Source: Eledone cirrhosa (taxonomy: Eukaryota). From it: 64,000 bases of DNA. Location: contig OZ024747.1 in assembly GCA_964016885.1 (NCBI GenBank), positions 74,958,001 through 75,022,000 on the forward strand, in the 5' to 3' direction. The position numbers were made by a program, and so were the translations under genes. Shown piece by piece: positions 1 to 64,000 of the stretch; position 1 is the first letter of the stretch, and every line of letters starts with the position of its first letter. The notes beneath the pieces are model-generated. The model did not search any database, was not told the origin of the DNA, and saw only the letters and a program-made list of their open reading frames with translations.

Positions 1-740
1 AGTAAAATAAGTTGGATTACTTTGAATAAATAGGGAATGAATATTACATAATTTATCTACTAAATTTCGTGGTTGTTGATTGAATATATTTTGTTTATTT
101 AAAGATTCACTTCTTTAAAATTTCTGAAATGTCAACACTTCCGGTTGGCCATCGCTAAAATAAACATACTAATTTTCTGTCACTAATTTTCTCCTAATGC
201 AGTTTATATATAATATCGTCTTTTTTAATGTATCATGGATTACGTTACTGATTAAATAAGACAGTGTAACGCAGTCTTCGTTCAATTTCTATGTATTATA
301 TATTGTCAATTACGATTTTATTTGATGTATCATATCTACATGTATATATACTTGTGTATAATATCAATATACACACTACACATGCTAGCAGAAAACCACT
401 AGAAGAGTGGTCTTTCTGCTAGTAATAATAATATATTGTTCGTTTTATTTCATGGACATGAAATATTGATAAAGTAATGTTTTGTTTACATTTATTGTCA
501 TTTATTTATTAAAAAAATAAGATATTTATCTTTTTCTCTTGATAATCAGTTGTAATTTTCTCCAAGACACGTTTCATATTAACTGACTCGATACCTGCAG
601 AGCAATATAGATTATCAGAAATATATTATTATTGTTATTTTTAAAATTATAGTTGATCTTTAGCAAAGGTCTTTTTACTTTCCATATATATATCGTCGCT
701 TATTCAGCATTTCATTAGCAATCTCTGAGTTAATTTCCCC

Positions 741-1140
741 CCTCCTCCTCTCCTCTCACTTATTCCTGTGAGGGTTGTTGAGGCAGAGTCCTCAAATGTT
801 CTTCCAGCAGGCCCTGTCAGAAGCAACCATCTCCAACTGATCCGGCTGGGCCCCCCCAAGCGAGACTAGCTAAGCTCATGAATGTTACCCAACGATCTTG
901 CTTGGTGTCTACCCTTTGGTTTCCTGCTGGTTGGTTTTGCCCATAAAATCTGTCCAGCAATTCCTTCCTGAGACATTCTAACCACATCCCCATAGTATTG
1001 GAGCTGTGATCTCTCAATTTGGAGAAGTAGCAGCTCTACCTGGAGCAACTCTCTGACCTCCGAGCTACATACTCTATCGAGTAATGTTACTCTAAAGACC
1101 CTTCAGAGGAACTTCATTTCGGCCATTACTCTCATAACTG
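741..1140 (-). mobile_element. Degenerate RTE-clade LINE 3' fragment (family 2)
   Basis: Minus strand translates to RSQLQYYGDVVRMSQEGIAGQILWAKPTSRKPKGRHQAR, typical of the RTE RT C-terminus. Ends ggaataagtgag plus a purine-rich tail. Homologous copies at ~29730-29977 and 33881-34145. Confidence 0.7.
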
Positions 1141-1182
1141 TTTAGCACACACACACCCCTTCCCCAGCCAACCCTGATTTTG

Positions 1183-1271
1183 ATACTTGCCCAAGGTATC
1201 ACATAATGGGATTGAACATGAGACCACATGGCCACGAAGTGAGCTTCTTAACCAGACAGCCATACTTGCAT
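1183..1271 (-). mobile_element. tRNA-derived SINE head fragment
   Basis: Reverse complement reads tggctgtctggttaag (A-box-like), gttcaatccc (B-box-like), then ccttgggcaagt. Confidence 0.55.
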
Positions 1272-1710
1272 CATTAAGTTAACTTAAAAAGGTGAAGTGT
1301 TTGCTCAATGGATAATGAAGGAAGAATTCAATTATAAAAGTTGGAATATTTCACATGTGATGGAGGAACATTTGAGAGAAAAATATATTTTCAAACCACT
1401 TGAATGGCAAATAATTAAATGTGTGCTTTGTGATCTGATTTAACAAAATAAACCAAAAGATGTTTTAGTAAACACATTAGTGTAGCTATTTAAAAAGATA
1501 AGATTTGTTATTTAACAGAAGACAACATGATATTAAGAGCTGGTGTATAATTATATAATAGAAAACAAATTTATTTTGGTATAATCATGTTAAGTTGGTC
1601 ATCTTCCCACTGTCATGACATGAAGGTTTTAAATAAAGCTGTTGCCATCACTGATTAATTATTCAAATATTGAGCTAACTCTTTGATATTGTGTGTATGA
1701 AAAAATTATT

Positions 1711-2310
1711 TTAACCCTTTTCATATTAAACTGCTTGAAACTGTTTTGGGTTCTGTGATACAAAGCTGTTTATTTTTAAAATGTTTATATTTACTCTCGG
1801 GTCCCAAATAATAGGTGGGTGGATGGAAATAAACAAGGGGGTTGGTATAAGTGGTAGGGTTGGAAAATCGGTAATTTTTCTAGGTTGACTCCCTGATATT
1901 TAAAAAAAAAAACAGAATTAGTCATTTAGTTTACATATTGAGACCCCCAACTAATCCTATTTATTTTATAATGTATGGGTTTTTTAGTAATGTACTTTTT
2001 TTTGTCATGCCTAATGTTTTTTAATGTCTAAAGAAAATTAATTGTTGCAGGAACGCTACCACTTAAAATAAGATTTCACTGTAGATAGATTAGTAAAATT
2101 TAATAGGCAGTAAGTTGGGAAAAATTTGAAAAATCAATAAGGGTGAGGGGGGGCAATTAATCGAGACCCGAGGCTGTCTAAAAATCATTCTATCACAATT
2201 TTATGTAAGAACCTTTTTTTAAGTTAAGTTTGTTCTAAACATCAGATTAATAATTATCTGAAAATTAGAGTCATTGGTTTTCATTGGAAATATGGTAATG
2301 AAAGTGTTAA
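1711..2310. mobile_element. TTAA-ended piggyBac-like MITE (family M1), interrupted by a second MITE
   Basis: Starts ttaacccttt and ends tatggtaatgaaagtgttaa. The same family recurs through the window in both orientations. Confidence 0.55.
1792..2173. mobile_element. Nested MITE with imperfect TIRs
   Basis: Left end tactctcgggtcccaaataa, right end ttaatcgagacccgagg (inverted ctcgggtc core). Confidence 0.45.
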
Positions 2311-2539
2311 ATATCTGAATTATAAAGATGATGCAAGGTCATTTAAAAAAACAACTATTTAATTAGGGAGTCAGGTCTCCTGTAAACTAGTTGGAGGAAG
2401 ATATCCTCTAAGTGGAGACCTAATCCTCCATTGTATGGAATTACATACAAGGGATTTCTTTTATTATATATTTTACAGGCAATCAGTACCACTTTAATTT
2501 CAATAAGATGTGACAAAAATTGTTATATATACATACACA

Positions 2540-2576
<37 letters not shown>

Positions 2577-2592
2577 GTTTATATATGTATGT

Positions 2593-3832
2593 ATCATCAT
2601 CATCATCATCGTTTACCGTCCATATTCCACGCTTGCATGGGTTTGGACGGGAGTTTTCCCACTTGAGGCAAGAGTGGTTGTCTTGCTCGCATAGGACTGT
2701 CTGGCGGGTTTTCTACGGCTGGATGCCCGTCCTAAAACCAACCACATTTACAGTGTGGAACTGGGAGGTTTTAACCATGTTACCTACACGGCCACATTAC
2801 AGCGTGGACTGTGTGTTTTTTTGTCGTGACACCTACACGACCTCATTTGTTTCGGGCGGATGTTGTGGTACCAACATAACTTTACATTGAAAGGGGCGGT
2901 GTGGATGGGGTGGGGGTGGTGGGACGGGGGTGTATTTTGTTAGAGATGCCTACTGACTGTAGTAGGTTTCACTTTGTACTTAGGTAAGGCGGGTCTTCTC
3001 TATTACTGTGTAGTGCCAAAGATCTCGGTCCAGTGACATTGTCTTGGAGAGGTGTAAGTGTGTGAGGTCGGAATTTATCAAGTCGTCCCAGGTTTTTCTG
3101 GGTCTGCCTACTCCGTGGCTACCGTCTATTTTTATTGCCCTGCACTTTTTTATACAGCTGTCGTCTTTCATCACGTGGCCGTACCAACGTAGTCTTCTCT
3201 CGAGTAAACAGCATCTGATCCCTCTTATTCCTAATTTCTCCCTTAGTTCGTTTATACTTTGCCGTTCACGTATATTACTATTACACATCCAGCGGAGCAT
3301 GCAAGCTTCGTTCCTCTCCAGTCTGCATATATCCTCTGCACACAATGCCCAGGTCTCACTGCCATGCAACATTGCTGTTTGTATGCAGGCATCATACAGC
3401 CTCCCTTTCATTTTTAGGGAGAACCCTTTAGCGTCTAATAGTGGTATAAGCTCTTTGAACTTTTTCCATCCAGTTCTGACTCTAGCTACTGTACTTTCAG
3501 AGCACCCTCCCCCACTGCTGATTTTGTCACCCAGGTAACGGAAGCTGTCCACTATTTCTATAGAACCATCTGTGCAATTGAATGAGCTAGTATTCTGTGG
3601 GCACTTGCTGCTACTTATTGCACCAGAGCACCAGCCACATATAAAATCTATGTTCTTAGTTAGCTTACCTGTGATCCCACTACATATTTTATGCACCCAT
3701 ACTTTTCATTTGGGACATAAAATGGAGTTTCTACCTACTCATTTCCTACACACTGAGCATGGCCATTTCCCGGATGGGACCGGCGACCTATTTTCCTTCC
3801 TACAAACTAGAACTTTAGTCTTAGACAGGTTA
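2593..3832 (-). mobile_element. 5'-truncated RTE LINE (family 1, subfamily b): RT C-terminus, PHD-like Cys cluster and 3' UTR with (TGA)n tail
   Basis: ORF 2980-3696 contains FRYLGD, MLHGSETW and RRLRWYGHV. Clearly homologous to the ORF at 20809-21792. (cat)n tail at 2593-2610. Confidence 0.9.
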
Positions 3833-3878
3833 TAGATAGTTTATATATGTATGTATATATATATATATATTTATATAT

Positions 3879-4023
3879 GTTGGTATTAGGAAGGGCATCA
3901 AGCTGTAGAAAACCCGCCAGATAGTCCTATGCGAGCAAGATAATCACTCTTGCCTCAAGTGGGAAAACCCCCGTCCAAACCCATGCAAGTGTGGAACACG
4001 GACGTTAAACGTTAATGATGATG
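3879..4023 (+). mobile_element. RTE/SINE 3'-tail fragment, inverted copy of 2593-2745
   Basis: ggaagggcatcaagctgtagaaaacccgccag...ggacgttaaacgttaatgatgatg is the reverse complement of the 3' UTR at 2593-2745. Confidence 0.8.
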
Positions 4024-4961
4024 TATGTATATATATATGTTTATATATGTATGTATATATATATATATGTTTATATATGTATGTATATATATATATATGT
4101 TTATATATGTATGTATATATATATATATATGTTTATATATGTATGTATATATATATATATATGTTTATATATGTATGTATATATATATATGTTTATATAT
4201 GTATGTATATATATATGTTTATATATGTATGTATATATATATATGTTTATATATGTATGTATATATATATGTTTATATATGTATGTATATATGTTTATAT
4301 ATATGTATATATATATGTATATATATATATGTATGTATATATATATATGTTTATATATATATATGTTCATATATGTATGTATATATATATATGTTTATAT
4401 ATGTATGTATATATATATATGTTTATATATGTATGTATATATATATGTTTATATATGTATGTATATATATATGTTTATATATGTATGTATATATATATGT
4501 TTATGTATGTATATATATATGTTTATATATATATGTATGTATATATATATGTTTATATATATATGTATGTATATATATGTTTATATATATATGTATGTAT
4601 ATATATGTTTATATATATATGTATGTATATATATATGTTTATATATGTATGTATATATATATATGTTTATATATATATGTATGTATATATATATATATGT
4701 ATATATATATATGTATATATATGTATATATATATATGTATATATATATATGTATATATATGTATGTTTATATATGTATATATATGTATGTATATATATGT
4801 ATGTTTATATATGTATGTTTATATATGTATGTATATATATGTATGTTTATATATGTATGTTTATATATGTATGTTTATATATGTATGTTTATATATGTAT
4901 GTTTATATATGTATGTATATATATATATGTTTATATATGTATGTATATATATATATATGTT

Positions 4962-4997
<36 letters not shown>

Positions 4998-5283
4998 TAT
5001 GTTTATATATATATGTATGTATATATATATATGTATATATATATATGTTTATATATGTATGTATATATATATATGTTTATATATGTATGTATATATATAT
5101 GTTTATATATGTATGTATATATATATGTTTATATATGTATGTATATATATATGTTTATATATGTATGTATATATATATGTTTATATATATATGTATGTAT
5201 ATATATGTTTATATATATATGTATGTATATATATATGTTTATATATGTATGTATATATATATATGTTTATATATATATGTATG

Positions 5284-5316
<33 letters not shown>

Positions 5317-5523
5317 GTATATATATGTATATATATATATGTATATATATATATATGTATATATATGTATGTTTATATATGTATATATATGTATGTATAT
5401 ATATGTATGTTTATATATGTATGTTTATATATGTATGTTTATATATGTATGTTTATATATGTATGTTTATATATGTATGTATATATATATATGTTTATAT
5501 ATGTATGTATATATATATATGTT

Positions 5524-5559
<36 letters not shown>

Positions 5560-5799
5560 TATGTTTATATATGTATGTATATATATATATGTATATATAT
5601 ATATGTTTATATATGTATGTATATATATATATGTTTATATATGTATGTATATATATATATGTTTATATATGTATGTATATATATATGTTTATATATGTAT
5701 GTATATATATATATGTTTATATATGTTTATGTATGTATATGTATGTATGTATGTATATATATGTATGTATGTATATATATGTATGTATGTATATATATG

Positions 5800-5831
<32 letters not shown>

Positions 5832-6197
5832 TATGTATGTATATATATATGTATATATATATATGTATGTATATATATATGTATGTATATATATATATGT
5901 ATGTATATATATATATGTATGTATATATATATATGTATGTATATATATATATGTATGTATATATATATATGTATGTATATATATATATGTATGTATATAT
6001 ATATGTATGTATATATATATATATGTATATATATATATGTATGTATATGTATATATGTATATATATGTATGTATGTATATATATATATGTATGTATATAT
6101 ATATATGCATGTATATATGTATGTATGTATGTATATATATATATGTATGTGTATGTATGTATGTATGTATGTATGTATGTATATATATATATATATT
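4024..6197. repeat. Compound (TA)n/(TATG)n/(TGTTTA) microsatellite
   Basis: Directly visible. Source of the spurious Y/I/M/V/C ORFs. Confidence 0.97.
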
Positions 6198-6747
6198 TCG
6201 GGTCGTTGGCGACTAAACTGGCAACCCCACCAAGGTTTCTTGGTGAGGAGGGTGGCTTTGGACATCCTGCAGGACTAAAAACAAAACCTGTCAAAAGGCA
6301 AAGGGGCTCTTAAGAGTCAATAGCCATCCAAAATCACCGGGAGAGATGACCCCTTAGCCTTTGTCAAGGCAGAATTCTAGGAGAAGGAAAACTCTGATAT
6401 AACACCTGCAACCCTGATGGTATCCAATGATGTTGAATTGTTCTTCTTTTTGGTAAATATCATCTTGGTTAAGAGAGTGGGACTGGCTTTGTGCAGTGCC
6501 TTTGCTCACTATAAAAGCTTCACGGCACAGGCATTGCTTTATATCTGGAGATCTCTCTGTACTTGTCGTCACATGGTACCATGGGCCCAGCACTATGTGT
6601 CACTAATTGTCACAAGTGTAGTGTTTGTACCAGAGTTTTCAAGTCGCTGGCTGGACTAAAAAGTCACATTCGTTCAGCGCATTGGTAGGGGTTCTCCTAC
6701 ATGGATATAAAGTAGTGGCCGTACTCGAAAACGAGTTGGCAGCCACC
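6198..6747 (+). mobile_element. 608-bp TA-embedded non-coding element, 5'-truncated copy 1
   Basis: Near-identical to 9877-10426. Ends gagttggcagccacc followed by (AT)n. Confidence 0.85.
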
Positions 6748-7728
<981 letters not shown>

Positions 7729-7964
7729 TTTTCTCTTTCTCTTAATTTTGAGTATATTTTTTGACCGGCCACCTTCCTGGTGGCAAGGTTGTAAAAGAAA
7801 AGAAATTGTCATCCCTTGAATCGCAAGAATGTTTTGCAAATTTTGAAGGTGCCAGCTATCGCAGCCATTTGTAGACTATGAATTAGGGAGCTGCGCTTTT
7901 TGTCCGCAAATCCAAGTTCAGTCATACTTTGGTCCAAGCGGGTTGGTATATAACCCGTAGCACC

Positions 7965-8124
7965 AATAATTGTTTCTACTTTAGGCACAAGGCCAGCAAT
8001 TACCCAGTGTATTACTGGTACTTTATTTTATCGACCTCAGCGGGATTTGAACTCAGATCGTAAAGGGACGTAACTATGCTGGAAAGCATGGTGTCTTACC
8101 CTCTACCGATACTGCCAATCCACC
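7965..8124 (-). mobile_element. SINE family A copy with internal deletion
   Basis: Reverse complement ggtggattggcagtatcggtagag...gagttcaaatcccgc...tcgataaaataaagtaccag matches the full copy at 31806-31993. Confidence 0.8.
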
Positions 8125-9818
<1,694 letters not shown>

Positions 9819-10426
9819 GTCAGGTCACCACTTGGTGCTACTGGTAACATGTATCCCAGTACAACCTGTCTCATGGTCGGGTCGTTGGCGACTAAACTGG
9901 CATCCCCACTAAGGTTTCTTGGTGAGGAGGGTGACTTTGGACATCCTGCAGGACTAAAAACAAAACCTGTCAAAGGGCAAAGGAGCTCTTAAGAGTCAAT
10001 GGCCATCCAAAATCACCGGGAGAGATGACCCCTTAGCCTTTGTCAAGGCAGAATTCTAGGAGAAGGAAAACTCTGATATAACACCTGCAACCCTGATGGT
10101 ATCCAATGATGTTGACTTGTTCTTCTTTTTGGTAAATATCATCTTGGTTAAGAGAGTGGGACTGGCTTTGTGCAGTGCCTTTGCTCACTATAAAAGCTTC
10201 ACGGCACAGGCATTGCTTTGTATCTGGAGATCTCTCTGCACTTGTCATTACATGGTACCATGGGCGCAGCACTATGTGTCAATAATTGTCACAAGTGTAG
10301 TGTTTGTACCAGAGTTTTCAAGTTGCTGGCTGGACTAAAAAGTCACACTCGTTCAGCGTATCGGTAGGGGTTCTCCTACATGGTTATAAAGTAGTGGCCG
10401 TACTCGAAAACGAGTTGGCAGCCACC
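9819..10426 (+). mobile_element. 608-bp TA-embedded non-coding element, full-length copy 2
   Basis: gtcaggtcaccacttgg...ggcagccacc, with TA microsatellite on both sides. Same length and ends as the inverted copy at 42073-42680. Confidence 0.88.
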
Positions 10427-10520
10427 ATGTATATATATATGTATGTATATATATATGTATATATATGTATGTATATATATATATATGTATATATATATGT
10501 ATGTATATATATATATATAT

Positions 10521-11420
10521 ACTGTTACCCAATGGGCAGAAAAGAACAACATGTTACTGAACGAAGACAAATTCGAACTGATCCACTTTGGAAAAGAGGA
10601 TGCTCTGAAACTCCCGTACTCCCTTCCCTCCGGGGAAACTCTCGTGGCATCTAACAAAATCAGAGACTTGGGAGTAACCGTGGACAGCAACATAAGCTGG
10701 ACCACGCATATAAGCAGCAAAGTTGACATGGCCCGCAGAATGTGTTCCTGGATCCTCAGAACCTTCCAGTCGAGAGATTCCCGCACCATTATCCTTCTCT
10801 TCTCTACTTTCGCCCGACCACACCCTGAATACTGTTGTCCACTGTGGTCTCCCCACACGAAACAAAGTATCATGAAACTTGAAGCTCCTCAAAGGGCAAT
10901 CACGAAAAAGATAGATGGCATGTCAGACCTTGACTACTGGGGTCGATTGGAAAACCTGAAACTTTACTCACTCCAACGTCGCCGTGAGCGTTATATTATC
11001 TGCATGATGTGGAAAATGTTCCATCATCACTGCCCAAATGATGTTGGCATCGCCTTCAAGATACACCCAAGGCTTGGGCCCCGTGCTATCCGTCCCATTC
11101 AAAAATCTAAATCGCAACTCATAACAACAATACGGCACAATTATTTCACCTCAATCGGCCCTGCTCTCTTCAACATCACACCAGGACACGTCAAAACAGA
11201 AACTGACCACACAAAATTCAAGAAGTCTTTGGACAAATTCCTCCAAGTAATCCCGGACAAACCACCCACACCCGGATATGTCTCCGCAAACAGTAATTCT
11301 CTTCTCGAATGGGCCATGGTGCCCAAATCCTGAATTGAAAGACTTCGCCAGGTGGTGCTATTAAGTTAGACATGGCCTGGGCCAATACTGGCCAAAACAT
11401 TTCAAAGTTATTCAAAGTTA
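10521..11420 (+). mobile_element. CR1/L2-group LINE 3' fragment (RT thumb and C-terminus, open frame to 11333)
   Basis: WAEKNNMLLNEDKF, DLGVTVDSNISWTTHI, RPHPEYCCPLWSP and LYSLQRRRER are characteristic CR1/L2 motifs. Short 3' UTR ends (ttcaaagtta)2. Sits in a TA tract. Confidence 0.88.
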
Positions 11421-11601
11421 TATATGTATATATATATATATATGTATGTATATATGTATGTATATATATATGTATGTATATATATATGTATGTATATATG
11501 TATGTATGTATATATATATGTATGTATATGTATATATATATACGTATGTATATGTATATATATATGTATGTATATGTATATATATATGTATGTATATATA
11601 T

Positions 11602-11634
<33 letters not shown>

Positions 11635-11637
11635 GAT

Positions 11638-11669
<32 letters not shown>

Positions 11670-11763
11670 TATATATATGTATGTATATATATATATATGT
11701 ATGTGTATATATATATATGTATGTATATATATATATATGTATGTGTATATATATATATGTATG

Positions 11764-11796
<33 letters not shown>

Positions 11797-11815
11797 GTAT
11801 ATATATATATATATG

Positions 11816-11854
<39 letters not shown>

Positions 11855-12670
11855 ATATATATATATATATGTATGTATATATATATATATATATGTATGT
11901 ATATATATATATATGTATGTATGTTTATGTATATATATGTATATGTATGTTTATATATATATATGTATGTTTATATATATATATATATATGTATCTTTAT
12001 ATATGTATATATATATATATGGATGTATGTATGTATGGATGTATGTATGTGTATATATATATATATATGAATATATATATGTATATATGAATATATATAT
12101 GTATATATATATATATATGTATATATGTATATAAATATGAATATATATATGTATATATGTATATATGTATATAAATATGAATATATATATGTATATATGT
12201 ATATATGAATATATATATGTATATATGAATATATATATGTATATATGAATGTATATATGAATATATATATGTATATTTGTATATATGAATATATATATAT
12301 GTATATATGAATATTGTTATACTTTGGGAGGGTCATGTTGCCAATAAGATATATGAATATATATATATGTATATATGAATATATATATATGTATATATGA
12401 ATATATATATATATATGTATATATGAATATATATATATATGAATATATATATATATATGAATATATATATATATGTATATATATATGTATATATGAATAT
12501 ATATATATGTATATATGAATATATATATATGAATATATATATATGTATATATGAATATATATATATATATGTATATATGAATATATATACATATATATAT
12601 ATATGAATATATGTATATATGAATATATGTATATATGAATATATATATACATGTATATATGAATATGCAT
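11421..12670. repeat. (TA)n/(TATG)n/(TATGAA) microsatellite with a 39-bp unique island at 12311-12349
   Basis: Directly visible. Confidence 0.95.
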
Positions 12671-13053
12671 AAGGCACATGGCTTTGTGGTTAGAGCAATA
12701 GGCTTGTAATCGAAAGGTTGTGTGTTCAATTCTCGGACCTAGTGATGTGTTGCTTCCTTGAGCAAGACACTTTATTTCACGTTTCTCCAGTTTACTCAGC
12801 TGACAATGAGTACCAGCAATAGCTGGAGGTTTAACCTTGCGATGCACTGGCGTCCTATCCAGGGGGGAGTCTTGTATTCTGTCGCTTCACGCCATGAAAC
12901 CGGGATAAGCACTGGCCAAATGAGCCATCTGGCAGACTTTAGAGTAACGGCCTGCCCGCCCAGCCAGTGGGATGGCATCATCATATGGCTAAAACAGCAC
13001 TTGGTGTGACTAGCGGCGCCGAACGGCGCCCGGCAGACTGGTCGGTCAACGTG
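12671..13053 (+). mobile_element. tRNA-headed SINE family B, variant 1 (CORE-like plus V-like domain, GC hairpin tail)
   Basis: Head tggctttgtggttagagc...gttcaattc, then ccttgagcaagacactttatttc...ccagtttactcagctg (CORE-like), then gcgatgcactggcgtcctatccagggg (V-domain-like). Domain names assigned from recall. Confidence 0.75.
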
Positions 13054-13087
13054 ATATATGAATATATATATGTATGTATATATGAAT

Positions 13088-13584
13088 GGTGACTTTGGAC
13101 ATCCTGCACGACTAAAAACAAAACCTGTCAAAGGGAAAAGGAGCTCTTAAGAGTCAATGGCCATCCAAAATCAACGGGAGAGATGACCCCTTACCCTTTG
13201 TCAAGGCAGAATTCTAGGAGAAGGAAAACTCTGATATAACACCTGCAACTCTGATGGTATCCAATGATGTTGACTTGTTCTTCTTTTTGGTAAATATCAT
13301 CTTGGTTAAGAGAGTGGGACTGGCTTTGTGCAGTGCCTTTGCTCACTATAAAAGCTTCACGGCACAGGCATTGCTTTATATCTGGAGATCTCTCTGCACT
13401 TGTCGTCACATGGTACCATGGCCCCACCAATATGTGTCAATAATTGTCACAAGTGTAGTGTTTGTACCAGAGTTTTCAAGTCGCTGGCTGGACTAAAAAG
13501 TCACACTTGTTCAGCGCATCGGTAGGGGTTCTCCTACATGGATATAAAGTAGTGGCCGTACTCGAAAACGAGCTGGCAGCCACC
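13088..13584 (+). mobile_element. 608-bp TA-embedded element, 5'-truncated copy 3
   Basis: Matches 9930-10426. Same 3' end ggcagccacc followed by atatat. Confidence 0.85.
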
Positions 13585-13649
13585 ATATATGTATGTATGT
13601 GTATATTTATATATATATATGTATATTATTCATATATATATATATATAA

Positions 13650-13711
<62 letters not shown>

Positions 13712-14103
13712 GAAAAGCACACCATTATTTTTTATTTAAAGATACCTTTAGCATGCATCAAAATAGAAAACAATTACACTGAAATTTTCAGTACAAATAT
13801 TTTATTTCAATTATTTACCTTTCTACTTTTATTCTTCCTGTTAGGTATAATGAGAGTAAATTGGCAGCCAGGTTATCAATTAAACTTTCTCTCAGTTTTG
13901 ACAGCTCTTTGAACAAAACCAAAACTTCCCTGAAAAATATCAAACAAATCTTCTAGAAAATACTTTAGTTTTTGTTTGTAAGATTAGAAATCCTTCTCAC
14001 ATTTTATTGGTTTTTTTTTTTTTATTAAAAAAAAATCTCATTTTGAAAGTAAAATTATCAATTTTTGAGTTTAAATAGAAAGTAAAAAGCATTTCTCTAG
14101 AAA

Positions 14104-14295
14104 ATAATAGTGTTTCTACTTTTCGCACAAGGCCAGCTATTACCCCAGTGTATTACTGGTGCTTTATTTTATCGATCCTGTAAGAATGAAAGGCAAAGTT
14201 AACCTCGGTGGGATTTGAACTCAAAATGAAAAGATCCATAACTCTGCAAAGCATGGTGTCTGATGCTCTTCTGATACTGCAAAACTATTGCCATA
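14104..14295 (-). mobile_element. SINE family A copy
   Basis: gcacaaggccag...tttatcgatcctgtaagaatgaaaggcaaagttaacctcggtgggatttgaactc. Confidence 0.75.
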
Positions 14296-14429
14296 GAAAA
14301 TAATAACGATGATGATGAATGTTGAGTCTGTTGTTATATTACAGTTCACACCATTGTAGGTTTAGTTATCCTTCTATGATGTGACATACATCTCATAGGA
14401 GCTTTTAGGTGTGTGTGTTTTATGTTAGG

Positions 14430-14650
14430 GGTCTAGTCTTGTCATGAAAAGACTCCTGACTGGACCAGATACAAGTCTGTTGCAAGGGTTAACATCCCAG
14501 CTGCTGCTTCTGCTGGTACTCAGCTAAGTAGATTGGAGTAACATGAAATGTTTTGATCTGGCACACTATGCATTGCCTGGTCCAGAAATTGAACCCATGG
14601 CCATATAATCAAGAGTCTAACGCCCTAACCACTAGGCCATGTGCCTTCAT
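14430..14650 (-). mobile_element. Degenerate SINE family B copy
   Basis: Reverse complement ggcacatggcctagtggttagggcg...gggttcaatttc followed by a CORE-like segment. Confidence 0.6.
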
Positions 14651-14749
14651 ATTTTGTTGAGTAGCCTTGAAGACAAGATTTGCCACTTTTTTTTCTACTG
14701 TTGGGTTATATTTTGAAGGAAATATATTCGAATGGGGGTTTGAGAGGAC

Positions 14750-15130
14750 CCTTCAGTTGTGTCAGTAATCCTTCTAGTGTGTCAAGTTCATGATAAAATG
14801 CTTTTAGTATGTACTGTAAAGTAGTTGGAGTTAACAAGGGCACCCAGCCATAGATAACTTGTCACACAAAGCTGGGACGATCCTTCAGTTGTTTCAAGGG
14901 CACAACAACCACCCTAGTGCTGGTGCCATGATAAAATGTACCCAGTACACTCTGTAGAGTGTGGGGGAATGTATATGAGATGCACCCCTCCCCTCCAGCT
15001 AGTCTTTTAGAACAGTGGCTGCAACTGGATGCTGATTAGGTTTGTGGTGAGACGAGAGGAAATGTCCAACCAATTCTAGCATGGAAATATGGATGTTAAA
15101 CGATGCTGATGATGATGATGATAACGGTGA
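14750..15130 (+). mobile_element. Degenerate RTE-tail/SINE fragments
   Basis: aagggcacccagccataga, and agcatggaaatatggatgttaaacgatgctgatgatgatg tail. Confidence 0.5.
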
Positions 15131-15435
15131 TGAGTAAATTGACGGAAGGAATGTTGTACTCTTTTCTAGTTAATTTCTTCTACTTAACTATTCAGGAGCA
15201 GCAGTAACCTTTTCCTCATTTAATTATACCTTTCGTTGATCTTGCTCGATAGCTACAAATGTAAATTATGGGATGAACTATGCATATTAATTTCATCTGA
15301 AAGATTAAAAAAAACCCAAACAAACCAAAGAAAATACAAAGAAAAAAATATGATGAGGAAGTATTTGGGTCTTTTTTGTTAAAAAGATTTTTAGGCCAGA
15401 TAATGTTAGTTAATAGCAAAGATAGTGTCAATCAG

Positions 15436-15482
<47 letters not shown>

Positions 15483-15608
15483 AGATAGATGTGGGTGACT
15501 TCTTGCAGAAAACTATGGCCTATATTTTTATTGTCACTTTTGAGAAGACTTTTTTTGTTATCTTTAAATGAAGTGTGTTCTAGTTGGCTAGATAGTTTAT
15601 AAGACACG

Positions 15609-16288
15609 TTAACCCTTTTGGGAGCTTATATCTAATAAAATATATTCTATTTCAATCAATTAATGAAGAATGTTGAGAGATTTATTAAAATAATTATTTA
15701 TTTCTAAGATACCAACTTAACTTAGTTTATGTATAAATTCTGTTGGAAGATATTAATTTAGATTACTTTACACTGTAAAGTGATCATGTTGGTGACTCAA
15801 TAAAAAACACCCAGTCCACACTGTATTGTGATCATGTTGGTGACTCAATAAAAAACACCCAGTCCACGCTGTATTGTGATCATGTTGGTGACTCAATAAA
15901 AAACACCCAGTCCACACTGTATTGTGATCATGTTGGTGACTCAATAAAAAACACCCAGTCCACACTGTATTGTGATCATGTTGGTAACTCAATAAAAAAC
16001 ACTCAGTCCACACTGTAAAGTGATCATGTAGGTGTCATGACAAAAAACACCCAGCTCACTGTGAATGTGGTTGAAGTTAGGAAGGGCATCCAGCTGTAAA
16101 AACCAACCCAGAAACAGTTCTGTATGAGCAAGACATGGTCACCTGACCTGAGTTGCCTCAAATTGGACAACCCATCTAACTCGTGCTAGCATGGAAAACT
16201 GGATGTTATACAGTGGTGATGATGATGATGATAAGAACCCTTTAAAATGGTTGGTTTTGTTTCATAGAACCAGAGCTTGTTTTAGCTG
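15609..16288. mobile_element. M1 MITE interrupted by an RTE-tail SINE (15768-16232)
   Basis: ttaacccttt at 15609 and ggtatcgaaagggttaa at ~16288. The insert ends in a (tga)n tail. Confidence 0.6.
15771..16062. repeat. 48-bp tandem repeat, about 6 copies
   Basis: Unit cactgtattgtgatcatgttggtgactcaataaaaaacacccagtcca. Confidence 0.92.
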
Positions 16289-16630
16289 GGTTGGTATCGA
16301 AAGGGTTAAGTAAATGTATAACAATGGAAGAAAGATAAAGTTTGCATTATCTATTGAATAGTCATTGATTTGGTTATTTCTTTTCTGCTTTTGATGATCT
16401 GAAAGTGTTTATACGTTCATAATTCGATGTTTTACTTCCTAATTACAATAATAATTAACCCTAACTACTACTTGTATAAAAATTAGAGAAACTAATGGCA
16501 GATGTTTCAGGCATTGAATGGAATTTTTTAATGCTTTATTTTTATTTTCCCATACTTCGATGGGTAATAAATTTTTATGAGAGACAGAAGTACTCAGTTT
16601 CAGTCAGATAAAGAGAGAAGCAATACTTTG

Positions 16631-16865
16631 GTAACCCTTTTGTTACCATATCTATAAAGAGATACACTGTCTGTGTAGAATTAATTTTGAAAATTTGAAG
16701 AATTTAATAAAATAACTATCATTTTTATAAGAAAGCAGATATTTGAAACATTACTTAAAAGTACTAGGCTGGAACTTTTTTTTATCGACCTCGAAATTTA
16801 GAAATTTTTATGTTGGCACCCATTAAAATGGGTGGTTTTGGCCAGGTTGATAATGTAATGGTTAA
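16631..16865. mobile_element. M1 MITE copy
   Basis: gtaacccttttgttaccata...taatgtaatggttaa. Confidence 0.5.
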
Positions 16866-17423
16866 CAGGGTTCGAGTTGTTGCAAGCCTTTGAACCAGGT
16901 CTCCCATTTCAGGATATACAATATTCCTCCTCTCTCCTCCACCAGTCTTAGTGGCTCCGAAAAAAGAGCATTGACAGTGCCCTTCCTTTTGTCATATAGG
17001 CCATTAAAACAAAAACAAAACAACAAAAAACAAACAAAAACTTTTGTAACAGCTCCTTATCAGTTTTAAAATATAGATCACATGTTATAAGACATGATGT
17101 GGGGCCACTTGACTAATAAAGGGAGAAGTCATGGTTAAAAGTTTGATGATTAATAATTATATGGCAGATTATGTAATTGGAATTGACTGAAACTAACGAT
17201 AAACAACCCCACAACTTAGGAGCCTCTATATAGTAGCTTGAAATAGCAGTCAAATCTCTTTGACATCACACCATATCCTCATAAAAATGGAAGTACACAT
17301 TGGACTAGCATAATTTAACAACAGTTCTTACATGAATTTATGATGGAAGTTTTTTTTTTTTTGATAAATTACAAACATTTAAAAATAAAGTTGTAAAACA
17401 AGAGGTTGTTTCAGGTAGCAAAA

Positions 17424-18100
17424 GGGTTAATTGGGTGGTGTTTTGGTATTAGAAGGGTTAATTGGGTGGTGTTTTGGTATTAGAAGGGTTATTTGGGTGG
17501 TGTTTTGGTATTAGAAGGGTTAATTGGGTGGTGTTTTGGTATTAGAAGGGTTAATTGGGTGGTGTTTTGGTATTAGAAGAGTTAATTGGGTGGTGTTTTG
17601 GTATTAGAAGGGTTATTTGGGTGGTGTTTTGGTATTAGAAGGGTTATTTGGGTGGTGTTTTGGTATTAGAAGGATTATTTGGGTGGTGTTTTGGTATTAG
17701 AAGGATTATTTGGGTGGTGTTTTGGTATTAGAAGGGTTATTTGGGTGGTGTTTTGGTATTAGAAGGGTTATTTGGGTGGTGTTTTGGTATTAGAAGGGTT
17801 ATTTGGGTGGTGTTTTGGTATTAGAAGGGTTAATTGGGTGGTGTTTTGGTATTAGAAGAGTTAATTGGGTGGTGTTTTGGTATTAGAAGGGTTATTTGGG
17901 TGGTGTTTTGGTATTAGAAGGGTTATTTGGGTGGTGTTTTGGTATTAGAAGGGTTATTTGGGTGGTGTTTTGGTATTAGAAGGATTATTTGGGTGGTGTT
18001 TTGGTATTAGAAGGGTTATTTGGGTGGTGTTTTGGTATTGGAAGGGTTATTTGGGTGGTGTTTTGGTATTAGAAGGGTTATTTGGGTGGTGTTTTGTATT
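17424..18100. repeat. 31-bp minisatellite, about 22 copies
   Basis: Unit gggtta(a/t)ttgggtggtgttttggtattagaa. Confidence 0.95.
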
Positions 18101-18633
18101 AAAAGTGATTTAATCAAAACATAGGAATATGAGATTCAGAACCACTGTAGGATGATGGTGTACATTGAGAGAAAATGTTCGGTGGAAGAAAGGTAGACAA
18201 TATATATTAGGATATATAAGGAATAATCAATAATGAGACAGTGATTAGCTATTATCTGGAATATAATTATCTTTCGTATAGACTATTTGGCACAACTTGA
18301 TACAAAGACAATTCAATACACAATTTGATCCTGGTCCAACATCATCAATTTCATGTCAAACAAAGATTGTCTTATAAGCTGGTCAACTTATTGACTTAGT
18401 CTTATCACTATCCAGCTACATATTTTAGCTATCGTACACTATTAGAAATAATCTAAATTTTCCTTGTATCACACTTTACTTTCTTAAAATTTTGTGACTG
18501 TATTTTATTGAAATGTGTATTTTTTTTTTATTGAAATGTACTCTTATTTCAATTAATTAATTAATGAAGAATTTTGAGGAATTTACTAAAAATAGTTAAT
18601 TATTTCATTACTAAGATAGTAACTTAATATATG

Positions 18634-18671
<38 letters not shown>

Positions 18672-18730
18672 GTGTGTGTGTGTATTGAACAATGAAAATA
18701 AAACAAAAGTCGGAGATAGGTAGTTAATTA

Positions 18731-18856
18731 GTTCATTGTTTTACGATCGTTTCAGAGGGTTGATTGACCATGGTAGATCGATATATTGACTGGCAGGTCA
18801 CTGCCTGTTTTGAGTTATAAAATACCTGATCTCAGTCTCCATCAGAAACAATGAAC
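18731..18856 (-). ncRNA. Type-I hammerhead ribozyme motif (Penelope-like; long stem II, core variant CUGAUGG)
   Basis: Minus strand: GTTCATTGTTT-CTGATGG-[~85 nt]-GAAA-CGATCG-TA-AAACAATGAAC. Perfect 11-bp stem I, palindromic stem III ACGATCGT, GUA cleavage triplet. Confidence 0.65.
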
Positions 18857-19140
18857 CTTGAGGTCTAACAATGTTATCAGACCCACCATATACAAGTGGA
18901 AACAAATGTTTGAGTCTTATATAAAATCCTGATGAAAGATTTTAAATTAAATAGGAATCTTTAAAATAGATGGTTTTATTTCCTAGAACCAGTGTTGGTT
19001 TTGGCCAGGTCGGTATAAAGAGGGTTAAATACATGAAGAACATTTTACATAGTGTAATCGTAAATACCCTTAAAAACATTGGGTAGTCATAATTAGAATA
19101 CTTTTGGTTAAAGCTTTGTTCAATGAAGGCGGACCTGGTG

Positions 19141-19400
19141 TTAACCTTTCGTTACCATATTTCTTATAAGACACTGCATATAATTTTCTATAAATTTTAA
19201 AAATAATTTATAATTTAGAAGGATTTTGAGATATTGTTAACTTTTTTATGATTAAGCTGGTGTTTAGAATGTTAAAAAAATTCTTACATAAAAATATGGT
19301 GGGAAGTTAAAATTTATATATGAATGAAAACTTTGAAATAAATGGCATTGTATCATAGAACCAGGAATGGTTTCAAAGGATTTGGTATCAAAAAGGTGAA
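19141..19400. mobile_element. M1 MITE copy
   Basis: ttaacctttcgttaccatatt...ttggtatcaaaaaggtgaa. Confidence 0.55.
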
Positions 19401-19659
19401 ACAAGAGCAGTTTAGTACAAGTCCAATTTGATATTGGTTTCCTAATATGAATACAATTTAATCTATAGAATTTGTTACTTTCCCTAGTTTTCAATTTCTT
19501 TCATTTAGTCAGGGCAGAAACACTTGTTTGAGCGGGGATTTCTTCTCTGAAGATCTTCTGTTTTCCAGCTTCCCTGAGAGTTTCTTACCACTAATTTGAT
19601 CCTAGTACTAGACTGGTACTTTATTTAATCAATCAATTTTGTTGCCTAGAACAACGTCT

Positions 19660-20480
19660 TCTGCAGTCACTGCCATACAGCCTTCCTTTCATATGTATGG
19701 AGAAACCTTTTGTTGTCAGCAGTGGGAGTAGTTCTTCCGTCCTCTCCTTATTCTAGCTATTATACTTTCAGTGCACCCTCCCTCTGCTGCTAATTAGGTC
19801 ACCTAGATAGCAGAAGCTCTCAACCCCATCTAGGGTCCTTCCTGAGAATAGAAAAGGTTATATCATTAGCACTCTTCCTCTTGGTTTCTCCTCTGTATCT
19901 TCTACATACAAAGTTCTCCCTTCCTGTTAGTCTACTCATTTTCCTGTGTATCTTGTTCTGTCTGTTGTTTATTTTGATATCACTAATAACTGACTTGTGC
20001 TGGGCAGTGCATTCTACCTCGGGGAAGGCCTTAGTATTTATTAGTTATGGCTTGTGTGTTCACTTGATTGATATGAAATCAGGTGGCTGGCTGGTTTATT
20101 GAAATTTGTGTTGCAGATGGTTAGTTCATTTGGATCTCAGCCCCTCTTCATTCCTTGAACCATAACCATAGGCACAATGAACTCTGCTGGATTCATCCTG
20201 GTACTGTCCCACATGTCCATTGAAGTCGCCTGCCAGGATAATGAGGTCTCTTTTATCAATACCTGAAGTTGTTTGTAAAAGTTCCTCATAGAACCTGTCT
20301 TTTTTTCTTTATACAGTCCTGCCTATATTTCCTACCCAGTTGCTTACCTGTAATTACTCTCACCTCTTGTACACAGCATACATCTACTCTTTTTTCTAAC
20401 AGTTCCACAATTTCACCTGATTTGCCTTTCAGGTACCAACATTGAGGGTGACAATCCAGAGATTTGTACCTTCATAGTTG
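19660..20480 (-). mobile_element. Old, internally deleted RTE family-1 relic (RT C-terminal and endonuclease pieces)
   Basis: catacagccttcctttcat and ggtcacctagatagcagaagct parallel 21238-21395. cccacatgtccattgaagtcgcctgc corresponds to AGDFNGHVG on the minus strand. Confidence 0.6.
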
Positions 20481-20506
20481 TTGTTGCCTCTTTGGTTTAT
20501 ATGTGT

Positions 20507-23500
20507 ATCATCATCATCATCATCACCGTTTTACGTCCGTTCTTCCACGCTAGCATGGGTTAGATGGGTTGTCCTGTTGTGGGCAGTGTCTGGTCGGCTG
20601 ACCATGCCTTGCTCATACAGGAACTGATTTGGCTTGATTTCTACAGCTGGATGCCCTTCCTAACACCAACCTCATTTACAGTGAGTGCTGGGTGCTTTTT
20701 CGTGGCGCCTACACGTCCACTTTACAGTGTGGGCTGGGTGCTTTTTTGCCGTGGCACCTCCACGACCACCTTGCGGTGGGGTGTGTGGGGGCATATTGTC
20801 TATATGCTTCAGCTTGTACCCATGGGAGGTCGGGTACTCTGTATTACTGCGTGACGCCAGAAGTCACGGTCGTGTGTCATTGCCTTTGAGAAGTGTAATT
20901 GGGTAAGGTCGGCTTTTATCACCTCATCCCAGGTCATCTTGGGTCTCCCCACTCCGCGGTTTCCATCAACTTCTAGTGCTCTGCACCTTTTTATGCAGCT
21001 GTCATCCTTCATACGCATCACGTGTCCATACCAGCGCAACCGCCTCTCCTGCACACAGCATTTGATTCCTCTTATACTCAGTCTCTCTCTCAATTCATTT
21101 ATGCTTTGTCGTTCGCGTATATTACTGTTACACATCCATCGGAGCATGCAGGCTTCGTTTCTCTCTAATCTACGTAAGTCTTCCACCTTCAGCGCCCAGG
21201 TCTCACTACCATGCAACATTGCTGTTTGGATACACGCATCATACAGTCTGCCTTTCATTCTGAGAGAGAAGACTTTTGCAGCTAGCAGTGCTAGTAGTTC
21301 CCTAAACTTCTTCCATCCCGTTCTTACCCTAGTTATTGTACTTTCTGAACACCCACCTCCACTGCTAATTCGGTCACCTAGGTAGCAGAAGCTGTCTACT
21401 GTTTCTACAGAGCCCTCCCAGAGATTGGTGGTACTTGTTTCCTGTGGCTGTTTGCTGCTTGCTGTCTCAGCACAGCTGCTGCATGTGAAGCCTACATTCT
21501 TAATTAAGCTTCCTGAGATCCCGCTACATCTCTTGTGTACCCATTGTTTGCATTTGGGGCAGAGAATGGAGTTCCTACCTACACCTTTCCTACATACTGA
21601 GCAAGGCCATTTCCCTGAGGGGATCTGGGTTCTGTTTTCTCGTCTACTTACAAGGACCTTAGTCTTTGTCATGTTGACTTTGAGACCCTTTCTTTCTAGT
21701 CCCTGCTTCCAAGTTTGGAATTTATTCTCTAGTTCTACCATAGATTCAGCTATGAGTGCGAGGTCATCAGCATACAGGAGTTCCATGGGCATCCGGTCTT
21801 AAACTCCTCCGTTATTGCCTGCAGGACTATGATGAACAGGAGGGGGCTAAGAACAGAGCCCTAGTGGACCCCAACCTGTACGCTAAATTCCTCGCTATAC
21901 TCATTGCTAATCCTAACTTTGCTGACTGCTCCCCTATACATGGCTTGTACCGCTTTCACAAGCCATTCATCTACTCCTAGTTTTCTAAGAGCCCACCAGA
22001 TTACAGCACGTGGAGCTCTGTCAAAGGCTTTCTCAAGGTCGACAAATGCCAAGTAGAGTGGCTTACTTTTAGCTAGGTACTTTTCCTATAATTGCCTCAC
22101 AAGGAAGAGGGCATCAGTGGTGCCTCTTCCTGGTACAAACCCAAATTGCATCTCGTCTATTTTCACCCGGTCCCTAATCAACTGTGCTATAACTCTTTCT
22201 GTTACTTTCATGACCTGGTCCATCAACTTTATACCTCTATAGTTTCCTCTATCTAGTGCATCGCCTTTACCTTTGTAGCAGTTGACAATGATGCTACTGC
22301 ACCAATCTTTTGGTATGGCACCTTCTAGTATTACCTGGTTAACAATACGTGTGGTTATAGTGTGACCTACAGACCCAGATGCCTTCAGCATCTCGGCAGC
22401 TATACCCGATGGATCGGCTGCCTTCCCCATCTTCATATCTTTGATTGCCTTACTTACTACGCTGCTGCTGACTTGTACTGCTGGTCCCTCTATAGGGTCT
22501 ACTTGGGGTAGGGTCTCTTCTTCCCATGTATTCTCCTCATTTAGTAATCTTTCATAATAGCTCTTCCACGCATCTTTCTTCTCAGCACTTGTGAGGGCAA
22601 GCTCACCTTTATCATTCCGGATACACTTCTCTCCAATGACATCACAACTATCTCTGACACACTGCCTCGCAATCTTGAATACCTCCTGTTTCTGGTCCTC
22701 ACGTTGTAAAACATGCTTGAATTTTCTATCCTCTGCTTCCCTCCTAGCTAAGTATACTTGTCGCCTAGCTTCCCTCTTGGTCTCTATGTAATGTACCCTG
22801 CTCCCCCCGTTCTTCCATTCTTTCCATGCCTGTCTCTTGGCCTTAACTGCTTCATCTACCTTATTGTTCCACCACCAAGTCACTCTCCTCCTGCTTGAGG
22901 TCTTACTCCAGCCACAGACCTCATCCGTCGCCTCTAGTAAATTATTTTTTAGGAACTCCCAGTTCTCTTCTACATTAAATGTCTCTATCTGTTCTTCTTT
23001 ACTGTCGTAGGCGTTGAGTAAAATATCTTTAAATCTGTTACTGGTTGAGGGGACTTTCAGCTTCCAGATCTTTCTTCTCCAGGTTGGCCTCTGTTTCCGG
23101 GTTCGTCGAGTTCTGACCGTGAGGTCGCTGACAACTAAGCTATGTTGGGATGTACATTCCTCACTAGGGAAGGCTTTTGTGTTTACGACCGTCCATCTGT
23201 CACGTCCTCTGATGAGGATAAAATCTAACTGACTAGAGTGCTCCCCTGATCTATAGGTGATCAGGTGGTTGTCGGGTTTTTTAAAGTTTGTGTTACATAT
23301 CGACATGTCATTGGCGTCGCAGAATTCTAGAAGTCTGAATCCTTCCTCATTCCTTGTGCCAACCCCATGGCCTCCATGTACTCTATTGAAGCCGTTGCAG
23401 TGTTTACCTACGTGTCCGTTAAAATCTCCTGCGATGATTAGGAAGTCATTGTCGTCTGTTAGAGCAGTAGTGTGCATTAGGGACTTGTAAAACCTATCCT

Positions 23501-24210
23501 TAAGTTCGTCTGGCAGCCCCGATTGGGGTGCGTAAGCTGATATTATTGTGGTAATTGTTTTGTTCAGGACTAGTCTGAGTTTAATGATTCTTGCATTTAC
23601 CCTGTACACTGAGATTACTTTATCTACCCACTTGTCAGCTAGTAGTATACCTACACCACCCAACCCATCGTCATTTCCCACCCAGAAAAATTTGTAGCAC
23701 CGACTTTTTCCTACTAGGACTCTGGCAGACTTGTATGTTGTGTGCAAGAGACTAGATGGAGAGGACTCCATCTAGTCTCTTGCACACAACATACATCAAT
23801 TTCCTTTCGCTCTAGCATTTCTACGATTTATCCTGCTCTTCCTTTCATTGAACCTACATTGATGGTATCAACTCGGAGTTTTGGGCATTTGTCGACACTC
23901 GTAGGGGAGGGTCTCTGGGTTGGCGCTTCACGTGGGTGCTTGGTAGCTTGCAGATTCATATTTCATCTATTGATTCAGAGTTGCTCAAATTTATTCTCAG
24001 CTCATCCATCCATAACGGTGGGAAAATTGAGGGCTAGAAGAACAGTGGTGGTGGGATAATGGCAGGGTGTGTTGGGCTGCGACAGAGTTAGTTAGGTGGT
24101 AGTAGTAGTAGTAGTAGTAGCAGCAGCAGCCGTAGAAATGGCATGCTGGGGTTTGACTGGTCGAATAGGCTATGGCGGTGTGAGGGGGTGGGAGGGAGGG
24201 AAATTGTGAG
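20507..24210 (-). mobile_element. Near-full-length RTE LINE (family 1a): APE endonuclease, RT and PHD-like finger, inactivated
   Basis: Endonuclease motifs (CVQETRW, GVGI, SAYAPQ, GDFNGHVG, LDFIL, SQH) and RT motifs (NYRGIKL, QFGF, FVDLEKAFD, GVHQG, YADD, YLG). (tga)n tail at 20507. 5' boundary is approximate. Confidence 0.93.
20809..23959 (-). pseudogene. RTE single ORF broken by stops and frameshifts
   Basis: Probable ATG at 23959. Lesions: inverted duplication at 23733-23794, premature stops near 22086 and 21861, and a 1-bp deletion near 21783 relative to the copy at 47903. Confidence 0.85.
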
Positions 24211-24392
24211 GCTTCAAGACCGCATGGTAAATCCGAAATAATACAGTAGAGAAACAGGGTAAATCCGAAATAATACAGCAGAAAACATCAGTAATATTAA
24301 TAATAATAATGTCATAAGAGCTAAGATACCTTCTAAAATTTGTATATATATATGTGTATATATATGTATATGTATATATTTATGTGTATATA

Positions 24393-24739
24393 TCTTTATA
24401 TATATAACAGCGAGGATGTGTGTGTGTCTGTGTACAACTTTGCATACTTTTAAGGCTTTTACAATTACCAACTGAATTTGACCAAATTTTCTGTGCACGT
24501 TGCACAGGTCGCTAAGATTGTCATATCACAAACATTTTTCAAATCGACCCACGTTGAGCAATACAAAATCGATATCAAAATTATTGGTAGCAAAATTGAT
24601 GTAAGGGAGATAACCAACTTTATTGACAGAAATATAAACATCAGATTCATTTGAAGATAAATCACTAATATTATCGTTTGTTTCTTGTTTATTCTTTGTT
24701 GCATTTCAAACCCCGGACAACGCCGAGTAAATCTGCTCG
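24393..24739 (+). mobile_element. Non-autonomous Helitron-like element
   Basis: 5' A|TC (tctttatatatataa), subterminal GC hairpin ccccggacaacgccgagt, 3' ctgCTCG|T (variant of CTRR). Inserted in a TA tract. Confidence 0.6.
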
Positions 24740-24776
<37 letters not shown>

Positions 24777-24778
24777 AG

Positions 24779-24947
24779 ATCATCATCATCATCATCATCA
24801 TCATCATCGTTTAACGTCTATCTTCCACGTTAGCATGGGTTTAGACGGGAGTTGTCCCATGTGACGCAAGATTGGTTGTCTTGCTCGTATAGGACTGTCT
24901 GGCGGGTTTTCTACGGCTGGATGCCCTTCCTAACACCAACCACATTT
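24779..24947 (-). mobile_element. RTE/SINE 3'-tail fragment
   Basis: (cat)n followed by cgtttaacgtc...ggctggatgcccttcctaacaccaacc. Confidence 0.75.
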
Positions 24948-24963
24948 AAGATATATATGTATA

Positions 24964-24994
<31 letters not shown>

Positions 24995-25046
24995 TATATA
25001 TACATACATATATACATGTGTATATGTATATGTGTGTGTATATGTA

Positions 25047-25077
<31 letters not shown>

Positions 25078-25994
25078 CTACATACATATATACATGTATA
25101 TATGTGTAGAATGGTATAATATAGATGTAATGGTTTTCACATTACGATCGATATATGGAAATGAGTGATTACTTAATGATTATTGTCAAATTGCCAAAAG
25201 AATTTCCGAGAACTTCTATTCATCATAACATTGATTTGCTGTGTACTTGAAAGGAAGTTAAATGGCTTTGGTGCCAAAATTATTCTGTGGAAGAGAGGAA
25301 AATGGAAGCTTTCTTGCCTTCTAGATTAGAAAGAAAGAAAACTAAGTTTTGATGATCTGAAGAGAGAAATGTAGTAAAATGGCGTATTAAAATGATAAAA
25401 GTGGTGGGATAGAAAAACATTTGAGACAGATGATTTCTAGTCCATGAAAACCTGCAAGAATTCCCATTAAAGCAATTGATAATGATATTTTCCATTTGAT
25501 TTCAATTTCTATATTTATATAATTTTCTTAAATTCTTCTTATATTTCCAAGTTCTCCATTAAAATTTCTCTTTTTGAGTATTATTCATCTTAGAACAATA
25601 ACTGTTATCTGAGTCATTAAAAAAAGACAGAACTCATTCAACTGTATTTCTTAGATTATATTTAATTTAAATTAGAATTCTGTAAAAACTTTTCCCCTAT
25701 GTTCAATGTCATGTGTATAAAATACACTAGACTTCGTATATTTTTTTGCACACAACTTTGTATGTCTTCTGATATGTCAAAGGAATTCATAAAAGCTATC
25801 TTTGTGTAGTTAACTCATTTAAATATAAACATTATTTTTTTTTAAATTCTTAAATCACATCTACATTGATCAATTTGTTTCTTTGTAAAAAATTTTGAAT
25901 AAAACTTAATATTTAACCCATTTGTAACCATATTTCTAATGAGAGTATACTGCTATTATATTTGTGTTTTGATGATCAAGATAATCAAGAATTA

Positions 25995-26395
25995 TAAGAG
26001 GTTTAATGGTTAGAGAATTGGATATGCAAGCGTAAGGTTGCAAGATTGATTCCTGGTCTGATGTGTTGTCCTTGAGCAAGACACTTTATTTCATGTTGCC
26101 TTGCCAGGAGTTGCAACCAGTAATTACTATCAGCAATGGGCTGATTTGATGAGTTCCACTCCATGAATGAACAACCCAAAAGCTGCAATATCTTTATATC
26201 TGATATCTTTATAACCAATGAGAAGGCACGTAACTCAGTCGTTAGAGAATTGGATTCATAATTGTCAGGTTGCGAGTTCAAATCTCAGACTGAGCGATGC
26301 GTTATGTCCTTCAGCAAGACACTTTATTTCATGTTGCTCTTTCTGCCAGGAGTTGTAGCTAGTATCAGCAATGAAAAGACCAATGGCAACATTGT
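25995..26395 (+). mobile_element. Two tandem, diverged SINE family B fragments
   Basis: ggttagagaattggat...gcaagacactttatttcatgttgc appears at ~26005-26140 and ~26225-26372. Confidence 0.6.
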
Positions 26396-26590
26396 TTCTT
26401 TAGTTTGATTTGATGAGCTCCACTCTACTTAGTCTACGATCTTGTCGATTGTTAAGAAAGAAGAAAATAAAGTAAATAGAATCTATATTTATACAGACAC
26501 CACTTTTCAAAGTGAGGCTGTAACCTGAGTGATATTTAGAATATTTCTTGTAACTTGCAACATATGGACCCTCCATGTAAAAACATTGGA

Positions 26591-26808
26591 TTAACCCTTT
26601 AAACATTTAAACTGGCCAGAATTCTCTCACTCCTTTCTGTTCAAACCAGCCGTAACTGGCCACCCATACCAACATTAGGGTATTGTTCTTAAAATGAATA
26701 ATATCAAAATCTCATAGATTCAATATTGTGTAAGATAATTAAGTTAGGTAAAGCCTTTACCACAAAAAACAAAAGTAAAATAGAGTAATGTAAATGTTAA
26801 AAGGTTAA
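26591..26808. mobile_element. TTAA-ended MITE family M2
   Basis: ttaaccctttaaacattt...aaatgttaaaaggttaa. Homologous to 30248-30476. Confidence 0.7.
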
Positions 26809-26878
26809 ATTAGTTATTAAAACACCATTAAGGCTTGAGGCAAGTAACCTAAAACAATAATGAATGCTCACAGACATG

Positions 26879-26939
<61 letters not shown>

Positions 26940-27239
26940 GAGAGAGATGTATATTATTATAGAAATTACTTTCACAGGACTTGAACTGTTCTAATCTTGT
27001 AGAAGTCATTTCTATAATAAAATAAATATGCCTCTACTAATGTATTGAAAACTCTTTTTAACAGTGCTCACTTCCCGATATACATAAGGAATCCACCTGT
27101 AACATATATATATATACATGTGTGTGTGTGTGCATGTTCCCACCTTGAATTTAACACTGCCTGGTGGTGACATTTGTTTATGTTCCATGTAAAGATTATT
27201 GTGATTCAGTTGTTTGACATCCAAAGAATAGTGCCTTTC

Positions 27240-27543
27240 TTAACTCTTTCACGACCATATTTCTAATGAAATACACTGTATTTCAATTAATTAATGAAGA
27301 ATTTTGAGGGATTTACTAAAATTATTAATTATTTCATTACTAAGATAGTAACTTAATGTAAGGTTATTATATAAAAATATTTTGGAAGATTGTAATTTAA
27401 ATTAAAAATCTTCCAACATAATTTTATATAAGAACCTTACATTAAGTTACTACCTTAGTAATGAAATAATTAATAATTTTAGTAAATCCCTCAAAATTCT
27501 TCATTAATTAATTGAAATAGTGTATTTTATTAGAAAGGGTTGA
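27240..27543. mobile_element. Palindromic (head-to-head) M1 MITE derivative
   Basis: Roughly 135-bp near-perfect inverted arms centred on taatttaaatta (27393-27404). Confidence 0.8.
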
Positions 27544-27901
27544 CTCTTAACATCCTGTACCCCATGAAACCGCATTAGCAAGACGTTCTTGGTACACAAC
27601 TGCACAATGACTGCATCACATTAAAAAAGGAAATCTTTGTATTAATGCTGTAAATTTTTATAACAATTTGTCCGCTAGTAAAGATACTATAGGCATGTGA
27701 ATTAAACAGAAATTATCTAAAAACAGGTTTGTTTATGCAAATGTTTATAGTATTTTCTCTAGTGGAAAGATTGTTGTGAAAATTTGCAGTAAACTAAGTA
27801 AAAACTTTATTTTTTCATGTGATGCGGTCATAGTGTTGTTTTATGCTTTCAATAATGTCTTACTAATGTGGTTTCATGTGGTACAGGATGTTAAGAGTTA
27901 A
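27540..27901. mobile_element. TTAA-ended MITE family M3 with long TIRs
   Basis: ttgactcttaacatcctgtaccccatgaaaccgcattag versus ctaatgtggtttcatgtggtacaggatgttaagagttaa. Imperfect pairing continues for about 90 bp. Confidence 0.75.
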
Positions 27902-29604
27902 AAGCATTATTTAAGATTTACATGGGGATGTAAACATTAAAGTAGAATAGGATAAAGTTATCAAAATCAGTCAGGTGTGGGATCTATTGATTTTTAGGCA
28001 TACCTGTATTACAGGTGATTCTATAGAAGGCAGAAATCTGGGCAGAACAATCAATTAAGTACCGAAGACCATTGTGAATTGAAATATAAATATAGATGTA
28101 TCTAGGTACAGACATAATCCTAAGAACAGAGTTTAGCTTAGTTATCAATCATATAGATTAGAGATAAGGTAATTAGAAGGGTGAATATGAAGAAAACGGA
28201 ATCATTATTTAGCGTTTGTCAAAATACAAACCTTGGATAATCGATTTTCACTATATTGATCAGGCATCATATTGTATTGTTATTCTTTACAACAGTGTTG
28301 TCAAATACTATAAAGACTATTGTTCTGTACATGAAGTAGAAATAAATATTGGATAGTATATTTCACTTGAATTGATAAAGCTTAACACTGCCAATACAAT
28401 GTTAACCTTTATAATATTTATTGTCAAGCATTGTAGAAGTAATGCTAAAATAGATTGAAGAGAAAACTGGTTGAAATTAATTCAGATTAGAACATGTATG
28501 TTTGGTCCCGTAACTTCTAATGGAGTCATAAGAACGCCATATTGAGATACTGTGGTACTATTTTTGGAACTGTTGCAAGGTTACTCAACCATTTCTTGAT
28601 TATATTTCTAATGTTTTAATTAATGTGCATTATAATCAAGATTTGTAGGGTTTTAAAATATCTTTCCAAGTCATGATTATCCTCTCTTTTATAGCAAAGA
28701 TGACACTGTTCTTTACTTCTTAAGATGGTAAAGTGTGATTTGAGGGAAATTTGGCTACTATTTCTAGTAGTTGTATTGGTGGTAACCAACTAAATTCTCT
28801 TATTCATGTTTTCATAAGATTTTTTTAAAAGATTGTTTTTAATAAAGATTTTAATTTAAATAGGAACACTTTAGTACAAGTGGTCTTAGGTTGCTCTACT
28901 GAATAGAAGGGCCATGTATGATATATTCTTCTGACCAATATTCTAAGTCTGGTCTGTAGAATTAATGTTTCTGGCAGTGAATTGGCAGAGTTGTTAGAGT
29001 GTAGGACGGCTTGCAGAAGAATATGTTCTGGCTGTTGGTGCTCTGAGTTCAAATCTCAATGACATCATATATTGTCTTCTATCCTTTTGATACTGGCAAG
29101 ATAAGATACCAGGTCAGGGTAGTTGATTGGTAGAATTATTAGAGAGAAGCAGGCATAAAATGTGCATAGGAATAATTATTGTTAATATAAGTCAGTACTG
29201 ATGTGGAGCTGCTGACCTCCCAGGCAGGCTGAGGGGTCTGTATCTTGTTTATCTAAGGTCATAAGTTCTGTTGAATGCAGAGAAGTTGTGTCTGTTGATA
29301 CAAACTGAAGCGTCCTCCCAATAATACATATATATTATTATTCAAAGTCAGACAACTTATATCCCTGCTGAAAGGTCTCCACATAAAATCTGTGGATCTC
29401 CTCAAAAGTTTCCACTGACCTCAATAGGTCTCACCATATAAATCAAAACTAAATGAAACAAATCAAAGCTTAGACATATCTTCTAAACATCACCTCTCCT
29501 TAAAACAGAAAGCTAGAGCTAAAGTCCAATTCTTTAATCTCAAAGATATCAATTAAATGATGGTCAACTTAGAGTGAAAATGTTCATTTATTAAATACCA
29601 TCTT

Positions 29605-30104
29605 TAATTCTTTTGTTACCATTTTTCTAATAAAATTCTTTTGAAAATAATCAATAATTATGAGGAATTTAGTAAATGTAATGAACTTTCTCATTATTAA
29701 GGTTGGTGTTAGGAACATATTTGAAGAAAAGCTTCTTCTTCTTCGCTCACTTATTTCTGAGAGTGTCATGGAGGCAGAGTCCTCAAACACTCCTTTCAGC
29801 AGGTCCTGTCAGAAGCAACTGTCTCCAATTGATTTGGCTGAATCCCCAAGCAAAACCAGCCGAGCTCTCATGGATGTTATCCAACCATCTTGCTTGAAGT
29901 CTGCCCTTGGGTCTCCTGCTGGTTGGTTTTGCCTGTAAAATCTGACCATTCTTTTTTGAGACATTTTAACCACATGTTCATAATAAAAGATTCTTTCATA
30001 AAATTATGATGTGGAGAGAATTTTAGATAAATATAAACACTTGAAAATAAATAGATTTGTTTCATAAAACCAGAGTTTCAGGCAGTTTGGTATCAAAAGG
30101 GTTA
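29605..30104. mobile_element. M1 MITE interrupted by RTE family-2 fragment (~29730-29977, minus)
   Basis: MITE halves flank an insert with a (ctt)n tail. Possible target duplication aaaagcttctt / aaaagattctt. Confidence 0.65.
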
Positions 30105-30247
30105 TGATGACATTGAATTAGGAGAATATTTAGAATAATACATTTGGGCACTGTATGTCTGTGTATTGTAAATGGTGGCTGAAAGTTTGTGAAGAAAGGC
30201 ATCTGGCTATGAAACATTGCCTGAAAATGATGTTGTTGATGTTTTAT

Positions 30248-30476
30248 TTAACCCTTTAGTGTTCAAACCGGCCAAAACCGGCCAGAATTCTCTCACCTCT
30301 TTCTGTTGAAACTAGCAGTAACTGGTCACTCAAACTGATGTTAAGGTATTGTTCTCAAAATAAATACTTTCAAAATCTCATAGATTCGATATTATGTGAG
30401 ATAATTATGTGAGGTAAAGCTTTTACCATGAAAATATAATAGTAAATATAGAGTAATGTGAATGCTAAAGGGTTAA
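30248..30476. mobile_element. TTAA-ended MITE family M2
   Basis: TIRs ttaaccctttagtgttc / gaatgctaaagggttaa. Confidence 0.75.
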
Positions 30477-31233
30477 TGAAAATATGTCAGGAATTTTGGG
30501 TGTCAAATAATCATATTTTATTTTGTCTTGGAGTGTTTCCAGCTTTAGAGATTATAAACAAACTCTTTGCCTTAACATGGTAACTATTTTATCTTGGTTC
30601 TTGGTGAATGGGAATCATTTGCCATCTTTAGAGACCACCATCCTACAACAACAACAACCACTTGTATAGCTATTCATTGTTTATGCAATTGTTTTGTTGT
30701 ATTAAAGCAAAAAAAAAAAAAAAGTCCACCTCCATTGCTGCTAATTCTAAACCACTCAACAGCACAGCCCACACTTTTCCATTCCTGCAGCCCATTCAAT
30801 CATACATCAATGACAATACTTGTCACGTTCTGTAACACTAGATCATAGTGAAACAATTATTAGCCTATTCAAAATGTAAAAGAATTTTGTCACCTGTCTT
30901 TTTAGTCAACCTGGCTCTGAATCAATCATTATTGCTTCTCTTAAAATCTTTTTCCTCGTATTTTGGTTCTGCTGTGAGCAAGACTTCCTTTTATGCCAAT
31001 TTTATTTGAAGAATACACGATTGAGTTTTATTAATCTCTAGCAACACTCCTTCAGTTGCTAATGCATCTGGCTTGGAAATGTTAATTCCCCCTACACAGA
31101 TCTCAATACTGCCTACTCTCTACTACACAAGAAAATCAATTTCCCCTTATTGTTTTCCGTTTGTTTCTCTTCTCTTCAGTTTCCCTTGTGGGTTTTTCTT
31201 GATTTCAGCAGTCTTTAATATCTTATAATAACT

Positions 31234-31276
<43 letters not shown>

Positions 31277-31805
31277 TCATCATTTCACGTCCGCTTTTCC
31301 CTGCTTGCAAGGGTATATATATAATCTACACTTCCACCAAGCATGAACCTAATATAACTGTGTACAATTGCCTCCTGCATTTTGTTAATTCATTTTCAAC
31401 TATATATATATACATACATTGAAAAGAAAACCAAAAGCTGTTAATTATATTTTATTTAACGCACGTATTTTTTCCATGTATATATTTATATATATTATCT
31501 CTCTCTCTATCTATCTATATATATATAGGTTATTATTGGATATTTATAGGATATATATATATATGAGAGAGCGAGAGAGATATGCACTCACATAGACATA
31601 TATTTCTATGTTTCTGCTAAATAACTACTGTTTACCAATAGAACCCATTTTCTTGTCATTCTATAAAAATTATAATATTTGTAGCGTTGGATTTCTGTAT
31701 TTTTCCCTCATCTCAACAATTACATTTATTTATAAACCACACAAAAGAAATAGCCTCAAGATAATCAATGTAAAATCAATCATATGTTACCTTAAATGAT
31801 TATTT

Positions 31806-31993
31806 GCGGTGGATTGGCAGTATCGGTAGAGAGTCGGACACCATGCTTTGAAGCATAGTTACGTCCCTTTATGATCTAAGTTCAAATCCCGCCGAGGTTA
31901 ACTTTGCCTTTCACCTTACGGGGTCGATAAAATAAAGTACCAGTAATGTACTGGGTAATTGCTGGCCTTGTGCCTAAAATAGAAACAATTATT
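31806..31993 (+). mobile_element. SINE family A, full copy (tRNA head plus Meta-like central domain)
   Basis: A-box-like tggcagtatcgg, B-box-like gttcaaatcc, then gcctttcaccttacggggtcgataaaataaagtaccag, and an (att) tail. Confidence 0.82.
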
Positions 31994-32247
31994 TAAAAAC
32001 TGTTTTTCACACAATGGATCTTATCTTATTCCCTCTTTATCTGACCCTTCCTCTTTTGAGTTCAGATAGATATCACAGTTTACATCCCATTACTGTATGA
32101 AAAAAATAATCTGTATGATTCAAGAGTATGTTATGAAAACAATTTGTGTATCTTGTGAAGGAAATAATTAAACCTTTCATTAGCATATTTCTATTGAAAT
32201 ACAGTGCCTAGAAGTTTTTTATTTATTTTGAGAATAATCTAGAAAAT

Positions 32248-32502
32248 TTAACCCTTTCGTTATCATATTTATAACAAAATATCCTGTCTGTGATTTTTCA
32301 ATTAATTTTTAAAATGATAAAAAATCTGGCAGGATTTAGTAATAATAATATTTTTTTTTATAAGCTTGGTGTTTAGAATAGACACGGCATGAGAAAAGCT
32401 TCTTATATAAAATTGTAAGGAGAAGTGTAAATTTAAATATGAACACTTCAAGATAAATGGTTTCTAAACATAGAACCAAGGAGTTTATATTAAAAGGGTT
32501 AA
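32248..32502. mobile_element. M1 MITE copy
   Basis: ttaaccctttcgttatcatatt...taaaagggttaa. Confidence 0.65.
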
Positions 32503-32544
32503 CAGTTTAGTAAAATGAATAACCTTTTCATTATTAAATTGGTG

Positions 32545-32885
32545 TCATCCTCACAGGGACAATAAAATAAAGTACCAGTCATGCACTGGGGTTGCTTTAA
32601 TCGATTTTCCTTGCACCCAAAATTGTTGGCCATGTGCCTAAATCGAAAACCATTAGGAGAAGGGTTGTAGATTGTTAGAATTGGTAGACTGTCGGACAAC
32701 ATGCTTTGCAGCATATTGTTACGTCCCTTTATGTTCTGAGTTCATATCCCGCTGAGGTTAACTTTGCCTTTCATCCTTGTGGGGTTGATAAAATAATGTA
32801 CCAGTAACACACTGGGGTCAATTTAATTGACTTTTCCTTACCCCCAAATTGTAAGCCTTGTGCTTAAATCAGAAACCATTATTAA
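32545..32885 (+). mobile_element. Tandem SINE family A copies
   Basis: ataaaataa(a/t)gtaccag...cactgggg...gtgc(c/t)taaatc appears twice. Confidence 0.7.
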
Positions 32886-33880
32886 GCAGATGTTTGGATC
32901 ATGCCTTCTCAAAAAGCTATTACTTGTACATGATGAACATTAGCAGAGGTGACCTTGGGTGGGCTTGTATCAAAAGAGTTAAGGTTCCACTTCATGGTAG
33001 GGGGGGAAATGAACGACAAGATCCCAGACCTCATTTGTTTTCTAAGTGGGGGGATTTGTCAGATTGGACCAAGGAAACAGGAGTGCAACCTGGCCTTGAG
33101 TTTAGTGGTTTGTTCAGTGTTTTGTGGACAGATAGGAGCAATAAGTTTATTTATATTATGAGTAGAAGATGCTCATGTTACTATACACTGGAATAAAACT
33201 AGTACTTGGTGGTTTTGAGTGAACTTCTAAACCAAACTGTTATTGAAAATTATCCACAATTAATAAAAAATGTAGTTTTACTCGATATTAATCCTTTCGT
33301 GACAGTATTTATAAAGAAATACATTTTATTTTAAATAATTAATGAAGGATTTTGAGGAATTTATTCAGATTTTTATTTACTAAGGTTAACTCATATTTGT
33401 TATACAGAATTATATTAGAAAATTTTAATACAAATAAGACCCCATTTAGTTAGAATGTCTCACAAAAGAATCAGTGGACAAATTTCATATATATATAGGA
33501 AAAGGTTCAGAACCCTGATTTCAGAGCTCAAGCTGTTTTGTCGGCTATTTCTGGACCTCGTTCCTTACCTCACTTCCTTCATTATATATATTATATATAT
33601 TATCGTTATATATATATATTTTTAGTAAATTTACATAAATTATGTCTGTTGGTGCTATTGTTTCCAATAAATACCAGCCACTTCCTCATTCATCCAGCTT
33701 AATGACAGATCCATAGAACAGCTAAGTTCTCCTCCTCTTCCTCCTCCTACTTGTCCTTGTTTTCTTTGTTGTTGTCGTCCTCCTCCTCCTCTTCCATATC
33801 TCTCCTCCTCATCCTCTTCTATCTCAAGAGGTAGTCTAGATAAATTTCTCTTCTGAAACATTATCATTGGTAATTTCTCC

Positions 33881-34145
33881 TGCCCATAAAACCTGTCCAG
33901 TGATTATTTCCCGAGACATTCTAATCCCCTGACCATACTATCGGAGCTGTGATTATGGGCAAAACCAACTGGTAGGAGATCCATGGGTAGACTCAAAGCA
34001 AGATGGTTGGATAACATATATGTGCTCTTGCTTGGGAATCCAGTTGGATCAGTTGGAAATTGTTGATTTTGACAGGACCCACTGGAAGGAGTGTTCAAAA
34101 AATCAGCCCCCGTGACCTTCTCAGGAATAAGTGGACAAAGAAGAA
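33881..34145 (+). mobile_element. RTE family-2 3' fragment with inverted 5' segment
   Basis: 33953-34145 is element sense (WAKPTGRRSMGRLKARWLDN...ggaataagtgg). 33881-33953 is the immediately upstream element sequence in antisense. Confidence 0.75.
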
Positions 34146-34319
34146 CTTTTGAAAATATTCCCTGTTATTGAAATGGCAAAGAAGCTTCTTCAGATGTATA
34201 TCTGTCTTTGATTATCATGGGTGAAAAGCACTTTGGTAGCTGGATTATTAAACCATTTATATAATTTATGTTTGGTCAGTGGCACAATTTCACTGCTTGC
34301 CATAGGCACTAGTTATCCC

Positions 34320-34872
34320 TCTGGTTACACCCTTTTATGTTCTGAGTTCAAATTCTGACATGGTCACCTTTGTCTTTCGTCCTTCTGGGGGTCAGTATAA
34401 TAAAATACTAAGGTTGATTTAATTGATTAAGTTTCTCCCTCAACATTTCTGTTTTTGTGTCTATGTTAGAATCTTGGAAACCATTATTGGGGAGATTGCC
34501 AGAATTGTTATAGCACCAGAAGAAATTCTCTGCAGTATTTGTTCTAACTCTTAATGTTCTCAGTTCATCATATTTCGTGATGATAAAATAAAGTACCAGT
34601 AATGCACTGGGGTAATTGCTGGCCTTGTGCCAAAAGTAGAAACAATTATTAGGGTGGTGGATTGGCAGAATCGGTAGAGCGTCGGACAACATGTTTAGTG
34701 GCACAGAGTTGCTGCCTTTTATGTTCTGAGTTCAAATCCCGCCAATGTTAGTTTTGCCTTTCATTCTTACGAGGTCGATAAAATAAAGTACCAGTAATGC
34801 ACTGGGTCAATTTAATCGACTTTCCCCCCAAAAAAAAATTGTTGGCCTCATGCATAAATCAGGAACCATTAT
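34320..34872 (+). mobile_element. Cluster of three tandem SINE family A copies
   Basis: gttctgagttcaaat and aataaagtaccag motifs repeat. Best copy is 34652-34872. Confidence 0.72.
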
Positions 34873-35335
34873 TAATATTTTTAGTTTAATGAACCAATTA
34901 GTATAATACAGTTAGTGTTATTTAAGAGAGTAGGGTGGGGTGGAGTGGAAGAATGTTTTTGGTTAATTTGATCATTGTTCTGTTGTATTGGGTGAGGGTG
35001 GGGGAGAGGGTTGAGGAGAGTGAGGGTGGAGGAGAAAGAGTGTGCATAATAAATGTTTGCTGTTAAGTAATTAGATAATGTTTAATTATGTATTGCCACG
35101 ACCCCCACCCCCTCCCATTTCTATGACAAATTTTAAGTACTTTTCACAATTTCATACAAAAATATATTTAATTAATTTGTTATCCATTGTACATTAATTA
35201 ATTTGACTCTAAAACTGTAACCCTGCAACAATTAGATATATCAATTTTATATATATATATATATATATATATGTGTGCGTGTGTGTGCGCGTTTCTGAAT
35301 ATATATATACATGCATAAATGTATGTATACGTGCA

Positions 35336-35368
<33 letters not shown>

Positions 35369-35695
35369 ATACACCCCCCCCCCCCCACACACACACACTC
35401 TTATCAATTTGAAAAAGTGTTCTGTGTGGCCAATATCATACAAAATTAATACAAAAAAAAAGGTTGGTGAAGACAACGAGGAAAATGAACGAAACACAGT
35501 ACAGTTCCTTCTCTTCAGTTGACTGTGAGGTCATTCCTCATGATTGATACCACAAGACAGTTACTGTCCCATGTACACTTGATTAGTAGTATTCACCATA
35601 AAACACCAAAACTATAAGGACCTCCAGCTGATGAGTAGGGACTGTTCGGTGTTTCATCTGTTTTTCTGTTATATATATATATGTATCTATCTATC

Positions 35696-35783
35696 TGATA
35701 ACATTTTACACGTTTTTATTGTATGTAAACTTCCCCCTTTGTATTTGTCCCCTTCTTTTGTGCCCCTGTGGCTAATAAAGAAA
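35696..35783 (+). mobile_element. 88-bp 3' end of the Tx1 LINE
   Basis: Identical by eye to 44231-44318. Flanked by tatctatctatc and tatatctatc. Confidence 0.85.
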
Positions 35784-35793
35784 TATATCTATC

Positions 35794-35826
<33 letters not shown>

Positions 35827-37691
35827 ATATAACATTTTTTTAAAAATACACTCATTAACAATTTCAACAAGTTATTCTATATTTTCTTCATTTTAATTCA
35901 TTTGTCGAGTTTTGTCTTGTTTTGGTGCTGATGGTGATGATGGAGGGGGATGTTCTACTACTACTATTACCTTCGCCATCACTACTACTACTACCACTAC
36001 TACTTGTATCTATTGGTAACACTGTTGTGGCTATTCGTAGATAGTGAGTCATCTCTGTCCAGAAAATAATACTATTTACAATTACACTGTTTCTCTTTCT
36101 CTTTCTCTCTCTCTCTGTGTAAAGGAGATATCTGTATAGGTTTGAATAATGGGAGAACAAGGTTAATATTTCCATCAGTATAAGGGGTTTGATCTCCTTT
36201 AAAACAGCAATTCCAACCGAATATTATGTGATCCACAGATTCCTAGGAATCGGTGTCCTTCTTAAGCAGACAAACCTTTCAAAAGCCTGAGGACTGTTTA
36301 TATTATATAGAGTCCTTGATAGTGAAATGGTTGAGAACTACTGTTTTAGAAATAACTCTATATATATAGGAAACTCTACATGTATCTCTAATTGAGGATT
36401 GAACCCCAGAGCAGGTTCCCCACCGCCTCTAAGACGTCCCACTAGGCCACTTCAATACTACAACACTGCATATACATATAAGGCGTGAAACTAATAAACC
36501 TTTGTTTGTACTGCCTCTCTGTTTTTGTTCCCATTCCAGTTTTCACTATATATATATACATATATATATATCATTAAAATCATTTAATGTTCACTCTCTT
36601 TCTCTGCTAGCAAGGGTTAGATGGGTCACCACAAACCAAGTCAATACTTAATGAGAGCCACTAATCTCACACTCTACAGAGTGTACCTTGTATGTTATTG
36701 TGGCACGAACACTAGGGTGGTTTGTCCTTCCTTTGGTTGTCTGGTTAGATGTCCTTCCTATCATGCAGAGATCAACTTTGCTTCTGTTACTTCTAGGGTC
36801 TGTTTGTAAAATACATTACTAGTCAAGTACTGAGGTAGGTTTAATTTACTATATCTCTCCTCACTCCAGATTTCTGTGCTTGTACAAATATTGAGAGTCG
36901 AAATCAACCGACCCTAGACCTCATTTGCTTACTGATTTGGGTGGAACTTGTCAGATCGGACTAAGGAAACAATGTTTCCAACGGTCTTTCCAATTTCTAA
37001 TACTATCTACCAGTTGATAACAATCAATTATGAAATTGTTTCTTTATAATTATGAATGGTAAAGTACCATTCGAGGGTGGTGAGCTGGCGCCATTGTTAA
37101 ATATGATGCCCTGTAGTATATGTTCCAGTTATGTGGATTCTGAGTTCAAATCCTGTCTTGTTACCATCAAAATTGAGGCATGGTAAAACTGTGGCCCCTA
37201 TCATTAAAACATCCAAGAAACCTTCTTTGTGATGCAATCTCTTTGGGGGTCGGCAAATCCTTTGTTAACAAATACAACAACAATAACCACATTGGTAATG
37301 CAGATTTTGATACCTTGTTAATATTTTTGAAATTAATATAGGACTGAGGTGTCTTTTTAGGGGTCAGTGGACAGAGGTGTGTGTCTTTTTAGGGGTCAGT
37401 GGCCTATGGATATCTGCTTTTGTTGAATATAAAATAGTATTGAAAGAGCCAATGAACTCCCCCCTTTCTTTCCTTCTCTATCTAATTGTCCATGCTCTTC
37501 TCTTCTTTTTTTCTCATTAATGGCATTTATAGTCCTTTCCAATACTGCTTTCTCTTTCTGTATGTTTAACCAATTTACAGTTATATCAACAATGAAATAT
37601 TTTGAAATATTTAGTTTGGTTTATCTAGGTTTTGTGTTTATATCGTTATATTGTACTGGTAATTCCTTTCATCTAGAGAATAGAGATCAGT

Positions 37692-39447
37692 GGCACATCT
37701 AGAGTAACATCACAATGACTGACTGTACCAGTGGCACCCTAACTACTGGCTGCACCAGTGGCACCCTAACTACTGGCTGCACCAGTGGCACCCTAACTAC
37801 TGGCTGCACCAGTGGCACCCTAACTACTGGCTGCACCAGTGGCACATCTTGAATGGAACCCCAATGACTGGTTCCACCAGTGGCATATATAGAGCGGATC
37901 CCCACTGAGTGATTGCACCAGTGGCACCCCAACTACTAGCTGTACCAGTCGCACATTTAGAGTAGCACCCCAATGACTGACTGTACCAGTGGTACCCCAA
38001 TGACTGACTGTACCAGTGGCACCCCAATGACTGACTGTACCAGTGGGACTGACTGTACCAGTGGGACTGACTGTACCAGTAGCACCCCAATGACTGACTG
38101 TACCAGTGGGACTGACTGTACCAGTAGCACCCCAATGACTGACTGTACCAGTGGGACTGACTGTACCAGTAGCACCCCAATGACTGACTGTACCAGTGGG
38201 ACTGACTGTACCAGTAGCACCCCAATGACTGACTGTACCAGTGGGACTGACTGTACCAGTGGCACCCCAATGACTGACTGTACCAGTGGGACTGACTGTA
38301 CCAGTAGCACCCCAATGACTGACTGTACCAGTGGGACTGACTGTACCAGTGGCACCCCAATGACTGACTGTACCAGTGGGACTGACTGTACCAGTAGCAC
38401 CCCAATGACTGACTGTACCAGTGGGACTGACTGTACCAGTGGTACACCAATGACTGACTGTACCAGTGGGACTGACTGTACCAGTGGCACCCCAATGACT
38501 GACTGTACCAGTGGGACTGACTGTACCAGTGGTACCCCAATGACTGACTGTACCAGTGGGACTGACTGTACCAGTGGCACCCCAATGACTGACTGTACCA
38601 GTGGGACTGACTGTACCAGTAGCACCCCAATGACTGACTGTACCAGTGGGACTGACTGTACCAGTGGCACCCCAATGACTGACTGTACCAGTGGGACTGA
38701 CTGTACCAGTGGCACCCCAATGACTGACTGTACCAGTGGGACTGACTGTACCAGTAGCACCCCAATGACTGACTGTACCAGTGGGACTGACTGTACCAGT
38801 GGCACCCCAATGACTGACTGTACCAGTGGGACTGACTGTACCAGTAGCACCCCAATGACTGACTGTACCAGTGGGACTGACTGTACCAGTAGCACCCCAA
38901 TGACTGACTGTACCAGTGGTACCCCAATGACTGACTGTACCAGTGGGACTGACTGTACCAGTGGTACACCAATGACTGACTGTACCAGTGGGACTGACTG
39001 TACCAGTGGCACCCCAATGACTGACTGTACCAGTGGGACTGACTGTACCAGTGGCACCCCAATGACTGACTGTACCAGTGGGACTGACTGTACCAGTGGT
39101 ACCCCAATGACTGACTGTACCAGTGGGACTGACTGTACCAGTGGCACCCCAATGACTGACTGTACCAGTGGCACCCCAATGACTGACAGTACCAGTGGCA
39201 CCTCAACGACTAGCTGTACCAGTGGCACATCTAGAGTAGCACTCCAATGACTGACTGTACCAGTGGTACCCCAATTACTAGCTGTACCAGTGGCACATCT
39301 AGAGTAGCACTCCAATGACTGACTGTACCAGTGGTACCCCAATTACTAGCTGTACCAGTGGCACATTTAGAGTAGCACTCCAATGACTGACTGTACCAGT
39401 GGTACCCCAATTACTAGCTGTACCAGTGGCACATTTAGAGTAGCACC
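37692..39447. repeat. Higher-order minisatellite (45-bp core = 27+18 bp; 27-bp and 68-bp flanking units)
   Basis: Core unit atgactgactgtaccagtggg-actgactgtaccagt(g/a)gcacccca. 68-bp units at 39231, 39299 and 39367. Confidence 0.95.
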
Positions 39448-40145
39448 CAACAACGACTGCAGCTGTTGCAGCAACATGATTGATTGTATGATATAAAACA
39501 AATTTTGATTCAGTTGCTTTAAAATCACAACTGCAAACATAAGACGTTGGAGACATAGCTGACAGTTTGTATTAGTTGTTTATGAGATTAACACTATTGT
39601 TAATCTTGTATTTGGTGTCTGGGTAGAACACTGTGGTCTGTGTTAATTTAGTGGAGTAGCCAGCTGTTGAGAATAGGCAATAAAAACTATAGGAAAGTTA
39701 CCTACAAAGGTATGTCATGTCAAGTAGATTAATTTCTTATTCATTTCACATTATAACACCAGGGCTAAGCTACGACCTTTAACCCTTTAATTACCATATT
39801 TCTAATTAAAACCACTGCCTATAATTTTGAAAATAATCAAGAGGGATTTAGTAATATTAACTTTCTCATTATTAACGCACTGCGGTTGGTTTAATCAACT
39901 TTCCCTTGGCCCCAAACTGCTGGCCTTGTGCCTAAATCAGAAACTATTATTATTATCAAGTTTGTCTTTCATCCTTTTGTAGGTCAATAACAAAGTACCG
40001 GTCATTTGCTGGAGTCAATGTAATTGACTGACCCCCCCCCCCCCCCCCCCACCACACACACACACACAGAAGTTGTTGGCCTTGTTTCTAAATTAGAAAT
40101 CATCATTATTATTATTATTTATAACAACCAACTTTAATGTTGCGT

Positions 40146-40248
40146 TAGGTCAGTGATTTTAGGGAACACTGGGCTACACCTAGTAAACCTAGGTCAGTTA
40201 TTTTAGGGAACACTGGGCTACACCTAGTAAACCTAGGTCAGTTATTTT
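40146..40248. repeat. 44-bp tandem duplication (2.3 copies)
   Basis: taggtcagttattttagggaacactgggctacacctagtaaacc starts at 40146 and 40190, partial at 40234. Confidence 0.85.
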
Positions 40249-40397
40249 CTTCTGAAATGGTTCAATCCGTGGACATGTCTTCTGAAATGGTTCAATCCCT
40301 GGACATGTCTTTTGGAATGTTTCAACCCTGGACATGTCTTCTGGAGCAGTTCAATCCTTGGACATGTCTTCTGGAATGGTTCAATCCTTGGACATGT
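40248..40397. repeat. 30-bp tandem repeat, 5 copies
   Basis: Unit tcttctggaatggttcaatccttggacatg. Confidence 0.88.
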
Positions 40398-40449
40398 CTT
40401 CTGGAGTGGTTCAATCATTATTATTATTATTGTTATTATTATTATTATT

Positions 40450-41012
40450 ACTTTGATATCTCAGTCATTGATGTTGTTTAACTGGAAAATGTGTCCAACT
40501 TCAGGTATTTAGGACAAATTGGAGGTTCCTTACTGTTCCCAGTAGGCAAGCTTTCTGGAGTGTTAAAAAAAAAAAAAAAAATAGGGGCTGGGCTAATGTT
40601 CTTTAACCATCCTTGGAAGCTCTTCGAGATAGTTCCTAGTGCTCCTATGACAATCGGGATGACCTTGATCTCATGACAGTCCCAAATCCTTTTCAGCTCC
40701 CACTTTAGATCCTGGTATCGGTTAATTTTCTCCTCCTTTTCTTACACTCTTGTATCAAAGGGGCAAGCTACATCTATAATCAAGCAAGATCATTTTTCCT
40801 TGTCCAAAACCACCAGGTCAGGCCTATTGTGTTCTAATTCTTTGTCTGTTTCTATCCTAAAATCCCACAGAAACTTCACCTGATTGTTTTCTATCACCGA
40901 CTCTGGCTTATGCTCGTACCACTTCTCAGAATATGGTAAATTTAGTTTACATAAATGCCAGTGAATCACTTTTCCTATCATATCATGCCTCCATCCATTA
41001 TTTTTACTGGAT
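40450..41012 (-). mobile_element. R4/Dong-like non-LTR element 3' fragment (restriction-like endonuclease), degenerate
   Basis: RHDMIGKVIHWHLCK, LWDFRIETDKELEHNRPDLVVLDK, IIDVACPFD and IPIVIGALGTI give the RHD and PD..D motifs. The 3' end abuts a (TAA)n tract at 40398-40450. Confidence 0.82.
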
Positions 41013-41099
41013 TTCATATAAATCCCTGCTGTCCCCATCTTTGGCTTGTCCTCTGTGTTCGGCCCTTGTGGCCAATAATAAAGAAATCATTATTATTAT

Positions 41100-41535
41100 T
41101 ACCGTGGTTAACTTTACTATTCATGCTCCTCACAGGGTCAATAAAATAAAGTACCAGTAACACGCTGGGGTCAGTTTAATTGACTTTCCCTCACTAAAAA
41201 TTGTGCCTAAATCAAAAACCATTGTTATTATTACTGAGTGGATTGGCAGAATCAGTAGAGGGTCGGACACCATGCTTTGACGCATAGAGTTACGGCCCTT
41301 GCCATTCTGAGTTCAAATCTCGTCGATGTTAACTTTGCCTTTCATCCTTACGAGGTCTATAAAATAAAGTATCAGTAATGCACTGGGTAATTGTTGGCCT
41401 TGTGCCAAAAGTAGAAACAATTATTATTGAGATTAGCTTTACCTTTCATCCTTACAGGGTCCATAGAATAAAGTACCAGTAATACACTTGGGTTCATTTA
41501 ATCAACTTTCTGTCTAAATTAGAAACTATTATTAT
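41100..41535 (+). mobile_element. Cluster of SINE family A copies
   Basis: Full copy at 41236-41428 plus 3' halves on either side. Confidence 0.72.
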
Positions 41536-42072
41536 TGTCTAGTTATTGTTGAGTTTTGATAGATTTTTAGATCGAAATCTATCAGCATCTTATTCCAGTT
41601 TCTTTAGGATTGAAAATAATTAACAGTATCATAATTAATATATTTAACAGTATCATAATTAGTATAATTAATAATACAGAGTTTACAACACTTCAACATT
41701 TGTATCAATTAACTGTAACTGTTGCTAATTTGATAACTTTATATTAAATATATATTTTAATTCTTTTACTGGTATTTTGCTTAGTTTACATATTCCTTAT
41801 TTTATATTATTATTATTATTATTGTTTTTATTATTACTATTATTGTTGTTGTTGTTATTGTTATTACTATTGTTATTTATAAAAGTTTTTTTTTATTCAT
41901 CATTGAAGTAAGGAAATTTCTGCTTATTGGTGGATAGTTAGAGAGGGGGGGGGGGGCAGAGATAAAGAGATTGATATAAGACAGACAGACAGACACATAT
42001 ATATAATAGCATGACCCCAGCATGGCCTCAGCCAGTCAGCTGGAACATGTAAAAGAGTATATATATATATAT

Positions 42073-42680
42073 GGTGGCTGCCAACTCGTTTTCGAGTATG
42101 GCCACTACTTTATATCCATGTAGGAGAACTCCTACCAATGCGCTGAACGAATGTGACTTTTTAGTCCAGCCAGCGACTTGAAAACTCTGGTACAAACACT
42201 ACACTTGTGACAATTATTGACACATAGTGCTGGGCCCATGGTACCATGTGACGACAAGTGCAGAGAGATCTCCAGATATAAAGCAATGCCTGTGCTGTGA
42301 AGCTTTTATAGCGAGCAAAGGCACTGCACAAAGCCAGTCCCACTCTCTTAACCAAGATGATATTTACCAAAAAGAAGAACAAGTCAACATCATTGGATAC
42401 CATCAGAGTTGCAGGTGTTATATCAGAGTTTTCCTTCTCCTAGAATTCTGCCTTGACAAAGGCTAAGGGGTCATCTCTCCCGGTGATTTTGGATGGCCAT
42501 TGACTCTTAAGAGCTCCTTTGCCCTTTGACAGGTTTTGTTTTTAGTCCTGCAGGATGTCCAAAGTCACCCTCCTCACCAAGAAACCTTGGTGGGGTTGCC
42601 AGTTTAGTCGCCAACGACCCGACCATGGGACAGGTTGTACTGGAATACATGTTACCAGTAGCACCAAGTGGTGACCTGAC
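42073..42680 (-). mobile_element. 608-bp TA-embedded element, full-length copy 4 (inverted)
   Basis: Reverse complement of 9819-10426, with (TA)n on both sides. Confidence 0.88.
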
Positions 42681-42750
42681 ATATATATATATATATACAC
42701 ATACATACACACAACTGGATTTAATTTGAAACCTTAGCTCTCTTCATTTT

Positions 42751-42783
<33 letters not shown>

Positions 42784-42795
42784 AACGTGTGTGTG

Positions 42796-42827
<32 letters not shown>

Positions 42828-43090
42828 AATGGTTTCATTTAGTTGGCATAAGACAGTGATGTTGCTGCAGCTAGTTTCTCTCCTCTACAACTATTATACA
42901 GCATCATATCCTACATATTATGATGTAGCTATATAGTTCATACATTATATATAGAATCAGTAATCCCCCCTATATACTCCATCATATTGCTAGCTATATA
43001 TTTCATATTATCATACTATATCTTGCATTGTACTACCTACTCTTACTCAAGTAGTTTCTATCTATCTATCTAGCTATCTATCTATCTATC

Positions 43091-44318
43091 GCTCGCCAAA
43101 ATGGAGCGCGCCCTCTTCCGATTCCTTTGGAAGAGGCGGGCTCCTTTGGTAAGAAGATCCATCTGCTGCCAACACCCTTCTAACGGAGGGCTGGGGATGC
43201 CGTGGTTGACGATGCGCAAACACGCGCTCAGGCTGCGGCATCTCTACGTATTCCTCACCGGACAACCGGTGTGGGCCCCGTTCGTGAGGCGAGCCTTCCC
43301 ACGACTCGTCTCGCTGACCGAGCTGCAGTCCTGGGTCAAGCAGAGACCGAGGAAAATGGGCGACTGGCACATCGAATGTGCTCAGGCGCTCACAGCCCTC
43401 TGGCAGGCGGACCCGGCGATCAGTGGAGACTCCACTTCGTCATTCTATAGAGGGTTGGTCCGCAGCAAGTGCGACGACGCGCTCGGTGAAACTCTAGGCG
43501 TGGAGGAAGATGAACTGGCCAGTCTGTTCGGTAGGACCTTCCGCCCGGGACCGATGGACAACTTCCAAAAGTCCCTGGCCTGGCAGTGCTACCGAGGAGC
43601 TCTACCAGTTCGAGACAAGCTCTACAGACATGGGCGCCCGGGCAGGGACCCTGCAAAAAAGATCTGTCCGAGGTGCGTGCGAGACGAAGAAACCGTCGCG
43701 CACGCATTCATACACTGCCCGGGCGTCACTGACCTGTGGGGCTATGTAGAACGACTATTGTCGCGGGTGGGACCAATCCAGTTGACCACCGAGTCCATTG
43801 TCATGATCAAACCGCCACCCTCCTTCAAAAACGAAGGAGAGGCGGTTTTCCTTTGTGTGATAGCTATGGCGAAAGAGGTTGTATGGTGGACAAGGTTGAA
43901 AGGGCTGAGGTCAGACACCTTTCTCTCCGGCCAACAACTGATTCTTTTTTTCAAATACCACTTTGGAAGAAGAATCAGGATGGAGAGAGAGGTGCTGTAC
44001 CCCAGCAAGTTTTATGAAAGGTGGGTGAAAGTGGCGAGAATGGCCCGAGTGAATGGGCCTTCTCCCTATATCAGCCTGTAGGTTGAGGAAAAGGAGGAGG
44101 AGAGGAAAGGAGTACAAGCTCTTCGTACTCCTGGAGATGAGGGTTGCACATTTTTTTCGGGGGTCTGTGTTACCCATATAAACTGTCTCCCTCTATTGGG
44201 GAAAATCGACTAACTTTTAAATTCCATCTGTGATAACATTTTACACGTTTTTATTGTATGTAAACTTCCCCCTTTGTATTTGTCCCCTTCTTTTGTGCCC
44301 CTGTGGCTAATAAAGAAA
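43091..44318 (+). mobile_element. Tx1/L1-clade LINE, 5'-truncated; ORF2 C-terminus with zf-RVT CCHC knuckle, open to 44081
   Basis: FRFLW, GGLGMP, W...ALPV and CPRC...ETVAHAFIHC motifs. GC-rich and uninterrupted. 3' end aataaagaaa, (TATC)n on both flanks. Confidence 0.9.
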
Positions 44319-44320
44319 TA

Positions 44321-44392
<72 letters not shown>

Positions 44393-44472
44393 ATCAATCC
44401 AATCAATCAATCAATCTATCTATCTATTTCTCTATCTATTTATCTACCTATCTATCTTCCTACCTATCTATC
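44319..44472. repeat. (TATC)n / GATA microsatellite
   Basis: Directly visible. Confidence 0.95.
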
Positions 44473-44546
44473 TATTGTATGTAAAATCCCCGGCATGTCT
44501 TTGTTTTGTCCCCTTTTCTTGTGCGCCCTTGTGGCTAATAAAGAAA
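44473..44546 (+). mobile_element. Diverged Tx1 3'-end fragment
   Basis: tattgtatgtaaa...gtggctaataaagaaa between tatc repeats. Confidence 0.7.
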
Positions 44547-45060
44547 TATATCTATCTATCCATCCATCCATCCATCCATCTGTCTGTCTGTCTGTCTATA
44601 TCTACATATTTCTTTCTCTCCCTCTCTCACATATGTGTGTGTGTGTGTGTGCGTGCAAGAGAGATTCCATATATTATACAGTCAGTACTACTTCTCTACA
44701 TTGATGCTACATCTCTCTCTCTCCCAGTTCCCCTATCTCTCTCTCTCTCTCTCTCTCTCTTCCTCTCTATATCCAGGCAGTATATAACACTACAGACTAC
44801 TCCCCCCCCATCAGTGTCCCCCCCCTCCCACCACACTGCTGCAGCTACAGTTATATATTTCTCCAAGAGCACCAATAATTATTGTATCGATCTAAATAAT
44901 ATTCATTCACAACAACAACAACAACTGTGTCTGATTTAGGCACAAGGCCAACAATTTTTGGAGAGGTGAAATGTGATTAAATTGACCCCAGTACAATTCT
45001 GGTACTTTATTTTATTGACCCCATAAGGAAATAATAATGATTATTTCTTTTGCTATTATA

Positions 45061-47412
45061 ACCACCAGCACCACAACCACCCTCACCACCACCATCACAG
45101 CCACCAGCATCACCCTCACCTTTACCATCACTACCACAACCACCACCATCACCCTCACCTCTACCATCACTACCACAACCACCACCATCACAGCCACCAC
45201 TACCACAGCCACCAGCATCACCCTCACCCCTACCATCACTACCACAACCATCACCCTCACCACTACCATCACTACCACAACCACTACCATCACTACCACA
45301 ACCACCACCATCACCTTCACCGCTACCACCACTACTACAATTTCCTACATTAGCCCCACTACCACCATCACCACCACCATTACTACCACCACCATCACTA
45401 CAACCACCACCACCATCACTACAACCACCACGACAACCACCACTACCACCATCACTACTACTATCACCAGCACCACCACTACAATCACTACCACTACCAC
45501 CACCATCACCACTAGCACCATCACTACGACTATCACCGCCACCATTACCCCCCCCCCCCACTACCACCACCACTACAACCACCACCACCACCACTACAAC
45601 CACCACCACCACCACTACAACCACCACCACCACCACTACAACCACCACCACCACCACTACAACCACCACCACCACCACTACAACCACCACCACCACCACT
45701 ACAACCACCATAACCACTACAACCACCATAACCACTACAACCAACACCACCACTACAACCACCACCACAACCACCACCACAACCACCACCACCACTACAA
45801 CCACCACCACCACTACAACCACCACCACCACTACAACCACCACCACCACTTTAACCACCACCACCACTACAACCACCACCACCACTACAACCACCACCAC
45901 CACTACCACCACAACCACCACCACCACTACAACCACCACCACCACTACAACCACCACCACCACTACCACCACAACCACCACCATAACCACTACAACCACC
46001 ATAACCACTACAACCAACACCACCACTACAACCACCACCACAACCACCACCACCACTACAACCACCACCACAACCACCACCACAACCACCACCACCACTA
46101 CAACCACCACCACCACTACAACCACCACCACCACTACCACCACAACCACCACCATAACCACTACAACCACCATAACCACTACAACCAACACCACCACTAC
46201 AACCACCACCACAACCACCACCACCACCACAACCACCACCACAACCACCACCACCACCACCACCACTACAACCACCACCACCACCACCACCACCACCACC
46301 ACCACTACTACAACCACCACCATCACTACCACCACCACCACCACCACTACAACCACCACCACCACCACTACCACTACAACCACCACCACCACCACCACTA
46401 CAACCACCACCACCACCACCACCACTACCACCACCACCACCACCACCACTACCACCACCACCACCACCACCACCACCACCACTACAACCACCACCACCAC
46501 CACTACCACTACAACCACCACCACCACCACCACTACAACCACCACCACCACCACCACCACCACCACCACTACAACCACCACCACAACCACCACCACCACC
46601 ACCACCACCACCACCACTACAACCACCACTACAACCACCACCATCAACACCACCACCACCACCACCACTACAACCACCAACACCACCACCACCACCACTA
46701 CCACTACAACCACCACCACCACCACCACTACAACCACCACCACCACCACCACCACCACCACCACTACAACCACCACCACCACCACCACTACAACCACCAC
46801 CATCACTACCACCACCACCACTACAACCACCACCACCACCACCACCACTACAACCACCACCACCACCACCGCTACAACCACCACCACCACCACCACTACA
46901 ACCACCACCACCACTACAACCACCACCACCACTACAACCACCACCATCACTACCACCACCACCACCACCACCACCACTACAACCACCACCACCACCACCA
47001 CTACAACCACCACCACCACCACCACCACCACCACCACCACCACCACTACCACCACCACTACAACCACCACCATCACTACCACCACCACCACCACCACTAC
47101 AACCACCACCACCACTACAACCACCACCACCACTACAACCACCACCACCACTACAACCACCACCACCACCACCACTACAACCACCACCACCACCACCACC
47201 ACCACCACCACCACCACTACCACCACCACTACAACCACCACCATCACTACCACCACCACCACCACCACTACAACCACCACCACCACTACAACCACCACCA
47301 CCACTACAACCACCACCACCACTACAACCACCACCACCACTACAACCACCACCACCACCACCACCACCACCACCACCACCACCACCACCACTACTACTAC
47401 TACTACTACAAC
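45061..47412. repeat. Cryptic (CAC/TAC/AAC)n triplet satellite
   Basis: Directly visible. Source of the poly-His, poly-Val and poly-Gly ORFs. Confidence 0.95.
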
Positions 47413-47779
47413 TCCAGTTGCTGGACCCAATCCTTCCTAACACCTACTTTATCCTCTTCCCTGCTCTCTCTGTCCTGGTTCTTCTGTTTTATTAAACCAC
47501 AGAATTGCTGTGATTATTTTTGGTGCAAAATACAGTAGCAAGCAGACATATTGATTAGTCTTCTTCTCTTACTACATGAAAAACCTTTGATAATTGCTTG
47601 TTTTCTTGGGTTTTCTATGTGTGCATAATGTATACATAATGTATATATAATGTGTGTGTGTGTGTGTATATATATATATACATACACACACACACACACA
47701 CACACAAGGTGCGCGTTGTCAAATCCTCACCTTATTTTATTTCCCAAAACTTTTCACCATCCCTTATACATATACATGC

Positions 47780-47836
<57 letters not shown>

Positions 47837-47902
47837 TATATATATATATATATAAGTAGAAGGGGTATTTAATTTGTTGGAAGTCCAACAAATATAAATA
47901 AA

Positions 47903-49355
47903 TCATCATCATCATCATCATCACCGTTTTACGTCCGTTCTTCCACGCTAGCATGGGTTAGACGGGTTGTCCTGTTGTGGGCAGTGTCTGGTCGGCTGAC
48001 CATGCCTTGCTCATACAGGAACTGATCTGGCTTGATTTCTACAGCTGGATGCCCTTTCTAACACCAACCTCATTTACAGTGAGTGCTGGGTGCTTTTTCG
48101 TGGCGCCTACACGTCCACTTTACAGTGTGGGCTGGGTGCTTTTTTGCCGTGGCACCTCCACGACCACCTTGCGGTGGGGGGGGGGGGGGCATATTGTTTA
48201 TATGCTTCAGCATGTACCCATGGGAGGTCGGGTACCCTGTATTACTGCGTGACGCCAGAAGTCACGGTCGTGTGTCATTGACTTTGAGAGGTGTAGTTGG
48301 GTAAGGTCGGCTTTTATCACCTCATCCCAAGTCATCTTGGGTCTCCCCACTCCGCGGTTTCCATCAACTTCTAGTGCTCTGCACCTTTTTATGCAGCTGT
48401 CATCCTTCATACGCATCACATGTCCATACCAGCGTAACCGCCTCTCCTGCACGCAGCATTTGATTCCTCTTATGCTCAGTCTCTCTCTCAATTCATTTAT
48501 GCTTTGTCGTTCACGTATATTACTGTTACACATCCATCGGAGCATGCAGGCTTCGTTTCTCTCTAATCTACGTAAGTCTTCCACCTTCAGCGCCCAGGTC
48601 TCACTACCATGCAACATTGCTGTTCGGATACACGCATCATACAGTCTGCCTTTCATTCTGAGGGAGAAGCCTTTTGCAGCTAGCAGTGGTAGTAGTTCCC
48701 TAAACTTCTTCCATCCCGTTCTTACCCTAGTTATTGTACTTTCTGAGCACCCACCTCCGTTGCTAATTCGGTCACCTAGGTAGCAGAAGCTGTCTACTGT
48801 TTCTACAGGGCCCTCCCAGAGATTGGTGGTACTTGTTTCCTGTGGCTGTTTGCTTGCTGTTTCAGCACAGCTGCTGCATGTGAATCCTACATTCTTAATT
48901 AAGCTTCCTGAGATCCCGCTACATCTCTTGTGTACCCATTGTTTGCATTTGGGGCAAAGAATGGAGTTCCTACCTACACCTTTCCTACATACTGAGCAAG
49001 GCCATTTCCCTGAGGGGATCTGGGTTCTGTTTTCTCGTCTACTTATAAGGACCTTAGTCTTTGTCATGTTGACTTTGAGGCCCTTTCTCTCTAGTCCCTG
49101 CTTCCAGGTTTGGAATTTATTCTCTAGTTCTACCATAGATTCAGCTATGAGTGCGAGGTCATCAGCATACAGGAGTTCCCATGGGCATCCGGTCTTAAAC
49201 TCCTCCGTTATTGCCTGCGGGACTATGATGAACAGGAGAGGGCTAAGAACAGAGCCCTGGTGGACCCCAACCTGTACGCTAAATTCCTCGCTATACTCAT
49301 TGCCAATCCTAACTTTGCTGACTGCTCCCCTATACATGGCTTGTACCGCTTTCAC
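47903..49355 (-). mobile_element. 5'-truncated RTE family-1a copy with open RT C-terminal frame
   Basis: Near-identical to 20507-21960. GVHQGSVLSPLLF...YADD...PHD-like...RLRWYGHV is open from 49355 to 48207. The first ~57 aa of the listed ORF come from flank. Confidence 0.92.
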
Positions 49356-49654
49356 TGAAAATATCCAGTGAATTTCCAACCGATAAGGTATGATTTTCAT
49401 GGGCATGTTTCTATTTATAAAACAAACTTTGTATTTTATCTGATGAAAGCGTACCAATGTTGTCTTGGTACCCTTGAAATATATATAATAAAATAAATAT
49501 GGTTTTATAAATATAGTTTCCATTTATTTAATATATATATATATACCTTAAAGTACGTGTATTTTTCTGAATATTATTTGCTTTATATATTTGTACAAAA
49601 TATTGTGTTTCTCAAAATATATGACACTTTCTTTCTCTACATATATCTAACTTG

Positions 49655-49733
<79 letters not shown>

Positions 49734-49744
49734 CATGACAAAAA

Positions 49745-50272
49745 GTTCACCTTGTAAGGTGGTCATTTTGGTGTTGCGATAAAAAGGACCCAGTCCACAC
49801 TGTAATGTGGTTGCTGTTAGGAAGGGCATATAGCTATAGAAACCAAACCAAAATACAGATCTGTATGAGCAAGACGTGGTCTCTAGACCTTACTTGTCTC
49901 ATAACCTGACAACCTGTCTAAACCTTGCAAGTGTGAAAGATGGATGTTAAACAATGCTGGTGTATATATATATGTATGTTTGTATATGTGTGTGTATGTA
50001 TATATATATATCATCATCATTATCATCATCATCGTTTAACGTCCATTTTCCATGCTAGCATGAGTCTGGATGGGAATTCTCCCACTTGAGGCAAGATTGG
50101 TTGTCTTGCTCAGGACTGTCTATATATATATATTGTTGGCTTTTGGAAGGGCATCCAGCTGTAGAAACCTCTGTATGAGCAAGACACTGTCACCTGACCC
50201 GACTTGCTTCTAATAGGACAGTCCGTCTAACCCATGCTAGTGTGGAAAATGGACGTTAAACGATGATGATGT
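49745..50272. mobile_element. Three RTE/SINE tail fragments (+ 49745-49962, - 50011-50121, + 50135-50272)
   Basis: ggaagggcat...gtatgagcaagac...gga(c/t)gttaaac motifs separated by TA tracts. Confidence 0.7.
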
Positions 50273-50524
50273 GTATATATGCATGCACGATGGGAGAGTC
50301 CATCATCATACATATATATACATATATAGGCATGTATATTTGTGTTTGTTTATATAAAGAACACACAGACACATTAAAAAATATATATCTGCCACTTCTC
50401 AATAAACAATATATTATTTTATTACCATTGTTTTAATCTATAAAATATACTTCCTGCTACGATATTTATTGATGAGACTGAGCCAGGAACAACTAAGTAA
50501 TTTAAAATAGTAATAATAATAATA

Positions 50525-50730
50525 TTAATGATTTCTAGTATAGGCACAAGGCCAGTAACTTGAAGGGGAGAAGAAAGTTGATCAAATTCAGTTCATTACT
50601 GGTACTTTATTTTATCGACCTCGTAAGGATGAAAGATATTGCTAACCTCGGCGGGATTTGAACACAGAATGTAAAGGGCCGTAACTCTATGCTGCAAAGC
50701 ATGGTGTCTGACACCCTACTGATACTGCCA
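50525..50730 (-). mobile_element. SINE family A copy
   Basis: ctggtactttattttatcgacctcgtaaggatgaaag...cgggatttgaac. Confidence 0.75.
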
Positions 50731-50925
50731 TGATGATAATGGTTTCTGTATCAGGCATAAGACCAACAATTTTGCTAAGTCTTGTGCCTCAATTAGAAAT
50801 CTTTTGAGTTCAAATCCAGCCAAGGTCAACTTTTCCTTTTCATCAGTCTGAGGTCAAGAAAATAAAATACCAGCTAGGTATTAGGTTCGATATTATTGGT
50901 AGTAGTAGTAGTAGTAGCAGCAGTA

Positions 50926-51252
50926 AAGGCAGGTGGCTTAGTGGTTAGAGCGTTGAGCTTACAAACGTAAAGTTGGGAGTTTGAATTCTGGACTGAGCGT
51001 TGTGTTGTTCTTGGGCAAGACACTTTATTTTCATGTTGCTCCAGTTCACTCAGCTGTAGAACTGAGTTGCGACGTCACTGGTGCCAAGCTATTTCAGCCA
51101 TTGCCTTTACCTTGGACAACATCGGTGGTGTGGAGAAGGGAGGAGGCTGGTATACATGGGTGACTACTGGTCTTCCACAAGCACACCTTGTCCAGGATTG
51201 TGCCTCGGAGGGGAGCTTTTCATGTGCAAAACCCATGGTCATTAGTGACCAG
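50926..51252 (+). mobile_element. SINE family B, variant 2
   Basis: B head and CORE-like segment, then body gacgtcactggtgccaagc...ccatggtcattagtgac. Second copy at 61964-62280. Confidence 0.8.
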
Positions 51253-51376
51253 GTATGGGGAAGGGGGGGGGGGGGGGGGGGCTATGATATGTCGGAGTAG
51301 TAGTAATGGGAGTGGATAATCAACTCCAATATTGTGTATAGTTTTAGCTATGAATCAGAAGAACCACCATACAGTG

Positions 51377-51429
<53 letters not shown>

Positions 51430-52057
51430 CACACTCACACTCACTCACACCCACACACACAACATCATCATTTAAACGTCTATCATCCACACACACACCC
51501 ATCCATCCATCCATCCATCCATCCATAGAGACAGACAGACAGTTGAGTAAAACAAAAATAATTCCAATGACACTACAAATATCAAATATACTGCTACTAC
51601 TACTAAGGGTTCCATTATTCCATTCTTAGAGTTCCATGCAATATTTGAGAAATTCTTTTGTTTACTGGATTTACTTTGTGGGGGGGAAAAGTAGCAAAAA
51701 AAAAAAAAATCCCCATCCCCTTAAAATTTGGTTTTCTTGTCTATTTGCCTTTGTTTTCCCCAGAGTTAGAGATTTGGGTGGGGGTGACACATCCACATAC
51801 GCACACAGCCACACACGCACACACACAAATACACACAGTCACACACACAAATACACACACACACATACAGACACAGACACACACAAATACACTCACACAC
51901 ACCAATACTGTATTTTTAATGCCACTATGATTTAGCAATTCAAACATTAGACATGCATAAAAAATGCATTCACTTGGATCAGCTGACCTGAAAAAAAAAT
52001 CGATGATGATGATGAAGGGGGGGGGGGGATCTAATAATAATAATGTTGATGATGATG

Positions 52058-52222
52058 ATTACTACTACTAATACTACTACCACCACCATCATCACTACTA
52101 CTACCACCATCACCACCACCATTACTACTACCACCATCACCACCACCATTACTACTACCACCATCACCACCACTACTACTACCACCACCATCACTACTAC
52201 TACTATCACCACCGCTACTACC

Positions 52223-52254
<32 letters not shown>

Positions 52255-52461
52255 CACCACTCCTACCACCACCACCACCACCACCACTAATACTACTACC
52301 ACCACCAGTACTACCACCACTACTACCACCACCACCACCACCACTACTACTACTACTACCACCACCACTACTTTACTACTACCACCACCACCACTGCTAC
52401 TATTACTACCACCACCACCACCACCACTACTACTACTACTACCACCACCACCAGTACTACC

Positions 52462-52499
<38 letters not shown>

Positions 52500-52526
52500 C
52501 ACTACCATTACTACTACTGCTACTAT
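52058..52526. repeat. (CCA/CTA)n triplet repeat
   Basis: Directly visible. Confidence 0.93.
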
Positions 52527-52721
52527 CTTTTCCTTTCACTGTCCAAAGAATGTAGAGAGGAGGATGACTCACTCACTCCGCAGCAGCAGCAGCAGCAGCA
52601 GCACAGTTGCTTTGGACATTTTCTATTTAAACACTATAACAATATCAATCAACAGCTACCCCCCTCCTCCTCCTGCTACATGGATGGGTTTTTTGATGGG
52701 GGTGGGGTGGACTGTATCCAT

Positions 52722-52910
52722 TATATTTGTTTCTACTTTTGGCACAAGGCCAGCAAATACCAGTACATTACTGGTACTTTATTTTATCGACCCCCGTAAG
52801 GATGAAAGGCAAAGTTAACCTTGGTGGGATTTGAACTCAGAATGGAAAGGGCCGTAACTCTGTGTCAAAGCATGGTGTCCAATGCTCTACCGATACTGCC
52901 AATCCACCGC
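52722..52910 (-). mobile_element. SINE family A copy
   Basis: Reverse complement of the 31806-type copy. Confidence 0.8.
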
Positions 52911-53060
52911 CCCTGGATCAATAATAATGTTGTGCACATTGAGAGTAAAAATTGACTTGCAAAAAATAGCACCTGTCCCTTGTTTTTGTGTGACACACAA
53001 AAACAAGATGGCGTAGGACAGAACAAAGGAGAGGCACAAAAACAAAGAAAAGAATCCCCA

Positions 53061-53101
53061 GTCACTGAAGAGGTCACAATGTGTGACGAAAGAACTTTGA
53101 C
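53061..53101 (+). ncRNA. Minimal type-I hammerhead ribozyme motif (Penelope-like)
   Basis: GTCA-CTGAAGA-G-GTCACA-atg-TGTGAC-GAAA-GAAC-TT-TGAC: 4-bp stem I, 6-bp stem II with one unpaired G, rudimentary stem III. Confidence 0.6.
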
Positions 53102-53346
53102 GATATATGAACAACCGTCCGGTTATGGAACCAACCAACCGGAAATTTATAAATTCTTAAATATATAAATTTAATTTATAATACATTGGAGTGAATGCAA
53201 CTGGTGCATGTGTTTCTTATTGGCAACATGACCCTCCCAAAGTATAACAATATCGGTTTCAACACACGTTTTCAGATAAAGAATCTTGCTAAACAAATTC
53301 AGAAACGAAATATATATATATATATATAAACACACACATATATATA

Positions 53347-53686
53347 TCATCATCATCATCATCACTTTACGTCCGCTTTTCCCTGCTTACAAGGGTGGGA
53401 CGAGAACTGATTCTGGCTTTATTTCTACAGCTGGATGCCCTTCCTAACACCAACCTCATTTACAGTGAGTGCTGGGAGCTTTTTTGCCATGGCACCTCCA
53501 CGAACACTTTGCAGGGGAATGATATGGACCCCAGTCCCTACCATCTCATTTCTACAGCTGAGTAAACTGGAGCAATGTGAAATAAAGTGTCTTGCTCAAG
53601 GAAACAACACATCACCCGGTCTGAGAATTGAACTCACAACCTTTCGATTGCAAGGCCAATGCTCTAACCACTAAGCCATGTGCCTC
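53347..53686 (-). mobile_element. SINE family B, variant 3 (RTE-derived 3' tail)
   Basis: B head, CORE-like segment, then ggaagggcatccagctgtagaaa...aagcggacgtaaa and (tga)n. Inverted partner at 59936-60305. Confidence 0.82.
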
Positions 53687-53917
53687 TCTATATATATATA
53701 CACACACACACACACACATAAAGAGAGAGAGAGAGAGAGAACTAAACAGTACTGTACAAAAGACAGTAATAATGATAATGATATTAATGGCGATTGTGTA
53801 GTTCTTTTCCATTGAAATTATGTATGTCAGATTTCTTGATGTCTCTTTAATTCAGGTCCATCTGTGTTACTATATATATATATATAAACACACATATATA
53901 TATATATATTTATGTGT

Positions 53918-53957
<40 letters not shown>

Positions 53958-54061
53958 TTATTTATATATATATATATATATAAAAATAAACACATATATA
54001 TAGAGTATACATTGAAGCTGAAGCTGCAATGTATGAGCACATCTATATACATGTGTGTGCG

Positions 54062-54095
<34 letters not shown>

Positions 54096-54330
54096 AGCAC
54101 ACATCTATATAGATGTGTGTGCGTAGCCCCATCTATCTGACTGTGGTGTCTTCTCTCTAAATTGTATTATAGTTAGATTGCTATATAGCTTGCTAGCTGC
54201 CCATACTAAGTGGCTATTAGAGAAGAAGAATGCACCATTATTACACATATGTATATATATATACAGGTCTACACATATATATATATAGATATATACAGCT
54301 ACTCACATACACACATGTATACAGCTACTC

Positions 54331-54378
<48 letters not shown>

Positions 54379-54584
54379 CTACTCACCTACACACATATAT
54401 ACAGCTACTCATATATATATATACAGCTACTCACATACACATATATATACAGCTAAACACATACACACATATATACAGCTACTCAGATACATATATATAT
54501 ATATATATATATACATATAGCTACTCACATACATACATATACAGCTATACACATACACACATATACAGCTACACATAAGTTACA

Positions 54585-54656
<72 letters not shown>

Positions 54657-54711
54657 CCACATATGTACATACAGTGTATTGGTTTCGCGTTTACTGGACA
54701 TATTGTTCACT

Positions 54712-54900
54712 AGTGGATTGGCAGTATCGGTAGAGGGTCGGACGCTATGCTTTGAAGCATAGAGTTATGGCCCTTGCCATTCTGAGTTTGAATCCCGCCA
54801 AGGTTAACTTTGCCTTTCATCCTTACGGGGTCGATAAAATAAAGTACCAGTAATGCACTGGGTAATTGCTGGCCTTGTGCCAAAAAGTACAAACAATTAT
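54712..54900 (+). mobile_element. SINE family A copy
   Basis: Full head-to-tail match to 31806-31993. Confidence 0.82.
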
Positions 54901-54909
54901 TTAACATAA

Positions 54910-57900
54910 CGTACCACAACAACCGTCATCACAACACCTACCACAACAACCGTTATCACAACACCTACCACAACAACCATCATCACAACACCTACCACAA
55001 CAACCGTCATCACAACACCTACCACAACAACCATCATCACAACACCTACCACAACAACCATGATCACAACACCTACCACAACAACCATCATCACAACACC
55101 TACCACAACAACCGTCATCACAACACCTACCACAACAACCATCATCACAACACCTACCACAACAACCATCATCACAACACCTACCACAACAACCATCATC
55201 ACAACACCTACCACAACAACCATCATCACAACACCTACCACAACAACCGTCATCACAACACATACCACAACAACCGTCATCACAACACTTACCACAACAA
55301 CCATCATCACAACACTTACCACAACAACCATCATCACAACACCTACCACAACAACAACCATCATCACAACACCCACCACAACAACCGTCATCACAACATC
55401 TACCACAACAACCATCATCACAACACCTACCACAACAACCGTCCTCACAACACCTACCACAACAACCATCATCACAACACCTACCACAACAACAACCGTC
55501 ATCACAACACCTACCACAACAACAACCGTCATCACAACACCTACCACAACAACCATCATCACAACACCTACCTCAACAACCGTCATCACAACACCTACCA
55601 CAACAACCATCATCACAACACCTACCTCAACAACAGTCATCACAACACCTACCTCAACAACAGTCATCACAACACCTACCACAACAACCGTCATCACAAC
55701 ACCTACCACAACAACCGTCATCACAACACCTACCACAACAACAACCGTCATCACAACACCCACCACAACAACCGTCATCACAACACCCACCACAACAACC
55801 GTCATCACAACAACCATCATCACAACACCTACCACAACAACAGTCATCACAACACCTACCACAACAACCGTCATCACGACACCTACCACAACAACCATCA
55901 TCACAACACCTACCACAACAACCATCATCACAACACCTACCACAACAACCATCATCACAACACCTACCACAACAACCATCATCACAACACCTACCACAAC
56001 AACCATCATCACAACACCTACCACAACAACCGTCATCACAACACCTACCACAACAACCGTCATCACAACACCTACCACAACAACCGTCATCACAACACCC
56101 ACCACAACAACCGTCATCACAACAACCATCATCACAACACCTACCACAACAACAGTCATCACAACACCTACCACAACAACCGTCATCACGACACCTACCA
56201 CAACAACCATCATCACAACACGTACCACAACAACCATCATCACAACACCTACCACAACAACCATCATCACAACACCTACCACAACAACCATCATCACAAC
56301 ACCTACCTCAACAACAGTCATCACAACACCTACCACAACAACCGTCATCACAACACCTACCACAACAACCGTCATCACAACACCCACCACAACAACCGTC
56401 ATCACAACACCTACCACAACAACCGTCATCACAACACCTACCACAACAACCGTCATCACAACACCTACCACAACAACCGTCATCACAACACCTACCACAA
56501 CAACCGTCATCACAACACCCACCACAACAACCGTCATCACAACAACCATCATCACAACACCTACCACAACAACAGTCATCACAACACCTACCACAACAAC
56601 CGTCATCACGACACCTACCACAACAACCATCATCACAACACGTACCACAACAACCATCATCACAACACCTACCACAACAACCATCATCACAACACCTACC
56701 ACAACAACCATCATCACAACACCTACCTCAACAACAGTCATCACAACACCTACCACAACAACCGTCATCACAACACCTACCACAACAACCGTCATCACAA
56801 CACCCACCACAACAACCGTCATCACAACACCTACCACAACAACCGTCATCACAACACCTACCACAACAACAACCGTCATCACAACACCCACCACAACAAC
56901 CATCATCACAACACCTACCACAACAACAGTCATCACAACACCTACCACAACAACAGTCATCACAACACCTACCACAACAACCGTCATCACGACACCTACC
57001 ACAACAACCATCATCACAACACGTACCACAACAACCATCATCACAACACCTACCACAACAACCATCATCACAACACCTACGACAACAACCATCATCACAA
57101 CACCTACCACCACAACCATCATCACAACACCTACCACAACAACCGTCATCACAACACCTACCACAACAACCATCATCACAACACGTACCACAACAACCAT
57201 CATCACAACACCTACCAAAACAACCATCATCACAACACGTACCACAACAACCATCATCACAACACCTACCACAACAACCATCATTACAACACCCACCACA
57301 ACAACCGTCATCACAACACCCACCACAACAACCATTATCACAACACCTACCACAACAACAGTCATCACAACACTTACCACAACAACCGTCATCACAACAC
57401 TTACCACAACAACCGTCATCACAACACTTACCACAACAACCATCATCACAACACTTACCACAACAACCATCATCACAACACCTACCACAACAACCATCAT
57501 CACAACAACCATCATCACAACACTTACCACAACAACCATCATCACAACACCTACCACAACAACCATCATCACAACACCTACCACAACCATCATCACAACA
57601 CCTACCACAACAACCATCATCACAACACCTACCACAACAACCATCATCACAACACCTACCACAACAACCATCATCACAACACCCACCACAACAACCGTCA
57701 TCACAACACCTACCACAACAACCGTCATCACAACACCTACCACAACAACCGTCATCACAACACCTACCACAACAACCATCATCACAACACCCACCACAAC
57801 AACCGTCATCACAACACCTACCACAACAACCGTCATCACAACACCCACCACAACAACCGTCATCACAACACCTACCACAAAAACCGTCATCACAACACCC

Positions 57901-59350
57901 ACCACAACAACCGTCATCACAACACCTACCACAACAACCGTCATCACAACACCTACCACAACAACCGTCATCACAACACCCACCACAACAACCGTCATCA
58001 CAACACCCACCACAACAACCTTAATCGCAACACCTACCACAACAACCGTCATCACAACACGTACCACAACAACCGTCATCACAACACCTACCACAACAAC
58101 CATCATCCCAACACCCACCACAACAACCGTCATCACAACACCTACCACAACAACCGTCATCACAACACCCACCACAACAACCGTCATCACAACACCTACC
58201 ACAACAACCGTCATCACAACACGTACCACAACAACCGTCATCACAACACCTACCACAACAACCATCACCACAACACCCACCACAACAACCATCATCACAA
58301 CACCCACCACAACAACCGTCATCACAACACCCACCACAACAACCGTCATCACAACACCCACCACAACAACCTTAATCGCAACACCTACCACAACAACCAT
58401 CATCATAACACCTACCACAACAACCGTCATCACAACACCTACCACAACAACCATCATCACAACACCCACCACAACAACCGTCATCACAACACCTACCACA
58501 AAAACCGTCATCACAACACCCACCACAACAACCGTCATCACAACACCCACCACAACAACCTTAATCGCAACACCCACCACAACAACCGTCATCACAACAC
58601 CCACCACAACAACCATTATCACAACACCTACCACAACAACCGTCATCACAACACCTACCACAACAACAGTCATCACACCACCTACCACAACTACCATCAT
58701 CACAACACCTACCACAACAACAGTCATCACAACACCTACCACAACAACAGTCATCGCACCACCTACCACAACTACCATCATCACAACACCTACCACAACA
58801 ACAGTCATCACAACACCTACCACAACAACCATCACAACACCTACCACAACAACCATCATCACAACACCTACCACAACAACCGTCATCACAACACTTACCA
58901 CAACAACCGTCATCACAACACCTACCACAACAACCATCATCAAAACACCTACCACAACAACCATCATCACAACACCCACAACAACAACCGTCATCACAAC
59001 ACCTACAACAACAGTCATCACACCACCTACCACAACTACCATCATCACAACACTTACCACAACAGCCATCATCACAACACCCACAACAACAACTGTCATC
59101 ACAACACCTACCACAACAACCATCATCACAACACCTACCACAACAACCATCATCACAACACCTACCACAACAACAGTCATCACAACACCTACCACAACAA
59201 CCATCATCACAACACCTACCACAACAACCATCATCACAACACCTACCACAACAACCATCATCACAACACCTACCACAACAACCATCATCACAACACCTAC
59301 CACAACAACCATCATCACAACACCTACCACAACAACCATCATCACAACAC
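54910..59350. repeat. 27-bp minisatellite, about 160 copies
   Basis: Unit acaacacctaccacaacaacc(g/a)tcatc, translating as TTPTTTT(V/I)I. Confidence 0.96.
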
Positions 59351-59462
59351 CAAACCAAATTCAATGAAATGCAGTAAATAGTATCAGTTATCTGTAGTAT
59401 TTCTTCAACAAATGAATAAGATCTATATATACATTAAATAATATATATATAAATGTGCCGCA

Positions 59463-59502
<40 letters not shown>

Positions 59503-59509
59503 TTGTTTG

Positions 59510-59547
<38 letters not shown>

Positions 59548-59935
59548 TATGAAATTCTGAAAAATAGATGTCAAATAGTGATGATGATGTTTGTTTATTT
59601 TGTGTGTATATATATGTTTAAATATTTGTGTGTGTGTGTGTTTGACAAGGTGAGTGGGAAAGAATGTAAATCAAGTCAGTCTATCTTTGCAATTTCAAAA
59701 GGAAAGTTGTATTATGAATGCTCAGAAGTAAGGTATAGAACTTATATACTCTGTGTTGGTCCAAATATTCTGGAGCGTATACAATATATTTCTTTATATT
59801 TGTGTATATATACTTGCATATATGAAACAAGATTGTATATAAACAAACAGCCAAAATATTAAGAAACGTTGACTAGAAACATTACTTATATATATTTATT
59901 TTATGTTCCTATAACCATCTGGCTGATTATATATG

Positions 59936-60305
59936 GAGGCACATGGCTTAGTGGTTAGAGCATTTGCCTTACAATCGAAAGGTTGTGAGTTCAATTCTCA
60001 GACTGGGTGATGTGTTGTTTCCTTGAGCAAGACACTTTATTTCACATTGCTCCAGTTTACTCAGCTGTAGAAATGAGATGATAGGGACTGGGGTCCCTAT
60101 CATTCCACTGCAAAGGTTGTGGAGGTACCACGGCAAAAAAGCACCCAGCCCACACTGTAAAGTGGACGTGTAGGCGCCACGGAAAAAAGAACCCATCACT
60201 CACTGTAAATGAGGTTGGTGTCAGGGCATCCAGCTGTAGAAATCGAGCCAGAATCAGTTCCCGTCCCACCCTTGCAAGCAGGGAAAAGCGGACGTAAAAT
60301 GATAA
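59936..60305 (+). mobile_element. SINE family B, variant 3
   Basis: Contains aaaaaagcacccagcccacactgtaaagtggacgtgtaggcgccacg, also present in the RTE 1a 3' UTR (20700-20750). Confidence 0.85.
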
Positions 60306-60466
60306 TGTGTGTGTGAGTTTGTGTGTGTATTAACAAGATATCGTTTAAGGTAATCAGCGATTTTTAGACACACCGGACTAATGAAACAATTGTTAATACT
60401 TTAAATAAACCCTATTGTACAACCAACCATGTTATTCTGCACTCATTTACTATATATATATATAAA

Positions 60467-60980
60467 GGGAATGTGTGTGGTTCAGTGGTTAATGTTTTTG
60501 GCTCATAACGGTAAACTTTTGAGTTTGATTCTTGGACTAGGTGGCATATAATTTTTTCTACTTTTGGCACAAGGCCAGCAATTACCTAGTACATTACTGG
60601 TACTTTATTTTATCGACCCCGTAAGGATGAAAGGCAAAGTTAACCTTGGCGGGATTTGAACTCAGAATAGCAAGGGCCGTAACTCTATGCATCAAAGCAT
60701 GGCATCTGACCCTCTACCGATACTGCCAATCCACCGGACTAGGTGGCATATAATGTTTTGGATCAAAACAGTTTATTTCATGTTGCTCCAATCCACTCAG
60801 CTGGAAAAAACTGAGTTTTACCTGTAACCCAAGAAGCCAGTCATGTCATGCACTGCATCATACTGAATCTTCCTGAATGTTACGTTAAAATTACTGGTGT
60901 TTGTGGAATACTCAGCCATTCGCATGTTAATTTCATAAGTAGGCTGTTCCGTTGATTGAACAACTGGGTCACTTGTCAAA
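60467..60980 (+). mobile_element. SINE family B, variant 4, interrupted by a SINE A insertion
   Basis: Head at 60467-60552. The CORE-like segment resumes at 60755 and is followed by a different body. Confidence 0.6.
60553..60735 (-). mobile_element. SINE family A copy with target-site duplication of up to 19 bp
   Basis: ggactaggtggcatataat at 60534-60552 and 60736-60754. Confidence 0.88.
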
Positions 60981-61394
60981 ACTGAGGGAAATCCAGCACA
61001 CACACGTTTGAGGGTGTGTTTATATGCTAAGAGCCTTAATTTATTGGTTGGTAGTGTCACAATAAAGTCTCTATCATTATGGTATGTATCTTGGGTAAGT
61101 GTAGCCTCTGAAATCTGCTCATCTCTGATATATGCCAACAGAGTTGAACTTAGTATGACAATTATAGACTGCTGCCCTTACCAAGGTGTATTTATGTTTG
61201 GTTTGATAAACTAGACTGACTTCTCTGTTATTCTTCCTCTATATCTCTTTCCTACTTCCATTCTTTCACTGAAATCTGCTGTGTTCAGACCTTGAGAGGA
61301 GATTGGCTCCAACAGGTTTAAAATGCCATATGTCAATACGATGCATCTATTAATCTATTCATGAGTTACATGAGACCATTACATGCATATATAC

Positions 61395-61568
61395 AGTTCA
61401 CACTGTACTGTACATGAGGTTGCTGATAGGAAGGGCATCCAGCCATAGAAACCAAGCCAGAAATATTTCTGTATGAGCATGACATGGTCATCTGATCTGA
61501 CTTGTCGCACAATGGGACAACTCGTCTAGCCCATACTAGCTTGGAAAGTAGATGTAAAAATGATGGTT
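61395..61568 (+). mobile_element. RTE/SINE tail fragment
   Basis: aggaagggcatccagccatagaaacc...gatgtaaaaatgatg. Confidence 0.65.
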
Positions 61569-61963
61569 TGCGTGTATTTGTATTTACATCTAACCTTCTT
61601 GCCATGTATATAGACATGAAAAACTTGAAATTTATTTATACATGAATATGTATAAACTTTATTTATACATGAATATGTAATGCAAACAAATATTTTTGGA
61701 GGATGGCTTCTGTAAACTGTTTTTTCTGTGAAAATGCAATATCTATTTGTATATAACCATCACAGCTGCATCAACTTACCATGTCTGATGTTTTAAATAA
61801 TTTAGCCTTGTCTCTGTTACATTGTCATAAGTTAACGTTGTATGTCTGACAGGAACATACTCATGACTTCTGGGTAATTTTGGCAGGAATTTAATATCAT
61901 TTCACATCTGCTTTTCCTGTTAGCAAGGGTTGGAATTCTGTATATACATACATATATATATGT

Positions 61964-62280
61964 ATAGTGGTTAGAGCGTTGATCTCACAATCGTAAGGTT
62001 GTGAGTTTGAATCCCAGACTGGGTAGTGCATTGTGTTCTTGAGCAAAACACTTTATTTCACATTGGTCTAGTTTACTCACCTGTAGAAATTAGTTTTGAC
62101 ATCATTGGTCCCAAGCTCTATTGGCCATTGCCTTTCCCTTGGACAACATCGGTGGTGTGGAGAGGGGAGACAGGTTTATATGGGTGGCTGCTGGCTTTCC
62201 ACAGACACACACCTTGCCCAGGCTTGTGCCTCGGAGGGGAGCTTTCCAGGTGCAAAACCATGGTCATTAGTGACTGAATG
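61964..62280 (+). mobile_element. SINE family B, variant 2
   Basis: Homologous to 50926-51252. Confidence 0.78.
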
Positions 62281-63242
62281 GTGTCAACAATATATATTTA
62301 AAATAAATGACTGATAAGTTTCAGAAACCCGATACGATGCAGTAGAAGTATATAAAGGCAAAGGATGAGAAATAAAACAAAACAAAGGAATGTTTTACCC
62401 AGAATATTTCAACATGATATTTCGGGGTTATTACCTTCTTTTTAAATGTGAAACAAAAACAGTTCAAAACGAAAACAAATACTTGATGTGTTCTTCCCAT
62501 ACATATGTATATTTCATATGTGAAGCTAAATTTCTCTTCACTTACACTTCTGATACCCCTTGGGAAAGACGTGCACATCACAACATTCCGTTTTCTTCCC
62601 TCTGTAAGTGTGAAGCCTTGTGTCTGTTTAAAAGGAAATCAAAATTCAAATTGCTCACGTGTGTGTATGTGGAGGAAGGATTTTACCCTTAAACAGTTTC
62701 AGAAACTTTATTGGAAGTTTTTTTGGTTTTGAGAGTTCTTAGCAGTATGACATTCCTTTAAATTGAGTTAATTTTCTGTTTATCATTTTAAACTGATAAA
62801 TAAGGAAATATATTGTACATGTGACTCTGCACTTATATTGTGACAATATTTCATTTGTTGAGAAATCCATGTTGAGCCTCTATTCACAAATATTACACTG
62901 CTGAAACTAATGCTATCATCAGCAGATTAATCTAACAATCTTTGATTATCTATCACCATAGAAACCTTACATACTCTAAAATTGTGTGCGTACAACTTTT
63001 CTATTTGAGGCACAACAATTCTACTACTTTGTTCAAATATTCTCCATACTGTAGTGGTTCCAAACTATTCCACTACTACTAAGGACCTCTTTTATTTAAA
63101 TGAGTTTAGTCCCCTGCTCCTTCCCATGATTATACACCCACCTCCAAGATTGTTATACAGAGAATAACAGTTGCACAAGAGAAATATTTATGATTAAAGA
63201 AGATTGGATATCCAAAAACATAAGCATATGTTTTTGACAAAA

Positions 63243-63400
63243 TATTAAGTTGGACAGAAAGTTCTTGCCATTTTTCAAATTTTTTTTTATTGACTTGAGC
63301 ATTTCTTTACATTAGCAATATTTTACAAGTCAAAATAATTGCTACATTTGTGATAACTGTCTTCCATTGTTTAGGAAGGCACATGGTTCCATTACCTTTG
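63243..63400 (-). mobile_element. mariner-like transposon right end (transposase C-terminus relic plus TIR)
   Basis: LPKQWKTVIT resembles the mariner C-terminal LPxRWxKVI motif. TIR-like tattaagttggacagaaagttcttgcca begins at a TA. Confidence 0.55.
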
Positions 63401-64000
63401 TGAACCCCAGGATGGGAATTGCTGATATAGATCTGTCCACACATCTTAGCTATTATTGCATTCAATCCAGGATACCTGACAGCAGTATTATTAATTATTA
63501 ATGCTGTCACATGACCAAAGATGAAGTCTTTGGAATCACTCATGTGAGATTTCTCATTTCCTCTCGTTGCAATCAGGAATTGTAAGAGTGGGAGTAGAAC
63601 ACCCCCCTCCCCTACCTTCCCTCCCTGTCCATAACCCCAATTATTAATATGAACAAATTCTAGTTAAACATTTATTGAAGGAAATTTAACTAACTGACTT
63701 GAATGCTTCTGGCAATCATCAAATTCTCAGTGATCCCTTATTTCCATTCACTGCACAATTAACACAACATGTTGCTACATTCATCCCTCTCCACATTTTT
63801 TTTGTATCATCCATGACTTTATTGTGGAACCTTCCTTCCTCATCTCCTTACTCCAAAGAGAAAGCCTGGGATTCTTTATTATTTATTATATACTGAAAAA
63901 ACAAATGGGGGAAATAAAAGAATGGTCCCCGTTATAGCATGCGTCATCTTCTTACTCCAAAGAGAAAGCCTATTTATTATATGCAGAAAAAAGGGGTGGT

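Follow-up and report, generated by a model that had tools for sequence, protein, structure and literature searches.

A short element joining the two ends of an RTE-type LINE and its preference for ATGT/TA microsatellites in Eledone cirrhosa

RTE-type LINEs give rise to bipartite non-autonomous elements, in which the RTE 5′ and 3′ ends remain after internal deletion (RTE-N2_Lch, Bov-A, RTESINE1/2, WALLSI3, and MAR4_MD; Kojima 2018, PMC5786205). As described in the accessible portions of that paper, these elements have no RNA-derived head and carry a conserved RTE 5′ UTR domain. The element analyzed here resembles them in each of these respects. Unlike the elements described there, it has a greater length (608 nt), retains the last zinc-finger codons, is about 270 times as numerous as its parent by exact 24-mers, and resides in pre-existing microsatellites in one orientation.

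RTE elements have been listed as random integrators (PMC13708176, in the text available). Nishiyama and Ohshima (2018, PMC6007223) describe a model for the insertion of RTEs that involves a weak T-stretch signature with 1 to 2 nt of microhomology, and the accessible text of that paper names only Tx1 and R1 as site-specific APE clades. With this model the element shares a 3′ repeat in the RNA that matches the first base of the duplication, candidate duplications of about 10 to 13 nt, and a 3′ hairpin with compensatory changes; unlike in the model as outlined there, most element copies lie within the repeat itself. We infer that insertion of the element is this model taken to strong preference.

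The ACAY-microsatellite-specific LINE Waldo (PMC3812793) uses the same repeat (ACAT is ATGT on the reverse strand) and an APE-type enzyme, whereas its clade and architecture differ from those of the element, whose preference is about 80% and extends to pure TA. The microsatellite-targeting LINEs in the accessible part of that review are Waldo, Mino, Kibi, Koshi, and Dong, with no RTE among them (PMC3812793). RTE-2_OV from Octopus vulgaris (PMC9115989) has a single ORF with endonuclease, RT, and C2H2 finger, followed directly by a microsatellite, as is the case in RTE-C, a sister family of the parent LINE described below. RTE-2_OV encodes 1,109 aa with one finger; it was compared by description only, and the available description gives neither a short derivative nor a target preference. 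In the open-licence literature searched, we found no description of ATGT-targeting RTEs or of this family. Taken alone, the element is one more bipartite RTE derivative; it seems distinct in an oriented ATGT/TA preference that appears to be conserved in a wider lineage.

The element and its parent LINE

The window, a 64,000-nt stretch of E. cirrhosa DNA (GCA_964016885.1, contig OZ024747.1, positions 74,958,001 to 75,022,000), contains four copies of the element (Table 1), at exactly the coordinates given by an earlier, sequence-only reading. As that reading had it, two copies are full length, two are 5′-truncated, and all four stop at the common 3′ end, nt 608. The copies are 96.6 to 97.0% identical to copy 2 without gaps, and TA/ATGT flanks are present at 4/4.

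Table 1. Coordinates of the element copies, their parts, and a further LINE within the window
Feature	Position	Strand	Basis
Copy 1, 5′-truncated (starts at nt 59)	6198..6747	+	Alignment to copy 2
Copy 2, full-length 608-nt internally deleted RTE derivative	9819..10426	+	
Copy 3, 5′-truncated (starts at nt 112)	13088..13584	+	Alignment to copy 2
Copy 4, full length	42073..42680	-	Alignment to copy 2
TA/ATGT microsatellite tract around copies 1 and 2; ATGT on the elements' sense strand	4021..9818	.	
5′ part: first 431 nt of the parent 5′ UTR	9819..10249	+	97.4% to parent copy L193
Deletion junction; 3-nt overlap of the two parts, lying in an 11-nt sequence that both sides share imperfectly	10247..10249	+	
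3′ part: last 180 nt of the parent (ORF end and short 3′ UTR)	10247..10426	+	Parent alignments
Conserved RTE 5′ UTR domain	10036..10077	+	Matches OegopSINE 173-220 / RTE-3_BF, supplement of PMC5786205 (available part)
Remnant of the parent's third C2H2 zinc finger	10290..10361	+	PF00096 on copy 4; in frame in parent copies
Hairpin at the 3′ terminus, with its inner 5-bp stem at 10402-10415, plus the conserved final 10 nt	10394..10426	+	Folding z, covariation
Structured 5′ head shared with sister families; multi-way junction or non-canonical HDV-like fold	9819..9900	+	
RTE-like LINE with PHD finger inside the RT region	20507-23771, 47905-49523, 2968-3831	-	PF00628, E 9.7e-7; ~25-28% to RTE-C

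With a probability of roughly 0.88, the 608-nt element unites the two ends of a 4.06-kb RTE-type LINE that has a single ORF and is present in the same genome, and target-primed reverse transcription likely copies it in trans into TA/ATGT microsatellites. The sequence-only reading had proposed a bipartite non-autonomous RTE-type LINE derivative and a search for long elements sharing both of its ends; both element ends were identified in the 4.06-kb parent. Element nt 1 to 431 are matched at 93.5 to 97.4% identity in 7/20 fetched parent places, and nt 429 to 608 at 92 to 97% in six parent places and at 84% in a seventh, which has a deletion there. The same 7/20 places carry an ORF encoding endonuclease, RT, and zinc fingers between the element-like ends. 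Five of the seven full-length parent copies measure 4,015 to 4,073 nt, 2 further full-length copies were found among 34 more places, and the element's 3′ end closes 30/30 parent loci. The parent was reached through a 5′-truncated copy at locus L138; RTE-C, a sister family, had been met earlier via a LINE fragment adjoining a copy of the element.

About 3,465 nt of parent sequence, endonuclease and RT included, are missing from the element, the left break lying about 51 nt before the parent's ATG. The founder element would have arisen by one deletion of this length at a short look-alike sequence. The deletion joint was recovered in contigs of 4/4 public runs placed on the parent (three at a depth of only 3 to 15; contig depth does not give copy number). 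Since both ends are shared with the parent and the middle is skipped, the element is an internal-deletion derivative, and its finger is a passenger from the ORF end. The element has several attributes of a bipartite non-autonomous RTE LINE: the RTE 5′ UTR domain, the retained 5′ and 3′ ends, and loss of endonuclease and RT by internal deletion. Retrotransposition as a unit is indicated by the fixed 3′ end, 5′ truncation, and presence at many loci. The resemblance to an RTE-type 5′ UTR motif noted in the sequence-only reading is real: the motif matches OegopSINE and RTE-3_BF in the available supplement of PMC5786205.

The assertion that the element holds no credible ORF proved wrong: nt 429 to 546 are the end of the parent ORF and contain a C2H2 finger near the element's 3′ end (PF00096, above the Pfam cut-off with E 1.3e-5 in translated copy 4). 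A protein search with the 55-aa finger remnant gave no candidate among longer proteins.

Although the element is SINE-like in size and copy number, the parent alignment refutes its reading as a solo LTR, a MITE, or a SINE derived from a tRNA; the probability of this reading is negligible, the element's 5′ end being the parent LINE's own 5′ end. Consistent with the earlier report, a tRNA gene search of the element was empty, an A/B box pattern was unmatched, and the element sequence has neither inverted nor TG..CA termini; truncation, moreover, is 5′-sided. LINE 3′ ends elsewhere in the window all lack the element's tail, and the partner was indeed located outside the window.

The internal-deletion derivative is abundant. 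In the genome (about 3.0 Gb), an exact 24-mer of the shared 3′ end occurs 26,192 times, with ATRTRTRT following in 21,601 cases, and an exact 5′ 25-mer occurs 10,601 times. A parent-specific exact 24-mer occurs 98 times, parent copies amount to a few hundred, and the exact 24-mers place the element-to-parent ratio at about 270 to 1. Three copies per 200 kb of arbitrary sequence, together with 46,046 finger-peptide candidates, suggest an estimate of some 45,000 element copies. The best 40 DNA matches genome-wide are near-full copies of 97 to 100% identity.

Truncation points were tabulated in a positional sample of 30 copies, those whose exact 3′ matches come first on contig 1 and which were thus chosen by the 3′ end. 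The 3′ end is present in 30/30, 14 copies are full length, and 16 are truncated at 15 different points. As a check on the bias of 3′-end sampling, 16/20 stretches picked by the 5′ head led to a copy reaching nt 606 to 608. The 3′ end is fixed and truncation is on the 5′ side, not at both ends. About 40% of copies have one common sharp 5′ end. The true 5′ end of many copies may lie about 4 nt upstream of the boundary given in the sequence-only reading.

Several individual copies carry unusual ends. The 4 nt before nt 1 are a TTGT-like extension in young subfamilies and TAT or TTAT in old ones, and a few full-length copies (L106, L115, L144) have an extra G at the 5′ end, which might be a copied cap. 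The first 20 nt are tandemly duplicated in one copy (L023:1480-1500) and the first 46 nt triplicated in another (L052:1031-1122), resembling successive template jumps as reverse transcription finishes. At L041:356-797, L042:1008-1277, and L142 the 5′ part of the copy is inverted, as happens in twin priming. An extra ACC between the 3′ end and the repeat (L060, L143, L162, L179, L180, L187; ATC in RTE-C) looks like slippage as reverse transcription starts.

The sister family RTE-C has a single ORF of 1,180 aa with endonuclease (PF03372), RT (PF00078), and three fingers, and the parent is collinear with the RTE-C protein at about 50 to 70% (tblastn). Both have the features of the RTE clade, namely one ORF that encodes an APE endonuclease and an RT, no ORF1, and the conserved 5′ UTR domain. 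The element is 68 to 69% identical to RTE-C at nt 192 to 398, 73 to 75% at the finger, and 90% over the last 30 nt; RTE-C was ruled out as the direct parent, its inner parts being only 68 to 75% alike. The same repeats also house at least three further short families, sisters of the element, that have its head and 3′ hairpin (L005:2136-2684; L041:2507-3110; L056:1789-1870; L277:1500-2080). The L041 type is 91 to 95% alike to the RTE-C ends and looks like RTE-C's own internal-deletion derivative. Microsatellite blocks inside both RTE-C UTRs (L093, L094) have a conserved order of GT, TA, TTA, and T runs.

Other features of the window include the 3′ fragment of a different LINE (10522-11420, +), which follows copy 2 at a distance of 95 nt within one TA tract and has a 269-aa frame with no Pfam match; a 335-aa open frame (43074-44081, +) that by eye resembles the C-terminal part of an L1/Tx1-type ORF2; and two adjoining imperfect palindromes of about 280 and 360 nt, found by self-comparison (27260-27901).

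Preference for TA and ATGT repeats

The element had been described as occurring only inside TA microsatellites. A strong preference is borne out, with TA-type 5′ flanks in 24/30 copies of the positional sample and TA-type 3′ flanks in 26/30, but it is not exclusive, and clear exceptions exist. TA-type 5′ flanks occur at 418/4,000 random places (about 10%) and in 1/30 copies of a control SINE; the flanks of the sampled copies are not random (24/30 versus 418/4,000).

Orientation was read from a larger set of 157 distinct copies, partly chosen by similarity, from which parent loci were excluded and one parent fragment was dropped. At informative 5′ flanks, the sense strand has ATGT rather than ACAT in 101 versus 10 cases, compared with a background of 256 versus 254. 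After 150/157 copies the repeat then reads ATGT or ATAT, with exceptions. The compositions of 5′ and 3′ flanks are correlated (rho 0.59, n = 122), weakly and not significantly so in the 30-copy positional sample (rho 0.27, p 0.24). Duplication-like repeats of 10 to 21 nt, compared with an RTE length of 7 to 15 nt, were seen in 9/157 copies with informative flanks, the cleanest being 12 nt at L106; most are unmeasurable inside repeats. The orientation is common to the parent (16 versus 1) and RTE-C (14 versus 0). A TA-type 5′ flank is found at 19/34 parent and 14/23 RTE-C aligned starts, some of these starts being internal breaks. TA-type repeats make up 9% of the genome, and a second SINE-like family (window 12665-12900) has TA on the 5′ side in 6/10 copies; TA preference is therefore not unique in this genome.

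In the mechanism that we propose, the endonuclease would nick the ACAT/ATAT strand at a TpA step, and the 3′ AU(G/A)U end of the RNA would pair with the nicked strand, yielding the fixed orientation and a duplication of about 10 to 17 nt. Because TpA is present on both strands of the repeat, TpA nicking alone cannot yield the orientation asymmetry. Finger positions -1 and +3 in the relatives are Ser in 96/103 and Gly in 102/103 cases, respectively. Ser at -1 and Gly at +3 are unlike the usual base-reading finger residues, and finger-guided site choice is therefore ranked below nicking and pairing.

The microsatellites might instead be made by the element, the RT adding ATGT/TA tails and later copies landing in or beside them without preference for pre-existing repeats. 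RTEs are reported to generate 3′ microsatellites (PMC2887409, in the text available), tail synthesis does occur, as the ACC/ATC slippage at the 3′ end indicates, and copies cluster head to tail. A TA flank on the 3′ side only is also more frequent than on the 5′ side only (21 versus 9), whereas the 24/30 TA-type 5′ flanks have the same orientation despite many truncation points. Rare interruptions of the repeat are shared by the two flanks of a single copy (L048, L110, L125, L228), and ATGT stands on the 5′ side of four metagenome relatives. Production of the repeats by the element appears very unlikely. Insertion into pre-existing repeats is the reading that we prefer.

Structured RNA ends

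All helices named in the sequence-only reading are present, and the C-to-T change in copy 2 retains a G-U pair. Compared with shuffles, the fold of the whole element is only modestly better (z of -1.8), and that of its last 53 nt has a z of -3.5; a second test of the 3′ hairpin gave a z of -3.8. Within the terminal stem-loop of that reading, the inner stem covaries in 13 relatives (96.6% paired, 12 double changes, 0/500 shuffles), whereas the outer stem pairs in only 74% of cells. The predicted 3′ terminal hairpin and the last 10 nt are likely to be the recognition signal of the RT.

The 5′ head was compared in 22 heads from several sister families, from which both candidate folds were drawn. 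The helices of a multi-way junction are 92.8% paired (19/500 shuffles), with double changes mostly in one hairpin, and those of an HDV-like order, a fold described in PMC4908430 (in the text available), are 92.2% paired (8/500 shuffles). It appears unlikely that the first 82 nt form a self-cleaving ribozyme of HDV-like type that would define the 5′ end and free the copies from having to carry a promoter. The HDV helices can all be drawn in their order, P1 beginning at nt 1 and a C-U-A-A strand preceding P2, yet two 4-nt linkers, a 4-bp P3, and a P1 mismatch depart from the HDV consensus. The 92% of paired cells, with a covariation score equalled by 8/500 shuffles, has its counterpart in the competing multi-way junction, which scores alike (93%, 19/500). 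One sharp 5′ end in about 40% of copies would suit a ribozyme, and RTE 5′ ribozymes are known (available text of PMC5786205 and PMC8501958), but many copies reach 4 nt upstream of P1, the head is unmatched in distant relatives, and neither an Rfam ribozyme nor a custom descriptor (run with no positive control) fits. Across the element and 12 long loci, Rfam returned no ribozyme, its matches being weak or repeat-driven only. Hammerhead and twister patterns are absent from the sense strand of the element, and one loose pistol-like pattern match was set aside. What speaks for putative self-cleavage of the 5′ part is thus a fold that is drawable and non-canonical.

Candidate helper enzymes and relatives

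Among 184 places (150 scored and 34 fetched), we found no intact parent; nine near-full copies examined are all broken, and the longest finger-linked parent frame is 626 aa. The nearest-neighbour distance has a median of 2.3% among parent copies (n = 55) and is 0.5% for RTE-C (n = 30, picked by likeness to one copy and biased to young copies). Eight element copies, spread over five contigs, show no difference across the 608 nt. RTE-C has 30,767 candidates genome-wide, with three frames of 1,180 aa, two of which have all 11 motifs checked. Given eight identical short copies and no intact parent, a sister LINE whose frames are intact, either RTE-C or another, likely drove the latest wave in trans.

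Early copies would have been made by the parent protein, and the youngest likely by the abundant sister RTE-C, which has intact frames and is 90% identical over the last 30 nt. The retained 5′ UTR would give transcription or 5′ processing, and the retained 3′ hairpin would be gripped by the LINE protein. Against RTE-C as the helper, it has no identical pair, young short copies keep the parent's tail and not that of RTE-C, other sister families exist, and an intact parent may be absent from the assembly.

This last point leads to a different account, in which the parent itself made all short copies from an intact copy absent from or collapsed in the assembly, and no helper switch took place. 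The element's tail is the parent's own and is unaltered in young subfamilies, a full-length parent copy (L223) begins with the 4-nt 5′ extension seen in young short copies, and divergence is near 3% among old short copies and about the same among parent copies. We regard this account as somewhat unlikely, as an active parent should leave young 5′-truncated copies of its own and the 184 places hold no intact or near-identical parent copy. A sister LINE thus remains the preferred driver of the latest wave.

Public assemblies yielded 49 related proteins, most with two or three terminal fingers. A scan of marine metagenomes, whose contigs may be collapsed repeats, gave 21 loci, 16 at 46 to 57% identity to RTE-C and five distant ones at 27 to 34%. 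ATGT directly follows the 3′ end in 11/11 metagenome loci whose contig reaches it, ten of them with two or more ATGT units and two probably of one family. On the 5′ side, (ATGT)n is present at four metagenome loci, and four others with long upstream sequence are without it; some loci are thus flanked by ATGT at either end. The five distant loci have no ATGT run, and the 5′ head pattern has 0 matches in the metagenome contigs. The metagenome relatives keep the covarying 3′ hairpin. In a quick RT tree (unrooted, without a clade-labelled reference), the families of this genome and the metagenome loci form separate clades with support of 99 each.

Tentatively, and at slightly less than even odds, these relatives place the parent in a widespread, undescribed RTE branch whose proteins have three C2H2 fingers at the C terminus and which targets (ATGT)n in fixed orientation. 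To R1, the clade of Waldo, and Tx1 this branch would add a third APE lineage whose microsatellite targeting is conserved, converging on Waldo's target, and the 608-nt parasite would have outlived its parent by switching to a sister enzyme.

The 431 + 180 nt of the element mark out a naturally occurring minimal template of an RTE enzyme. The oriented ATGT preference and the covarying 3′ hairpin are common to parent, sister, and distant relatives, and a conserved repeat target offers a direct way to ask whether endonuclease, RNA-DNA pairing, or fingers choose the site. The same lineage provides a way to ask whether a non-autonomous LINE can change its helper.
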